From an uncultured Gemmatimonadaceae bacterium (GTDB lineage Bacteria; Gemmatimonadota; Gemmatimonadetes; Gemmatimonadales; Gemmatimonadaceae): a DNA stretch of 64,000 nt. Under the pieces are notes generated by a model. That model did not search any database, had not been told where the DNA came from, and saw nothing but the letters and a program-made list of their open reading frames with translations. Of this stretch, positions 1 through 64,000 are shown piece after piece (position 1 is the first letter of the stretch; each line of letters starts with the position of its first letter). The position numbers were made by a program, and so were the translations under genes. The DNA is taken from assembly GCA_963761305.1 (NCBI GenBank), contig CAVXGK010000002.1:3232001-3296000 (forward strand), in the 5' to 3' direction.

Positions 1-2322
1 CTTCGCCAGCGCCTCGTCTTCGATTAGGCGCGTGAGCTTGCCGTCGTTGAGCAGCGCGTTGATCGCCGCCGACTGCGCGCCGGTGATGCGCGTGACTTCA
101 CCGTCCGGCTCGATCTTGCGCAGAATGTCCGTGTCGATGAGCCACGTCGGCGTCTTGAACGAATTGTCGGCGAGGAACTTCATCGCCTGCTGCTGCTGCG
201 CCTTCGGCACTGGCGTGAACCGCACGCCCGGCTGATCGCCGTACTTCTCCTGTGAATTCTCGCCGCCGACCAGGTTGGCCACGTGGCCGAGCTCCGTGCG
301 GTACTGCCCGATCTCGCGGTTGTACAACTCGGACAGGACTTCGAAGTCGTCGGTCGGCTTCACCGTCGCCGATTCGATCCACTGCATGTTGCGCTTGAGG
401 TTCTTGAAGCCGAGGTCCGTCGCGCGCACCGGATCGGCGTCGCCAACCGCCTCGGTCTCGTCACCCGGATCCGAGCCGAACGCGCCGCTCGTCGAGAAAC
501 GGAGCCACGGCTTCGAATCCTGCTCGCGTGCCCACTGATCCAGGGTCGTGCGTTTCGCTTCGGCGGCGCGAATCAACTCGGCGCCATTGTGCGACGTGGC
601 GCCCTGCTGCGCGACCGCCATCGGCGTGGTGATCGGCGCGTAACCCCAGTGCGTCGCCCAGATGTCGTACGGACCGATGCGCGGAATGAGCAACTCGGCC
701 GGAACGTGATCTTCCGGTTGGACTACGTAGTTAAAACGCGAGTAGTCCATCAGCGTCGCGACGTGACCCATGCGGCGGAGGAAATCCGGATTGCGAATGC
801 TGTCGAGCGGATATTCGGAGCTCGACTTCATGTTGTGCTGGAACCCGATCGTGTGTCCGACCTCGTGCGCGAGCACGTACTCGAGCAGGCGGCCCATCAG
901 GGAATCGGGGTACGGGAACGTGCGCGCGCGCGGATCGGCCGCAGCGGCCTGCGTGAAGTACCAGGTGCGCGCCAGGTTCTGAACGTTCTGGTAGAACTGG
1001 ATGTGCGCTTCGAGAATCTCACCCGACCGCGGATCGTGAACGTTCGGACCGCTCGCGTTCTCGGTCGTCGACGGGAGCCAACGTACCACCGAGTAGCGCG
1101 CATCTTCCGGCGACCAGTCGGGATCGTTCGTCGGCGCGTCCTTGGCGATGATCGCGTGGCTGAAGCCCGCCGCCTCGAACGCCGGCTGCCAATCTTCGAT
1201 TGCCTTCTTGAGCCACGGCCGCCACTTCATCGGCGTGTTCGCGTCGAGATAGTAGACGATCGGCTTCACGGGATCGGAGACCGCCGCGTTCGGATCCTTC
1301 TTCTCAAGACGGTAGCGTGTGATGTAGCAGTGCGTGTTGCTCGCCATGCGCTGGTCGTCGCCCGCGTAGTCGGTCACGGTGAGCGAGAAGTAGCCCACGC
1401 GGTTGTCGCAGATGCGCGGCTCCATCGGCACGTCGGGCAGGCGATGGAAGCTGTACGCCATCACGATCGTCGCCGTGGGCGAAGTGAAGCCCGCGCCGCC
1501 ACGACCGGCACCGCGTCCTCCGCCCGCCGCCGCCGCGCCGCGACCGCCGGCGCCCGACTGCAGCGTCAGCGTCGAATACACGTTCACGTTGTCGGGGAAC
1601 GCCGACGAGTGCTCGATCCACGAACGCGTCGCGTCGATCGTATATCCCGCGCCGATGCGCTGCGCCGGCGAAAGCTCCGTCGGCGGCTGCGTGAAGAGGC
1701 GCGACACGTCGATCACGGCCGAGCTGTCCGCCCCGTACGCTTCGACGTTGAAGATCGCGAGGACCGGATGGACGTTCGACGCGTTCACCGCGCCGGCCAC
1801 CGGCGACAGCGTGTCGCTCGCCATGATCTCGTTCGAGATGCCGCGAAGCAGCACGCGATTGTCGCGTCGCTCGAACTGCAGCACGCGATTGCCGGCCGCC
1901 TGTCCGTCGTAGCCGGCACCGAGCGCCGTCTGCGCGATCTCCTGAACGAGGAGGATGTCCTTGTTCATCTGGCTGCGCGGGATCTCGAACAGCAGGCGAT
2001 CGCCGACCTTGATCGTCTTGAAGAAGCCGGTCTTGGTCTGTGCCTGCGCCGTGACGACGCGGTTGTACGGCTGCGGATTCGGGGCGCCGGCCTGAGCCGC
2101 GGCGTTGCCGCCTCCACCTCGTCCGCCGCGCCCGAAGCCTCCGCCGCCGGTCGGCGTTTCGCCGGAGTCGGTCGGAATCGTGGTGGGCGTCTGTTGAGGC
2201 GCTTGTCGTGTGGTGGCGCTGGGCGCCGGAGTCGGCGCCGGCGCGGGTGTCTTGGTGGTGCAGCCGATCGCGACGACTGCCGCAGCGGCGGATCCCAAGA
2301 CGAGGATCGAGCTCGTTCGCAT
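1..2322 (-). CDS. Zinc-dependent metalloprotease lipoprotein (DUF5117/DUF5118/DUF4953-type metzincin), 3' end runs off the window
   Basis: Not in the ORF track; translated by hand from ATG at 2322: MRTSSILVLGSAAAAVVAIGC (lipobox), PQPYNRVVT, LLFEIP, metzincin motif AHEVGHTIGFQHN near 835-870, downstream TLMDY Met-turn; frame open to base 1. Confidence 0.88.
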   Translation of the reverse strand, partial: MRTSSILVLGSAAAAVVAIGCTTKTPAPAPTPAPSATTRQAPQQTPTTIPTDSGETPTGGGGFGRGGRGGGGNAAAQAGAPNPQPYNRVVTAQAQTKTGFFKTIKVGDRLLFEIPRSQMNKDILLVQEIAQTALGAGYDGQAAGNRVLQFERRDNRVLLRGISNEIMASDTLSPVAGAVNASNVHPVLAIFNVEAYGADSSAVIDVSRLFTQPPTELSPAQRIGAGYTIDATRSWIEHSSAFPDNVNVYSTLTLQSGAGGRGAAAAGGGRGAGRGGAGFTSPTATIVMAYSFHRLPDVPMEPRICDNRVGYFSLTVTDYAGDDQRMASNTHCYITRYRLEKKDPNAAVSDPVKPIVYYLDANTPMKWRPWLKKAIEDWQPAFEAAGFSHAIIAKDAPTNDPDWSPEDARYSVVRWLPSTTENASGPNVHDPRSGEILEAHIQFYQNVQNLARTWYFTQAAAADPRARTFPYPDSLMGRLLEYVLAHEVGHTIGFQHNMKSSSEYPLDSIRNPDFLRRMGHVATLMDYSRFNYVVQPEDHVPAELLIPRIGPYDIWATHWGYAPITTPMAVAQQGATSHNGAELIRAAEAKRTTLDQWAREQDSKPWLRFSTSGAFGSDPGDETEAVGDADPVRATDLGFKNLKRNMQWIESATVKPTDDFEVLSELYNREIGQYRTELGHVANLVGGENSQEKYGDQPGVRFTPVPKAQQQQAMKFLADNSFKTPTWLIDTDILRKIEPDGEVTRITGAQSAAINALLNDGKLTRLIEDEALAK

Positions 2323-2428
2323 AGTACAGCCCTGATTTTGGAGGAGGCCGGGGGAGGTACCTGTCCCCGAATTCGTTCTGCTCATACCACGAACGAACTG
2401 GCTCCCCAAACCGCTGAAACGCCAGACC

Positions 2429-2449
2429 CCTGGATCAACTTGATCCAGG
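2429..2449. promoter_or_regulatory. Perfect 21-bp palindrome (operator or hairpin)
   Basis: CCTGGATCAA-C-TTGATCCAGG between the permease stop (2488) and the protease start (2322). Confidence 0.4.
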
Positions 2450-2487
2450 ATCCAGGGCGCCCCGATTCGTCGGAAGGAGCTACCGGT

Positions 2488-5202
2488 CTAGCCGCCGCGA
2501 AGGACGTCCATCGGCTCGATCCGCGCCGCGCGGCGCGCCGGGAAATAGCTGGCCACGACCGCCACCACCGCCAGTAGCGCCACGACCCCGCCAAAGGCGA
2601 TCGGGTCGGACGCGCTGATCTCGTAGAGCAGGTGCGTAAGGAGGCGCGTGGTCGCCAGCGCTCCCAGCACTCCGACGGCCGCGCCGACGATCGCCAACGT
2701 GACGCCCTGCCGGATCACCAGGCGAACGATGTCGGCCGCCCCCGCGCCCAGAGCAACCCGGATGCTGATCTCACGCCCACGCTGCGCGACGAGATACGAG
2801 ATCACGCTGTACACACCCAGCGCGGCCAGAAGCAGCGCCACGACGCCGAACACCCCGACGAGCGTCAGCATGAAGCGCTGGGTCGTGACTGAGGCGGCCA
2901 CCGCGTCATCCATCGTCGCGAATCGCGCCGGAATGTCCGGATGGGCTCGGCGCAGCTCCCGACGCATCGTGGCGAGCGCGGCCGCTGGCGCCGACGTGAC
3001 CATCACGACGGAGAACTGACTCCCGTTTCCGGGGCGTTGGCGATACGAGCCGTAGACCATCGGTGTCGCGTCCGTCGCCGGCCCGCCGTCGTGCACGTCG
3101 CCGACGATGCCGACGATCGTCATCGGCGTGAGATCGCCGTCCATGTTCCCGAACTCGATCACCTTGCCGATCGCGCTCTGATTCGGCCACTGCGTCTTCG
3201 CCAGCGACGCGTTGATGACCGCGACGTGCGGCGTCGTGCGGCGATCGCGGTCGTCGAAAAGGCGGCCGCTCACGAGGGGAATCCCCATCGCCTTGAAGTA
3301 GTCGCCCGAAGCCGTGCGATAGTCGGCTTCTCCCACGCGCGATTTGTCCTGGTAGAGCCGCTCGAAGTCCGAGGCCTGAAGCTTCTCGGCCGCACTCTCC
3401 AATACGAGGAATGCACCGTCGGCGCCGCCGCCGGTGAGCGGCGGGTTGCTCACGCCGCCGACAGCGGTCACGCCCGGTGCGCTTCGTGCGAGCGCCATCG
3501 CATCGTCGATCAGCTGGTCGTTTCGGGCGACTCTGTCGTCGTCCGATGCGACCTCGTGCAGGGACGGTTCGGAAACGAGCGTCGCCATCGCGACGCCGTG
3601 TATTCGGAACCCCGCGTCGGTCGTCATGAGACGCACGAAGCTCCGGCCGAGCACGCCCGTGGCGACCATCAGCACGACCGTCATCGACAGTTGCACGACG
3701 ACGAGCGCGCTGCGCATGCCGTAGCTCGCCGCGCCGCCGCCCTGCGAGCGTTGCGACTGCGAGAGCGCTGCGCGTAGATCGCCGCGCATGCCGCGCCAGG
3801 CCGCGACGAGTCCCAACGCGATCGCGGCGAGAATCGACACGCCGATCGCGAACAGCATCACGCGCCAATCGACGCTCAACTCGGAGATCCGTGGGATCAG
3901 CGCCGGTCGCAATGCGAGCAGCATCTTCACCCCGCCGAACGCCAGCGCGAGTCCGCCGATACATCCGAGCAGCGACAACAGCGACGCCTCGACGAGGAGT
4001 TGCTGGACGAGACGCGCGCGTCCTGCGCCGAGCGCGACCCGTACGGCGAGCTCGCTCTCGCGCGCCGCCATGCGTGCCACGAGCAGGTTCACGACGTTCG
4101 TGCACGCGATCAGCAGCAGCACCGCGGACGCGCCGAAGAGCAGCAGGAGGATCGGCCGAATCGCGCCGACGATCTGTTCTTGCAGCGATACAACTCCGCC
4201 GTCGACCGTGATCGTGGCGTCGCCGACTTCGGCCTTCAGCCCGCGGAGCACCGTCGACAGATCCTGACGCGCCTGATCGAGTGTGACGCCCGGCTTGATG
4301 CGCGCCAGCAGTTTCCAGTTTCCCGCGGTGTAGCTGGGCAGCCTCTTCTCGGTCTCACGCGGGAAGAACACGTCGGTCTGCGCCGGATACTCCAGGCCTT
4401 TGGGCAGCACACCGACGACCGTGATCGTCGACGGGCCGCTCGCCAGCCTCGCGCCGAGTGCGCGATTCGTTCCACTGAAGAGGCGCTGCCAGAGCGAGTA
4501 GCTGATCACCGCCGCCTTCGGTGCGCCTTCCTGCTGTTCTTCTGCGACGAAGAATCGGCCAGCCGCGGGCTTCACGCCGAGCACGTCGAAGTACTGCTTG
4601 GAAACCCACGACGCCGGCAACCGTAACGCTTCACCGTCGTTCGACACCGTCACGGCGTACGAATTCATCTCGGCCACCGCGGAGAGCGATCGATTGCGCA
4701 CGGCGATCGCCTCGAACGTTGGGTCGGCGAAGTTGTGCAGCACGCCGCCCTTGGCGGTCAGCCCCGTCACCTGAACGAGTCGGTCCGGCGCCGGGAAGGG
4801 GAGCGCCTTGAGCAGCACGCCGTTCACGACACTGAACAGCGCTGTCGTCGCGCCGATGCCGAGGGCGAGCGTGAACGCCGCCGCGAGCGAAAATCCGGCC
4901 GACTTTCGAAACTGACGAACGCCGACGCGAACGTCCTGAACGATGCTCTGAATGCGCTCCGACGTGTTGATGCGCTGCATGTGTGCTTTCTCCATGTCGA
5001 GACAGTACGTTCGCAGGTCGTCGACGTCGCCGAACCGTCGCAGTGCCTCGGCGCGCGCTTCGTCGTACGGCACGCCCGCGGCGATGAGGCGCGCCACGCG
5101 AGCCTCGACGTGAAATGCGACTTCGTCGTCGAGCTCCCGCGCGAGCCGGTCAGCCGTGGACGGAAGTCGAAAGACGCGCCGGATGCCGGTGGGACGACGC
5201 AT
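2488..5202 (-). CDS. ADOP-family ABC transporter permease (duplicated MacB-PCD/FtsX) with N-terminal prefix domain
   Basis: ELDDEVAFHVE..RRFG prefix, TLALGIGATTALFSVV, LLIACTNVVNLL, ELAVRVALGA, REISIRVALGA, PARRAARIEPMDVLR. Confidence 0.93.
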   Translation of the reverse strand: MRRPTGIRRVFRLPSTADRLARELDDEVAFHVEARVARLIAAGVPYDEARAEALRRFGDVDDLRTYCLDMEKAHMQRINTSERIQSIVQDVRVGVRQFRKSAGFSLAAAFTLALGIGATTALFSVVNGVLLKALPFPAPDRLVQVTGLTAKGGVLHNFADPTFEAIAVRNRSLSAVAEMNSYAVTVSNDGEALRLPASWVSKQYFDVLGVKPAAGRFFVAEEQQEGAPKAAVISYSLWQRLFSGTNRALGARLASGPSTITVVGVLPKGLEYPAQTDVFFPRETEKRLPSYTAGNWKLLARIKPGVTLDQARQDLSTVLRGLKAEVGDATITVDGGVVSLQEQIVGAIRPILLLLFGASAVLLLIACTNVVNLLVARMAARESELAVRVALGAGRARLVQQLLVEASLLSLLGCIGGLALAFGGVKMLLALRPALIPRISELSVDWRVMLFAIGVSILAAIALGLVAAWRGMRGDLRAALSQSQRSQGGGAASYGMRSALVVVQLSMTVVLMVATGVLGRSFVRLMTTDAGFRIHGVAMATLVSEPSLHEVASDDDRVARNDQLIDDAMALARSAPGVTAVGGVSNPPLTGGGADGAFLVLESAAEKLQASDFERLYQDKSRVGEADYRTASGDYFKAMGIPLVSGRLFDDRDRRTTPHVAVINASLAKTQWPNQSAIGKVIEFGNMDGDLTPMTIVGIVGDVHDGGPATDATPMVYGSYRQRPGNGSQFSVVMVTSAPAAALATMRRELRRAHPDIPARFATMDDAVAASVTTQRFMLTLVGVFGVVALLLAALGVYSVISYLVAQRGREISIRVALGAGAADIVRLVIRQGVTLAIVGAAVGVLGALATTRLLTHLLYEISASDPIAFGGVVALLAVVAVVASYFPARRAARIEPMDVLRGG

Positions 5203-5206
5203 GGCT

Positions 5207-5539
5207 CTACGTCGCCTCGAGGATCCGTCCGACCGCGCTCGCGTAGCGGCGCCACGTTGCAGTTTCCGCCCGCAGCTGCGCGCGCCCGCGCGGCGTGAGC
5301 GAGTAGTACTTCGCCTTGCGGTTGTTCTCGGAGACGCCCCACTCCGATTCGATCGCGCCCGCGTCCTCGAGCCGGTGGAGCGCCTTGTACAACGCGGCGT
5401 CGACGATCACGAGATCGCCGTCGCCGTGTCCCTCGATCCATTCGCTCACGGAATAGCCGTGGAGCGGGCTCAAGGACAGGGCTTTGAGAACGAGGATGTC
5501 GAGGGTGCCGTGCAGCAGATCGCTGGCGTCGCGGGGCAT
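5207..5539 (-). CDS. padR: PadR-family transcriptional regulator
   Basis: [45 protein letters not shown] at 5539 preferred over GTG at 5551. Confidence 0.93.
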   Translation of the reverse strand: MPRDASDLLHGTLDILVLKALSLSPLHGYSVSEWIEGHGDGDLVIVDAALYKALHRLEDAGAIESEWGVSENNRKAKYYSLTPRGRAQLRAETATWRRYASAVGRILEAT

Positions 5540-5548
5540 TGGATCTTC

Positions 5549-5565
5549 CACTAACGAGGTTGGTG
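5549..5565. promoter_or_regulatory. Putative PadR operator, copy 1
   Basis: Minus strand CACCAACCTCGTTAGTG, 9 nt before the padR ATG; matches 22366-22382. Confidence 0.6.
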
Positions 5566-5614
5566 CAAGATCTCGTACGGCGTTGGACGCCGCCAGGGTT
5601 CAATTGGTTTGATT

Positions 5615-5652
5615 GGTGGACGGGTGGACGGGTGGACGGGTGGGCGGGTGGC
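5615..5652. repeat. GGTGGAC(G/A) 8-mer tandem array, single arm
   Basis: GGTGGACG x3 plus GGTGGGCG and GGTGGC, abutting the methyltransferase stop. Confidence 0.85.
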
Positions 5653-5653
5653 C

Positions 5654-6664
5654 CTAACCCACGCGCCGTGCGTACAGCTCGAACCAGGGAGCGACGGAGG
5701 GCTCCCGACGCGCGCCGGCGAGCAGCAAATGCTTGAACGCCAATTCCTCGGCGCGCGCCCATGGGCGCGTCCACTCGTCGGCAAGTCGTGGAAGGACGTC
5801 TCCTTCCACGTGCACGATCCTGAATCCGCTCGCGCGCACCAGTCGGCTCAACGCGCCAGGAGTGAAGCCGAAGCGATACGGGAACGACAACAGGTTGTTC
5901 TGCGCCAGCGTCGAACGCGCCAAAGCGCGGCGCAGGCGGTTCGGGTTCGTGAGGTCGCTGCGGAGCCGCGCGTACAAGCCGCCGTTCGGGACGCGCAAGG
6001 CCAGGATGCCGCCCGGGCGAAGGATCCGCCATGCCGCCTCCGCCGCGGCGCGCGGGTCGCCGAGCTGATCGAACGTGTTCCAGATGGCGACGGCGTCGAA
6101 GAGCCGGCGCGCACGGTACGTCGCGAAGTCGCCGTCCTGCACGGCGAAGCCGAGCGACCGCGTGAACGCGTTGACGGCGGGACTGACATCGAGCCCCTCG
6201 AAGCGCATGCCATCCTGTCGAGCCGCGGCCAGAAACGCTCCGGCGTAGCTCCCGACCTCGAGACCGTCACACCGGCGACCCAACGTCCTCCGTAGGCGTC
6301 TCGCTTGTGAGCGCGCGCAACGGTACTGCGCGGTGTGAAGCGATCGCAGCACGTCGGCCGTCGGCGAGGCACGACGATACGCGTCGACGATCTCTCGCGT
6401 CGGCTCGGCGGGACTGCGGTAGACGAGCCCGCACTCGCGGCACTTCACGACGCGGAGCGGCGGATTCTCGGAGAAGGTGACCCGATCGAGCAGTCTGGTC
6501 GCTGGCGTATCGGGCCGAAGTCGTCGCGCGTGATAGGCCCAGAGCGCTTCGATTTCGTCGCGGACGCTTCGGTGGTCGGCGATCAAATCGTTGTCCGATT
6601 CGCCGCAAACGATGCAGCGACTGGCGTCGGCCGGCGAAGACGGGAGCGGAGACTTGGGCTGCAC
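5654..6664 (-). CDS. Class I SAM-dependent methyltransferase with N-terminal Cys4 (zinc-ribbon-like) region
   Basis: CIVC...CREC, motif I LEVGSYAGAF, GLDVS, FDAV, LRPGGIL..VPN; exact start uncertain. Confidence 0.85.
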   Translation of the reverse strand: MQPKSPLPSSPADASRCIVCGESDNDLIADHRSVRDEIEALWAYHARRLRPDTPATRLLDRVTFSENPPLRVVKCRECGLVYRSPAEPTREIVDAYRRASPTADVLRSLHTAQYRCARSQARRLRRTLGRRCDGLEVGSYAGAFLAAARQDGMRFEGLDVSPAVNAFTRSLGFAVQDGDFATYRARRLFDAVAIWNTFDQLGDPRAAAEAAWRILRPGGILALRVPNGGLYARLRSDLTNPNRLRRALARSTLAQNNLLSFPYRFGFTPGALSRLVRASGFRIVHVEGDVLPRLADEWTRPWARAEELAFKHLLLAGARREPSVAPWFELYARRVG

Positions 6665-6799
6665 GTCACATCAGGGGTGCAGGGCCGGTGCCCATCCGGC
6701 GCCCGACACCGGGGCGCGTGGCCGGAACGCGCGTGAGTCGATAGGCTACAACCGATCCCGCCCCGGCCCGCTCCTCATCTCATTCGACCGCTCTGCGCC

Positions 6800-9700
6800 A
6801 TGAAATCTCCCACTCGTCTCGTCGCGTCTTTCGTCGTGTCCGCCGGGCTCGCGAGCGCGACCGCCGCGCCGCTGATCGCGCAGGACTCGCTCGCTCTCGC
6901 CGGCGTACACTGGCGCGAGATCGGGCCGTATCGCGGCGGCCGCTCCGTCGCCGCCACGGGCAACCCGTCTCGACCGAATGAGTTCTGGATGGGCACGACA
7001 GGCGGCGGCGTCTTCAAGTCGATCAACGCGGGCCAGTCGTGGGCGCCGGTGACGGACAACTATTTCGGCGGCACGATCGGCGCGATCGCGGTGTCCGCGT
7101 CGTCGCCGGACGTCGTGTACGTGGGCGGCGGCGAGTATCCGATCCGCGGCAACGTGTCGCACGGCGACGGCGTGTGGAAGACGACCGACGGGGGCAAGAC
7201 GTGGACATTCAAGGGTCTCGCCGAGACGCGGCAGATCGCCGACATCGTGGTGAACCCGACGAATCCCGATCTCGTCTACGTCGGCGCGCTGGGGCACGTG
7301 TGGGCGCCGAATCCGGAACGCGGCGTGTTTCGATCGAAGGACGGCGGCACGACGTGGGAGAAGATTCTCTTTCGAAACGACTCGACGGGCGTCGTCGACC
7401 TCGTGATGGATCCGCACGACCCGAACGTGCTGTACGCCGGGCTTTGGCAGGCCGGACGCACGCCGTGGCTCCTGTCGTCGGGCGGAAAGGGCAGCGGCAT
7501 GTTCAAGACGACGGACGGCGGCGACCATTGGACGGAGATCACGCGCAATCCCGGCTTGCCGGAAGGCATCTGGGGCAACATCGGCATCACCGTGTCGGGA
7601 GGAAACTCGAATCGCGTCTGGGCCAACATCGAAGCCGATTCGGGTGGCGTCTTTCGCTCCGATGACGGCGGCGCGACGTGGCAGCGCACGAACAACGATC
7701 GCAATCTGCGGCAGCGCGCGTGGTACTACACCAAGATCCACGCCGACTCGAAGGACACAAACGTCGTCTACGCGAACAACGTGTCGTTCATGAAATCGAC
7801 CGACGGCGGGAAGACGTTTCGTACGGTGCGCGGTGGCATGCACCACGGCGACTCGCACGACTTTTGGGTCGACCCCAAGGACAACCAGCGCATGATCGAG
7901 TCCGACGACGGCGGTGCGGAGGTGAGCGTCGACGGCGGGAAGACGTGGTCGGACGAAGACTTCGCCACGGCGCAGTTCTATCACGTGATCGCGACGAATC
8001 ACTTCCCGTATCACATCTGCGGCGCGCAGCAAGACAACTCGACGCTGTGCGGTCCCAGCCGGGGCAGCCTGGACGTCTCGGATTGGCTCGAAGCGGGTGG
8101 GGGCGAGTCGGGGTGGATCGCGTCGCGCGGCGACGACCCGGACGTCGTCTACGCGGGCAGCTACGGCAACCTGCTCACGCGGAAGGATCTGCGAACCGGA
8201 ATCACGGTGAACGTGAATCCCTGGCCGGACAATCCGATGGGCCATCCGGCGATGGATTTGAAATACCGATTTCAGTGGACATTCCCGATCATCGTGTCGA
8301 CGCACAATCCGAACGTCGTGTACGCCGGGTCGAACGTCGTGCACAAGTCGGTGGACGGCGGCAGGAGCTGGACGGTGATCTCGCCCGATCTCACCTACCA
8401 CGATCCGGCGACGCTCGGTAACTCGGGCGGTCCGCTGACCAAGGATCAGACGTCGATCGAGTACTACGGCACGGTGTTCATCATCGAAGAGTCGCCGGTC
8501 ACCGCGAATACGATTTGGACGGGCTCCGACGACGGGAAGGTCTATCTCACGCGCAACGGCGGCGTGAAATGGACCGACGTGACGCCGAAGGACATGGCGA
8601 AGTACACGCGCGTGTCGAGCCTCGACGCGTCGAAGTTCGGCGAGTGCATCGCGTACGTCGCGGCGAACCGGTTTCAGCTGGACGACGACAAGCCGTATCT
8701 ATGGAAGACCGCCGACTGCGGCGCGCACTGGACGCGCATCGACGGCGGAATCGCGCCGAGCGAGTTCACGCGTGTCGTGCGCGAGGATCCGGCCAAGCGC
8801 GGCCTGCTCGTAGCCGGCACCGAGCGTGGCGTGTGGTACTCGACGGACGACGGCGCGCACTGGGGCAGCCTGCGGCTCAACCTGCCGATCGTCCCCGTGC
8901 ACGACCTGGTCTTCAAGGAAGGCGATATCGTGATCGCCACGCACGGACGCAGCTTCTACATCATGGACGACGTCACGACGCTGGAGCAGATGAGCGACGC
9001 GATCGAGGCGTCGAACGCCCATCTGTTCCGCCCGCGCGATCAGTATCGGTTGGCGACGGGCGGCGGCTTCGGCGGTGGCGGCGGGCGCGGCGGCGGTGCT
9101 CCCGCGCAGGTGACGCCCGAGAACGCCCCCATTCATCCGACCGGACAGAATCCGCCAGCCGGCGTCGTCGTGCAATATTGGCTCGGCGCGGCGAACGACA
9201 CGGTTGCGCTCGACTTCCTCGACGCTACGGGAAAGCTCATTCGAGGATACTCGAGCAAGCCGGACTCTGCGGCGCAGCCGGCGCAGCCGCCCGAAGACGG
9301 CTTTTTCGGGCCCGCGCCGGCGCCGCGCGTGCCGAATCAGCGAGGCGTGAACACCTTCGTCTGGAACATGCGCTATCCCGACGCGACGAGCTTCCCGGGC
9401 ATGATTCTCTGGGCGGCCGGCGTGACGGGACCACTCGTGCCGCCAGGCACGTATAAGACTCGGCTCAGCGTGAACGGCAAGCCGATCGCGACGGAAACGT
9501 TCAAGGTGCTGCCCGATCCGCGCATCAAGGCGACGCTCGCCGATTGGCAGGAGCAGTCGCGACTCGCGCTCGCCGTTCGGGACCGCTTCTCCGAGGCGAA
9601 CGATGCGGTCAAGGAAATCCGCCGCATCAAGTCCGAGCTGGCGGATCGCGAGAAGAAGCTGGCGGCGGGCCAGCTCCCGCAATTCACCACCCTCTCGACG

Positions 9701-10006
9701 CCGTTCGCGGCCGCGCTGTCGGAGGTCGAGGACTCGCTCTACCAAACCAAGAACCGCAGCGGCCAGGACCCGCTCAACTACCCGATCCGGCTCAACAACC
9801 GCGTCGGCGCGTTGCTCGGCGTCATCCAAAGCTCCGACGGGCGGCCCACACAGCAGAGCTACGACGTCGATAAGCTGCTGACGGTCGAGCTCAACAAGGA
9901 TCTCACGAAGTTGCGCTCGACGATTGGTGCGGACCTGCCGCGGATCAACGCGATGCTGCGCGCGGCGGGACTCAAGGAGATCGCATCGAAGGGGCCGGTC
10001 GCCTAG
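6800..10006 (+). CDS. Secreted VPS10/BNR-repeat (Asp-box) glycosyl hydrolase-like protein
   Basis: Signal peptide, WREIGPYRGGRS, many S/T-x-D-G-G-x-T-W Asp boxes, GGAQ-like CGAQQDN, helical C-terminus. Confidence 0.9.
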   Translation: MKSPTRLVASFVVSAGLASATAAPLIAQDSLALAGVHWREIGPYRGGRSVAATGNPSRPNEFWMGTTGGGVFKSINAGQSWAPVTDNYFGGTIGAIAVSASSPDVVYVGGGEYPIRGNVSHGDGVWKTTDGGKTWTFKGLAETRQIADIVVNPTNPDLVYVGALGHVWAPNPERGVFRSKDGGTTWEKILFRNDSTGVVDLVMDPHDPNVLYAGLWQAGRTPWLLSSGGKGSGMFKTTDGGDHWTEITRNPGLPEGIWGNIGITVSGGNSNRVWANIEADSGGVFRSDDGGATWQRTNNDRNLRQRAWYYTKIHADSKDTNVVYANNVSFMKSTDGGKTFRTVRGGMHHGDSHDFWVDPKDNQRMIESDDGGAEVSVDGGKTWSDEDFATAQFYHVIATNHFPYHICGAQQDNSTLCGPSRGSLDVSDWLEAGGGESGWIASRGDDPDVVYAGSYGNLLTRKDLRTGITVNVNPWPDNPMGHPAMDLKYRFQWTFPIIVSTHNPNVVYAGSNVVHKSVDGGRSWTVISPDLTYHDPATLGNSGGPLTKDQTSIEYYGTVFIIEESPVTANTIWTGSDDGKVYLTRNGGVKWTDVTPKDMAKYTRVSSLDASKFGECIAYVAANRFQLDDDKPYLWKTADCGAHWTRIDGGIAPSEFTRVVREDPAKRGLLVAGTERGVWYSTDDGAHWGSLRLNLPIVPVHDLVFKEGDIVIATHGRSFYIMDDVTTLEQMSDAIEASNAHLFRPRDQYRLATGGGFGGGGGRGGGAPAQVTPENAPIHPTGQNPPAGVVVQYWLGAANDTVALDFLDATGKLIRGYSSKPDSAAQPAQPPEDGFFGPAPAPRVPNQRGVNTFVWNMRYPDATSFPGMILWAAGVTGPLVPPGTYKTRLSVNGKPIATETFKVLPDPRIKATLADWQEQSRLALAVRDRFSEANDAVKEIRRIKSELADREKKLAAGQLPQFTTLSTPFAAALSEVEDSLYQTKNRSGQDPLNYPIRLNNRVGALLGVIQSSDGRPTQQSYDVDKLLTVELNKDLTKLRSTIGADLPRINAMLRAAGLKEIASKGPVA

Positions 10007-10054
10007 TCGTCCGGTTGAGCCAGCGAGCAGCGACCATAAACGAGCAGGCAATTA

Positions 10055-10149
10055 TGAATAGGAACGACGGATTTCACGATTGAACGGATTTCACGATTGA
10101 ACCTTTGAAGTAAAATCCGCGAATTCCGCGAAATCGCAGTCCTATTTCA
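10055..10149. repeat. AT-rich imperfect palindromic element with 17-bp tandem duplication, between convergent genes
   Basis: ACGGATTTCACGATTGA x2 (10067-10100); right arm ATCCGCGAATTCCGCGAAATC; outer arms TGAATAGGA / TCCTATTTCA. Confidence 0.65.
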
Positions 10150-11049
10150 TCGAACCGAGTCGGGCGGAACTGCCATGCCCATGGCGTGATAGCCCTTGTC
10201 GACGTACACGGTGTTGCCAGTAATGCCGCTCGCCAGCGACGACGACAGAAACGCTGCGACGCGGCCGACTTCCTCGGCAGTCAGTTTTTCAGGGAGCGGC
10301 GCGTTCGCGGCCACGTATTCGACCATCTTCTCGATGATGCCGATCGCGCTCGCGGCGCGCGACGCGAGCGGGCCGGCGGAAATCGTGTTCACGCGACAGC
10401 CGAAACGCCGGCCGGCCTCGTAGGCCAAGGTTCGCGTGTCGCTCTCGAGCGCTGCCTTCGCCGACGACATCCCGCCGCCGTAGCCCGGGATCACGCGCTC
10501 GCTCGCGAGATACGTGAGCGACACGAACGACCCACCCGGACGCATGATCGCGCCGAAACGGCTCACCATCGAGATCATTGAATACGCGCTTGCGCTGACG
10601 GCCGCCAAGTATCCTTGGCGGCTCACGTCAATCAGCGCTTTCTTCACCTCGGGCCCGTTCGCGAGCGAGTGGACGACGATGTCGAGCGGCGTGTCGCCGA
10701 AATCCTGAACGAGTCGAGCCGCGACGCCGCCAATCGTACAATCGCCGACGTCCTTGTATCGCTTGTTGGTGCGAACATCTTCGGGAATCTCGTCATACGT
10801 ATCGTAGACGGCGTCGAGCGCGTAGATCTTCTCGAACGTCAATAGAGACCCCGACGACAGCCGGCGCGACTCGTCCATCTTGCCGCGCTCGAGCAAATTC
10901 AGAAAAATGGTGAGCGCCGGCGGCCAGGTTCCCACGCAGACGCTGGCGCCGGCTTCTGCCAGCGCCTTCGCGATGGCGAACCCGAACCCGGCGTCGTCCG
11001 CCACACCCGCAACGAGGGCTCGTCGCCCTGTGAGATCGATCTCGAGCAT
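10147..11049 (-). CDS. fabI: Enoyl-ACP reductase (NADH), plastid/chlamydial-like long form
   Basis: [53 protein letters not shown]. Confidence 0.93.
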
Positions 11050-11127
11050 GCGATATAATAGTCCACCCCATCCGCCCGGCCACCGGGATCGAGCGGCCGG
11101 GCACGCATTCTGTAACCACGGTTCAGT

Positions 11128-12306
11128 GTGACAAGCCCCCTGCCCGCTCCTGCCCGCAACACCATAACCCGGCGATCGTCCGGCGAGACGACGCGCTCGC
11201 CCGACGGCGGGCCGTCGTTCGCGCGCGGCCTGTGGCGCATCGCGGCCGCCAACGTGTCGAGCGGAAACCGCGTCTCGTTGCTCCGCGACGGACCGGCCAC
11301 GTTCGACGCGATGCTCTCACTCATCGACAACGCGCGGGGCTCCGTTTCGCTCGAGAGCTACATCTTCCGCGCCGACGACGTCGGCGATCGGTTCGCCCGC
11401 GTGTTGACGGCGGCCGTCGAACGTGGCGTGACCGTGCGCGTGCTGACCGATTGGATCGGGGCGCGCGGCACGCGTCGACGGTTTCTCCGCCAGCTTCGCA
11501 CCGCGGGCGTCGAGCTGCTCGTGTTCAACCCGCCGGGATTCCGTGCGTGGCTCGGGCTCGTACCGCGCGACCACCGCAAGCTCCTCGTCGTCGACGGGGC
11601 GATCGGCATCACGGGCGGCGTCGGCGTCGGCCGCGAATGGACGACGGGCGTCGACAAGGTTCGCCGCTCGCGCTGGCGCGACACGTCGGTGCGCATCGAC
11701 GGACCGGCGGTGAACGACATGCAGGAGGCCTTTGACCGCATGTGGCGCCGCGCCGCGGGACATGAACGGCGCGGGTCGCATCGTTTTCTGCACCGTCCGG
11801 CGCGCGGCGCGCATCTCGATCCGGCCACGGACGAGGGCGCGCTGGTCGGCATCATCGAAGGCGAGCCGCTGCGGCTCCGCGTGTCGCGCGCGCTCCAGAT
11901 CCAGGCCATCTCCGCTCGCCGATCGATCTGGATCGCGACGGCGTATTTCACGCCTTCGCCGTCAGAGGTCGAAGCGCTGAACGGCGCGGCGAGTGACGGC
12001 GTCGACGTGCGAATCCTCGTGCCGGGTCGCAACGACCATCCGTGGGTGTCGTTGCTCGCCAAGCGCTACTACCGGCGGCTCCTCACGAACGGCGTGCGCA
12101 TCTGGGAGTGGTGCGGAGAGATGATGCACGCCAAGACGAGCGTCGTCGACGGTCGCTGGGTCCGCGTCGGATCCACCGACTTCAACCCGCTCGGCGTGAC
12201 GGTCAACTACGAGCTGGATGCCGTGATCGAGGACGCGTCGCTGGGCGAAGAGGCCGAGCGAATGTTCCTGGCCGATCTCGAAGAATCGCGCGAGATCACG
12301 TTGTAA
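11128..12306 (+). CDS. cls: Cardiolipin synthase / phospholipase D family
   Basis: Two HKD motifs ([19 protein letters not shown]), SLESYIF, WRDT, GSTDFN; no N-terminal TM segment (ClsB-like). Confidence 0.88.
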
Positions 12307-12315
12307 CTTTCGTTC

Positions 12316-12846
12316 GTGAAGCCTGGAATCATCGTGATGTCGGAGCTGCAAGGCGAGATCGCCGCGCGCGTGCTCGACGTCCAGCGCCGCTTCGATCCGC
12401 GAATCGCCGCCGAGCTGCCGCCGCACGTGACGATCACCGGGTCATCCGGCATGGGACCGATTTCGCCCGACACGACCGACGAGCAGGTGATCCGGGTGCT
12501 GCAGCCGGTCGCGGCGGCGAGCGTGCCGTTCGAGGTGAAGCTCCAGCCGCCGATGCAATTCATGCAGAGCACCGTCGTCGTGCTGCCGATCGATCCCAAC
12601 GGTCCGATCCGCGCGCTGCACGAGCGCATCAAGTCGAGCGGATTGTCGTACGAGCGCCCGCGCTTCACCTTCACGCCGCACGTCACGCTGAGCTTCTATC
12701 CCGAGCTCTCGCGCGACGCGTTGCGCGAGTTGACGCGGTTTCGCATCAAGGAGCCGATCACGATCCTGAAGATCCAGGCGTACCGCGCGCTCGATCTCAC
12801 GCGCTCGATCCGCGTCGTGGACTTGCCACTCGAGTCGGTCGCATGA
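12316..12846 (+). CDS. 2H phosphoesterase (2'-5' RNA ligase / LigT-like)
   Basis: Two HxT motifs: PPHVTI and FTPHVTL. Confidence 0.85.
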   Translation: MKPGIIVMSELQGEIAARVLDVQRRFDPRIAAELPPHVTITGSSGMGPISPDTTDEQVIRVLQPVAAASVPFEVKLQPPMQFMQSTVVVLPIDPNGPIRALHERIKSSGLSYERPRFTFTPHVTLSFYPELSRDALRELTRFRIKEPITILKIQAYRALDLTRSIRVVDLPLESVA

Positions 12847-14315
12847 CCGAGTCGGTGGCGCGCGCCGCGGGCCTCGAGCGGCCGGCGATTCTCGACGCCA
12901 TCGAAGCGGACGCCGACGTCGAGGTCGGACGCGCGTTCGCCGGCGTGATCGCCGACTACCTCGCCGGCACACGCCAGCGCGAGATGCGCGTCTCGACGAA
13001 ACACACGCCCGAGGCGATCGCCGCCCGGTTCGACGAACCGCTGCCGCGCGACGGCCGCCCGATCGATGCGATCGTCGATCGCCTGCATCGCGACGTCGTC
13101 GCCGAGTCGAACCACCTGTGGCATCCGCGATACGTGGGCCATCAGAATTCGGGTCCGCTGCCGGCGGCGATTTGGACTGAATCGGTGACTGCGGCGCTCA
13201 ATCAGTCGATCGCCGTGTTCGAGATGTCACCGGTCGGGACGATTCTCGAGCATCGCGTCGTCTCGTGGATGTGCGAGCTGATCGGATTTCCGGCGGGATT
13301 CGGCGGCACGTTCACGAGCGGCGGCACCGAGGCGACGTTCACCGCCCTCCTCGCCGCCCGCAGCGCCGCGATGCCGAATGCGTGGAGCGATGGCGTCGGC
13401 GCCGATCCACCGCTGCTCCTCTGTGGCGAACACGCGCACTACGCCGTCACGCGGGCCGCCGCGCAGCTGGGGCTCGGCATGCGGAACGTGCGAACGATCG
13501 CGTCGCGCCGCTATGCGATGGATCCGTCGTCGCTCGAGCGGACGCTGGCCGAGCTGGCGAGCGAGGGGCGTCGCGTGATGGCCGTCGTCGCCACCGCCGG
13601 TTCGACGGCCACGGGATCGTTCGACGACGTTCATGCGATCGCGTCGCTGTGCGACACGCACGGCGTGTGGCTGCACGTCGACGCGGCGCACGGCGGATCG
13701 GCGCTCTGGTCGGCGCGCCACCGTCACCGCCTTCGCGGCATCGAACGGGCGCGGTCGGTAGCGTGGGACACCCATAAGATGATGCTCATGCCCAGTCAGG
13801 CGGGCATGCTGCTCGTGCGCGACGAGCGCGACTTGGAGGCGGCGTTCGCCCAGCGCGCGCCGTATCTCTTCCACGACGCCCGGGGTCAGCGCGCGTGGGA
13901 CCAGGGCACGCGCAGCTTCATGTGCACGCGCCGCGCCGACGTCCTCAAGGTGTGGGTCGCGCTCGAGCGCTACGGCGCGAACGGCATGGCGGAGCTCTAC
14001 GACTACTTCTGCGCGCTCGCTCGCCTGGTCCACGACGAGATCTCGGCGCGCGACGATTTTCAGGCGTTGCACGAGCCCGAGTCCAACATCCTGTGCTTCC
14101 GCTACGTCGGCGACGGCTCGCGCTCCGACGAGGAGCTCGACGATCTGAACCGCCGGATTCGCGAACGGTTCAACGCGTCGGGCGACGGATGGATCACCGC
14201 GACGAACCTGAACGGCCGCCGCGTGCTCCGCGTGACGATGATGAATCCGCGCACGACCGAGTCGGATGTTCGCGCGATCCTGGACGGACTCGCCGCAGTT
14301 GGCCGCGCCCTTTAG
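12843..14315 (+). CDS. Group II PLP-dependent decarboxylase (DABA/aromatic/Glu decarboxylase family)
   Basis: ATG at 12843 overlaps the upstream stop (ATGA); HPRYVGHQ, FTSGGTEA, HYAV, TAGSTATGSFD, WLHVDAAHGG, WDTHK (PLP lysine). Confidence 0.9.
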   Translation: MTESVARAAGLERPAILDAIEADADVEVGRAFAGVIADYLAGTRQREMRVSTKHTPEAIAARFDEPLPRDGRPIDAIVDRLHRDVVAESNHLWHPRYVGHQNSGPLPAAIWTESVTAALNQSIAVFEMSPVGTILEHRVVSWMCELIGFPAGFGGTFTSGGTEATFTALLAARSAAMPNAWSDGVGADPPLLLCGEHAHYAVTRAAAQLGLGMRNVRTIASRRYAMDPSSLERTLAELASEGRRVMAVVATAGSTATGSFDDVHAIASLCDTHGVWLHVDAAHGGSALWSARHRHRLRGIERARSVAWDTHKMMLMPSQAGMLLVRDERDLEAAFAQRAPYLFHDARGQRAWDQGTRSFMCTRRADVLKVWVALERYGANGMAELYDYFCALARLVHDEISARDDFQALHEPESNILCFRYVGDGSRSDEELDDLNRRIRERFNASGDGWITATNLNGRRVLRVTMMNPRTTESDVRAILDGLAAVGRAL

Positions 14316-14317
14316 CA

Positions 14318-14337
14318 GTCCACCCGTCCACCCGACC
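14318..14337. repeat. GTCCACCC 8-mer array between convergent stops
   Basis: GTCCACCC GTCCACCC GACC fills the gap between the decarboxylase and tlpA stops. Confidence 0.7.
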
Positions 14338-14843
14338 TACATCGCCTTCTTGATCTGCGCGTCCAGGTCCTGGTTTCCGCCGAGCCCGGTGTAGACCACC
14401 TTGCCCGTCTTGTCGAGGACGACCACGTAGGACGTCGCCGGCACGTCGTAGGCGCCTGTCGCGTTGCCCTTCGTGTCGAAGAACTGGTCGCCCGGCAGCC
14501 CGTGCTTGTCGACGAACGCCTTCACGCCCTTGGGCGTCTCGTTCACCGACACCGCGACGCCGATGAACTTGACGCGGCCCGCGTACTTCTTCGCCACCGA
14601 GAGCAGCGTCGGCTCGAGCTCTTTGCAGTTCGGGCACCACACGGCCCAGAACTCCATCACCACCGGCATTTTGCCGATGTACGCCGACAGATCGGCGTCC
14701 TTGCCGTCGAGCGTCGAAACCTTGGCGCCAGGTGCCATGCTGCCGACCTCGAGTCCCAGATCTTGCGCGGAAGCGTCGCGTGGGGCGGCAAGCGTGATCG
14801 CCAGTGCGACGGCGAAAAACGCGGCAATGCGGGCGAATCTCAT
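14337..14843 (-). CDS. TlpA/ResA-like periplasmic thiol-disulfide oxidoreductase
   Basis: Signal peptide, EFWAVWCPNC (CxxC) thioredoxin fold. Confidence 0.88.
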   Translation of the reverse strand: MRFARIAAFFAVALAITLAAPRDASAQDLGLEVGSMAPGAKVSTLDGKDADLSAYIGKMPVVMEFWAVWCPNCKELEPTLLSVAKKYAGRVKFIGVAVSVNETPKGVKAFVDKHGLPGDQFFDTKGNATGAYDVPATSYVVVLDKTGKVVYTGLGGNQDLDAQIKKAM

Positions 14844-14870
14844 CAGATCAACTCTCCGGAGACGTTCGAA

Positions 14871-15596
14871 TCAGAACAGCAGCTGACCCATCTTCACCAG
14901 GTAGTACTGGGCGGCGATGATCATCACCAACGCGAAGAAGCGCTTGACCCACACCATCCATACGCCGGCGCGCGGGAGTCGTGCGATGCTGCCCGACGAG
15001 ACACCCACCGCTACCAGCAAGGTGCACATTCCCAGCGAGAACACCAGCAAGTAGACGAACCCGAGCACCGCGCTCTTCGTCGACGCCACCCATGTGAGCA
15101 CCGCCGCCATCACGGGGGCGGAGCACGGCGCCGCCACCAGGCCCGACATGGCTCCCATCGCGAACGCGCCCGACAACCGTCCCGCGCTCCCCACATTGCT
15201 CGCCCGTTCCAGGATCGCCGTCGGCAACCGAACGTGGAACACGTCCAGCATGGCCAACGCCGCGATCAGCAACAGGTTCGCCATCGCGAGGTAGAGCCAC
15301 GGGTTCGTGCTCACCGTGCCAAAAAGCGTTCCGGTCATCCCGGCGAACAGCCCCAGCGCCGAGTAAACCAGCGCCAGCCCGAGCACGTAGGTAAGGGTGA
15401 GGGCGATGGGCCGCGACCTGGATGCACCCGTTCGTCCCGACGCCGAAGCCGACGTCCCCCCGACGATCGCCGCCGTAATGGGGATCATCGGATAGATGCA
15501 CGGCGTCAGGCTCGTCAGCACGCCGCCCACGAAGACGAATGGAATCGCCCTGAACGGGTTGCCCGAGAGGTTGGGAAGGAAAGTCTGAAAAACCAC
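14871..15596 (-). CDS. ccdA: CcdA / DsbD transmembrane domain protein
   Basis: SLTPCIYPMIP and AAPCSAP cysteine motifs, multiple TM helices, LPRAGVWM. Confidence 0.88.
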   Translation of the reverse strand: MVFQTFLPNLSGNPFRAIPFVFVGGVLTSLTPCIYPMIPITAAIVGGTSASASGRTGASRSRPIALTLTYVLGLALVYSALGLFAGMTGTLFGTVSTNPWLYLAMANLLLIAALAMLDVFHVRLPTAILERASNVGSAGRLSGAFAMGAMSGLVAAPCSAPVMAAVLTWVASTKSAVLGFVYLLVFSLGMCTLLVAVGVSSGSIARLPRAGVWMVWVKRFFALVMIIAAQYYLVKMGQLLF

Positions 15597-15637
15597 GCGG
15601 GTTAACGGAGTGAGAAGCGGAGCGTCGACCTGTTAAA

Positions 15638-15728
15638 CGGTGGACAGGTGGACGGGTGGACAGGTGAACGGCAAGAACGAGCGTCGGCAGTTACCTGTCC
15701 ACCCGTCTACCGACCACCTGACCACCCG
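15638..15728. repeat. Two-armed GGTGGAC(A/G) palindromic element
   Basis: GGTGGACA GGTGGACG GGTGGACA GGTGAACG, spacer, then CCTGTCCA CCCGTCTA CCGACCA CCTGACCA CCCG. Confidence 0.85.
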
Positions 15729-15737
15729 AGGTAAGGT

Positions 15738-16508
15738 ATGACCAAGACAACTGCGATAACAATCACGCTGGGCGCGTTGGCATTCCTGATCGCCGCTCCG
15801 CACGCGAATTCCGCGGCCGCGCAAGGCGTCGGGGCACAGCAAGGCGGTTCGATGGCCATGGACAGCGCGCGGATGGCCGGCATGGCCGATCACGCGATGA
15901 GCGGCGCCATGGACGAGAACATGATGAAGCACATGGAGCTCAGCCCCGTTCGCGTGGCTACGCACGCCGATTCGGTGCGCGCTTTGCGCCTCGCCGGAGA
16001 GCTCAAGCAGGCGATCCTCAAATACGCCGACACGGCCGCAGCCGTCGCCGACGGCTACAGGATGTTCCTGCCCAACGTGAAGCAACAAAAGGTCTACCAC
16101 TTCACGAACAACGGCCGCGCGTTCATGGAAGCATTCCGCTTCGATCCTGCCAAGCCGACGTCGATCCTCTATTCACGCGGCGCCGACGGCAAGCTCCAGC
16201 TCGTCGGCGCGATGTACACGATGCCCAAAAACACGCGTCTCGATCGGCTCAACGATCGTGTTCCACTCGGCATCGCGCGATGGCACAAGCACGTGAACTG
16301 GTGCCTGCCGAAAAAAGGCAGCGAATCACGCTACCTGGAAAGGAAAAACGGCGCGCCCGTGTTCGGCCCGGAGAGTCCGATCGCGACCAAGGCCGAGTGC
16401 GACGCGGTGGGCGGCGATTTTCATCCGAGCCTGTTCGGTTGGATGATCCACGCCAACGTCGTCGAAGGCCACGACCTCGGGAGCATCTTCGCCGACGATC
16501 ACCGGTGA
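15738..16508 (+). CDS. Secreted hypothetical protein, Met/His-rich, possible metal binding
   Basis: Signal peptide; MAMDSARMAGMADHAMSGAMDENMMKHM; YHFTN, WHKHVNWC, ECDAVGG, WMIH; RBS GAGG. Confidence 0.8.
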   Translation: MTKTTAITITLGALAFLIAAPHANSAAAQGVGAQQGGSMAMDSARMAGMADHAMSGAMDENMMKHMELSPVRVATHADSVRALRLAGELKQAILKYADTAAAVADGYRMFLPNVKQQKVYHFTNNGRAFMEAFRFDPAKPTSILYSRGADGKLQLVGAMYTMPKNTRLDRLNDRVPLGIARWHKHVNWCLPKKGSESRYLERKNGAPVFGPESPIATKAECDAVGGDFHPSLFGWMIHANVVEGHDLGSIFADDHR

Positions 16509-16512
16509 AGCA

Positions 16513-18951
16513 TCACTCCGCGCGAAGGGCAATTAGCGGATCGACGCGCGACGCTCGATAAGCAGGAATCACCGCGGCGATCGCCGCGACGGCGGCGAAC
16601 AACACCGGCACGACGACGAACGTCTCGACGTCCGACGGCGCGGTGTCGAACAACATCGCGCGAAGAACGCGCGTCGTCATCGAGGCGACGACGAGTCCAG
16701 CGATCGTCCCGACGACGACGAACGTTCCGACGTCGCTCGCGACGAACCAGAGAATTCGGCGCTGGGTCGCGCCGACCGCGATCCGAATGCCGAGCTCGCG
16801 CGTCCGCCGCGATGCGCCGAACGCCACCACCGCATACAGACCGATCGCGGACAGCACGAGCGCTGTGGCCGCGAACGCCGACATCAACGTCATCACGAAA
16901 AAGCGTGGGTCGGCAAATGACGGTCCGGTACGCTCGACGCTCGGTGAGCCACGAAACTTGATGGCCGGATCGGCCGACTCGACCGCCTTCGTCACCGCGC
17001 CAACCGTCTCGGCGGCGCGGCTCGACCGAACGACGAAGTTCATCCAGGGCCAGACCTCGAGTGTGTACGGCAGAAATACCTGCTCGGGCGGCTTGGCGTC
17101 GGCCCCAAACTCGTGGTAGTCCGCCACGACTCCGACGACCGGCAGCGTGATGGGTTGGCCGAAGTCGGCGCGCGCCTGCGACGATCGATAGACCGTGATT
17201 CGTTTCCCGATCGCCGTCGTTCCGGGCCAGAGATGTTTGGCCAGGTTCTCGGTGACGAGAAAGCCGTTCGGCGACCGCATGTCGTCGTCGGTGAACCCGC
17301 GGCCGGCGACGACGCGCAGCCGCATCACGGCGAGGAAGTCGGCGGAGATCGGGTGATACGCCGCGGTGGGCGGCGTGGCGGCGCCGCGCTGTTCTTCGGT
17401 TTCAACTTTCGTAGGCAGTAGTGCGCCGCCGGCAGCGGCGGCGAGATCCACGCCGGGCACGGCGCGCACTGCGTCGATGATCCGCTTGTACAGCGCCGCC
17501 GCGTCGGCGGGTGAGTCGAAGCGATGCGACGCCGGCGCGATGGTGAACGAGATCAGCCCTTGAGGGTCATAGCCGAGATCGACGGCCGCGAGCCGGCGCA
17601 CGCTCTGCACGAGCAGGCCCGCACCGATCAACACCGATATCGCGAGAGCCAACTGCAACGAGACGAGAATACCGCGCACACGTCTGCCCGCGGAGCCCGC
17701 GGTGCTCGACGATGAACCGCCGCGCAGCCGTTCGGTGAGACGGCCGCGATCTCGGTGCAAGAGCGTGACGATCGCCAGGAACAGCGCCGACCCCGCCGAT
17801 GCGGCGACGACGAACGATGCAACGCGAGCGTCGATCACGAATTCAGTCGCAAACGGAAGCCGAGCGGCGGCGTGCGACCGAACGAACGAGAGGGCAACGT
17901 GCGCGAGTACCAGGCCGACTGCGCCTCCCGCCGCGGCGATCGCCATCGCGTCGGCCACGACGAGTCGCGTCAGCCGCCACGATCCGGCGCCGAGGGCCGC
18001 GCGTATCGCCAGCTCTCGATCGCGCCCGCTGACCCGGACGAGCAACAGGTTGGCGACGTTCGCGCAGGCGAGAAGCAGCAGGAGGACGACCGCTCCGGAA
18101 ATGAAAATGAGCGTCGACCGGAGCTGGCCGAACAATTCGTTCGACAAACTCGACAGCGCGACCGATGTCCAGTGTCCCTGCTCGGTCGGATACTCGGCGG
18201 CGAGCCGCTGTTCGATCGTGTGCAGCGTCGCCGTAACGCGTACTGAATCGGAACCGGCGCGCATGCGCAGAATCGTCCGACTGTCGACGTGGAGCCCGCG
18301 GAGTGACAGCGCCTGATTCGTCCGCTGAAACGCGGTGATCGGCTCCCAGACTGCCGGAGGCAGCCATCCGCCGCTCCCGAAGTTCGGGTACGCGAAGCCT
18401 GGCGGCATCACGCCGACGATGGTGGTCGGAACGCTGTCGATGACGACCGTTCGGCCGATCGCCGAGCGATCACCGTTGAACTGGTGTTGAAAGAAGTCGA
18501 ATGACGCGATCGCGACCTGCGGCGCATCGAATCGATAGTCGTCGGCCACGAAAATCCGTCCCGACGTCGGGCGAGCACCGGTGACAGCGAAGAACTCGGG
18601 GTCGACGTAGGCGGCGATTCGTTGTTCGGGTCCACCCGGTCCGAGAACCGACACGCCATTCCCGCGGATGAACGAAACGCCTTCGATCGCCTGATTCGCG
18701 GTGCCGATCTGCGCTTGCCAATCTCTGACCGTCGGATAGGACGGCGTGCGCAGGTTCCCGTTGTCGCTCGATTCGTACACGGCCTGGAGCCGGCCGGCAT
18801 CGCGATACGGAAGTCCGCGCACGAGGACCGCGTCGACGATGCTGAACATCGCCGTGGCTGCGCCGATCGCCGGCGCGAGGATCAGCACGGCCGCGAGCGC
18901 GAACCCGCGCGACCGCCGCAGCCATCGAATCGGTTCTCGAAGGATCCACAT
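16513..18951 (-). CDS. ADOP-family ABC transporter permease, no prefix domain
   Basis: [60 protein letters not shown]. Confidence 0.92.
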   Translation of the reverse strand: MWILREPIRWLRRSRGFALAAVLILAPAIGAATAMFSIVDAVLVRGLPYRDAGRLQAVYESSDNGNLRTPSYPTVRDWQAQIGTANQAIEGVSFIRGNGVSVLGPGGPEQRIAAYVDPEFFAVTGARPTSGRIFVADDYRFDAPQVAIASFDFFQHQFNGDRSAIGRTVVIDSVPTTIVGVMPPGFAYPNFGSGGWLPPAVWEPITAFQRTNQALSLRGLHVDSRTILRMRAGSDSVRVTATLHTIEQRLAAEYPTEQGHWTSVALSSLSNELFGQLRSTLIFISGAVVLLLLLACANVANLLLVRVSGRDRELAIRAALGAGSWRLTRLVVADAMAIAAAGGAVGLVLAHVALSFVRSHAAARLPFATEFVIDARVASFVVAASAGSALFLAIVTLLHRDRGRLTERLRGGSSSSTAGSAGRRVRGILVSLQLALAISVLIGAGLLVQSVRRLAAVDLGYDPQGLISFTIAPASHRFDSPADAAALYKRIIDAVRAVPGVDLAAAAGGALLPTKVETEEQRGAATPPTAAYHPISADFLAVMRLRVVAGRGFTDDDMRSPNGFLVTENLAKHLWPGTTAIGKRITVYRSSQARADFGQPITLPVVGVVADYHEFGADAKPPEQVFLPYTLEVWPWMNFVVRSSRAAETVGAVTKAVESADPAIKFRGSPSVERTGPSFADPRFFVMTLMSAFAATALVLSAIGLYAVVAFGASRRTRELGIRIAVGATQRRILWFVASDVGTFVVVGTIAGLVVASMTTRVLRAMLFDTAPSDVETFVVVPVLFAAVAAIAAVIPAYRASRVDPLIALRAE

Positions 18952-18954
18952 GGA

Positions 18955-19028
18955 GATAAGATTTTATCTTATCGCACGCACTTGTCAACCCGGCGCGAGT
19001 TGACAGCCGTTCCGGCCCGGTGGACTAT
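18955..19028. promoter_or_regulatory. Back-to-back sigma70-like promoters plus palindromic operator
   Basis: Minus strand: TTGACA(18988-18983)-N16-TAAAAT(18966-18961). Plus strand: TTGACA(19000-19005)-N17-GACTAT. Perfect inverted repeat GATAAGAT-TTT-ATCTTATC at 18955-18973. Confidence 0.7.
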
Positions 19029-19034
19029 GGGCGA

Positions 19035-19520
19035 ATGTCTCGTGAGTTGACGCTGCGGTCGCACCGACCGGGCGACATGGGGTGGATCGTCCACCGGCAC
19101 GGCGTGCTCTACAATCAGGAATACGGCTACGACGAGCGCTTCGAGGCCCTCGTAGCACGCGTCGTCGCCGACTTCGTCGAGCACCTCGATCCGGCGCGCG
19201 AGCGGTGCTGGATCGCCGATCGCGACGGCGAGCCGCTTGGCTCGGTGTTCGTCGTCGCGAAATCGAAGTACGTCGCGAAGCTGCGTCTGTTACTCGTCGA
19301 ACCGTCGGCACGCGGGCTCGGGATCGGCAAGCGGTTGGTGGACGAAGTCGTCCGGTTCTCTCGCGCCGCCGGGTATCGAAAGGTCGTTCTGTGGACGCAA
19401 AGCGAGCTGACCGCTGCGCGCCGGATCTACGCCGCGGCCGGATTTCGCTGCGTACGCGAGGAGTCCCATCGTTCGTTCGGCACGCCCGCCGTCGCCGAGG
19501 TGTGGGAGCTCGAGCTGTAG
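19035..19520 (+). CDS. GNAT-family N-acetyltransferase
   Basis: [33 protein letters not shown] (acetyl-CoA motif A), LWT..AARRIY..GF. Confidence 0.9.
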
Positions 19521-19529
19521 CGGTCGAGA

Positions 19530-19563
19530 GTGCGGGGTGCGGGGTGCGGGCGCGGGGTGCGGA
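19530..19563. repeat. G-rich 7-mer tandem array (GTGCGGG)n
   Basis: GTGCGGG GTGCGGG GTGCGGG CGCGGG GTGCGGA directly after the GNAT stop. Confidence 0.75.
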
Positions 19564-19617
19564 GAATTGGGACGAGTGCGGTGTTTGGCGAGCGGCTAAA
19601 TTCCGCACGCTTACACG

Positions 19618-19648
19618 GTCCACCCGTCCCGTCCACCCGCCCACCCGC
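19618..19648. repeat. GTCCACCC array directly upstream of ettA
   Basis: GTCCACCC GTCCC GTCCACCC GCCCACCC GC, ending 3 nt before the ATG. Confidence 0.75.
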
Positions 19649-19651
19649 TTA

Positions 19652-21331
<1,680 letters not shown>

Positions 21332-21336
21332 CGACC

Positions 21337-22299
21337 ATGCTCGCGCCCGCGATCCTGCTCGCGCTGCTCCAAGGCGCAACGGCGGTTTCGCCGATCGTGA
21401 AGATCGACAGCCGCGAGCAGGGCCGCACGTTCTACATCGACACCGACAAGCCGGAGGTCCGGAAGGCGCTGCGCGATGTGTCGGCGCCGTCGCGGGCCGG
21501 GCCGATTCCGTTCTGGCTGCCGTCCTACCCTGCCGCGCGGCTCGTACCGCACCACGGCAACGACCCGGTCGATTTCGGCGTCGAGGAGTACACCACCGGC
21601 GCGACACCGGATGTCGTCTTCGCGCACTACGAATCGGCGATTCACGCGGCCAACGCGACGATCACCTACATCAACCGGCAGCCCGGCCGCGGCGGCGCGA
21701 TTCACGCCGACGACAGCACGCGCTCGGCGGTCGTCTCGGTGTCGCCCGGTCCGAGGGCGACGGATATCACCGTCAACTGGCGGCCGAGAGTCCTCGTGCC
21801 GGTGTCGCTCGCGAAAAGCGCGCGTCTCGTCGCCGTGTGGTACGACGACGGGCCGCAAACGCTTCGCCTTCGCGATCCGACGACCCGAAAAGAGTACGAG
21901 CTCGGCATGGCGACGATACTGGGCTACGCGCGCTCGGTGCCGCTCGAGCCGTCGGCGCACGCGGATTTTCCCGCGTGGCTCCCGTTCTATCCCGGCGCCA
22001 AGGTCGTCGTCGCGAACGCTCCGCCGGCTGGTTGGAAGCCGCAGAAGTTCGAAGACATGCGCACGTACAATATCGAGATGGAATCGACGGCGTCGGTCGC
22101 CGAGATCACCGCGTTCTACCGCGGCACGCTCCAACGCCACGGATTCAAGATCACGAGCGACACGCGTTCTCAGGACTGGGCCGCGGGGCTCGAGGCGCGA
22201 TCCGCCGACCGGAGGCACCAGGTGTTCGTCAACGTGCTCAAGCGAACGAAGGACACCTCGATCCGTCTCACCGATCACTACACGACGCCGCGGCCGTAG
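21337..22299 (+). CDS. Secreted hypothetical protein with internal domain duplication
   Basis: Hydrophobic N-terminus; PFWLPSYPAARLV and PAWLPFYPGAKVV repeats; host-like codon usage. Confidence 0.75.
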   Translation: MLAPAILLALLQGATAVSPIVKIDSREQGRTFYIDTDKPEVRKALRDVSAPSRAGPIPFWLPSYPAARLVPHHGNDPVDFGVEEYTTGATPDVVFAHYESAIHAANATITYINRQPGRGGAIHADDSTRSAVVSVSPGPRATDITVNWRPRVLVPVSLAKSARLVAVWYDDGPQTLRLRDPTTRKEYELGMATILGYARSVPLEPSAHADFPAWLPFYPGAKVVVANAPPAGWKPQKFEDMRTYNIEMESTASVAEITAFYRGTLQRHGFKITSDTRSQDWAAGLEARSADRRHQVFVNVLKRTKDTSIRLTDHYTTPRP

Positions 22300-22335
22300 G
22301 CGGCGAGCGCCCTCTGTCGGCGACGTCGCGGCGGC

Positions 22336-22382
22336 TTGACATCCGCGCGGGCGTCTCGCACTCTTCACAAACCTGGTTCGTG
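22336..22382 (+). promoter_or_regulatory. Putative promoter and PadR operator, copy 2
   Basis: TTGACA(22336)-N17-CACTCT, then CACAAACCTGGTTCGTG (22366-22382), then RBS GGAGAGG. Confidence 0.6.
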
Positions 22383-22392
22383 GAGAGGCCCT

Positions 22393-22731
22393 CTGGCTCG
22401 CGACGTCAACGATCTCCTGTACGGTTCCCTCGATATGCTGGTCCTCAAGGCGCTCGCCTGGGGACCGCGGCATGGCTACACGATCGCCCAGTGGATCGAG
22501 GATCGAGCCAAGGGTGAGCTCGCGATCGTCGACGTCGCGCTCTACAAGGCGCTCCACCGCCTTGAAAGCGCCGGCGCGGTCGACGCCGAGTGGGGGGTTT
22601 CGGCGAACAACCGGCGAGCGAAGTACTACTCGCTCACAGCCAAGGGCCGCCGCGCCCTCACCGCGGAAGCCGCCGTTTGGCGTCGCTACGCCGCCGCCGT
22701 GGGAGCAGTGCTCGACAGCCTGGAGGCCTGA
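22393..22731 (+). CDS. padR: PadR-family transcriptional regulator (probable CTG start)
   Basis: [45 protein letters not shown] at 22393 aligns with Met1 of the first PadR and follows GGAGAGG. Confidence 0.9.
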
Positions 22732-22733
22732 CC

Positions 22734-25424
22734 GTGCCGATTCGCCTTCCGGCCGGCATCCGCCGGCTCTTCCGCCTTCCGTTCTCGCCCGATCGGGCGC
22801 GTCGCGAGATCAACGACGAGGTCCGCTTTCATCTCGAGATGCGCGGACAGGCGCTGCGCGAGCGCGGCCTGGATGCGCGAGAGGCCGAGCGCGCGGCGCT
22901 CGCCCGCTTCGGCGACCCGGCGGAGCTTCATGAGTATTCTCGCGACGTGGTGCTGCCGAGTAGGCAACGGCATCGCTTTCTCGAGACCGCCCACTCGGTC
23001 GCCCAAGACGTGCGCTTCGGCACCAGGCAACTGTTCCGCGCGCCCAGCTTCGCGGCGACGGCGATCGTGGTGTGCGCGCTTGGCATCGGCGCGAACACCG
23101 CGTTGTTCAGCGTCGTCCATCGGCTCATCCTGGATCCGCTGCCGTTCGCCGACGGCAAGCGCATGGTCATGCTCGAAACGACGGCGAACGGCGGAGCGTT
23201 TCTCGTCGAGCCGACGCAGCACATCGTAGACACATGGATCACCGGCGCGCGAGCGGTCGACCACATCGTCCCCGTGCACGATCGCGGCGTCGTGCTTGGC
23301 GACACGGCTGCGGACGTTCCTACGAAGGGGTACGGCGTCGCCACGGTGCCGGGCGCTCTGGCGTTCGTTCGAGCGCGTCCCGTGCTCGGCCGCGATCTCG
23401 TGGGCGACGACACGCTCGCCGACGCGCGGCCGATCGTCCTGATCGGCTACGGCCTCTGGCAGCGCGACTTCGGCGGACGATCGGACGTGCTCGGGAAGCA
23501 GGTGCTCGTGGACGGCGAGGCGAAGCTCGTGGTGGGCGTGTTACCGCAGGATTTCGCGCTGCCGTTGATCGGCGGCGCGGCCGGCGTGGTCGATATGCTG
23601 GAGGCGCTTCCACACGCCGGCGCCGATCGCCCCGTCACGGCGATCGCGATGCTCAAGCCAGGGGTCACGCCCGCCGACGCCAATCGCGAGCTGGCGTCAC
23701 TCTTTCCGGCGGCACGCCTCGACAACGAGGCGTCGCGACTCGGTGGCCGGCGGACCGCGGGGGACATGCCGCGCGTCGTCACTGGCATCGACCTCGTCGG
23801 AGACAACTATCGTCGAATCCTCATCATGCTGTTCGGCGCCGTCGGCTTCGTGCTCGTCATCGCGTGCGCGAACGTCGCCAACCTCATGTTGTCGCGCGCA
23901 TGGTCGCGGCAGCGTGAATTCGCCGTACGTCGCGCCCTCGGCGCCGGGCGCGGCCGGCTCGTTCGCCAAATGCTCACCGAGAGTCTCTTGATCGGCGTGG
24001 CAGGAGGCGCGTTGGGACTCGGTGTGGCCTGGGCGACGCTCCGCGTCATGGTCGCGGTGCAGCCGCCGCGGAGTACGGAGCTGAACGGCGCGCATCTCGA
24101 TGCGTCAGTGCTCCTCTGGAGCCTCGGTGTGGCGCTGGTCACGGGCATCCTGCTTGGTGCCGGACCCGCGTTTTTCGCGTCGGGCGACGACGTATCAAGC
24201 TCTTTGAAATCCGCCAGCCGAACCGCCGCCGGCAGTGCGCGGGCGAGCAGTCTGCGTGCCGGGCTCGTCGTGCTCGAAATCGCGTTGTCGGTGACGCTGC
24301 TCGCGGGGGCCGGACTGCTCGTGCGCTCGCTCGTGGCGATGAACCGCTACGACGTGGGGTTCGACCCTCACGGCCTCGAGGCTATTCCGATTCCGATCTT
24401 CGCGAAGCGGTATGACCTCGTCGCGCGGCGCTCGATCCTCGAGGCGATGCTCGAGCGCACGAAGCGGACAGCGGGCGTCCAAGGTGCCGCCTACGCCCTC
24501 ATGCTGCCTCCGGACTACGGAGTGAGCGTGGCTCACCTCGACATTGACGGCATTCCGTCGGCCGACACGGACTCGCTCAAGTTCGTCGGGATTCAGAGCG
24601 CGACGCCGGACTACTTCAAAGTCGCCGGCATCAAGGTGCTGCAGGGTCGCGTGTTCTCGCCGAACACGGCGCTGAGCGACAAGCTCATGTCCGACGAGGT
24701 GATGATCAGCGAATCCTTCGCGCGGCGCTTCTGGCCCGCCGCGAGCCCGCTTGGCAGCCGACTTCGACTCGGGCAGTTGGGTTGGTCGACGATCGTCGGG
24801 GTAGTGCCCGACATTCAGTCGCCGGGTTCCTTGCGAGGGATTCGCGGGTTGCAAATCTACGAAGCACTGCCAACCGCGCCGTCCAATCCGATGCTCATCG
24901 TGCGCGGCAGCCTGCCTCCAGGTGAACTGTCAGCGATCGTCCGCCGAGTCGCACACGAAATCGATCCGTCGCTCAAACTTCGGCACGACGCCGGAACGGC
25001 TGAGGCGAACGTCGCACATTCAATGGCGGTGCACCGATTCGTGCTGACGCTCCTGGGCGGCTTCGCGGTGCTCGCGCTCGTGCTCGCGGCGATCGGGCTG
25101 TACGGAGTCATCGCTTACGGCGTAAGCCAACGCACGCGCGAAACGGGAGTTCGCATCGCGCTCGGCGCGAACGCGGCCGACGTTGTCACGATGGTGCTTC
25201 GCGAAGCGCTGTCGCTCTCGGCGATCGGCATCGTGGTCGGCGGCGCGGGGGCGGTGGCGGCCACGCGGGCGCTGCGCGGCCTGCTGTTCGGCGTACAGCC
25301 CGGCGATCCGGCGACTCTCGGCGCAACGGCGCTGCTTCTCGCGGTCGTCGCCATCGCGGCTGCCTATTTGCCGGCACGTCGAGCGGCATCCACGGATCCG
25401 GTCGAGGCGCTGCGCGCGGAGTAG
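22734..25424 (+). CDS. ADOP-family ABC transporter permease with prefix domain
   Basis: GTG start after [22 protein letters not shown] prefix; [42 protein letters not shown]. Confidence 0.93.
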
Positions 25425-25549
25425 ATTGCGGCCCGTGCTTCCAGCACGGCGTCGAGTGCGGCTGCCCGGGGTTGATGGCATGTCGAGTGTCTGAAGGGCG
25501 ATACCCACGGTTCGACGATAGCGCCCGCCATGCACCGACCGTTTCCCGC

Positions 25550-27973
25550 ATGACCGACTTCATCCGCTCGATCCGCATCACGCTGCGCGGCCTCGGCCGC
25601 ACACCTGCGTTCACGATCGCCGCCGTGACGATTCTCGGCTTGGGGATCGGCACCGCGGTCGCCGTGTTCACGGTGTTCCGCGCGGTGCTGTACCAGCGGA
25701 TTCCCGTACCCGATCCGGATCGCGTCGTTCAGATCTCGACCTACAGGGATGATCCGAGCGTCGAATTCGGGCTGGTGAAGAGCGACTTGAAAGTCATCAA
25801 GCAGCAAAGCCGCACGATGCGGAGCATCGGCGGCTACGCGCATTGGGGGACGTCGCAGGGCCCGCTCGTCGACGGCGACCGCACCCTGACCCTCGGCCGC
25901 GTGGTCGTGAGCGGGGGTTTCTTCGACGTGCTGGGTGCGCGTCCCGCGGCCGGACGATTGTTGAGGCCCGAGGACGACGTCGTCGGCGCGACGCCCGCGC
26001 TCGTGATCAGTTACCAGAACTGGCAACGATGGTTCGGCGGCGATCCGAAAGTCGTCGGCCATCATATATACGAGCCGTACTCGCAGCTCACCTACACCAT
26101 CGTCGGCGTTGCGCCGGCCGGCCTCGATTTTCCAAACGGCGCCGGATACTGGCTGCCGTGGCCGTCGCCTGACACCGGCAACACCGGCTTCAGCACGATC
26201 GCCATCGCGCGCCTCGCGCCGCACGCGACGCCGTCGTCGGCGGCGAGCGAATTGGTGTCGATCATCAAGCGAACCCCGCTGGCGGGATGGCGCACCGCCG
26301 AGAACGGGATCACCGGTGCGAAAGTCGTCCCGTTCACGCAAGCGATGTTGGGCGACGCGCGTCCGGCGCTGATCGCGCTCACCTCGGCCGTCGTGCTGCT
26401 GCTCGTGATCGCGTGCGTGAACGTCGGCGGGTTGCTGCTGTTGCGCGCCGGCACGCGCGCGCGTGAGCTGGCGATCCGCCGTGCGCTCGGCGCGACCTAC
26501 GCCGATGTCACGCGACAACTGCTGTTGGAAAGCGCGGTGCTCGCCGCGGGCGGCGGCGTGTTGGGGTTGTTGTGCGCGGTGACTCTGATTCGGTTGCTCG
26601 TCGCCGTGGCGCCGTCGCGCTTGCCGAGGCTCGACGTGATTCAGCTGTCGGGCGCGCCGGTGTTCATGGCGATCGGCGCGACGATTCTCGCCGTGCTGCT
26701 GTTCGGCGTCGTGCCGTCGCTGCTCGCCGCGCGCACCGACGTCGCGTCGACGCTGCGTCTCGACGCGCGTTCGGGACGAGACTCAGCGGCGCGCCGGCGT
26801 TTCCGCCACGTGCTCGTTGCCGCGCAGACGATGCTCGCGCTGGTCATGCTCGCCGGCGGCGCGCTGCTCGCGCGCAGTCTGGCGCGACTCGAGTCGATCG
26901 ACCTCGGGTACAACGCGGATCATCTCACGCATCTCGCGACGTCGTGGCCGTCGAAGAAGTACGACTCGGTGTACAAGTACTATCCGGTCGGCGAAGACAT
27001 TCTTCGGCGATGGCGCGCGATTCCCGGCGTCGTCGCGCTCACGCCCGAGCTGATTCCGCCGCTGGTCGGCGAGAACGTTTTTCTCGCGCGCGTGGACAAG
27101 GAAGGCCAGCCCCCGAGCCAGCACGCGTCGAATCCGTTCTTCCCCGAGCTCAGCGGCGACAAGGACTACTTTCGCACGTTCGGGTCGCCGATCCTTCGCG
27201 GCCGCGCGTTCACCGACGCCGATCGCGAGAATGCTTCGCTGGTCGCGATCGTGAGCGAGATGGCGGCAAAGCGGCTGTGGCCGGGTGAAGATCCGATCGG
27301 CAAGCGCATCCACTATTTGTCGCAAGACAGCACGGCGTGGCGCACGGTGGTCGGAGTCGTCGGCGACGCACGCATTCGAGCGCTGCGAACGACGGCGCCG
27401 CTGATCTACGTGCCGTGGCGTCAGATGGACTTCTGGCAGTTCAGCTTCGCCATGCGGACCCGCGGCGACATCTCGGGCGTGCTGCCCGCGATGCGGCAGG
27501 CGGTCGCCGCGGTCGACCCGCAGATGAAGCTCTGGTACGTGCACCCGATGGACGACCTGCTCGACGCACCCCTCGCGCAGCCACGAATGAGTGCTCTTCT
27601 CATGTCGGTGTTCGCGGTCGCCGCGCTTTTGCTGGCGGCCATCGGACTCTACGGCCTGATGGCTTCGATCGTCCGCGAGCGCACGCGCGAGATCGGGATC
27701 CGCATGGCGCTCGGCGCGTCACCGGAACGCCTGCGGCGAGACGTGTTGATTCAGGCGCTCACGGTCTCGGGCGCCGGCGCGCTCGTCGGGCTCGTGGCGG
27801 CGTTCGGGACGTCGCGGGTTTTATCGGCGATCCTGTTCGAGGTGAGCCCGAGCGATCCGATCGCGCTCGCCGCGGCGTGCGGCGTGTTGCTGGTCGTCGT
27901 GCTGCTGGCCGCGTACGGCCCGGCGCGTCGCGCGACGCAGATCGACCCGGCGAACGCGTTGCGCGCCGACTAG
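25550..27973 (+). CDS. ADOP-family ABC transporter permease, no prefix domain
   Basis: LGLGIGTAVAVF, IACVNVGGLLL, REIGIRMALGA, PARRATQIDPANALRAD. Confidence 0.92.
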   Translation: MTDFIRSIRITLRGLGRTPAFTIAAVTILGLGIGTAVAVFTVFRAVLYQRIPVPDPDRVVQISTYRDDPSVEFGLVKSDLKVIKQQSRTMRSIGGYAHWGTSQGPLVDGDRTLTLGRVVVSGGFFDVLGARPAAGRLLRPEDDVVGATPALVISYQNWQRWFGGDPKVVGHHIYEPYSQLTYTIVGVAPAGLDFPNGAGYWLPWPSPDTGNTGFSTIAIARLAPHATPSSAASELVSIIKRTPLAGWRTAENGITGAKVVPFTQAMLGDARPALIALTSAVVLLLVIACVNVGGLLLLRAGTRARELAIRRALGATYADVTRQLLLESAVLAAGGGVLGLLCAVTLIRLLVAVAPSRLPRLDVIQLSGAPVFMAIGATILAVLLFGVVPSLLAARTDVASTLRLDARSGRDSAARRRFRHVLVAAQTMLALVMLAGGALLARSLARLESIDLGYNADHLTHLATSWPSKKYDSVYKYYPVGEDILRRWRAIPGVVALTPELIPPLVGENVFLARVDKEGQPPSQHASNPFFPELSGDKDYFRTFGSPILRGRAFTDADRENASLVAIVSEMAAKRLWPGEDPIGKRIHYLSQDSTAWRTVVGVVGDARIRALRTTAPLIYVPWRQMDFWQFSFAMRTRGDISGVLPAMRQAVAAVDPQMKLWYVHPMDDLLDAPLAQPRMSALLMSVFAVAALLLAAIGLYGLMASIVRERTREIGIRMALGASPERLRRDVLIQALTVSGAGALVGLVAAFGTSRVLSAILFEVSPSDPIALAAACGVLLVVVLLAAYGPARRATQIDPANALRAD

Positions 27974-28257
27974 GCGCGAACGAGTTGTCCGCGCCCGTCG
28001 TGTCGGGAAAGCGCTGACACGACGCAGGCGCGCGCCGAATTCAACCGCATTCAACCGCAAGATTCTTTGCATCGCGCGCGCCTCGTGTGCGCGCCATCAC
28101 GTGGCACGCATGAGCATCCTCACATGAGAGCGCCGAGGAACCATTCACGTGCGCGGGAGATTCACGCGATAGTAGTCGGCGGCGCGTAGGACAAAGGCTG
28201 ACGCTCGTCGCCGTGATTCCGCGGGTCTCCCCACAAGCTTCGCGAGGTACACGACGT

Positions 28258-29016
28258 ATGCAGCACACATGGAACACGTACGGGCTTGCATCGCTGGTCG
28301 CGCTCACGAGTCTCGCGGCGGCGTGCAGCGATGCGACGAGCGCAAAGAACTCGGCGAGCCAACTCGGCTTCACGACTGGCGCATCGCTCGGCGCGAACGC
28401 CGACGCCGCGCCGATCACCGTCGGCGGACACACGCTCAATCTCACCGCCGTGAGTCTCACCGTGTCGCGCGCCGAAGCGAAACCGGCGGCGACGGCCGTC
28501 TGCGCTGACGACAACGAGGGCGCCGACGACGACCGCGGGCCCGGCGGCCGCAACGGCAACAACGACGCAAACGATCACGACGACTGCGACGAGATGAAGG
28601 TGGGTCCGACGACGATCGATCTGCCGCTCGACGGCAGCGTCGTCACCGTGCCGGCGGACGCGCTGCCGGCGGGTACGTTCCAGCAGCTCGAGCTTCGCCT
28701 TGCGTTCGTTCGCCTGCAGGGCACGTTCGATGGCACACCGTTCGACGTGACGGTCTCGGCGCCCGTGCGCGGCGAGATCGAGTTCAGCACGCCGATCGTC
28801 GTGACCGCCGGAACGCAGACGTCGATCACCGTGATGGTTCCGATCACCACATGGCTGACGAACCCCGACGGCTCGCTGCTCGATCCGTCGCAGTTGAACG
28901 CGAACGCGACCTTGCGCAATCAGTTCATCAGCCGAATCGCGGCGTCGTTCGGTGCGTTCGAGGACGAGAACCACGACGGCCACGACGATCATGGCGGGAA
29001 TCGCGGCCCGGGCTGA
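28258..29016 (+). CDS. Hypothetical lipoprotein (DUF4382-like beta-rich), with Asp/His-rich loops
   Basis: Lipobox LAAAC, RBS GAGG; GPTTIDLPL, LPAGTF..LEL, AFEDENHDGHDD. Confidence 0.75.
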   Translation: MQHTWNTYGLASLVALTSLAAACSDATSAKNSASQLGFTTGASLGANADAAPITVGGHTLNLTAVSLTVSRAEAKPAATAVCADDNEGADDDRGPGGRNGNNDANDHDDCDEMKVGPTTIDLPLDGSVVTVPADALPAGTFQQLELRLAFVRLQGTFDGTPFDVTVSAPVRGEIEFSTPIVVTAGTQTSITVMVPITTWLTNPDGSLLDPSQLNANATLRNQFISRIAASFGAFEDENHDGHDDHGGNRGPG

Positions 29017-29059
29017 TTGGCTGGCGACTCGACGGACAGGCTGAGGTGGTGGAGATTAT

Positions 29060-29090
29060 GAAATTATTGCATTGTTCTCGCGAATCAATG
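29060..29090. promoter_or_regulatory. AT-rich imperfect inverted repeat upstream of lysR (possible autoregulatory site)
   Basis: CATTGTTCTCGCGAATCAATG inside a visibly AT-rich tract. Confidence 0.45.
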
Positions 29091-29100
29091 AGAATAAGTA

Positions 29101-30087
29101 ATGGCAATCAATCTCCACCACCTCCGCCTCTTTTCCGCCGTCGTGGACCACGGCGGATTCACCCGGGCGGCTGCGGAGTTGAACCTCAGCCAGCCGGCCA
29201 TCTCCAAGTCGCTGGCTGAGTTAGAGCGCCAGCTCCACGTCAGGCTGATCGATCGCAGCGGTCGCGCCGCTACCCTTACCGACGCTGGGCGCACTCTGCA
29301 TGCACGTGCGAAGGAGATTTTCGGGGTCGAGCACCTGGCCGAGCAAGAGCTGCGGGAGATTCGCGGCCTGAAGCGCGGCAGACTGCGCGTAGCCGCGACG
29401 CCGACCATAGCGATATATCTGCTGCCGCCGATTCTTGGCCGGTTCCATCGTCGGCGCCCAACCGTCGGCATCGACGTAAAGTTCGGAAGCGCGTCCGTTG
29501 TGGCCAAACTGCTCGTAGAGTCGCGCGTAGATGTCGCTATAGTGGACGATCCTGCTCCTCAGGAGCGACTCGAAATGATTCCCTGGATCGATGACGAGCT
29601 GGTGGTCATTGCGCCTCCGGATCATCCGCTCGTGGATCGAAGCCGAGTCGCTCCCGCGGATCTACAAGAGTGGCCGTTCCTGCTTGGCAGGCCTGGTTCG
29701 GCCGTACGCCGAATGGTCGAGCGAGCGCTCGACGTGCATCGCGTGAAGCTCCGCGGGATTGCGCGCATCACCGGCACGGAAGCCGTCAAGCAGTCGGTGG
29801 CAGCGGGCCTCGGTATGGCATTCATATCGAAAGCGGCCGCCGCGGATCACTTAGCGCTGGGACGACTCGCGATCGTGCCCGTCGACGGGCTGGTGATTCG
29901 CCGCCAGCTCGTGCGTCTCAAGCTGCGGGGCCGCCTCGGGGGTATCAGTCCTGCGAGCCGAGAGCTCGAGTCGCTTCTGGATGAGGCGTCGACCAACGAC
30001 GTCGCGTCCGACGCCACCGGTATCGCCGATCTGCCCGCCGGCGACCACATACCTGGCGGCGGAAACGGCGACCCGGTGGTTCTATAG
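29101..30087 (+). CDS. LysR-family transcriptional regulator (CysL/YeiE-like)
   Basis: NLHHLRLF..GFTRAAAELNLSQPAIS..LE HTH; TEAVKQSVAAGLG. Confidence 0.92.
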   Translation: MAINLHHLRLFSAVVDHGGFTRAAAELNLSQPAISKSLAELERQLHVRLIDRSGRAATLTDAGRTLHARAKEIFGVEHLAEQELREIRGLKRGRLRVAATPTIAIYLLPPILGRFHRRRPTVGIDVKFGSASVVAKLLVESRVDVAIVDDPAPQERLEMIPWIDDELVVIAPPDHPLVDRSRVAPADLQEWPFLLGRPGSAVRRMVERALDVHRVKLRGIARITGTEAVKQSVAAGLGMAFISKAAAADHLALGRLAIVPVDGLVIRRQLVRLKLRGRLGGISPASRELESLLDEASTNDVASDATGIADLPAGDHIPGGGNGDPVVL

Positions 30088-30140
30088 TTCGTCAAGGGTC
30101 CACGGAACACCGCGCCACCGGCGCGCCACGGAAACACACG

Positions 30141-31544
30141 ATGATTCGCTCGCTGTCGCGCAGCACTCGGCACCTTCACTCGCGCCACGCGATCGCGGTC
30201 GCATTGGCCACGACGCTCACTGCCGCAGCGTGCCATCACCCGCCGCCGCTACCACCCGCGCCGCCACCGCCGCTCAGCGATTCGGGGACGGCAGCGCTCA
30301 CCTGGGTGCAATCGCATCTGTCGCCGATCGTCCTCCACGACTCGACGCCGCCGGCCCAAGAGCAGCACGGTCTCGCCTCGATCGCGAGCGGAGCGAGGAT
30401 TCTCGGACTGAGCGAGCTTACCGAGGGCACCGCCGAATTTCCCGAAGTCGTCCGCCGCACGCTGATGATTCTTGCCGATTCGGGATTCAAGGCCGTCGCG
30501 ATTCAAGGGCCGATGGCCGAAGCGCTCGAGATCGATCGATACGTGCGGGGCGGCAGCCCGGTCGACGTGCGACGGCTGCTGCACGCGCTCGGGTCGTGGC
30601 GCTTCGAGACGAAGGAGATGGCGGCGTTCGTCGGCGCACTGCGCGAGTGGAATCATGCGCACCCGGACAAACAGATCGGCTTCTACGGTTTCGAGATTCC
30701 GAGTGCGGCGCTCGCCGTGCGAACGGTGACGACGCTTCCGGACTCGGTGATGGGCGCCGCGCTTCGCGGTTGGCTGACGCACGAGTACGCGTGTGTCAGG
30801 GAGAACGAGTCAGCCCACTTCGGACTCGAAGGGCGCACTGCGGACAGCGCATATTGGAACGCGTGCGCGCCGGCGACCCGCGCGGCACTCGACAGCGTCG
30901 TCGCGGCGCGGGCCCGCGCGAGCAACCCCTCCGTCGCGACCCAATTGGCGTTCGCCGAGGAGAACGCGCGTCTCATTGCCCATCACGTGGCGGTCGGCCT
31001 GCGCCATCTCGCGCGACAGGACGCCAACGCCGAGCACGTGACGTACCTGGCGAATCAGTTCGGACCGCAGGGCCGCATCGTGCTGTGGGGCGGCGACATC
31101 GAAATGGGGCGGCTCACCCAGGACAAGAATGTGCAGACCGGCGTGCCGCTCGGACAGAAACTCGGCGCCGCGTATCGGCCCGTGGCCTTCGCCATCGGCA
31201 CCGGACATTTGCGGGCGCGCGTGCCGTCCGTTAACCGCTCGGCCAACGGGCGCGGCAGCGGCGAGCCGGGATTCGCCGACACGCACGTCGCGCGGCCGGA
31301 ACAGGACTCATATGAGGACGTGCTGAATCGACTGCCGTCGTCGGGCGATTCGTACTGGCTGGACGTTCGAAACCTTCCGAGCGACAAGGCCGGCGGCTGG
31401 ATGCACGGACCGCGCTTCATGCGCCTCATCACCGAGGTGTACTCGCCCATTTTGCCGAATGCGTTCGAAACGCAGATCGAGCTGCCGTCGAACTACGACG
31501 CCATCGTCTTCGTGAAGACGCCGACGCCGGTGCATCAGCAATGA
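30141..31544 (+). CDS. Erythromycin esterase family lipoprotein with degenerate active site
   Basis: Lipobox [55 protein letters not shown] scaffold motifs. Confidence 0.8.
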   Translation: MIRSLSRSTRHLHSRHAIAVALATTLTAAACHHPPPLPPAPPPPLSDSGTAALTWVQSHLSPIVLHDSTPPAQEQHGLASIASGARILGLSELTEGTAEFPEVVRRTLMILADSGFKAVAIQGPMAEALEIDRYVRGGSPVDVRRLLHALGSWRFETKEMAAFVGALREWNHAHPDKQIGFYGFEIPSAALAVRTVTTLPDSVMGAALRGWLTHEYACVRENESAHFGLEGRTADSAYWNACAPATRAALDSVVAARARASNPSVATQLAFAEENARLIAHHVAVGLRHLARQDANAEHVTYLANQFGPQGRIVLWGGDIEMGRLTQDKNVQTGVPLGQKLGAAYRPVAFAIGTGHLRARVPSVNRSANGRGSGEPGFADTHVARPEQDSYEDVLNRLPSSGDSYWLDVRNLPSDKAGGWMHGPRFMRLITEVYSPILPNAFETQIELPSNYDAIVFVKTPTPVHQQ

Positions 31545-31589
31545 GTTCTTGCCGCGTCCGGCACCCTCGTTGCTGTAGAACGCGCTGAC

Positions 31590-34500
31590 ATGTTCGTCTC
31601 CGACTTTGCCATCCGCCGCCCGATCGTCACAGTAGTGACGATGATCGCGCTCGTCGTCTTCGGCATCGCCGCGCTGACGAAGCTCGACACCGACGAGTTC
31701 CCGGACATCGACGCGCCGATCGTGTTCGTGGCGATCGCCTATCCCGGCGCGGCCCCCGACGTCGTCGAGCGCGAGGTGATCTCGCGCATCGAAGACAAGA
31801 TTTCCGGCATCAGCGGCGTGGACAAGATCAACGCGACCGCCACCGACGGATTCGCCCAGATCATCGTGCAATTCGTCTTCTCGAAACCCGTGGATCAGGC
31901 GACGCAGGACATCCGCGACGCCATCTCCGCGGTGCGCGCTCAACTTCCCGCCGAGATCATCGAGCCGGTCATTCAACGGTTCGACCCGAACCAGCTCCCG
32001 ATCGTCTCGTTGGCGCTCACATCGAGCGTGCTCACGCCCCCGCAGCTCACGCAGATCGCCGACCAGACGATCGCCGGCGACCTGCGCGCGATCGCCGGCG
32101 TCGCTCAAGTGAACGTCGTCGGCGGCGACAGCGCACAGCTCAACGTCAACGTGCGCCCGAACGATCTCGCGGCGGTCGGCGTCGGCATCGATCAGGTCGT
32201 GAACGCGCTCCGCGCGCAGAATCTCGCAGCGCCGGTCGGCAACGTGAACAGCGCGCTCGAGCAGCGGTCGATCCGACTCGAGGGACGCCTCGATCATCCG
32301 GAGGATTTCAGCGCGCTCGTCATCTCGTCGCGCAACGGCGGGCTGGTGACGCTCGGTCAGGTGGCCGACGTCGAAGCCGGCGCCGCCGAGCCGCTGTCGG
32401 GCGCCTTTTTCAACGGCAAACAGGCGATCGGTCTCGACATCGTGAAATCGCGCGAGGCCAGCACGACGGCCGTGGCCGATCGCGTGCGAGCTCGGGTCGA
32501 CAGCCTGCAGCGGCAAATGCCGCCCGGCACGCAGATCGAGGTCGTGCGCGACGCCGGTGTGCGCGTCCGCAATTCGGTGCGCAACGTCCAGGAGGCGCTC
32601 ATCGAAGGGGCGTTGCTCACGGTGCTTGTCGTGTTCCTGTTCCTGAATTCGTGGCGTTCGACGGTGATCACCGGTCTCGCTCTGCCCGTGTCGGTGCTCT
32701 CGGCGTTCGTGCCGCTGTTGATGCTCGGGTTCACCCTCAACACGATGTCGCTGCTCGGCCTGTCGCTGGCGATCGGCATTCTCATCGACGACGCGATCGT
32801 CGTGCGCGAGAACATCGTGCGGCACGTCGAGATGGGTGCCGACCACATGACGGCGGCGCACGAAGGCACCGACGAGATCGGACTCGCCGTGGCCGCGACG
32901 ACGTTCTCGATCGTCGCGGTGTTCGTGCCGGTGGGCTTCATGCCCGGCGTCGCGGGTCAATGGTTCAAACCGTTCGCGCTCACGATCGCCGCGGCGGTGC
33001 TCGTCTCGCTCTTCGTGTCGTTCTCGCTCGACCCGATGCTCTCGGCGTACTGGGCGGATCCACAGCTCGAGGCGCACGATCGACGCAACCCGATCGCACG
33101 CGCGCTCGAGCGATTCAATCAATGGTTCGACCGTCAGGCTGACCGCTACAAGTCGGTGATCGCGTGGGCGCTCGATCATCGATGGACGATGGTGGCGCTG
33201 GCGGCCGCGTCGTTTGTGTTCGCGATCGTGTTGCAGATCACGATCGGCGGGTTCGCGTTCGTACCGGTGACCGATCAGAGTGAACTGAACATCGCCATCG
33301 AGACGCCGCCCGGCTCGAGCCTCGACTATACGTCGCTCAAGGCGGAAGAGATCGCGCGAATGATTCGCGCGCGGCCGGAAGTGAAATACACGTACACGAC
33401 CGTCGGCAGCACGACCGGATCGGCCGAGGCGGACAACGCGACGATTTACGTGAGGCTCGCTCCAAAGAACGAGCGCTCGCTGAGCCAGGACGAGCTCGGA
33501 CAGGTCATGCGCCAGGAAATGCGGCACGTCGGCGGCGCGACGGCGTTCACGTTCGCGTCCGGCTTCGGCGGTGCGCAAAAGCAGTTGCAACTGCAACTGC
33601 AGGGTCCCGACCAGGCCGTGCTCAACGACTACGCCGAGCGCATCGCCAAGATCGTGTCGAGCGTTCCGGGCGCGGTGGACGTCGGACTGTCCACCAAAGG
33701 ACAGAAGCCCGAATTCAACGTGCGTGTGAACCGTGGACTCGCCGGCACGCTTGGCGTGAGTGTGAGCCAGCTCGCCGCGTCGCTCCGATTCGCCTTCGCC
33801 GGCGTGGATGCCGGAACGTGGGTCGATCCCTCGGGCATCTCGCGCTACGTGCACGTGCGACTCGTGCCGTCGGCGCGCGAGAATGCGGCGGACCTGGGGC
33901 AGTTGCCCGTGCTGGTGACGCCGGCGCAGGCCGCGGCGGCCGGCGCGGGAGCGACGCCCGGCACAGGCGGTTCGGGAGTGCCGCAGTTCGTGCCGCTGCG
34001 GCAGCTCGCCGACATCACGCCGAGTACTGGGCCGTCGCAGATCGACCACTACCAGCGAGAGCGCGTGGTGACGATCGGCGCCAACGTCGAAGGCGCGTCG
34101 CTCGGCAACGTGTCGCGCACGGTGCTTCAGGGGGTGAACAAACTGCAACTGCCGTCGGGCTATCACATCTCGCTCGGCGGCGAGACGCAGAGTCAGAACG
34201 AGGTGTTCGGCAACATCTTCATCGCGCTGGGCATCGCGGTGATGCTGATGTATCTGATTCTCGTCGTGCAGTTCGGATCGTTCCTGGATCCGCTGGCGAT
34301 TCTCGTGTCGCTGCCGTTATCGCTGATCGGCGTCGTGCTGGCGTTGATCGTGACGCGCGACACGCTCAATCTGATGAGCCTGATTGGCGTCATTCTGTTG
34401 ATGGGCATCGTGGCGAAGAACGCCATCCTGCTGATCGACTTCGCGAAGTGGGCGCACACGGGACGCGGACTCGACCGTCGCGCGGCGTTGATCGAGGCCG

Positions 34501-34772
34501 GGCGCATTCGGTTGCGTCCGATCCTCATGACGACGCTGGCGCTGATCGCCGGCATGGTGCCGGTGGCGATGGGCCTGGGTGAGGGCGCGGACTTTCGAGC
34601 GCCGCTCGGCCGCGCGGTGATCGGCGGCGTGATCACCTCGACAGTGCTGACGCTGGTCGTGATCCCGACCGTGTACGAGATCCTCGACGAGTGGCGCGAG
34701 GGATTCCTGGCGCGCTTCCGGCGGAAACAGCCGGCGCCCGTGGGCCACGTCGTGCCCGAGCCTGGCGATTAG
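31590..34772 (+). CDS. RND efflux permease (AcrB/AcrD/AcrF family), paralog 1
   Basis: FAIRRP, GILIDDAIVVREN, GIVAKNAILL, RLRPILMTT. Confidence 0.95.
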   Translation: MFVSDFAIRRPIVTVVTMIALVVFGIAALTKLDTDEFPDIDAPIVFVAIAYPGAAPDVVEREVISRIEDKISGISGVDKINATATDGFAQIIVQFVFSKPVDQATQDIRDAISAVRAQLPAEIIEPVIQRFDPNQLPIVSLALTSSVLTPPQLTQIADQTIAGDLRAIAGVAQVNVVGGDSAQLNVNVRPNDLAAVGVGIDQVVNALRAQNLAAPVGNVNSALEQRSIRLEGRLDHPEDFSALVISSRNGGLVTLGQVADVEAGAAEPLSGAFFNGKQAIGLDIVKSREASTTAVADRVRARVDSLQRQMPPGTQIEVVRDAGVRVRNSVRNVQEALIEGALLTVLVVFLFLNSWRSTVITGLALPVSVLSAFVPLLMLGFTLNTMSLLGLSLAIGILIDDAIVVRENIVRHVEMGADHMTAAHEGTDEIGLAVAATTFSIVAVFVPVGFMPGVAGQWFKPFALTIAAAVLVSLFVSFSLDPMLSAYWADPQLEAHDRRNPIARALERFNQWFDRQADRYKSVIAWALDHRWTMVALAAASFVFAIVLQITIGGFAFVPVTDQSELNIAIETPPGSSLDYTSLKAEEIARMIRARPEVKYTYTTVGSTTGSAEADNATIYVRLAPKNERSLSQDELGQVMRQEMRHVGGATAFTFASGFGGAQKQLQLQLQGPDQAVLNDYAERIAKIVSSVPGAVDVGLSTKGQKPEFNVRVNRGLAGTLGVSVSQLAASLRFAFAGVDAGTWVDPSGISRYVHVRLVPSARENAADLGQLPVLVTPAQAAAAGAGATPGTGGSGVPQFVPLRQLADITPSTGPSQIDHYQRERVVTIGANVEGASLGNVSRTVLQGVNKLQLPSGYHISLGGETQSQNEVFGNIFIALGIAVMLMYLILVVQFGSFLDPLAILVSLPLSLIGVVLALIVTRDTLNLMSLIGVILLMGIVAKNAILLIDFAKWAHTGRGLDRRAALIEAGRIRLRPILMTTLALIAGMVPVAMGLGEGADFRAPLGRAVIGGVITSTVLTLVVIPTVYEILDEWREGFLARFRRKQPAPVGHVVPEPGD

Positions 34773-34911
34773 TTAAGTCGAATAGCCGCGGGCCCTACGG
34801 ACGCGCACGCAACACGGCTCAGCCGGCTAGGACACGGATGCGTACGGATCTTGCGAACGCTGGAGGCGGCCTCGGAAATGACCGGGGCGTCTCAACCGTG
34901 CGGAGGAACTC

Positions 34912-35580
34912 ATGTCGATACGCCCTGCTCGAGGCATGGCAATCGTGAGCGCGTGCGCCCTTGGTGTGCTTTGGGCGGCCTGCTCGAAAAGCGTAAGCAA
35001 GACGGACACGCTGGCGACTACGATGGACACGACCAAATCGGCCGCTGCGACGCCGACGCCCGACACCACGAGCATGGCGGTACCGACGTTGACTGACGTC
35101 AACATCGTCGCGCTGCTCGATGAAGCGAACGCCGGCGACAGCACGATGGGCAAGCTGGCCGCGACGAAGGGGACGAGTTCCGCGGTGAAGGAATTCGGCC
35201 GCCAGATGGAGCGCGATCATCACATGCTGCGCGAGCAGGGACAGGCGTTGGCGAAGAAGGAGAATCTCGCGCCGCAGCCGCCGGCGAACGACACGCTGGT
35301 GACCGCGACGAGCAAGATGCACGACAACCTCGACGCGATGGCGAAGGGCAAGGACTGGGACAAGGCGTACATCGACAACGAAGTCGCTGCCCACCAGTCG
35401 GTGCTCGCTCTCCTGACGACGGCGGGTACGTCGGCGCAGGACACGTCGCTCAAGGCGCTGATCGTCAAAGTGCAGCCGCTCGTTCAGGCGCATCTCACCA
35501 AGGCGCAGGACATTCAGTCGAAGCTCGCCGCGACGGCGACGGACACTGGGACGAACGCGATGGGCAAGAAGAAGGGCTAA
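34912..35580 (+). CDS. DUF4142-domain lipoprotein (ferritin-like helical bundle)
   Basis: Lipobox WAAC; VKEFGRQMERDH, DWDKAYIDNEVAAH, HLTKAQ; RBS GGAGG. Confidence 0.85.
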   Translation: MSIRPARGMAIVSACALGVLWAACSKSVSKTDTLATTMDTTKSAAATPTPDTTSMAVPTLTDVNIVALLDEANAGDSTMGKLAATKGTSSAVKEFGRQMERDHHMLREQGQALAKKENLAPQPPANDTLVTATSKMHDNLDAMAKGKDWDKAYIDNEVAAHQSVLALLTTAGTSAQDTSLKALIVKVQPLVQAHLTKAQDIQSKLAATATDTGTNAMGKKKG

Positions 35581-35610
35581 GCGAAGCGAAGACTTACAGA
35601 TAGCTCTGAT

Positions 35611-35648
35611 CTCGCGGCGCGCCCCGTTCACTCGGGTCGCGCCGCGAG
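35611..35648 (+). terminator. GC-rich hairpin after the DUF4142 gene (no U-tract)
   Basis: CTCGCGGCGCG...CGCGCCGCGAG 11-bp stem. Confidence 0.4.
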
Positions 35649-35720
35649 CCGCGTTCGATCCATCGCCCTTGGCCGTTCCGGTCCACCGGCCCACAAGACC
35701 ACCAGCAGGTTGTAAAGAAA

Positions 35721-35736
35721 GTAAGTAGGTACTTGC
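35721..35736. promoter_or_regulatory. Putative TetR operator
   Basis: gtAAGTA-GG-TACTTgc inverted repeat in an AT-rich tract about 35 nt upstream of tetR. Confidence 0.55.
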
Positions 35737-35769
35737 ATCGTGGTTGCGAACCGTCTACGGTTCGCTCCC

Positions 35770-36384
35770 ATGGACATCCGCGACCGAATCCTCGACGCAG
35801 CGAAGCGTGTGTACGCCCAGCACGGCTTCCGGGGCGCAACGACGCGCCTCATCGCGATTGAAGCAGACGTCAACGAAGTCACGCTGTTTCGAACATTCGG
35901 CTCCAAGGCCGCGCTGTTCGAGACGCTGATGAAGGCGCACAACGCGCAAACTCCGGTTCCTCCTCTCCCAGAGGAGCCGGTGGATCCCGTCGCGGAGCTG
36001 ACGGACTGGGTGCGCCGCGTGCTGGCCCACCTGCGCGAAAATCGCTCGCTCATCCGCACCTCGATCGGCGAGGCAGAGGATCGTCCCGGCGCCGCGACGA
36101 CGATGTGCGAGGGGCCGACCTGCGCCGGCCGCATCCTGTCCGACTACGTGCGGCGGCTGCAGACGCGTGGAATGGCGGACCCGGCTGTCGACGTCGAAAC
36201 CGTTCGCGCGATGCTCCTCAGCGCGATGTTCGGCGACGCGATCTGCCGAGAGGTGATGGCGGGTGTGTTCCCCGAGCCTGAATCAGAAGCGGCAGCGAAG
36301 TACGTAGGCATCATGGTGCGGGCGCTCGGCATCGGGCGCGGCGCGCGCAAATCGAACGTCGCGCGAGTAGTCGCCGGAGACTGA
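35770..36384 (+). CDS. TetR/AcrR-family regulator
   Basis: RDRILDAAKRVYAQHGFRGATTRLIAIEADVNEVTLFRTFGSK HTH. Confidence 0.92.
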   Translation: MDIRDRILDAAKRVYAQHGFRGATTRLIAIEADVNEVTLFRTFGSKAALFETLMKAHNAQTPVPPLPEEPVDPVAELTDWVRRVLAHLRENRSLIRTSIGEAEDRPGAATTMCEGPTCAGRILSDYVRRLQTRGMADPAVDVETVRAMLLSAMFGDAICREVMAGVFPEPESEAAAKYVGIMVRALGIGRGARKSNVARVVAGD

Positions 36385-36416
36385 CGCGCGGGCATGACCT
36401 CTACCCACCGAGTCAC

Positions 36417-38087
36417 ATGAAGACCGTAGGCCACCATCGCATCGCGCGAGCGGTCGTCACGCTCGCCACGGCGCTTGCTTGCGCCGGTCCACTTGTCGCA
36501 CAACAAACTACCCCCGCCGCAAGCGCGGCCGTCGGAGCCTCCGTTCGGCTCTCACTCGACGACGCGCTGCGGATGGGGGAAGCGCAGAGTCAGAACGTGG
36601 AAATCGCCCGCTCGAGCGTGGTTCGCGCGAACGGCCAGCGGTACCAGGCGCGGAGCCAGCTCTTTCCGCAGCTGAACGCCACGGCCGCCTATAGTCGCAC
36701 GCTCCAATCGCAGTTCTCGAGCTTCAGCGGCACGGCGACGGCTGTTGACACGACGACGCCGAAGGTCCAGGCGGTGTGCGCGCCGAACATTCCCGCCGAT
36801 GCCACGCCCGACCAACGGCTCGCCGCGCTTTCACAGGCGACGACATGCCAGTCGTCGAGCTCCTCGGCATTGGGGTTCAATCTGAGTCAGACGAGTTTCG
36901 GCGCGAGGAATCAGTGGACGGGTGGTCTGAATTTCTCCCAGAACGTCTACACCGGTGGCCGCATTGCCGCGCAGACCGACGCCGCGAGCGCCCAGGTTCG
37001 CTCGGCCGACATCGAAGTGTCGGCGCAGCGCGCACAAGCGGCGCTCGACGTGGCCTCGGCGTACTATGACGCGGCGCTGGCTGACCAGCTCGTCGTCATC
37101 GCCGACTCGTCGGTCGCGCAAACCGCGATCGTGCTCCAGCAGACGCGCGTCGCTCGACAAGTCGGCAACGCCGCGGAGTACGATCTGCTGCGCGCGCAGG
37201 TGACGCACGACAACGAGCTGCCGGTCGCGATTCAGGCCCGCGCCAATCGCGAGGTCGCGTACCTGCGGCTCAAACAACTGCTCAACATGCCGCTCGAACG
37301 TGTTGTGCAGCTCACGACGCAGATCGAGACGCCCGACGGTCCGACGCTCCCGGCCATCGCGTCGAACGTCGCCGACACCTCTACGGCGTTGCGCGCGCCC
37401 GTGCGCGAGCTCGATGAAGCCGTCCGCGCATCCGAAGCGCAGGTGCGCGTGACGCGCAGCGAGCGCATTCCGTCGCTGTCGGTCGTCTCGGCGTATCAAC
37501 GTCTCTACTTCCCGACGCAATTCCTGCCCCAGGCGAACTTCGGCGTGAACAACTGGACGGTCGGTCTCCAGACGAGTTTCCCGATTCTCGACGGCGGGCG
37601 GATCAAGGGTGACCAGCTGATCGCGCAGGCAGGGGTGCAGCAAGCGAAGGCGCAGCGCGAGCAGACGCGCCAATTCGCGGCGCTCGACACGCGAGTCGCA
37701 CTGAATCAGCTCGCCGAAGCGCAGTCCTCGTGGGAAGCGAGCAAGGGCACGGCCGAACAGGCGCAGAAGGCCTACGCCATCGACGAAGTGAGACTCCGCG
37801 AAGGCATTTCGACGCAGACGGACCTCACGCAGTCGCGGCTCCTGCTCGAGCAGTCGCTCGCGAACCGCGCGCAGGCGGCGCGGAATCTGGCAGTGGCGCG
37901 CGTGCGTCTGGCGCTCATCCACGACTTGCCCATTCAGCAGACGGGCACCGGCGCGGTGTCGGCGCAGAACGCGACGGCGCAGCAGCAACAACAACAGCAG
38001 CAGCAATCCCAACAACAAACGAACTCAAGTCAGGCCGCGGCCTCCACCACGGGCGCGGGCGGACCACCAGGGGGCATTCAGCCATGA
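36417..38087 (+). CDS. TolC-family outer membrane efflux protein
   Basis: Signal peptide, LSLDDAL, ARSQLFPQLN, QNVYTGG, FPILDGG; poly-Gln tail. Confidence 0.9.
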   Translation: MKTVGHHRIARAVVTLATALACAGPLVAQQTTPAASAAVGASVRLSLDDALRMGEAQSQNVEIARSSVVRANGQRYQARSQLFPQLNATAAYSRTLQSQFSSFSGTATAVDTTTPKVQAVCAPNIPADATPDQRLAALSQATTCQSSSSSALGFNLSQTSFGARNQWTGGLNFSQNVYTGGRIAAQTDAASAQVRSADIEVSAQRAQAALDVASAYYDAALADQLVVIADSSVAQTAIVLQQTRVARQVGNAAEYDLLRAQVTHDNELPVAIQARANREVAYLRLKQLLNMPLERVVQLTTQIETPDGPTLPAIASNVADTSTALRAPVRELDEAVRASEAQVRVTRSERIPSLSVVSAYQRLYFPTQFLPQANFGVNNWTVGLQTSFPILDGGRIKGDQLIAQAGVQQAKAQREQTRQFAALDTRVALNQLAEAQSSWEASKGTAEQAQKAYAIDEVRLREGISTQTDLTQSRLLLEQSLANRAQAARNLAVARVRLALIHDLPIQQTGTGAVSAQNATAQQQQQQQQQSQQQTNSSQAAASTTGAGGPPGGIQP

Positions 38088-39223
38088 ACCAGCGTAAGAG
38101 CGACGCACGTCGCGGCACTACCACCACCGCGATCTTGACGTTCGCGCTCGTCGCCCTGGCCGGATGCAAGGGCGCCGACACGGGGAAGGCTGCGACGACC
38201 ACGCCGGCGATGCTCGTCGGTCCGGAGAACATCGCGGTGGTGAAGGGCGAGCAACTGCGCTCGGGCCCCGCGCTTTCGGGTACGTTGCAGCCGGAAGAGC
38301 AGGCGAACGTCCGCGTCGAAGTGGCCGGAACCGTGTTGCAGACGTACGCCGAAGCGGGCCAGCACGTGACGCGCGGGGAAACGCTGGCGCGCATCGACGA
38401 CGCGACATTGCAGGAAGCCGTGCTTTCCGCGCAGGCGGCGACGACGACGGCGCAAAGCACGGTCGATCTCGACAAGAAGCAGGTCGACCGCAACACCGCG
38501 CTCCTCAAAGCCGGCGCGATCGCCGACCGCGACCTCGAGATGTCGCAGAACCAGTTGAGCGCCGCGCAAGCACAACTCGCGAACGCGCAGTCGTTGCTCG
38601 CCAACGCGAAGAAGCAGCTCAGCAAGGCGACGATCGTCGCGCCGTTCTCGGGCATCGTCAGCGCGCGGCAAGTGAGCGCGGGCGACGTGTTGCAACCCGG
38701 TGGCGCGCTCTACGTGATCGTGAATCCGGCGACGATGCGCCTCGAGGCGTCGGTGCCGGCGGATCAGCTGTCGTCGATTCGAATCGGCGTGCCGGTGGAT
38801 TTCACGGTGAACGGCTATCCGAACCGGGCGTTCACCGGACACATCACCGCGATCAACCCCGTGGCCGACCCGGCGACGCGCCAGGTGCGCATCATCGTGT
38901 CGCTGCCGAATGAAAACGGCGCGCTCGTGGGCGGTCTGTTCGCCGACGGTCACGTGGCGAGTGAAGTACGCTCGGCGCCCGTCGTGCCGATCGCGGCCGT
39001 CGACGAGCGCGGGTTGAAGCCGTACGTCATGCAGATCAGGAACGGGCTCGTGACGAAGACGGAAGTGGAGCTCGGCATTCGCGACGCGGCGACCGAGACG
39101 GTGGAGATCAAGAGCGGCGTGCAGGCGGGCGACACGATTCTCCTCGGCGCGGCGCGCGGCATCTCGGAGAAGACGCCGGTCAAGGTCAGCGCGGTGGCGG
39201 CTGACACGGAGCGCAAGCAATGA
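38084..39223 (+). CDS. RND periplasmic adaptor (membrane fusion protein)
   Basis: ATGA overlap with tolC stop; lipobox LAGC; G-V-lipoyl motifs, IVAPFSGIV, INPVADPATR. Confidence 0.92.
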   Translation: MNQRKSDARRGTTTTAILTFALVALAGCKGADTGKAATTTPAMLVGPENIAVVKGEQLRSGPALSGTLQPEEQANVRVEVAGTVLQTYAEAGQHVTRGETLARIDDATLQEAVLSAQAATTTAQSTVDLDKKQVDRNTALLKAGAIADRDLEMSQNQLSAAQAQLANAQSLLANAKKQLSKATIVAPFSGIVSARQVSAGDVLQPGGALYVIVNPATMRLEASVPADQLSSIRIGVPVDFTVNGYPNRAFTGHITAINPVADPATRQVRIIVSLPNENGALVGGLFADGHVASEVRSAPVVPIAAVDERGLKPYVMQIRNGLVTKTEVELGIRDAATETVEIKSGVQAGDTILLGAARGISEKTPVKVSAVAADTERKQ

Positions 39224-42200
39224 TCATCTCGGATTTCGCGATCAAGCGGCCGCTCATCACCGTGGTGACGATGGTCGCTATGGTGATCTTCGGACTGTTC
39301 GCGTTGCTCAAATTGAAGACCGACGAATTCCCGGACGTCGATCCGCCGTTTCTCACGGTCGGCATCGTGTACCCGGGCGCGTCACCAGACGTCGTCGAGA
39401 GCGAGGTGTTGAAGCCGGTCGAGGAACAGATCGGCTCGATCTCCGGCGTCAAGCGCATCATGGGCAAGGCGTACGACGGCTACTCGATGATCATGATCGA
39501 GTTCTTCTACGACAAGGATCTCAACGTCGCGTCGCAGGAAGTGCGCGATGCGATCTCCGGCGTCCGCGAGGATCTGCCGATCGAGATGAAGGAGCCGATC
39601 GTGCAGAAGTTCAACGACACGGACCGTCCGATCGTGTCGCTGGCGATCTCGTCGACAGTGCTGTCGCCGCCGGAGCTCACACGCTTGGCCGATCCGGGCA
39701 TCACGCGCGAGCTGCGCGCGCTGCCGGGCGTCGCTGACGTGCAGATCTTCGGCAAGGTGGAGCGCGAGCTCACGGTCGAAGTCGACCCGCACAAGCTGCA
39801 AGCGGCGAACATCAGCGTCGCCGAAGTCGTGCAGGCGCTCCAACTGCAGAACCTCGCGGCACCGGTCGGCCGAGTGAACGGCGATCTCGACGAGCGCGCG
39901 ATTCGCTTGCGCGGTCGTCTCGACAATCCGGCGGAGTTCGAGAACCTCATCGTCGCCGACCGGAATGGGCAGCTCGTGCGGCTCGGACAGGTCGCGACGA
40001 TCAAGGACGCGACGGAAGAGCCGCGCACGCTCGCGCTCTACAACAGCAAGGAAGCGATCGGCATCGACGTGAAGAAGGCGAAGGGTTACAGCACGACGGA
40101 CGTCGCCGATCGCATTCGCGCGCGACTGGACCAGATCGAACCGACGCTGCCGAAGGGCACGAAGTTCGACCTGGTGAAGGACTCCGGCGAACGCGTGGAC
40201 CACGCGGTGAGCAACGTCGAAGAGGCGTTGATCCTTGGCGCGGCGCTCACAGTGCTGGTCGTGTTCCTGTTCCTGAACTCGTGGCGATCGACGGTCATCA
40301 CCGGCGTGGCGCTGCCGATTTCGGTGCTGGCGAGCTTCATCGCCGTGTGGGCGCTCGGCTTCAAGCTGGAGACGATGTCCCTGCTAGGCCTATCGCTCGC
40401 GATCGGTATCTTGATCGACGACGCGATCGTCGTTCGAGAGAACATCGTGCGACACGTCGAGATGGGGAAAGACCATTTCACAGCGGCGCACGACGGCACC
40501 GACGAGATCGGCCTGGCCGTCGCCGCGACGACCTTCTCGATTCTCGCCGTGTTCGTGCCGATCGGCTTCATGCCGGGCATCGGCGGTCAGTGGTTCAAGC
40601 CGTTCGCGCTGACCATCGCATGCTCGGTGGCGGTGTCGCTGTTCGTGTCGTTCTCGCTCGACCCGATGCTGTCGGCGTACTGGGCGGATCCGCACAAGGC
40701 GCCGCACGAGCGCGCGTGGATCACGCGGCAGCTGGACAAGTTCAACCACTGGTTCAACGCGCGCGCCGAGGACTACAAGAAAGTCATCGCGTGGGCGCTC
40801 GACCATCGCACCGCGATGGTGTTGATGGCAGCGCTGACGTTCATCGCGTCATTTTTCCTCCCGTCGTACGGATTGACGGGTCTCGGCCTGGCCGTCGCGG
40901 CAATCGCCATCATCGTGTTCGGGATGACGAAAGCGGGGCTCAATCGTGCCACGCGGAGCGCGGTCATCGCGATTGGATCCATCGGCTACGTGTACGCGGC
41001 AGTCACTTCGTTCGGCATTGCTCCGCGGGCCTTGCAGCCGATCCGCACGGTCGGCACGGGTTTCTTCCCGGAAGACGACCGCGCCGAGTTCACGATGGCC
41101 CTCGAAACACCGCCGGGCTCCAACCTCGAGTACACGCGACTCAAGGCCGAGGAAGCGGCGCAGATCGCGCGCGCACACACGGATTTGGTGAAGTACACGT
41201 ACACGACGCTCGGCAACCAGGCGACGGGCGGCGTGGACGAAGGGCACATCTACGTGCGGCTCGTGCCGAAGGACAAGCGAAGCCTGTCGGCGGAGGAATT
41301 CGCCGAGGTGCTGCGGCACGAGACGAAGCGCATGTCCGGCGCGACGATCTCGATCTTCACGAACGATCTCAACGGCGGATTCAAGGCGATTCAGCTGCAG
41401 TTGCGCGGGCAGGACGTGGCCGCGCTGGCGGAAGCGGCCGACATGGTGAAGGCCGGCGTCGAGAAGATTCCCGGCGCGGTCGACATCGGCCTGTCTACGA
41501 AAGGACAGAAGCCGGAGCTCGAAATCGATCTGAATCGAGGTGTCGCCGGTTCGGTGGGTCTCACCGTGGGACAGGTCGCGCAGTCGCTGCGCCCGGCGTT
41601 CGCGGGTATCGACGCCGGCTACTGGATCGATCCGAGCGGCAAATCGCGCAAGGTCACCGTGCGACTGACGCCCGAATCGCGCCAGCGCGCGTCGGATCTC
41701 GAGCGCTTGCCGATGGTGGTGCAGGGACCGAACGGGCTTCCGGCGACGATGCCGCTCGGCCAGATCGCGACGATCAAACCGGGCGTTGGTCCGGCGATCA
41801 TCGACCACTTGAATCGTGAACCGGTCGTGACGGTCGAGCTCAACACGTCGGGACGCGCCGCCGGTGACGTGACGGCGGACATTCAGACGATGCTCGGCAA
41901 GATGCGCCTGCCACCTGGCGTGCGGTACACGATCGGCGGCGACGCCGAATCGCAGGCGGAGGTGTTCGGCCAGATTTTCTCGGCGCTGGGACTGGCTGTG
42001 TTGTTGATGTATCTGATTCTCGTGGTGCAGTTCGGATCGTTCATCGACCCGATCGCGATTCTCATGTCGCTGCCGCTGTCGTTGATTGGCGTGATGATAT
42101 CGCTTGCGATCACCAAGATGACGATCAACATCATGAGCTTGATCGGCGTGATCTTGCTCATGGGCATCGTGGCGAAGAACGCGATTCTGCTGATCGACTT

Positions 42201-42534
42201 CGCGAAGTGGGCGCGCGAGGATCGCGGCGTGCCGCTGCGCGAGGCGTTGATTCAGGCCGGCGCGATCCGGTTGCGTCCGATTCTCATGACGACGTTCGCG
42301 CTCATCGCCGGCATGATCCCGGTGGCGCTCGGCCGCGGCGAAGGCGCGCAGTTCCGCGCTCCGCTCGGTGTGGCGGTCATCGGCGGCGTGATCACGTCGA
42401 CTTTCCTCACGCTGCTCGTGATTCCGACCGGCTACGAGATTCTCGATGAATGGCGCTCGTGGTTCATGCGCAGCATCGGCTCAACGCCGAAACAGATGAC
42501 GGCAGAGCACGCGGTGCCGGCGGCGGGGGACTGA
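39220..42534 (+). CDS. RND efflux permease, paralog 2
   Basis: [32 protein letters not shown]; ATGA overlap with MFP stop. Confidence 0.95.
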   Translation: [1104 protein letters not shown]

Positions 42535-42539
42535 ATAGA

Positions 42540-42667
42540 GGGTGGACAGGTGGACAGGTGGACAGGTGGACGGCGAGATGTCCGACGTCTGGATGCCAGA
42601 AGACTGACTCAGCGGTCCGGCCCTCCCTGTCCACCTGTCCACCTGTCCACCCGTCCACCCGTCCACC
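42540..42667. repeat. Two-armed GGTGGAC(A/G) palindromic element, best-preserved copy
   Basis: (GGTGGACA)x3 GGTGGACG GCGAGATGTCCGACGTC... then (CCTGTCCA)x3 CCCGTCCA CCCGTCCACC. Confidence 0.9.
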
Positions 42668-42758
42668 TTTAGAAACGGCCAGACGTGCCGATATGCAATG
42701 AAAGGGGGCCGCGATTGCGGTCTCCGAGAAGCGCGACGCCGCACCACGGGAGGGCGTC

Positions 42759-43829
42759 CTGCCGCATATCGGACGAAGCATCACGGCGACCGTTGTCATC
42801 GCCTCGACGGCCTGTGCGTTCTCGCGCGGCTCCACGGGATTCCATCCCGCGGACGACTTCGTTCTGTCCGGCACCGCGCTGTCCGATCTCACCGAGGGCA
42901 CGACGCTGCGGACGAGATCGGCCGCGCTCGACCGAATCACCAAGCGTGAGCCGCGGCTCGACAGCACGATGCGTCGACTCGGCACGGGCCGCGGCGTGGC
43001 GATCTACGTCTTCGACGGCGGTGTCAGCGATACGCACGCGGAGCTGGCGGGGCGCGTTCGAGTCGGATTCGACGCGTTCCCGAGCTCCCCTCGAGTCTGC
43101 AACGCGCACGGCACCGCCGTCGCCGGCGCCGCGGCCGGTGCGACGCTCGGCGTGGCCCCCGAAGCCGAGATCGTCGACGTCAAGATCATCAACTGCGATC
43201 ACATGCGCGGATCCGTGAGTGCCATCGCCGACGCGGCGCGGTGGACGGTGCAGGATCACCATCGCCATCCCGGGCAGGCCGCGATCGCGAACTGGTCGTT
43301 CGCCGTCGACACGACGCGCGGCGTTCCGGAGGTGGACAGCGCGCTCGCGATGCTGCGCGACGCGGGAATTCTCGTCGTCGTCGCGGCGGGCAACTTCGAC
43401 ATCGACGCCTGTCACGTCTCGCCGGCGAACGCGCCGCGCGCGTTCGTCGTTGGTGCGAGCGCGCTGATGCATTCGACCGACAAGCAATGGCAGGACGTGC
43501 GGGCCAAGAATACTGCGTGGGGTCCGTGCATCGATCTCTACGCGCCAGGGGACTCGGTGCTGTTGCCGGGTTTCGATCGCGAGGGGCCGACAACGTCCGT
43601 GTGGAGCGGCACGTCGATGGCGGCGGGCTACGTGAGCGGCGCGGCGAGCCTCATCTTCCAGCGCGATCCCGGCGCCACATCCGATGACGTCATGATGTTG
43701 CTGCTCGAGCAGGCCACGCCGTCGGTCGTCGACGAGCGCGCGGGTATCACGACGTCGGCGCGCTCACCGCTGCTCTACGTCGGCCCCGCGGTGCGCACCG
43801 TAGCCGCCGTTCCGCACGTACGGTACTAG
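42759..43829 (+). CDS. S8 subtilase (proteinase K/aqualysin-like), probable lipoprotein with CTG start
   Basis: Triad VFDGG / HGTAVAG / GTSMAA, AAGN; frame is open upstream of ATG 42969 and includes ALDRITKREPRLD and a signal-like ITATVVIASTAC; start position inferred. Confidence 0.85.
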   Translation: MPHIGRSITATVVIASTACAFSRGSTGFHPADDFVLSGTALSDLTEGTTLRTRSAALDRITKREPRLDSTMRRLGTGRGVAIYVFDGGVSDTHAELAGRVRVGFDAFPSSPRVCNAHGTAVAGAAAGATLGVAPEAEIVDVKIINCDHMRGSVSAIADAARWTVQDHHRHPGQAAIANWSFAVDTTRGVPEVDSALAMLRDAGILVVVAAGNFDIDACHVSPANAPRAFVVGASALMHSTDKQWQDVRAKNTAWGPCIDLYAPGDSVLLPGFDREGPTTSVWSGTSMAAGYVSGAASLIFQRDPGATSDDVMMLLLEQATPSVVDERAGITTSARSPLLYVGPAVRTVAAVPHVRY

Positions 43830-44303
43830 TCCGCCGGCCGACAGCACGCCGGCCATGAAGGGTGCGGGCGGCGCCGCGGCGATCGTCTCGTTCCTGTCGA
43901 GCAGGGTGATGATCGCGGTCCGATCGTCCATCGACACACGGAGCCTGTCTCCTTCGCGAATTGCGCTCGTGTCGCACTCGATCGGCAGCAGCGCGTTGTT
44001 GACGGCGTTGCGGTAGAACGTTCGCGAAAAGCTCTTGGCGAGGACCGCCTTGATGCCCGCGGCGAGAATCACCGTGGCGGCGATCTCCATGGCCGATCCG
44101 CAGCCGAAGTTCGCGCCGGCGACGATCAGGTCTTCCGGTTGCACCGACGCCGCGAACGCCGGATCGACCGCCTCGAGGAGATATCGCCTCAACACGCTCT
44201 CATCCAGCGTGTCGCGCTTGCGCGTGGAGGCGATGATGTAGTCGGTGTTGATATCATCGCCGAGCACGCGCGCGCGGCCGTCGAGTGCGATGTGCATCGT
44301 CAT
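43764..44303 (-). CDS. leuD: LeuD/HacB-type hydro-lyase small subunit
   Basis: GDDINTDYII, AGANFGCGS, AKSFSRTFYRNAVN; ATGA overlap with the large subunit; substrate probably not isopropylmalate. Confidence 0.88.
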   Translation of the reverse strand: MTMHIALDGRARVLGDDINTDYIIASTRKRDTLDESVLRRYLLEAVDPAFAASVQPEDLIVAGANFGCGSAMEIAATVILAAGIKAVLAKSFSRTFYRNAVNNALLPIECDTSAIREGDRLRVSMDDRTAIITLLDRNETIAAAPPAPFMAGVLSAGGLVPYVRNGGYGAHRGADVEQR

Positions 44304-45643
44304 CGGATGTCGCGCGGGTCGGTGATGCGGCCCGTGGCGGCCGACGCGGCGCACGTCGCCGGCGACGCGAGGTAGATCGACGCCGTGGCGTTGCCCATGC
44401 GCGCCTTGAAATTGCGGTTCGCCGTGGAGAGCACGTTCATGCCGTCGCCCGGAATCGCGCCGCTCGTTCCGCAGCACGCGCCGCAGCCAGGCGTCGTGAC
44501 GATCGCGCCCATCGTCGTGAGCTTGGCGAGCGTGCCGTCGTCGGTGAGCGTGAGCAGCACCTCGCGCGACGCCGGCGTCACGACCAACTGCACGCCTGGC
44601 GCCACGCGTCCGCCGGCACGCTCGAGCACGTGCACAGCTTCGTGAAAATCGGAGACCCGGCCGCCGGTGCAGGTGCCGAGGAAGACCATGTGCACCGGGA
44701 CGCCGGCCGCCGCGCTGACGTCGACCACGTCAGTCGGATTGTGCGGAATCGCGACGCGCGGCGAGAGTGTCGAGAGGTCGAGGGTGAGGGTGAGTGAATA
44801 GGTCGCGGTGGAGTCGGGGTGGACGGGCGTGGACGGGTGGACAGCGAGACGTCTGACGTCAGACCCCTCGGCTTCCGAGGCGTCGCCTCTCGTTGTCCAC
44901 CCGTCCAGCCCGTCCACCCTCTCGGCGAGGTACGCCTCCGTCGCCGCATCGACGCTCCACATCGCCGCCTTCGCGCCCGCTTCGACCGAGAGATTCGACA
45001 ACACCATGCGCTCGTCGAGCGTGAACGCGCCGACGCCCGGACCGTGGAATTCGAGCGCCTGATAGTTCGCGCCTTCAGAGCCGAGTGCGTGGATCATCGC
45101 GAGACCCACGTCCTTCGCGGCGAGCGCGGGCGGACGCGTTCCGGTGAGCTCGATCCTGATCGTCTCCGGCACGCGCAACCACGTCCGGCCGGTGATGAGC
45201 GCAGCCGCGATGTCGGACGAGCCGAGTCCGGTCGCGAACGCATTGAGCGCGCCGCAGGTCACGGTGTGACTGTCGGCGCCGATGACGAGATCGCCGGGCA
45301 CGATGCGCCCGCGTTCTGGTGCGACCTGGTGGCTGATTCCTTCGCCGACCTCGAACACCGTCGCGCCATGGCGTCGCGCGAATGCGCGTACCTGGTCGTG
45401 AAACGCAGCGGTCTTGGGCGTGGACGGCGGCGAGTAGTGGTCGAGCGAGAACACCACGCGATTCGCGTCGAACAACCGCTCGCCGCCCATCTGCTCGAAG
45501 TAGCCGATGGTCATCGGCGTGGAGGCGTCGGTGCCTATGACGAGGTCCACGTCGCATACGACGACGTCGCCCGCGCGTGCATCGACGCCCGACTTTGCCG
45601 ACAGAATCTTCTCGCTCAGTGTCTTGCCGCGAGCCGCCGTCAT
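44300..45643 (-). CDS. leuC: LeuC/HacA-type aconitase-family hydro-lyase large subunit
   Basis: KTLSEKIL, GISHQ, GADSHT, LSNLSVEAGAK, FLGTCTGGR, PGCGACCG ([4Fe-4S] cysteines), TANRNFKARMG. Confidence 0.9.
   Translation of the reverse strand: MTAARGKTLSEKILSAKSGVDARAGDVVVCDVDLVIGTDASTPMTIGYFEQMGGERLFDANRVVFSLDHYSPPSTPKTAAFHDQVRAFARRHGATVFEVGEGISHQVAPERGRIVPGDLVIGADSHTVTCGALNAFATGLGSSDIAAALITGRTWLRVPETIRIELTGTRPPALAAKDVGLAMIHALGSEGANYQALEFHGPGVGAFTLDERMVLSNLSVEAGAKAAMWSVDAATEAYLAERVDGLDGWTTRGDASEAEGSDVRRLAVHPSTPVHPDSTATYSLTLTLDLSTLSPRVAIPHNPTDVVDVSAAAGVPVHMVFLGTCTGGRVSDFHEAVHVLERAGGRVAPGVQLVVTPASREVLLTLTDDGTLAKLTTMGAIVTTPGCGACCGTSGAIPGDGMNVLSTANRNFKARMGNATASIYLASPATCAASAATGRITDPRDIR
44817..44919. 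repeat. GGTGGAC palindromic element inside the leuC-like CDS
   Basis: GGGTGGACGGGCGTGGACGGGTGGACAGCGAGA ... TCTCGTTGTCCACCCGTCCAGCCCGTCCACCC near-perfect inverted repeat. Confidence 0.85.
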
Positions 45644-46947
45644 TCGCTCGACGCCGCGGCGGCTGTCGGATCGATTGTCACCGGGCTGGCGAGCATCGTG
45701 TCGGCGGCGGCGCCGCGCTCCGTGCGCGCGATCCACGTTGCTCCAACGAGGTTGCTCAACGTGTTCACCGCCGACCGGCACATGTCGAGCGGGCGGTCGA
45801 TCGCGGCCACGAGCGCCATGCCCGCGGCGGCGCGCGAGCCGAGGCCGATCGCGTTCAGCACGATCAGCGTCGTGACGAGCGAACTGCCCGGCACGCCCGC
45901 GCCGGCAAACGCGGCGATCGTCGCCATGGCGACGACCGTGAGCATCATGCTCGGCGTGACGGGAAAACCGTACAGATGCGCGATGAAGACGGCCGTCACC
46001 GCTTTATAGGCAGCCGACCCGTTCTTGTTGAGCGAAGCGCCCGCCGGCAGGACGAAGCTCGTGATGTCGCTGGGTACGCCTAGGCGGTCGTTGGCCGCGG
46101 CCATGCTCACGGGAAGCGTCGCGTTGGACGACGCCGTAGAGAACGCGAGGAAGAGCGCGTCGGACGTGCGCTCGAGGAAACCGGCAATCGGTTGGCCGGC
46201 ACCGAAGCGCAGCATCGGGATCAGCGTGACGACGACGTGCACGACCAGCGCCACGACGACGACGGCCGCGAACGCGAGAAGCTGGTCGAGCAGCCCGAGA
46301 CCCGCCTTCGCGACCGCGGCCGCGATGAGGGCGAAGACGCCGAATGGCGCGAGCTGCATGAGCCAACCGACGACGACCATCGCCATCTCGTTCACGCCCC
46401 GGAAGAAACGCACGACCGGTTCGCGCCGGTGGGTTTCGATGACCGTCGCGGCGGCGCCGAAGAAGCACACCGCGACGATGAGCGGCAAGAGATCGGCGCC
46501 GCCCTGCGCTGCGGCCGCGAACGGATTCTGCGGCACGAGGTTGATGAGCGTCTGCGCGACGCCTGGCACGGACGCGGTACCTGCGCCGCCCGGCTGATTC
46601 GCCGCGCCAACGGCATTCGGAAAGGTGAAACCGGCGCCGACGTTCGATGTCGTCGCGACGAGCAGGCCGATGAGCGCGGCGACGAGCGTCGTTCCGAAAA
46701 AGAAAAGTAGTGTCTTGGCGCCCACTCTGCCGAGCGATCGGATGTCGCCCAGCGATGCGACGCCGACGAACACGCTGGCGATGACGAGCGGCACGACGAC
46801 CATCGTGATCAGTCGAATGAACACGGTGCCGACCGGCTCGAGGTTCGCGACCACGCCTGCGAACAACCCAAAACCGGGCGCGCGCGCGACCAGCCCGACG
46901 ACCACGCCGGACGCGAATCCTATGAGGATCTTGCGCTCGAGCTTCAC
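45640..46947 (-). CDS. Dicarboxylate/amino acid:cation symporter (DAACS, GltP/GltT-like)
   Basis: FIRLITMVVVPLV, AFSTASSNATLP, FVLPAGASLNKNG, AGVPG, IDRPLDMCRSAVN. Confidence 0.92.
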   Translation of the reverse strand: MKLERKILIGFASGVVVGLVARAPGFGLFAGVVANLEPVGTVFIRLITMVVVPLVIASVFVGVASLGDIRSLGRVGAKTLLFFFGTTLVAALIGLLVATTSNVGAGFTFPNAVGAANQPGGAGTASVPGVAQTLINLVPQNPFAAAAQGGADLLPLIVAVCFFGAAATVIETHRREPVVRFFRGVNEMAMVVVGWLMQLAPFGVFALIAAAVAKAGLGLLDQLLAFAAVVVVALVVHVVVTLIPMLRFGAGQPIAGFLERTSDALFLAFSTASSNATLPVSMAAANDRLGVPSDITSFVLPAGASLNKNGSAAYKAVTAVFIAHLYGFPVTPSMMLTVVAMATIAAFAGAGVPGSSLVTTLIVLNAIGLGSRAAAGMALVAAIDRPLDMCRSAVNTLSNLVGATWIARTERGAAADTMLASPVTIDPTAAAASSE

Positions 46948-48104
46948 GACGCGCCCGCTCTCGCCGCGTTGGCGTCGTGCGGCGAATAGTGGCCGGAGAG
47001 CACCTCGTCGAGCGCGAGCTTCAAGGCGTCGAGCGTGCGCTCGGCGTCAGCCATGCGAATGTCGCCCATGTGGCCGATGCGAAAGCCGACCGACTCGTAC
47101 GGCCCGAGGCCGCCCGCCGTGAGAATGCCGCGCGACTTGATTCGTTCTCGGATCGCGCGCGGCTCGACTCCTGCCGGCAGCGCGATCGCCGTCATCGTTG
47201 CCGAGAGATGCGGGAGCTGGGGACATTGCAGCGTCAGTCCGAGCGCGCCGACGCCTTCGCGGACTCGTCGAGCGAGCGACGCGTGGCGCGCGTAGACGTT
47301 GTCCAGGGCTTCCTCGTGGATCATGCGCAATGCTTCGGCGACTTGCAGCACGATCGCCACGGGCGGCGTGCCGGGCGTCTCCGGGCGCGCTTTCTCGACC
47401 GCGTGCTTCACGGCGGTGAAATCCCAGTAGTTTCTCGGCAGCGTCGACGTCGCGCAGGCGGACCACGCACGCTGGCTCAGCACCGCCCACGAAAGCCCCG
47501 GCGCCGACATTAAACACTTCTGCGTCGCCGTGACCGCGACGTCGGCGCCCCACTCGTCGAACGCGAACGGCATTCCGCCGAGGGACGACACGCCGTCCAC
47601 CAGCACGAGCTTGTCGCGCGAGCGGGCAATGCGGGCGACCGCCTCGACGTCGTTCCTCACACCGGTTGACGAATCACCGAACGCGAGCGCGATCGCGCGC
47701 GTTCGTGGATGCTCGTCGAGCACGGACTCGAGCTCGCGCGCATCGACGCCCAGCTCCCATTGTGTCGCCAAGCGATGCGCGACGACGCCGTACGATTCGG
47801 CCAAGCGCGCCCACATCTCGCCGAACTTGCCGTTACAGCACACGGCGATCTCGTCGCCGGGCGAGAAGAGGTTGCAGATCGTCGCTTCCAACGCACCGCG
47901 GCCCGTCGTGTGGATCGGGATCGGTGTCTGCGTCGTGCCAAATACGGGACGCAGAAGCTCCAGCGCGACGGCCAGCTCGCGAGAGAACTCCGGCGTGCGA
48001 TGGTGGATCATGGGCCGCGCGCCCGCGCGCAGCACGCGCTCGGGCACGCGCGTCGGACCCGGCGTCATGAGAAGCAACGGCTCTCCGGCAAACGGCTCCG
48101 TCAC
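46944..48104 (-). CDS. Class V aminotransferase (alanine/serine-glyoxylate type)
   Basis: LLMTPGPT, HHRTPEF, NGKFG, VDGVSSLG, TATQKCL (PLP lysine), FRIGHMG. Confidence 0.92.
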   Translation of the reverse strand: MTEPFAGEPLLLMTPGPTRVPERVLRAGARPMIHHRTPEFSRELAVALELLRPVFGTTQTPIPIHTTGRGALEATICNLFSPGDEIAVCCNGKFGEMWARLAESYGVVAHRLATQWELGVDARELESVLDEHPRTRAIALAFGDSSTGVRNDVEAVARIARSRDKLVLVDGVSSLGGMPFAFDEWGADVAVTATQKCLMSAPGLSWAVLSQRAWSACATSTLPRNYWDFTAVKHAVEKARPETPGTPPVAIVLQVAEALRMIHEEALDNVYARHASLARRVREGVGALGLTLQCPQLPHLSATMTAIALPAGVEPRAIRERIKSRGILTAGGLGPYESVGFRIGHMGDIRMADAERTLDALKLALDEVLSGHYSPHDANAARAGAS

Positions 48105-48787
48105 TCGATCACGCCCTTCTTCCTGAGCGACTCGTCGATCTCCGCGCGATACAACACACCCTTTCCGATCTCGGCGATTCGCGCCGTCTCGCGGGCCATC
48201 AACTCGCCGACGGCCGCGAGCACGGATTCAGCATCGTCGCGCGGGACGACGGCCACGCCGTCCTTGTCACCCACGACGAGATCGCCCGGCATGACGACCG
48301 TATCACCGCAGGCGATCGGCAGATTGATCTCGCCGGGTCCGTCCTTGTCGCACGCGCCGGGACTCACCGAACGGCTGAACGCGGGCATGCCGAGCCGGCG
48401 GATGCCGTCGACGTCGCGAATCGCGCCGTCCACGATGATGCCGCCGAGCTTCTTTGCCGACGCTGTGTGACACATCAATTCGCCGAACACGGCGCTCGTC
48501 GTGTTGCCGCAGGTGGCGACGACGATCACGTCGCCCGGGTCGGCAACCTGAAGCGCCTTGTGCACCATGAGATTGTCGCCGGGCCGACAGCGCACGGTCA
48601 CCGCGCGACCACCGAGCGACAACCCGGTGCGCGAGAGAATTCCTGGATCCATGAAATTGAACCGCCCCATCGCGTCGGCGAGGTTCGCGGCGGCCGTGCC
48701 GCGAAAACGTTCGACGAGCGAATCGGGGAGTCGCGGTGGAGCGGTCGCGATTCGAAAGCCTGGTTTTCCGCTGGCTGAGACGGGCAT
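48101..48787 (-). CDS. RraA-family protein (HMG/CHA aldolase-like)
   Basis: ANLADAM, GRAVTV, GDNLMVHKAL, GELM, VDGAIRDV, PGDLVVGDKDGV. Confidence 0.9.
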   Translation of the reverse strand: MPVSASGKPGFRIATAPPRLPDSLVERFRGTAAANLADAMGRFNFMDPGILSRTGLSLGGRAVTVRCRPGDNLMVHKALQVADPGDVIVVATCGNTTSAVFGELMCHTASAKKLGGIIVDGAIRDVDGIRRLGMPAFSRSVSPGACDKDGPGEINLPIACGDTVVMPGDLVVGDKDGVAVVPRDDAESVLAAVGELMARETARIAEIGKGVLYRAEIDESLRKKGVIE

Positions 48788-49048
48788 GCGCTGGGATGGG
48801 ATGGCTGGTGAGCGCCTGAGAGTTGACTGCCGGTTGACGATGGCGAGTCGCACCGACCGGGGGAAGGGACGACGTAATCCGATCGTAATCCGGGCGTGAG
48901 CCGCCGTTCATCGGGCGGTGATGCGATCGTCATCGAGGGCTCACGGCGCTCTCACGGCCTCACCATCGGGGCGCAATCGGCGGGTGGTATCGTGGCGCCG
49001 AGCGATAGTCCGTCGCTCTGCGGTCACCCGATGGTGGAGGCCCAGGTC

Positions 49049-49753
49049 ATGTTTGGAACGCTTCTCGAGTCCCGAGCGCGCCGGCGTCGCCGGCCCGGTG
49101 GTGCGGCGGTGAGCGTGGCGGTGCACATGGCAATCATCGTCACCGTGACGGCGACGACGGTGCGCGGGAGCGCCGTGATGAACAGCAAGCCCGATCCCAT
49201 CCTGATCCGCTTCGATCGACACATTCCTTCGCCGCCACGCGTTTCTCACACATCGACGACGCAAGCCGTGACGGCGAGTCCCGTCTCGATCGCGTCCATT
49301 GTGATTCGCCACGTCGACGCTCCCACGACGATCCCAGTGGATCTCCCGCCGATCGATCCCTCAGTTGGCAACGGCACTGACAGCATCGTGATCGGCGGCG
49401 GCCCGTCGGGCCCCGGCTTGGCGCACGGCATCTTTGACGGCGCCGAGGGAAACAACCAGAGCGAATGGCGAGGTGTCGATCTTCAAACGCGAATCGTCAC
49501 CTCGGCCAGACCGCGCTACCCGGAATCGTTGCGACAGGCGGCGATCGACGGCACCGTGCTCGTTCGCTTCGTCGTCGACACGACGGGCCGCGTCGATATG
49601 AGCAGCGTGGCGGTGGTGTCGAGCACGCACGATCTCTTCACCCGCGCTGTTCGCGACGCGCTGCCGGGCTTTCGTTTCAAGCCGGCCGAATCCGGCGGTC
49701 AGCACGTGCGCGTGTTGGCTGAGATGCCGTTCGAGTTTCACATCACGAGGTGA
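49049..49753 (+). CDS. tonB: Energy transducer TonB
   Basis: N-terminal TM with SVAVH, Pro-rich linker, PRYPESLRQAAIDGTVLVRFVVDTTG, FKPA; RBS GGAGG. Confidence 0.88.
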   Translation: MFGTLLESRARRRRRPGGAAVSVAVHMAIIVTVTATTVRGSAVMNSKPDPILIRFDRHIPSPPRVSHTSTTQAVTASPVSIASIVIRHVDAPTTIPVDLPPIDPSVGNGTDSIVIGGGPSGPGLAHGIFDGAEGNNQSEWRGVDLQTRIVTSARPRYPESLRQAAIDGTVLVRFVVDTTGRVDMSSVAVVSSTHDLFTRAVRDALPGFRFKPAESGGQHVRVLAEMPFEFHITR

Positions 49754-49759
49754 CGACCG

Positions 49760-50290
49760 TCAGAGCGCGGCGAGCTTGCGAACCGTCGTGATGTTGCGGG
49801 CCGTCGTAGGCATGCCGAGCAGTTTGTCGAGCGTGCCTTTGAATTCCGACCCGTTGATGTCGCTGTGGCGGAGCCAATAGACCTCACGTCCGTGGAGGTG
49901 GAAGTCGTCGGTCGCGCAGCGCGCCGCCATCAACGCGTCGGCGGCGGCTCGACTCGGTTTCTGCTTGAGAAACGCGATCCAGAGCGCTCTGGCGGCCTCG
50001 ACCTTGGCGGCCGGAAAGCCCCCGTCGTGCGCGATCACCGCCTCGAGATCGGCTCGCGAGCGCGTGAAGGTATCCGTCGCAAAGCCCAGTCGCGCGTGAA
50101 GATGTCGTTCAATCTTGGCTTCCAACTTGGCGGCGTCGGCCGTGGTGGCATCGAACGTGACGTTACCGCTCGCAATGAGCGTCGCGACGTTGCTGAAGCC
50201 GAGCTCGACAAACAGCGAGCGCAGGTGGTCCATCTTCACCGTGCGGCCGCCGACGTTGATCGCTCGCAACAGAGCAATGTGCCGGGGCAT
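49760..50290 (-). CDS. DUF1697 family protein
   Basis: IALLRAINVGG..VKM..L, TLIASGNV, TARNITTVRKL. Confidence 0.88.
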   Translation of the reverse strand: MPRHIALLRAINVGGRTVKMDHLRSLFVELGFSNVATLIASGNVTFDATTADAAKLEAKIERHLHARLGFATDTFTRSRADLEAVIAHDGGFPAAKVEAARALWIAFLKQKPSRAAADALMAARCATDDFHLHGREVYWLRHSDINGSEFKGTLDKLLGMPTTARNITTVRKLAAL

Positions 50291-50425
50291 TCGACCTCTC
50301 TGGAGGTTCTTCGCTAGAATCGCGTCACGGCCGAACTCGCCTAACCACCATGGCGCGAAGAAATTGAATGATATCACACCCGTTCTCGGCGAATCGAGTC
50401 CCCACGTCCGACTCGATTCGACGGT

Positions 50426-52090
50426 TTGCGAGCGTGTGAACGCGGAGCGGTAAAGTTGCGAGCATTCGAAACCAATTCCGGCAATTCGCGACCGGTTACT
50501 TCGAGCGGTTCAGCGCGGCCTGCGGGTGAGCGCGCGGTCCCGCCCACGCACGTCGTGCAGTTCTGCGACGACGATCGGGCGCTGACGGCCTCCGCGGCGA
50601 GCTTTCTCGCCGAGGGAATCGCGGCTGGAGAGCCGGCGGTGGCGTTCGCTACACCGGCGCGTCGCGAAGCGATGCGTGACTGTCTTCGTGACCGCGGGCT
50701 CGACGTCAACTATCTCGAGCGACAGTCGCGTCTGACCGTCCTCGACGCGCGTGCGACGCTGGCGACCTTCATGTGCGACGACATGCCCGACGCGCACAAG
50801 TTCAGCCACTCGGTCGGCGCCGCCATCGAAAGGCTGTGCGCCGCGAACGCCGGCAGCCCCATTCGCGCGTTCGGCGAGATGGTCAGCCTTCTCTGGCAGG
50901 ACGGGAACACGCGCGCCGCCGTTCGGCTCGAGGAGCTGTGGAACGACCTGGCGGCGATTCTTCCGATCTCACTGCTTTGCAGCTACGCGGGCGGCGAATT
51001 CCTGACGGCGACAGGCGACGAGGACCGCGAGCGCATCTGTCGGCTCCACACACATATCCTCGACACCGGCTCGCAGTTGGTAGCCGATTCGACGCTTCCG
51101 GCCTATCGCTCGCTCACCGCGCGAACTCTGGCGCTCGAAAAGCAGTTGGAAGACCGTACGGCACTCGAGGCACGGCTCAAAGATGCGCTCGCCGCGCGGA
51201 AGGTCGCCGAGGAGGAGCTGCAGCGCGCCGCCGTCGAACGCGAACGGCTCCTTCAGCGAGAGCGCGAAGCGCGCGCCGAAGCGGAATCGGCCAATCGCGC
51301 GAAAGCGGAGTTCCTCTCGGTGATGAGCCACGAGTTGCGCACGCCCCTCAACGCGATCGGCGGTCACGTGCAGCTCATCGAGCTCGAGCTCCATGGACCG
51401 GTGACCTCGGCGCAGCGCGACGCCTTGACGCGCATCGCGAAGAGTCAGCGGCATCTCCTCATGCTCGTGAACGATGTGCTCAACCTGGCGCGCATCGAGA
51501 CGGGGCAGATGGAATACGCCGTCGAAGAGCTCGATCTTGAGACGGCGGCGCGACAGGTCGTGGGTGCGATGCAGCCCCTCTTCGAGCGCAGCGAGCTGAC
51601 CTGTCACGTGCAGCCTGCGTCAGCCGACGTCGCGCCGCTGGTCGTCTCGGCCGATGGCGAAAAAGTGCGGCAGATTCTGATCAACCTGCTCACCAACGCC
51701 ATCAAGTTCACCCGGTCAGGCGGCTGTGTGACGGTCAGCGTCGGACCATCGCCCAGGAACCCGAGTCACGTCGCCGTGACCGTCAGCGACACCGGCCTCG
51801 GGATCGCGCTGGTGCGACTACGTCATGTCTTCGAGCCGTTCGGACAAGAGCCGCGCTCGACGACGCATCATCTCGACGGCACGGGCCTCAGCCTCGCGAT
51901 CAGCCGCGATCTCGCCCGCGGCATGGGCGGCGAGTTGTCGGCCGAGAGCGTGCCGGGCGAGGGCTCGACGTTCATCTTCGATTTGCCGCGCGCCGTCGCC
52001 GCGCCGATCGTTGCCGATCCGCCGGTCTCCACACGAACGCGTCGTGCGGCTCCGGAAGGCGATTCCGTTCAGCCCGCGGCGAAGTCGTAA
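50426..52090 (+). CDS. Soluble sensor histidine kinase with MEDS domain
   Basis: HVVQF..IRAFGEMV..LEELWN..LLCSY (MEDS); SHELRTPLNAI; NLLTNAIKFT; DTGLGI; PGEGSTF; start codon uncertain. Confidence 0.9.
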   Translation: MRACERGAVKLRAFETNSGNSRPVTSSGSARPAGERAVPPTHVVQFCDDDRALTASAASFLAEGIAAGEPAVAFATPARREAMRDCLRDRGLDVNYLERQSRLTVLDARATLATFMCDDMPDAHKFSHSVGAAIERLCAANAGSPIRAFGEMVSLLWQDGNTRAAVRLEELWNDLAAILPISLLCSYAGGEFLTATGDEDRERICRLHTHILDTGSQLVADSTLPAYRSLTARTLALEKQLEDRTALEARLKDALAARKVAEEELQRAAVERERLLQREREARAEAESANRAKAEFLSVMSHELRTPLNAIGGHVQLIELELHGPVTSAQRDALTRIAKSQRHLLMLVNDVLNLARIETGQMEYAVEELDLETAARQVVGAMQPLFERSELTCHVQPASADVAPLVVSADGEKVRQILINLLTNAIKFTRSGGCVTVSVGPSPRNPSHVAVTVSDTGLGIALVRLRHVFEPFGQEPRSTTHHLDGTGLSLAISRDLARGMGGELSAESVPGEGSTFIFDLPRAVAAPIVADPPVSTRTRRAAPEGDSVQPAAKS

Positions 52091-52473
52091 TCGAATTCGT
52101 ACGAGTGCTTCTTGCCTTCGATGATGATCGCGAACTTGCCCGACAGTCCGGAGAGAGCGCCCGTGCCCGTCTCCGGCACGACGTGAATCGCGAGGCTGTT
52201 GACGCCGCGGTGCATCGTGGCCGTGTGCTGAAGCACGAACGAACCCTCGCGGCCCGCAAGCGCGCCGGTCACGCGCTCCATGGCGACGTAGCCCGCTGAG
52301 CCCTTCGCCGGAGATCCCGCGCTCAGCATGAGGCCGCGGCTGATGCCCGCGAGATCTCCGCTGAACTGTTTGTCGAACGAAAAGCGTCCGAGCGGATTCC
52401 CACTCCCGTCGTCGTCCTGGGGCTCCACCGCCATCTTGACCTCGAACGTTCCAATCGCACGCGGCACGATCAC
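52069..52473 (-). CDS. DUF3224 family protein
   Basis: GTFEVK, DKQFSGDL, GSAGYVAME, GSFVLQH, HSYEFDY. Confidence 0.88.
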   Translation of the reverse strand: MIVPRAIGTFEVKMAVEPQDDDGSGNPLGRFSFDKQFSGDLAGISRGLMLSAGSPAKGSAGYVAMERVTGALAGREGSFVLQHTATMHRGVNSLAIHVVPETGTGALSGLSGKFAIIIEGKKHSYEFDYDFAAG

Positions 52474-54689
52474 TCTCCCGGGTGGTAGACGCGCTCGGTG
52501 TGAGCCTTGAGCTGCGACGAATAGAAGTAGACTTCGCGCAAATCGCCGCTCGCGTAACGCGTGGCCTCGTCGTCGAAATGCTTCGACTTTGTGTCGCCGC
52601 TCTCACCGCCGGCCGTCACGGCGCGGGCGCGGATGCTGTCGCCGAATTCGATGACCGCGACGAAGCTGTTGCCGCTCGTGCCATACCACTTCTTGGTGTT
52701 CGGATAGGCGCGCGCGCCGAACGACGCGAGTGTGCCCCACCGCGCCGACGCGAAGGGAACCGGAATGCTCGGACCGGCGTCGGTGAATTGCGGGTTGATG
52801 TCGTCGGTGATGCGCTGGAAGCGATTGATGTCGCCCCACGGCGTCTTCCACGTGCCGAAGTCGGAGGCGAGCTTGTCGCTCGCCGCGGCGAGTGACAGCA
52901 ACAGCGTCTCCGCCGGCGCCGCGGCGACTTGATCCTCGGGCTGTCCGCCGCCACCGCTACCGCCACCACGACGGCCGCGGCTCACGCGACGCGTGACGTC
53001 CTCACCGAAGAAGACGGCGAGCGACGTCGCGACGGAATTCGCGCCCCAGCGATAGTCCCACGGACGCAGCACGGCGATCTGGTCGGCCAGCTTCGCCTTG
53101 AGCGGATCGGACGCCGGCGCGGCGTCGTACGCCTTGATGAGCGGCGGAATCATTCGCTCGAACGACGGCATGTAGCTGTCGAACGCGACCGTCGTGAGCA
53201 GGTTGTTCATCGTGAAATCCTTGCGGCCCGGCAGCACCTTGAGGGCGTGATATCCCCGCGGCGCCTCGGCGCGGCCCATCTCGACGTAGGCCGGGAAGTC
53301 CGATTGCTTGGGGCTCGACGGTCCCGCCGCGGACCACGGCCAGTTGTTGCTGTTGAAGATCCAGCCACTCGCCGGGTTGAGCAGGTGCGGCGTCTCGTCG
53401 ACGGAGAGGAGACCCTTGTAATCGGTCGCCGGATCGCTGCCGTCGACGGGCTTCGTCCAGTCGAATTTCGGATCGCGCTTCGGGATGTAGTTGCCGTGGA
53501 AGTACGCGATGTCACCCTGCGTGCTGGCGAAGATCGTGTTGTTCGACGAGTTCGTGTGCAGCTCGAGCGACTGGCGGAACGACTTGTAGTCGGTCGCCTT
53601 CGTGCGGGTGTAAGACTGCGTGAGCGCTTTTATCGGCTCGTTCATCAGGCTGATCGAGACCCACTTTCCGTTCAACTCGCGCACCACCGGACCGTGTTGC
53701 GTGCGATAGACGGTGAACTCCTTGTTCGCCATGCCCCCCCCCGACGCCGTCTTGTAGGGCACGTTGATCTTCCACGATGCGACCGGCAGCTCCTGGTCGC
53801 CGTGCTTGTAGACGTAGCCGTCGCCCTTCTTCGTGACCGTCTCGAGGAAATCGTCGATCGCGTCCACGCCGCTCGACGTGTGCATCCATCCGACGTGCGG
53901 ATTGAATCCCTGGTAGACGAAGATCTGACCCCACGTGACCGCTCCGTAGGCGTTCAGCCCTTCGTCGCTCGACACCTGCACTTCCGACCGGAAGAAGAAT
54001 GACGTGTGCGGGTTGATCAGCAGCAGCGCGTGATGGTTGACGGTATTCGCCGGCGAAATGGCGATGCCGTTCGATCCGCTCGGTTCCTTGTACAACTCCT
54101 CGTCGTCATCGGCGCTGCCGCTCCCCGACGTGTTCGCCGACGCGTGACCACCGTAGAACGCCTCGAGCTCCTGGAGGTTCACCTTCTCGACGTCGCCGCC
54201 GATGCTGCCTTCGGTGAACGAGAGCGCCATCCACGGCTCAAAATGCTTGATGACGCGCGGCGTGACGCCGGGATGCGTCGCCAGATAGTAGTTGAGTCCG
54301 TCCGCATACGCGTTCATCAACTTCTTCAACCACTCCGGACTCTTGCCGTAGAGCGCCTTGAGTGTGTCGGCGTTGATGAAGAGCTTCATGCGCAGATCGC
54401 GATAGACCTGCGTTTCGCCTTCCGCCTCGGCGAGCCGGCCCATCGCGTTGAGGTAGTTGGTTTCGACGCGGTTGAAGTCGTCCTCGGCTTGCGCGTACTC
54501 GAGCCCGAACACGGCGTCCGCGTCGGTCTTGCCGTGGATGTGCGCGATGCCCCAATCGTCGCGCGTGATCGTGACGTTCTGCGCTTCGTGCTTCCACGCG
54601 GCCAGCTCGGCGGCGGTCGGCTGCTGCGCGGCGCTCGACACGGCGAGCGTGGGAACGGCGGCGGCGATGAGGATGAGCACCTTCTTCAT
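52470..54689 (-). CDS. Penicillin/AHL/GL-7-ACA acylase family Ntn hydrolase
   Basis: Signal peptide, TRDDWGIAHIHG, YAQAED, G-SNG beta-subunit N-terminal Ser, LLINPH, HGPV. Confidence 0.92.
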   Translation of the reverse strand: MKKVLILIAAAVPTLAVSSAAQQPTAAELAAWKHEAQNVTITRDDWGIAHIHGKTDADAVFGLEYAQAEDDFNRVETNYLNAMGRLAEAEGETQVYRDLRMKLFINADTLKALYGKSPEWLKKLMNAYADGLNYYLATHPGVTPRVIKHFEPWMALSFTEGSIGGDVEKVNLQELEAFYGGHASANTSGSGSADDDEELYKEPSGSNGIAISPANTVNHHALLLINPHTSFFFRSEVQVSSDEGLNAYGAVTWGQIFVYQGFNPHVGWMHTSSGVDAIDDFLETVTKKGDGYVYKHGDQELPVASWKINVPYKTASGGGMANKEFTVYRTQHGPVVRELNGKWVSISLMNEPIKALTQSYTRTKATDYKSFRQSLELHTNSSNNTIFASTQGDIAYFHGNYIPKRDPKFDWTKPVDGSDPATDYKGLLSVDETPHLLNPASGWIFNSNNWPWSAAGPSSPKQSDFPAYVEMGRAEAPRGYHALKVLPGRKDFTMNNLLTTVAFDSYMPSFERMIPPLIKAYDAAPASDPLKAKLADQIAVLRPWDYRWGANSVATSLAVFFGEDVTRRVSRGRRGGGSGGGGQPEDQVAAAPAETLLLSLAAASDKLASDFGTWKTPWGDINRFQRITDDINPQFTDAGPSIPVPFASARWGTLASFGARAYPNTKKWYGTSGNSFVAVIEFGDSIRARAVTAGGESGDTKSKHFDDEATRYASGDLREVYFYSSQLKAHTERVYHPGE

Positions 54690-54879
54690 GGCGGGTCCTG
54701 TCTGTCTCTTATGGTATGGAAGCTGTCGCGGTCCGCGTCGCCGCGGCCGTGTCGGAGTGGCTTTTGGGTAGGGGAAACGCTACGCGGCGAGCGGTGGAAT
54801 TGCCAGAACGCCGGGGGCTGCCTCTCAGTGGATGCCCGAGTTGGGCTCGCCGCCGAGGTCGGCATCGATGGCCCGCGCG

Positions 54880-55380
54880 TCACTTCGCGGCACGATCTCG
54901 AACTTCCTCGGACGTCAGCCCATAGATCGGCGGCGTCGGAACGCCGCGCAGACCGAGCATCATGTAAATCTGGCCGCGGTGGTGTGCCTCGTGCTCGAGC
55001 ATCGCGCGCAGCCACTTCCAGAGCGTGATCGACGTACCGGCGGGAGTCGCGACGCGCTGTTGGTAGGCTTCAGCGCTCAACGACTCGAAGATCTCGCGCG
55101 ATTCGCGATGCAGTCGTGCGTAGTAGTCGAGCACCGCGTCGTAACCGTCGGCGAGCTCGCGCTCGTGTCCGGGATATCGATTCGGCCGCCCCGCCGCCGC
55201 TTCCGCGTACATGTACCGTTCGACGCCGGCGAGATGGCGGATCATGTCACCGAAGGAGAAGCGTCCCGGGCCCGGCGTCCAGTCGAGATCGGCCCGCGGG
55301 ATGCACGCGATCACGCGCTCGGTCCGTTCGTGCATTCGCGCGTGGTAGTCGACGAAGACCTTCGGGTCGCGGATCTCCAT
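54880..55380 (-). CDS. DinB family protein
   Basis: SFGDMIRHL..E and EHEAHHRGQ metal-binding His motifs. Confidence 0.88.
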   Translation of the reverse strand: MEIRDPKVFVDYHARMHERTERVIACIPRADLDWTPGPGRFSFGDMIRHLAGVERYMYAEAAAGRPNRYPGHERELADGYDAVLDYYARLHRESREIFESLSAEAYQQRVATPAGTSITLWKWLRAMLEHEAHHRGQIYMMLGLRGVPTPPIYGLTSEEVRDRAAK

Positions 55381-55431
55381 GCCTGGGGCAATCTAGGCGC
55401 GTACCAAGCCGTCGGCCCGAGCCCACGCGAG

Positions 55432-55887
55432 TCACTCGGCTTCGTCGCGCGCCGCGTCGAGCTGATCCTCGAAGCGCGTGAGCTCTTCGGGCGTCAACAG
55501 CCTGCTCGCCACCCAATGGCTGAACGTGTCCGGAGTGGGCTCGTTGGGCGGGACTTCACCGCGCAGTACACGCTCGGCGAAGTCGCGCACCAAGGCGGCC
55601 TTCGCGATGTGCCAGAGCGAGACGGCGAACCCACGGGCGTTGAGCGGCTCGCGCCTCGGGGAACCACTCTCGCCGATGAGGCTCCGCAGGTAGGCCGCGA
55701 TGTGAACTTCGGTCGCGTCGGCCTCCACCATGCCGACGATCGTACCGGCGTGCGCCTCCAGCCACGGCTCGTCGCTCGGGTCGAACCGCTCGAAAAAATG
55801 GGCGAGCACGCGCCGCATCGTAGGAATCGGCGACTCGCCCCGGTCGACCCAATTGGCGGCTTTCTTATAGATGATCGTCGGTGGCAC
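55432..55887 (-). CDS. Hypothetical protein
   Basis: 151-aa ORF with balanced globular composition filling the gap between neighbours; no family recognised. Confidence 0.65.
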   Translation of the reverse strand: MPPTIIYKKAANWVDRGESPIPTMRRVLAHFFERFDPSDEPWLEAHAGTIVGMVEADATEVHIAAYLRSLIGESGSPRREPLNARGFAVSLWHIAKAALVRDFAERVLRGEVPPNEPTPDTFSHWVASRLLTPEELTRFEDQLDAARDEAE

Positions 55888-55955
55888 TGGCCGTTTCGAT
55901 CGCTGGTTGATGGGATCTCCACAAGGGAAATCTTACAACCACGCGAGGTCGGCCG

Positions 55956-56531
55956 TCACCGGCCGCCGAGTCGCAGCTTCAAGCCGACCATCAGAAAAGC
56001 GTCGTGGACGTTCCACTTGTCGCCCCCGCCCTTGCTGACGAAATCGGTGAGCTCTCCGGCCACACCGACTGACCCGAGCATCACGTCGGCGCCAAGTCCG
56101 CCGTGCAAACCGAAGGCGTTGGTGTTGCCGCCGGTGAAGACGCTGGCGTCGTCGTCGTAGCGATAGAATTTCTCGCCCGCGCCGGCGATCACATACGGCT
56201 GCACGAACACCCTCGGCAGCGGCCGCAGAACGAGATCGGCCGTCGTCGCCAGCATCGACCCTTTGCCGATCGTCTGGCGGCTCGCGTTCTGGATCGTCGT
56301 GCCCGAGGCGTACGCCAGCGTCCCGCGAAGCATGCCGACATCGACGTCGGCGCCGAGTGAGAGGATGCCGTCGCGATTTCTGGCCAGCGTTTGCGCCCCG
56401 CTCGAAACCCGATGGATGTCGCTCGCCGCGATGTAGCCGCCGGCCATCGGAGTGATCGTCACCTGCGATACGGCAATCGGCGCGACGACTGCGACCAACG
56501 CGGCGCCCGAAATGAGTGCGCGAACGTGCAT
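55956..56531 (-). CDS. Small outer-membrane beta-barrel protein
   Basis: Signal peptide, RBS GGAGG, ITPMAGGY, QPYVIAGAG, alternating beta strands, VGLKLRL end. Confidence 0.75.
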   Translation of the reverse strand: MHVRALISGAALVAVVAPIAVSQVTITPMAGGYIAASDIHRVSSGAQTLARNRDGILSLGADVDVGMLRGTLAYASGTTIQNASRQTIGKGSMLATTADLVLRPLPRVFVQPYVIAGAGEKFYRYDDDASVFTGGNTNAFGLHGGLGADVMLGSVGVAGELTDFVSKGGGDKWNVHDAFLMVGLKLRLGGR

Positions 56532-56692
56532 GCTGCCTCCTGCGTGATGCGTGAGGACAACCCGGCCTCCGCCCATGGGCGGGACAACCCAGATCGGTAC
56601 CCGACACGCATTGGATGGGTTCTCTCGTCAGTCGGCACCATGCGAAATCGAGGCCCCGAGGACGCACCCGTGTAACAAACGCCAGTCTTCGG

Positions 56693-59587
56693 CTAGAACC
56701 CGAACTTCACGCCGACGATGAAGCTCCGCCCGTACACCTCGCGCTGAATGTCGTGCACGGATCCGGGCGTGCCATTGAAAAATCCGAATACGGCGTTGTT
56801 GAGATCGAGTCCCTGAATCTGAAGCTGCGCCCCGCGACTCACGTTGATCCCCACTGACGCATCGAGCTGCGCGTGCGAATATAGGTACGTATCGCCGTTC
56901 GCCGTCGACGTTCCGTCGCCATACGAGTAGATGCTCTGTCCCTGGTACTGCCACGCGACGCGTGCCGACACGCGACCGAGGTCGTACGTGCCGGCGATGT
57001 TGGCGATGTTCTCGGACTGCCGCGGCAGCGGCGCGTACCGAACGGTCGGATGTCCGAGGGTCGTCGCGCTCGAGGCGGTGTCGGACAGCAATTGCGCCCG
57101 GCTGTCGGCGTGCGTCCAGTTGACGTCGAATCCGAGACCCGCCAGGTAGCCCGGAAGCATGTACAACCGCTGCGTGTAGCTCGCCTCGGTGCCGAGCAGC
57201 ATCGCGTTGCCGCCGTTCTCGGGCTCCGTGCCCAGATAGCCGTCGAAATCGGTGACCGGACCGTTGTAGACGAAATCGCGGTCGTAGATGAAGCCGCTGA
57301 TCTGCTTGTAGAAGATGCCGCCGGAGATCAAGCCAGACGCGGTGAGATAGTGCTCGCCAAGCAGGTCGAAGTTCCACGCGCGCTGCGGCTTGAGATCCGG
57401 ATTGCCCGCCGACAGGTTGCCGAAGTCGGTCTTGCACGCCGCGCAGACGGTGCCGGTGAGGTGGGGCGCGAGGTCGATGTAGTTCGGCCGGGCGATGCCG
57501 CGCGTCACGGCGAACCGGATGTCGCTCCGGTCGTCGAGCGAGTACTTGACCTGCACGCTCGGGAAGAGGTCCAAATACGTCTGCGATCCCGGCGTCGTCG
57601 TCACCGACGTCGTGCCGCCGTCCGGCGTGTCCGCGACGTGTCCGGTGTAGGTCGAGTTCGTAAGCTCGGCGCGGATGCCGACGTTGACGTGCATCGCTCC
57701 GAAGTCAGAGGTCTGCATCGCGTAGGCGGAGCTGATCGTCTCGCCGCCGTTGTAGCTCGCCAACTGGTTGTCGACGACGTCCGTCTTGTTCTTGAACGCC
57801 CCGGGATTCGCGTTCTCATACGATTCGATCGCGCCGAAGCTCGCCTGCGGCCCCATCAGGAAGCCCGGCGAGATGGTCGTGTAGAAACTCGGGTCGCTAT
57901 AGCTCCCGACCACCTTGTCCATGGTGAGCGGCGAGATCGCGTTGAAGGTTGCGGCATTCGACACGAACGACTTCTCCTCGTACCGCAGCTTGAGCCCGAA
58001 CTGGAGCGTGCTCGCCGTCGTACCCATGCTATAGCGAGACGTGGCATCGAGGTGCGCGCCGATGTCGTGGCCGAGGGCGCTGCCGTCACTCAGTTTGTAC
58101 TTGGTGAGCGCGTAGTTCGCCGGGTTGAGCGCCGCGACCGAATCCGCAGGATTCACGAATCGATAACGCGGCGTGTTCGGGTCGGACATGTCGTAGTGCA
58201 GCGGCACGCCGTTGCCGTCCGGGCCGTCGTACTCGAAGTCATTCGTCCGATAGTTCTTTTCGAGCTGGCTCGTACCGGCGAAATCGACGCCGTACGACAG
58301 CGAGACAGGCACGGTCGGCGACTGACCGGTGAGCGACACGCCGTACATGCGCTCGTCCGGCGTGCGATGCGATACCTCGCGCACGAACGTCGCCCCGGGG
58401 GCGTATCCCGTCGCGCCGGTCGGGAGCGAGTCGTCACCGCCGCCCGCCGCGTCGAATCGGTAGCGCGTTCCGAAGTTGCGGAACGCGCTGTACAGGCCGC
58501 GAAACGCGAGCGTGCTGCCGCCGTCGAACCTGTAGTCGAAGGCGCCGGTGCCGCCGGCGCGCGTGCGCCCGTAGACGTAGTCGCGCTGATCCCATTCGAC
58601 GGGGAACGACCGCGAGCCGTCCACGCTCCACGCCGGCTCCACGTCCTCGATCGAACGATTGTTGCGGTCGAACGTAAAACCGAGCAGGGCGCCCACCTTC
58701 TGCTGCTCGCCGAAACGGCCACCGTACATCAGGCTCCACTGTCCCTGTCGCGCATCGAGCTGCGATTGTTGGCCGCCCTGCAGCGCGACGTACCCACGCG
58801 GTGGGCCCTCGGGAAGCTTCGTCACCATGTTGACCGAGCCGCCGATCGCGTCGGCGTCCATGTCGGCTCGCAACGTCTTGGACACCTCGAGTGCGCCCAG
58901 CAAATCGGACGGAACGTCGTCGAGTTTCGGAACGCGATCGGTGTCCTCGGTGCCGGGGACGTGCGCGCCGTTGATCGTCACGTTGGAGAGGCGCGGCTCG
59001 GTGCCGCGGATCTGCACGAACTTTCCTTCACCCTCGTCGCGTTCCGTCGAGATGCCGGGCATGCGCGCGAGTGCCTCGGCCGCGTTCGCGTTGGGCAGCG
59101 AGCGAATCTCGTCTCCCGACTGGACGACCATGATGTTGTCGGCCTGATCCCGCTTCGCGAGCGCCGCTTCGCGCGTCTCGTTGAGCCGCGGCGACTCCTT
59201 GACGACGACGCCGGCCAGCACCGCGGCCGCGCTGCGCATCACGCGATCGGGCATCGTGACGACACTCGATCCGATCGTGACCGAGAACGTGTCCGACGCG
59301 AATCCAAGACGCCGCACACTGACCGTGTACGAACCGGACGCGATCGACTCGACGCGGTATCGTCCTCCGCCGTCCGTCACGCCGCCGTAGGGCGTGTTGT
59401 TGAGGTGGACGACGGCTCCGGCGACACCCGCGCCGAGCGAGTCGGTGAGGCGTCCGGCGAGAGCGCCTCTCGTGGGCGATTGCGCGCCGAGCCAGCACAT
59501 CGGCGCCAAGACGAGTGACGCAATGACCAGCCGTGCGTGCCGGCCGGGGGGCCGTACGCGAGCGATGAGAGCATTCTGATGTGGCAT
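56693..59587 (-). CDS. TonB-dependent receptor with N-terminal CarboxypepD-like domain
   Basis: LPNANAAEALARMPGIS, GEGKFVQIRG, DAIGGSVN plug, GNPDLKP, C-terminal Phe (VKFGF). Confidence 0.93.
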   Translation of the reverse strand: MPHQNALIARVRPPGRHARLVIASLVLAPMCWLGAQSPTRGALAGRLTDSLGAGVAGAVVHLNNTPYGGVTDGGGRYRVESIASGSYTVSVRRLGFASDTFSVTIGSSVVTMPDRVMRSAAAVLAGVVVKESPRLNETREAALAKRDQADNIMVVQSGDEIRSLPNANAAEALARMPGISTERDEGEGKFVQIRGTEPRLSNVTINGAHVPGTEDTDRVPKLDDVPSDLLGALEVSKTLRADMDADAIGGSVNMVTKLPEGPPRGYVALQGGQQSQLDARQGQWSLMYGGRFGEQQKVGALLGFTFDRNNRSIEDVEPAWSVDGSRSFPVEWDQRDYVYGRTRAGGTGAFDYRFDGGSTLAFRGLYSAFRNFGTRYRFDAAGGGDDSLPTGATGYAPGATFVREVSHRTPDERMYGVSLTGQSPTVPVSLSYGVDFAGTSQLEKNYRTNDFEYDGPDGNGVPLHYDMSDPNTPRYRFVNPADSVAALNPANYALTKYKLSDGSALGHDIGAHLDATSRYSMGTTASTLQFGLKLRYEEKSFVSNAATFNAISPLTMDKVVGSYSDPSFYTTISPGFLMGPQASFGAIESYENANPGAFKNKTDVVDNQLASYNGGETISSAYAMQTSDFGAMHVNVGIRAELTNSTYTGHVADTPDGGTTSVTTTPGSQTYLDLFPSVQVKYSLDDRSDIRFAVTRGIARPNYIDLAPHLTGTVCAACKTDFGNLSAGNPDLKPQRAWNFDLLGEHYLTASGLISGGIFYKQISGFIYDRDFVYNGPVTDFDGYLGTEPENGGNAMLLGTEASYTQRLYMLPGYLAGLGFDVNWTHADSRAQLLSDTASSATTLGHPTVRYAPLPRQSENIANIAGTYDLGRVSARVAWQYQGQSIYSYGDGTSTANGDTYLYSHAQLDASVGINVSRGAQLQIQGLDLNNAVFGFFNGTPGSVHDIQREVYGRSFIVGVKFGF

Positions 59588-59879
59588 CGGAGACTCGGAG
59601 GCAGGGTAGTGATACGTGCGGCCACTTCGCCGCCCTCCGAATAACCCGCCGTCTCCCCATCACTCGGCGATCAACGAGTCACGGTGCTGGAGTATCGGCG
59701 TCACGAACGGTGCGGTGCTTTGGCGGTGCCGCGATACGCCACCGAAACCCGATTATCAGGGCACCGACAGCTTGGGGTCACTCGTGCCTCTTCGCCGCGC
59801 CGCGATACACGACTGGCACCGGATTGTCAGGGCAGCGACAGCTCGCGCGTCAATCTCGTCTCGATGTGACTCCGTAGAA

Positions 59880-61052
59880 TCACGGATTGCCCGGCTTCGG
59901 GTCGTTGAGCGACACGCCGCTCGAGTGATAGGGCGCGAATCCCTTGCCCCAATCAACGCCGACGACTTCGATGTTGAATCGCTCGCCGTCCACGTGCACG
60001 ACGACGTAGTGGAACGGGTTCGCGCCCGGGTCGCTCGACGGCCGCGCGAGGTGTTCGAGCGACACCTTCAGCGCCGCGTTTTCGGCGATGTACGGCCGCA
60101 CATCCGGTTCGCCGCGATACGTGTAGAGCGGTGCGCCACCGCCGCCCGACACGATTTCGTCGATGCGATACGCACCGCTCGCGTCGCTATACCGCTCCAC
60201 CCAGTGCTCGAAAAGATGTTCGTGGCCCGTGAGCAGCAGCCGGACGTGATATTGGTGGAAGAGCGGCATCCATTTCGCGCGGATCGAGGCCGCCTGTCGC
60301 TCGAGCGTCGATCCGCCGTGCGGTCCGGACGAAAACGGCGGATGGTGGAAGAAGACGGCGACGTTCGGGTATCGCCGGCGGTCGACACCGGCAAGTTGCG
60401 ATCGCATCCAGGCGATTTGTGTCGTGTCGTCCGGAATGTCGGAGTCGACGGCGATGAAATAGGTATTGCCGTATCCGAATGCGTACGTCGGATAGCCCGC
60501 CAGCCGGCGCGGCGACCCTTCCGGCGGGATGAGCTTGGCGTTCGCCGCGAAATAGTTTCGCAGGCCGGCGACGCGCCGGGCATTCGTCAGATCGACAGCG
60601 TTGCCGACGTCGTGATTTCCAACGGCGAGGAAATACGGTACGTCGCCGTCCTGCATCAGCCGGTTGATCAGTGGCGCGTAGCTGACATTCGTCTGGGCGG
60701 CGATGCTCCCGTCCTGGATCGCGTCGCCGCTCTGCACGACGAAACGAATCGGGTCGGACGCGGCGGCCGCCTTCTTGATCGTCGACAGCATCGATTCGAC
60801 GACCAGCTGATGCTCGGCTTGCAGCTGGGTTCCGTCGTGGCGGCCGCGCGTGTCACCATACATGATGAACGAGAAGCGCGTCACGCTCGCCGTCGCGTTT
60901 TCGGAAGGGAACCGCGTTCGCGGCGGTACGAGTGCAGCGACGGAGTCCGACGGCGCGGGAACCTGACCGGCCAGAGCTCCAGCGAACACAGCCAGCGACG
61001 CGAGCGAAAGCGCGATGTGGCGAGATCTCAAAACGGAAGTCATCGTGACCAT
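59880..61052 (-). CDS. Secreted metallophosphoesterase (purple acid phosphatase-like)
   Basis: YGDTR, SGDAI, GNHD, FFHHPPF, GHEH motifs; signal peptide; start at 61052 or 61043. Confidence 0.88.
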   Translation of the reverse strand: MVTMTSVLRSRHIALSLASLAVFAGALAGQVPAPSDSVAALVPPRTRFPSENATASVTRFSFIMYGDTRGRHDGTQLQAEHQLVVESMLSTIKKAAAASDPIRFVVQSGDAIQDGSIAAQTNVSYAPLINRLMQDGDVPYFLAVGNHDVGNAVDLTNARRVAGLRNYFAANAKLIPPEGSPRRLAGYPTYAFGYGNTYFIAVDSDIPDDTTQIAWMRSQLAGVDRRRYPNVAVFFHHPPFSSGPHGGSTLERQAASIRAKWMPLFHQYHVRLLLTGHEHLFEHWVERYSDASGAYRIDEIVSGGGGAPLYTYRGEPDVRPYIAENAALKVSLEHLARPSSDPGANPFHYVVVHVDGERFNIEVVGVDWGKGFAPYHSSGVSLNDPKPGNP

Positions 61053-61281
61053 CGATGCGAAGGGATGAGGACGAAACGCGTGTCGCTCACTCTTGCGATC
61101 GATGGGCGTGCACGCGTCACGCGGTGGCAACACCCGCGTAACAGCGCCCCACCGCGGGATGCTCAGACCTTCTTGAGATCCCGATGGCGACGACCCGACG
61201 ACCGGGGTTCGACGCGTCGTGGCCACCGTGGCGTCATGGTTGCACTAGCACCGGCGCAGTTGGAACGTGCGAGGTGCTGCC

Positions 61282-61539
61282 GTGGCCGAAGTGCTCATCG
61301 ATTTCGACGCAAGGATCGTCGCTCCCGATGGACGACGATGGACTCCGCGCGCGTGCGGCGGCGTCGCCGATGATGGCTTGTGGGAAGGGTGGATCGAGTT
61401 CGCCTCGACCGACGGCGCCGATCGCGTTCGGACGCCGCGAGAAACCGAACAGCCCAATCGTCAGGACCTCACGTACTGGGCGACCGGCCTGACGGAGGTT
61501 TACCTCGAGGGCGCGTTGCGGCGGGCGCTCACGCTCTGA
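61282..61539 (+). CDS. Small hypothetical protein
   Basis: GTG after GAGG; GLWEGWIEF, RETEQPN, YWATGL..VYLEGAL..A. Confidence 0.7.
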   Translation: MAEVLIDFDARIVAPDGRRWTPRACGGVADDGLWEGWIEFASTDGADRVRTPRETEQPNRQDLTYWATGLTEVYLEGALRRALTL

Positions 61540-62339
61540 GCGTCTCCGTAACGCTCCGGCGCGTACCGCATGGCAAGGGCTCCCGTCGCGAGCTCGGTGT
61601 CGATCGACTGTACGAGCACTCCCTCGGTACCATACGGCAGAAATGCCTGGCAGCGCCCCGACGGATCGATGAGCGCCGTCGCCGATTCCTGAAACGGAAC
61701 CGCGTAATTCACGCTGGCGAAGTAGATGCCGTTCTCGATGCTGCGGCACATCATCGCTTTCTCGTAGTACGGCGCGTTGGCTGAACCCCATTCGGTGAGA
61801 TGCGCACCGTTCGTGTGCACGCCCGTGAGCTGCGGGTGGAAGACGATCTTCGCCCCGCGCGTCGCAGCCCAGCGCACCGTCTCCGGGTAGCGCCACCCTT
61901 CGTGGCAGATCACGACGCCGAATGTCACGCCATTCACCTCGAACACCTGTCGCGTGTTGCCCGGGACATAGAACGGATCTTCCGTCGTATCGAGCTGATT
62001 CTTCGTTTGAATTCCCTGAAGCTTGCCTTGCGCATCGATCACGAATGACGCGATCTGCCGTCCGCCGTCGACGATTCGCTCCATGCCGAGGATGACGGCG
62101 ATGGCGTAGGTGCGCGCCCATTGGGACACCGCGGCGAGCGCGCGTCTGTGCTCGCCGGCATCGAACGGCGGCACCTCGAAGTCCTGTCCGCGCAGGCCCG
62201 GCAAGTACGCCTCGGGGAAACACACGAGCAGCGCACCGCGGGCGGACGCGTCGGCCATCAGGCGCCGAACCCTCGCCAGCCCGTCGTCGACCGAGGACGC
62301 GACACGAGGGGACGCCAACGCGATGATCAACGCACTCAT
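61500..62339 (-). CDS. Carbon-nitrogen hydrolase (nitrilase superfamily)
   Basis: Glu-Lys-Cys triad: CFPEAY, QTKNQL, VICHEG; ALIDPSG. Confidence 0.9.
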   Translation of the reverse strand: MSALIIALASPRVASSVDDGLARVRRLMADASARGALLVCFPEAYLPGLRGQDFEVPPFDAGEHRRALAAVSQWARTYAIAVILGMERIVDGGRQIASFVIDAQGKLQGIQTKNQLDTTEDPFYVPGNTRQVFEVNGVTFGVVICHEGWRYPETVRWAATRGAKIVFHPQLTGVHTNGAHLTEWGSANAPYYEKAMMCRSIENGIYFASVNYAVPFQESATALIDPSGRCQAFLPYGTEGVLVQSIDTELATGALAMRYAPERYGDAQSVSARRNAPSR

Positions 62340-62456
62340 GACCGCCTGAATGTGCGGCCTGACGGGCACGGCGCAAGGCGCAACGCCGTTCCTTGACGCT
62401 GCCCGCGTCGGGGTCGGATAGTTGAGGACCTCGAACCCGCACAGCTCGCCAGACAC

Positions 62457-64000
62457 ATGCCGGCCATCCTGAACCATCAACGGGCACTTCGCGCGCGAAT
62501 CGCGCGATCGATCGCCAGCATCGCGATCCTCACCGTCGCATCATCCCCATCCGCGCTGAAGGCGCAGTCGCCCGACTCGACCCACTTTTCCTGCGACGGC
62601 AAGACGATCACAGGCATCGACATCGAGTCGCAGCCGCCGGCGATCGTCGGTCGCGATCCGTCGGCCGTTCGCCGCGCGATGCAGCACGTGCTCTTTCAGC
62701 ACGGGACCACGCACGAGGGACGCATCCGTGCGTTCCTGCTCGCGCACGTGGACGAAAAATGCTCGGACGATCTGCTCCCCGAGGTCTCGCGCGTCATCCG
62801 CGCCGAACCCTACATCGCCTCGGCGACGGTCACGGCCGTAAGCGACGGCGCCGACGGCGTGCGACTCAAAGTCGAGACCGTGGACGAAGTTCCGGTGATC
62901 GCCGGCGGTGGCATCACGAAGGGCGGCCTGTCGAACGTGAAGTACGGCAACTCGAACGTCGGCGGCTCCGGGCTGCTCGCCGCCGGGCAGTGGCGCAACG
63001 GCGGCGAGTATCGCGACGGCCTGACGTTCACGATGCGACAATTCGGCTTCCTCGATCAGCCGGTCGTCGCCGAGGCGACCGAAGATCGCGAACCGCTCGG
63101 CGGAAGCTTCAGCGCCGACGTTACCCGGCCCTTCTTGAGCGATCTCGAACACATCGCCTGGTACATGGGCGGCACGCACGAGAACGCGTATCGCTCGTTC
63201 GTTCGTCCGGCGGCGCCGAGCTTCGTGCTCCCGGTCGCACGCGACGTCTGGTCGACCGGCGCCGTCGCGCGGTATTCGTGGCGATCGACGGGACTCATGA
63301 TCGGGCCCGTCGTCACCTACGAGCACGCTCGACCCGGCAGCGAGGCGTTCGTCGCGTCGGACAGCGGACTCTTGCTTGGCGACACGACGACGTTCAAAAA
63401 TCGGTACACACCCTATCGCACGTTCCGCGGCGGCCTCGCCGCCGGCCTGCGCTGGATCGACTACATGCGCGTCAGCGGATTCGACGCGCTGCTGGGCGAA
63501 CAGGATGTCGCGCGCGGCTTCCAGCTGTCGGGCACCGTCGAGCGCGGGCTCGGTCTCGCCGGCGCAACCGATAAGACGTCGCTCGTGTCGCTGGACCTGT
63601 ATTCGGGAGCAGGAACGCCGAAATCGTTCATCGGCCTGGCGATGCAGGGCGAAGAGCTGCCCGCCGGCGGCGGGGACTCGTGGAGCGCCGGCGTGCTGAG
63701 CGGACGCTCGGCGTGGTACTTCAAGCCGAGTGACGGCGCGACGTTCGTGGCAAGCGCCGAATTCGCCGGCGGCTGGCGCGAGCGCTTGCCGCTCCAACTC
63801 ACGCTCGGTGATCCGGTGAACGGAATTCGCGGCTACAACGGCTCTGATCTCGCCGGCGGTCGTCGCGCCGTGGTGCGACTCGAGGAACGCCAGAACCGAT
63901 TTGCCACGGGACACTACTCGCAGTGGGGCACCGCGTTCTTCGCCGACATCGGCAAGACGTGGGCGGGCGACGTTCCTTTCGGCCAGACGACTGTGGCACG
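62457..64000 (+). CDS. Omp85-superfamily (BamA/TamA/ShlB-like) outer membrane protein, runs off the window
   Basis: Not in the ORF track; translated by hand: signal peptide, POTRA-like CDGKTITGIDI..VKVETVDE, barrel IRGY motif and AFFADIGKTW; no stop before the window end. Confidence 0.75.
   Translation, partial: MPAILNHQRALRARIARSIASIAILTVASSPSALKAQSPDSTHFSCDGKTITGIDIESQPPAIVGRDPSAVRRAMQHVLFQHGTTHEGRIRAFLLAHVDEKCSDDLLPEVSRVIRAEPYIASATVTAVSDGADGVRLKVETVDEVPVIAGGGITKGGLSNVKYGNSNVGGSGLLAAGQWRNGGEYRDGLTFTMRQFGFLDQPVVAEATEDREPLGGSFSADVTRPFLSDLEHIAWYMGGTHENAYRSFVRPAAPSFVLPVARDVWSTGAVARYSWRSTGLMIGPVVTYEHARPGSEAFVASDSGLLLGDTTTFKNRYTPYRTFRGGLAAGLRWIDYMRVSGFDALLGEQDVARGFQLSGTVERGLGLAGATDKTSLVSLDLYSGAGTPKSFIGLAMQGEELPAGGGDSWSAGVLSGRSAWYFKPSDGATFVASAEFAGGWRERLPLQLTLGDPVNGIRGYNGSDLAGGRRAVVRLEERQNRFATGHYSQWGTAFFADIGKTWAGDVPFGQTTVA

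Follow-up and report, generated by a model that had tools for sequence, protein, structure and literature searches.

In the GSSRE motif of aconitase-family enzymes, the serine and arginine that follow the base serine bind the activating carboxylate and stabilise the alkoxide. LigJ/GalB is the hydratase of the protocatechuate/gallate 4,5-cleavage pathway, and Asp102 is a further metal ligand of the HMG/CHA aldolase. A passage of PMC7308503 describes GSSRE as highly conserved across the aconitase family, and one of PMC8184944 assigns roles in this family to three [4Fe-4S] cysteines and a serine general base. For the HMG/CHA aldolase, an excerpt of PMC5065237 names Arg123 as catalytic and Asp124 and Glu199 as metal ligands, and states that HMG (parapyruvate) is split into two pyruvate. 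In DAACS transporters, D394, R397 and N401 select acidic amino acids according to part of PMC12668577.

Relatives of these proteins were found together in a 64,000-nt stretch of DNA (the window) from an uncultured Gemmatimonadaceae bacterium (GCA_963761305.1, contig CAVXGK010000002.1). The five ORFs are intact and occupy 43764..48787 of the window on the minus strand (Table 1). The 4-nt overlap between all neighbouring genes, described in the initial annotation, was borne out at each of the four junctions by the ORF coordinates, and the motifs quoted there (GSAME, IIASTRK, GTCTGGR, NKNG and DMCR) were all present in the translations. The matches to PF03737, PF00266, PF00375, PF00330 and PF00694 all exceeded the cut-off. 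The palindromic element in leuC adds about 20 or more residues where homologues are gapped and seems incidental; related elements occur at about 151 places in the genome. The operon region had no Rfam match and no sigma-70 site was found for it, while terminators were at chance level. No common upstream DNA motif was found among the carrier loci (best 8-mer in 8/49), and viral contigs yielded no relative. The sequencing runs listed included no RNA holder, which is evidence in neither direction.

Table 1. Features of the five-gene operon, in window coordinates.
Feature	Position	Strand	Remarks
RraA-fold, HMG/CHA-aldolase-like, predicted class II pyruvate aldolase	48101..48787	-	228 aa; PF03737 6e-43; closest to PRK06201
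Class V PLP aminotransferase (AGT/SGAT/BhcA-like)	46944..48104	-	386 aa; PF00266, 87.6 bits vs cut-off 21.5
DAACS/SDF transporter, predicted acidic amino acid importer	45640..46947	-	435 aa; PF00375 8e-104
LeuC-like HacA/DmdA/archaeal-IPMI-type [4Fe-4S] hydro-lyase large subunit, distinct clade	44300..45643	-	447 aa; PF00330
LeuD/HacB-type small subunit, GSAME and S-x-R-K-(R/K) substrate-recognition loop	43764..44303	-	179 aa; PF00694
Palindromic repeat element, in frame within leuC	44829..44910		inverted arms 44830-44849, 44888-44907

The initial annotation had proposed a neighbourhood check for recurrence of the five-gene set, and the set does recur. Of 50 full-context genome loci, 36 carried the complete set and 47 had LeuCD next to two or more of its three partners; LeuCD stood alone in three, and seven lacked just the aminotransferase. 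In a sample of 301 genomes of the phylum the operon was patchy, with seven carriers, and the six carriers other than the studied genome all had the five genes in order. The operon was conserved across several bacterial phyla at about 42-90% protein identity and in several gene orders, so the arrangement is far beyond chance. In the phylum samples around one acidobacterial and one myxococcal carrier, the centre genome alone was positive (1/301 and 1/151, respectively).

The hydro-lyase stayed paired with an RraA aldolase, and the aminotransferase and transporter were exchanged between loci. In Cupriavidus campinensis, the locus consists of TctC, LeuC, LeuD, a class I aminotransferase and RraA at 44% identity; its aminotransferase is aspartate-aminotransferase-like and has no significant similarity to the class V enzyme of the window. 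Cultured Cupriavidus species, C. campinensis and C. plantarum among them, are carriers of the subfamily. The Cupriavidus TctC gene lies at 9634-10608 of locus L160, which also has a LysR regulator, and the deposited MJ1 record is frameshifted at the 5' end of leuD. A second class V aminotransferase group (36-39%) was found at seven metagenome loci and a more distant RraA (42-48%) at eight loci. The partners named for transport were DAACS, TctC, ABC and GltS, an ABC system or GltS substituting for the DAACS transporter at some loci. Uptake is implied by TctC and the ABC binding proteins, and divergent LysR or IclR regulators often adjoined the importer-bearing loci. No further enzyme recurred widely in 69 genome loci (61 neighbours scanned), and the products are therefore probably central metabolites; the next commonest neighbour cluster, kinase-like by our reading, was present at 13 of the 69.

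The LeuC-like subunit exceeded the cut-offs of PRK00402 (476.6/385 bits), TIGR02086 (447.2/410.15) and TIGR01343 (446.5/385.7), and the LeuD-like subunit that of TIGR02087 only (132.9/108.95). The isopropylmalate-isomerase equivalogs TIGR00170/00171 and TIGR02083/02084 were failed (168.8/560, 46.7/116, 370/611 and 110/246), as were the methanogen HacAB equivalogs (361/550 and 126/230); the LeuC-like subunit failed LeuC, LEU2 and HacA_Meth. The phylogeny suggested in the initial annotation placed the pair in a clade of its own with a support of 100/100, in a tree with eight or more HacA-like outgroup rows. An ESM Atlas search gave Aconitase_C clusters only. The three Fe-S cysteines (C325, C387 and C390), already pointed out in the initial annotation, were conserved in all 63 LeuC homologues, together with D124-S125-H126, E221, R410, R415 and the additional invariant C391 and T393. 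In LeuD, S26, R28, K29, S70, A71, M72 and E73 were found in 64/64 homologues, and position 30 was always basic (R/K). The change from the near-universal GSSRE to GSAME, also noted earlier, is therefore seen in all 64, with the base serine S70 kept. Loss of the Ser-Arg pair with retention of Ser70 fits proton chemistry beside a ketone and not beside a carboxylate. In our reading, the enzyme would be an Fe-S analogue of LigJ/GalB, acting next to a ketone. No literature passage on the role of the lost GSSRE arginine was found.

Compared with the aldolase structure 3NOJ, the RraA-type protein keeps the equivalents of R40, N71, H75, G101, R123, D124, K147 and E199, which as R42, N72, H76, G102, R124, D125, K148 and E200 were invariant in 50 homologues; the N95 region varied. 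The D102 equivalent is a glutamate, E103, found in at least 90% of the 50, and the R195 equivalent is a leucine. Since plain RraA (3C8O) also has the K147 equivalent, this residue is uninformative on the substrate. The protein scored below the equivalog cut-offs of PRK09262 (152/179), TIGR02798 (134/304.5; LigK/CHA aldolase) and PRK06201 (218/231), the last of which was passed by the RraA partners in loci L160 and L131. A LigA profile had no match in the genome, but the controls gave none either.

The best NCBIfam match of the aminotransferase was BhcA, which scored 252 bits and has its cut-off at 650. The PLP lysine K196, R342 and H34/H35/R36, which include a conserved His-Arg pair close to the N terminus, were invariant in 42 homologues. 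In the transporter, D388, R391 and N395, the equivalents of D394, R397 and N401, were present in 51/51 homologues. TM7 is remodelled (N-K-N-G): the M311 position (K308) was K in 43, M in 4 and L in 4 of the 51, the D312 position was N in 49, and the T314 position was A in 34 and S in 17. The replacement of NMDG by NKNG reported in the initial annotation was thus seen, but its lysine is not fixed; the invariant novelty lies seven residues on, at K315, the Q318 equivalent (51/51). The Na1 aspartate (D405) equivalent was mostly N, and the tip of HP2 is Ser-Ser.

Taken together, these observations suggest, with a probability of roughly 60%, that the conserved operon takes up an acidic amino acid, glutamate-like and branched at position 4, for catabolism to pyruvate and a central keto acid. 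Transamination would likely give the 2-oxo acid, the [4Fe-4S] LeuCD-type enzyme is predicted to add water across a 2-oxo-3-enoate, and the RraA-type aldolase would cleave the resulting 4-hydroxy-2-oxo acid. Reaction order, direction and substrate are all proposed here from observed gene content, recurrence, catalytic residues, motifs and partner swaps. Essentially the same scheme of import, transamination, hydro-lyase and retro-aldol steps was put forward in the initial annotation, and it gains support from conservation, the catalytic residues, the lack of a leucine pathway and the swaps. The substrates named there, 4-methyleneglutamate and 4-hydroxy-4-methylglutamate, could still apply, but received no support of their own, and the latter would not require a hydro-lyase.

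Within the catabolic explanation, a tricarboxylic substrate (CHA type, giving pyruvate and oxaloacetate) would be our first choice, at somewhat less than even odds. A methylene or methyl substrate (HMG type, giving two pyruvate) appears rather less probable, and an unbranched KHG type (giving pyruvate and glyoxylate) fairly unlikely. The basic residues added in LeuD (R28, K29 and R/K30) and the transporter (K315 and K308) may slightly favour a third anionic group, and hence a tricarboxylic over an HMG-type substrate; K315 could instead substitute for a coupling cation. No malate synthase turned up in the genome, which speaks slightly against glyoxylate if the aminotransferase does not dispose of it. 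A PrpF/LigU-type isomerase, perhaps needed by a methylene or oxalomesaconate-type substrate, was present in just 1 of 36 carriers. We know of no abundant soil source of the tricarboxylic candidate. The most specific version of the proposal is tentative and on balance doubtful: a pathway for a tricarboxylic 4-branched glutamate (amino CHA/KCH), possibly running via the first aconitase-family enzyme to hydrate a 2-oxo-enoate, which would match LigJ/GalB in function but use an Fe-S cluster and lack the GSSRE arginine, and fed by a variant glutamate transporter whose lysines would bind a third carboxylate. No description of this operon was found in a literature consisting mostly of open-access papers.

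The same module could contain a homoaconitase-like isomerase, which would move a hydroxyl to the 4-position needed by the aldolase. The substrate could then be of the oxo- or amino-homoisocitrate type, or 3-hydroxyglutamate. Among solved structures, the closest relatives are subunits of the isomerase and the homoaconitase of M. jannaschii, and when LeuD was aligned to 2PKP and 3VBA a basic residue fell on the homoaconitase loop arginine in 64/64 homologues. The last gene of loci L128 and L131 is threonine-aldolase-like and would suit beta-hydroxy amino acids, but a relationship between these two loci is probable. Isomerisation requires a proton to be taken from beside a carboxylate. GSSRE, the motif for this step, which PMC7308503 describes as highly conserved in the family, is changed in 64/64 homologues; an isomerase is considered unlikely.

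It is improbable that the substrate bears a phosphonate, phosphate or sulfonate (APPA-like or homocysteate-like) bound by the basic loop. The Ser-Arg-Lys loop would suit a tetrahedral anion, at L128, L131 and L154 the ABC components come closest to putative aminoethylphosphonate transporters (L131 was scanned and fell below the cut-off), and PhnX-like and PhnW-like genes lie elsewhere in the genome. Against this, a phosphonatase-like match was present in only 9 of 35 other carriers, three of them above the cut-off, neither a PhnA above the cut-off nor a PhnJ was found in the genome, and an aldehyde-disposal gene recurs nowhere among the loci. Since every step is reversible, the module might also run biosynthetically, through an aldol condensation and a dehydration, with transamination then giving an unsaturated amino acid. 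APPA formation in rhizocticin follows a comparable sequence of steps. A passage of PMC13579937 counts RhiG among the enzymes of phosphonate biosynthesis and assigns precursor processing to RhiI/RhiJ. The partners, however, are importers (TctC and ABC binding proteins), often near the divergent regulators, and no ligase, NRPS or exporter recurs among the loci, which makes this direction distinctly improbable.

Slightly less probable again is that the module serves no dedicated nutrient but salvages or repairs what pyruvate forms by condensation (parapyruvate, the enone left after its dehydration, and the amino counterparts of both). Parapyruvate is what HMG aldolase cleaves in the cited excerpt of PMC5065237, and the aminotransferase is dispensable at the seven loci mentioned, but the patchy distribution in the phylum argues against such a role, and dedicated importers with local regulators suit a nutrient better. 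Ordinary leucine or lysine biosynthesis is rejected as scarcely credible: public databases label the LeuCD proteins 3-isopropylmalate dehydratase and the window pair is the only LeuCD-type pair in the genome, a finding that the initial annotation, if joined by leuCD complementation, would have counted against its own proposal, but the absence of leuA and leuB noted there extends to the whole genome (93% complete), with no match to the leuA/homocitrate synthase family (PF00682), no leuB above the cut-off and no ilvD, while 12 of 30 carriers lack a LeuA-family match, 9 of 30 hold a separate leuC plus leuA, and the loop carries Arg-Lys where hydrophobic residues would be expected.

The leucine-enzyme label is an annotation error that makes leucine synthesis be called too often in Gemmatimonadota that are likely auxotrophs. 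Should the catabolic reading hold, soil bacteria would use a hitherto unknown acidic amino acid, the aconitase family would gain a new reaction type, and orphan PRK06201-like RraA proteins a physiological role. A tricarboxylic substrate, if true, would mean that soil organic matter contains an amino acid that has so far escaped recognition.

The window pair shares its two-subunit architecture, three cluster cysteines, Asp-His pairs, two active-site arginines and Ser base with the M. jannaschii isopropylmalate/citramalate isomerase and homoaconitase (4NQY/4KP1, 4KP2, 3VBA and 2PKP) and with DmdAB-type hydratases, the latter compared by NCBIfam family name. It differs from them in GSAME for GSSRE, the S-x-R-K-(R/K) loop, T38, G327, the extra C391, its separate clade and the lack of a synthase or decarboxylating dehydrogenase partner. 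The aminotransferase has the fold, PLP lysine and C-terminal Arg of AGT/SGAT/BhcA-type class V enzymes (PDB 2DR1, 6PK1 and 3ZRP), but lies far under the BhcA equivalog cut-off, and some loci have the second class V group or the class I enzyme in its place. With the GltPh/GltTk/GltP aspartate-glutamate transporters (PMC12668577; PDB 9BGZ) the window transporter shares the D394, R397 and N401 equivalents, and differs in having mostly N-K-N for NMD, S/A for T314, an invariant Lys for Q318 and Ser-Ser in HP2; the mostly N position at D405 is one signature of proton-coupled members. The lower pathway of protocatechuate/gallate 4,5-cleavage (P. putida F1 aldolase, PDB 3NOJ; PMC5065237) differs in several respects: near the window operon there are no ring-cleavage genes, PrpF/LigU is confined to the single carrier mentioned, and the window aldolase does not reach the LigK cut-offs. 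In the operon the hydratase is an Fe-S aconitase-family pair and entry is by an aminotransferase and an amino-acid importer. The two systems have in common an RraA-fold aldolase for a 4-hydroxy-2-oxo acid, with the same catalytic Arg and metal ligands, and, as predicted here, the logic of hydration followed by cleavage.

The five genes are minus-strand open reading frames, and the overlap of 4 nt between all of them, reported in the initial annotation, was seen at every junction. Each protein is a member of a known family, and none of the five passed the function-specific equivalog cut-offs of the NCBIfam/Pfam profiles. The GC content of the operon is 68%, compared to 66% for the genome, and its closest relatives were found in uncultured Gemmatimonadaceae. 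The convergent subtilase gene overlaps the 3' end of leuD by 66 nt. The palindromic element within leuC is built of 8-nt units and adds about 20 or more residues in frame; after merging, related sequence was counted at about 151 places across the genome, and shorter remnants occupy the same LeuC loop in four close relatives (loci L001-L004).

Genes of the operon and neighbouring features, with window coordinates
Feature	Coordinates	Strand	Assigned by
RraA-like	48787-48101	-	Pfam + NCBIfam
Class V aminotransferase	48104-46944	-	Pfam + NCBIfam
DAACS transporter	46947-45640	-	Pfam + NCBIfam
HacA/DmdA-type large subunit (LeuC-like)	45643-44300	-	Pfam + NCBIfam
HacA/DmdA-type small subunit (LeuD-like)	44303-43764	-	Pfam + NCBIfam
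Subtilase	42969-43829	+	PF00082
Palindromic element in leuC	44829-44910
Bigger copy of palindromic element	42540-42668

In a scan of genome contigs, 79 loci were found, of which 69 belong to the subfamily (the clade of the window's LeuCD pair) and 10 are more distant HacA-like pairs without any of the three partners. With 19 short-flank loci excluded, the complete five-gene set was present in 36 of 50 full-context subfamily loci; seven were without the aminotransferase, two without DAACS, two without a nearby RraA and three had LeuCD alone. The transporter gene was located ahead of leuCD in some loci and behind it in others. Of 301 genomes sampled evenly from the phylum, 7, among them the window's own, carried the subfamily (262-282 bits, next score 150); in the six other carriers the five genes all follow the order seen in the window, one of the six apparently being the same contig as L001. 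Because the set is complete in these 36 loci and six carriers, yet confined to 7 of 301 genomes, the module is tightly linked but rare; the recurrence that the initial annotation had proposed to check was thereby observed. Named carriers were Gemmatimonadota, Acidobacteriota, one Myxococcota, Cupriavidus and Ramlibacter. In two acidobacterial LeuCD-only loci, genes of a two-component system whose sensor has a four-helix bundle lie nearby (L011 5277-7284 and L027 4489-6479).

The hydro-lyase departs from a motif that is near-universal, and it groups in a clade of its own. Its three Fe-S cysteines, noticed earlier in the window, were retained in 63 of 63 large subunits, as were D124-S125-H126, E221, R410 and R415. 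New residues were C391 and T393 (63/63), G327 (62) and T38 (61), and H105 was variable. In LeuD, S70 is retained, equivalent to Ser642, the base in aconitase according to passages of PMC8184944. The replacement of GSSRE by GSAME and the altered loop, first read from one sequence, held throughout, A71-M72 in place of Ser-Arg and S26-x-R28-K29-(R/K)30 both being found in 64/64. The GSSRE arginine stabilises the serine alkoxide and binds the activating carboxylate; no literature passage on its role was found. Among 150 library representatives and the query, 49 had GSAME and 83 GSSRE; where the loop was covered GSAME paired with the basic loop, and one protein combined the basic loop with GSSRE. 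According to passages of PMC7308503, GSSRE is highly conserved and substrate preference is determined by the loop. In a 42-row large-subunit tree, 33 subfamily rows split from 9 outgroup rows at 100/100; the rows of this tree include no biochemically characterised enzyme.

The aminotransferase residues K196, R342 and H34-H35-R36 were invariant in 42 homologues, and the His-Arg pair, which by phosphoserine aminotransferase presumably binds the distal acid group, was also retained in a second class V group. Equivalents of aldolase R40, N71, H75, G101, R123, D124, K147 and E199 (PDB 3NOJ numbering) were invariant in 50 homologues, with E and L at the D102 and R195 equivalents; passages of PMC5065237 describe the roles of these residues. 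Transporter equivalents of D394, R397 and N401 (GltPh-type numbering), tied to acidic amino acids in passages of PMC12668577, were present in 51 of 51. D405 was N in 41, T314 was A or S in all 51 and Q318 was K in all 51. For the NKNG motif emphasised initially, K at the M311 position proved common (43/51) but not universal.

A four-step route is proposed, to which we assign a probability of about 0.6, all steps being inferred. A 4-branched acidic amino acid would be imported and transaminated. Fe-S-assisted addition of water at C4 of a 2-oxo-3-enoate would follow, the unique iron being chelated by the C4 hydroxyl and C5 carboxylate and the exchanged proton lying next to the ketone. Retro-aldol cleavage would then give pyruvate and oxaloacetate, pyruvate or glyoxylate. 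From the three basic residues of the LeuD loop, together with one or two lysines of the transporter, we lean towards a substrate with a third carboxylate. Counting against this reading are the seven loci without aminotransferase, the aldolase score below the LigK cut-offs, the occurrence of PrpF in only one of 36 carriers, and a possible role of transporter K315 in ion coupling.

Partner swaps are the strongest new evidence; function is kept while genes are exchanged, as expected of a pathway. On the chromid of Cupriavidus campinensis MJ1 (locus L160) the order is divergent LysR, TctC, LeuC, LeuD, class I aminotransferase and RraA. LeuC is 50% and the PRK06201 RraA 44% identical to the window's, and the class I aspartate-aminotransferase-like enzyme (613 bits versus a cut-off of 617) is without significant similarity to the window's aminotransferase. 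The MJ1 leuD record (L160 11936-12534) has a frameshift near the start; other Cupriavidus have an intact orthologue of 197 aa. Adjoining this operon (L160 4702-8426, minus strand) are hydantoinase/oxoprolinase A and B and further TctC and LysR genes, one of each; unless they are unrelated to the pathway, these neighbours might act by opening a lactam of the substrate. The 80 best of 576 confirmed metagenome matches provided 36 loci with a length of 4 kb or more; RraA was found in 23 of these, a class V enzyme in 21 and a DAACS match in 18. Seven metagenome loci have an aminotransferase of the second class V group (36-39%), and in eight the RraA is a more distant one (42-48%). Locus L147 has GltS, and loci L131 and L128 have an extra ABC importer resembling putative aminoethylphosphonate systems, whose start is also seen in L154, and a threonine-aldolase-like gene. 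In metagenome loci L143 (2434-3684) and L157 (1018-5336), genes whose translations look like those of histidine utilisation stand just upstream of LeuCD. Clustering of all ORFs of the 69 loci gave no sixth enzyme and the 61 scanned neighbour genes were heterogeneous; therefore, both cleavage products are inferred to be central metabolites.

That LeuCD is instead a hydroxyl-shifting isomerase is unlikely. A phosphono or sulfo substrate is rather more doubtful; phosphonatase-like genes were found in 9 of 35 other carriers. A transporter-like, PhnX-like and PhnW-like trio at G000:C2:2748954-2752206 suggests aminoethylphosphonate use elsewhere in the window's genome (G000). Operation in the biosynthetic direction, conceivable from passages of PMC13579937 and general background, is improbable, and salvage of pyruvate dimers slightly more so.

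Ordinary leucine or lysine synthesis by LeuCD can practically be dismissed. The pair is the sole LeuCD-type pair in G000 (93% complete), as a leucine role would have it, but that role fell away: neither a match to the LeuA/homocitrate-synthase family nor IlvD turned up in this genome, and nothing scored above cut-off for LeuB (positive controls 14/14), as already noted for leuA and leuB in the window. Malate synthase was not found in G000 either, and two PF00180 matches look like isocitrate dehydrogenases. The organism is likely a branched-chain amino acid auxotroph. A LeuA-family match was absent in 12 of 30 carrier genomes, a tally including the unpublished G029 (locus L037), which is one row there and in the L001-L068-based alignments and counts. 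Nine of the 30 had another LeuC-type gene of full length, together with a strong match to LeuA (556-598 bits, slightly below cut-off), the two being at most about 5 kb apart in eight; by score and position these are probably canonical.

Open-access literature searches, at the level of listings, gave no description of the five-gene combination.
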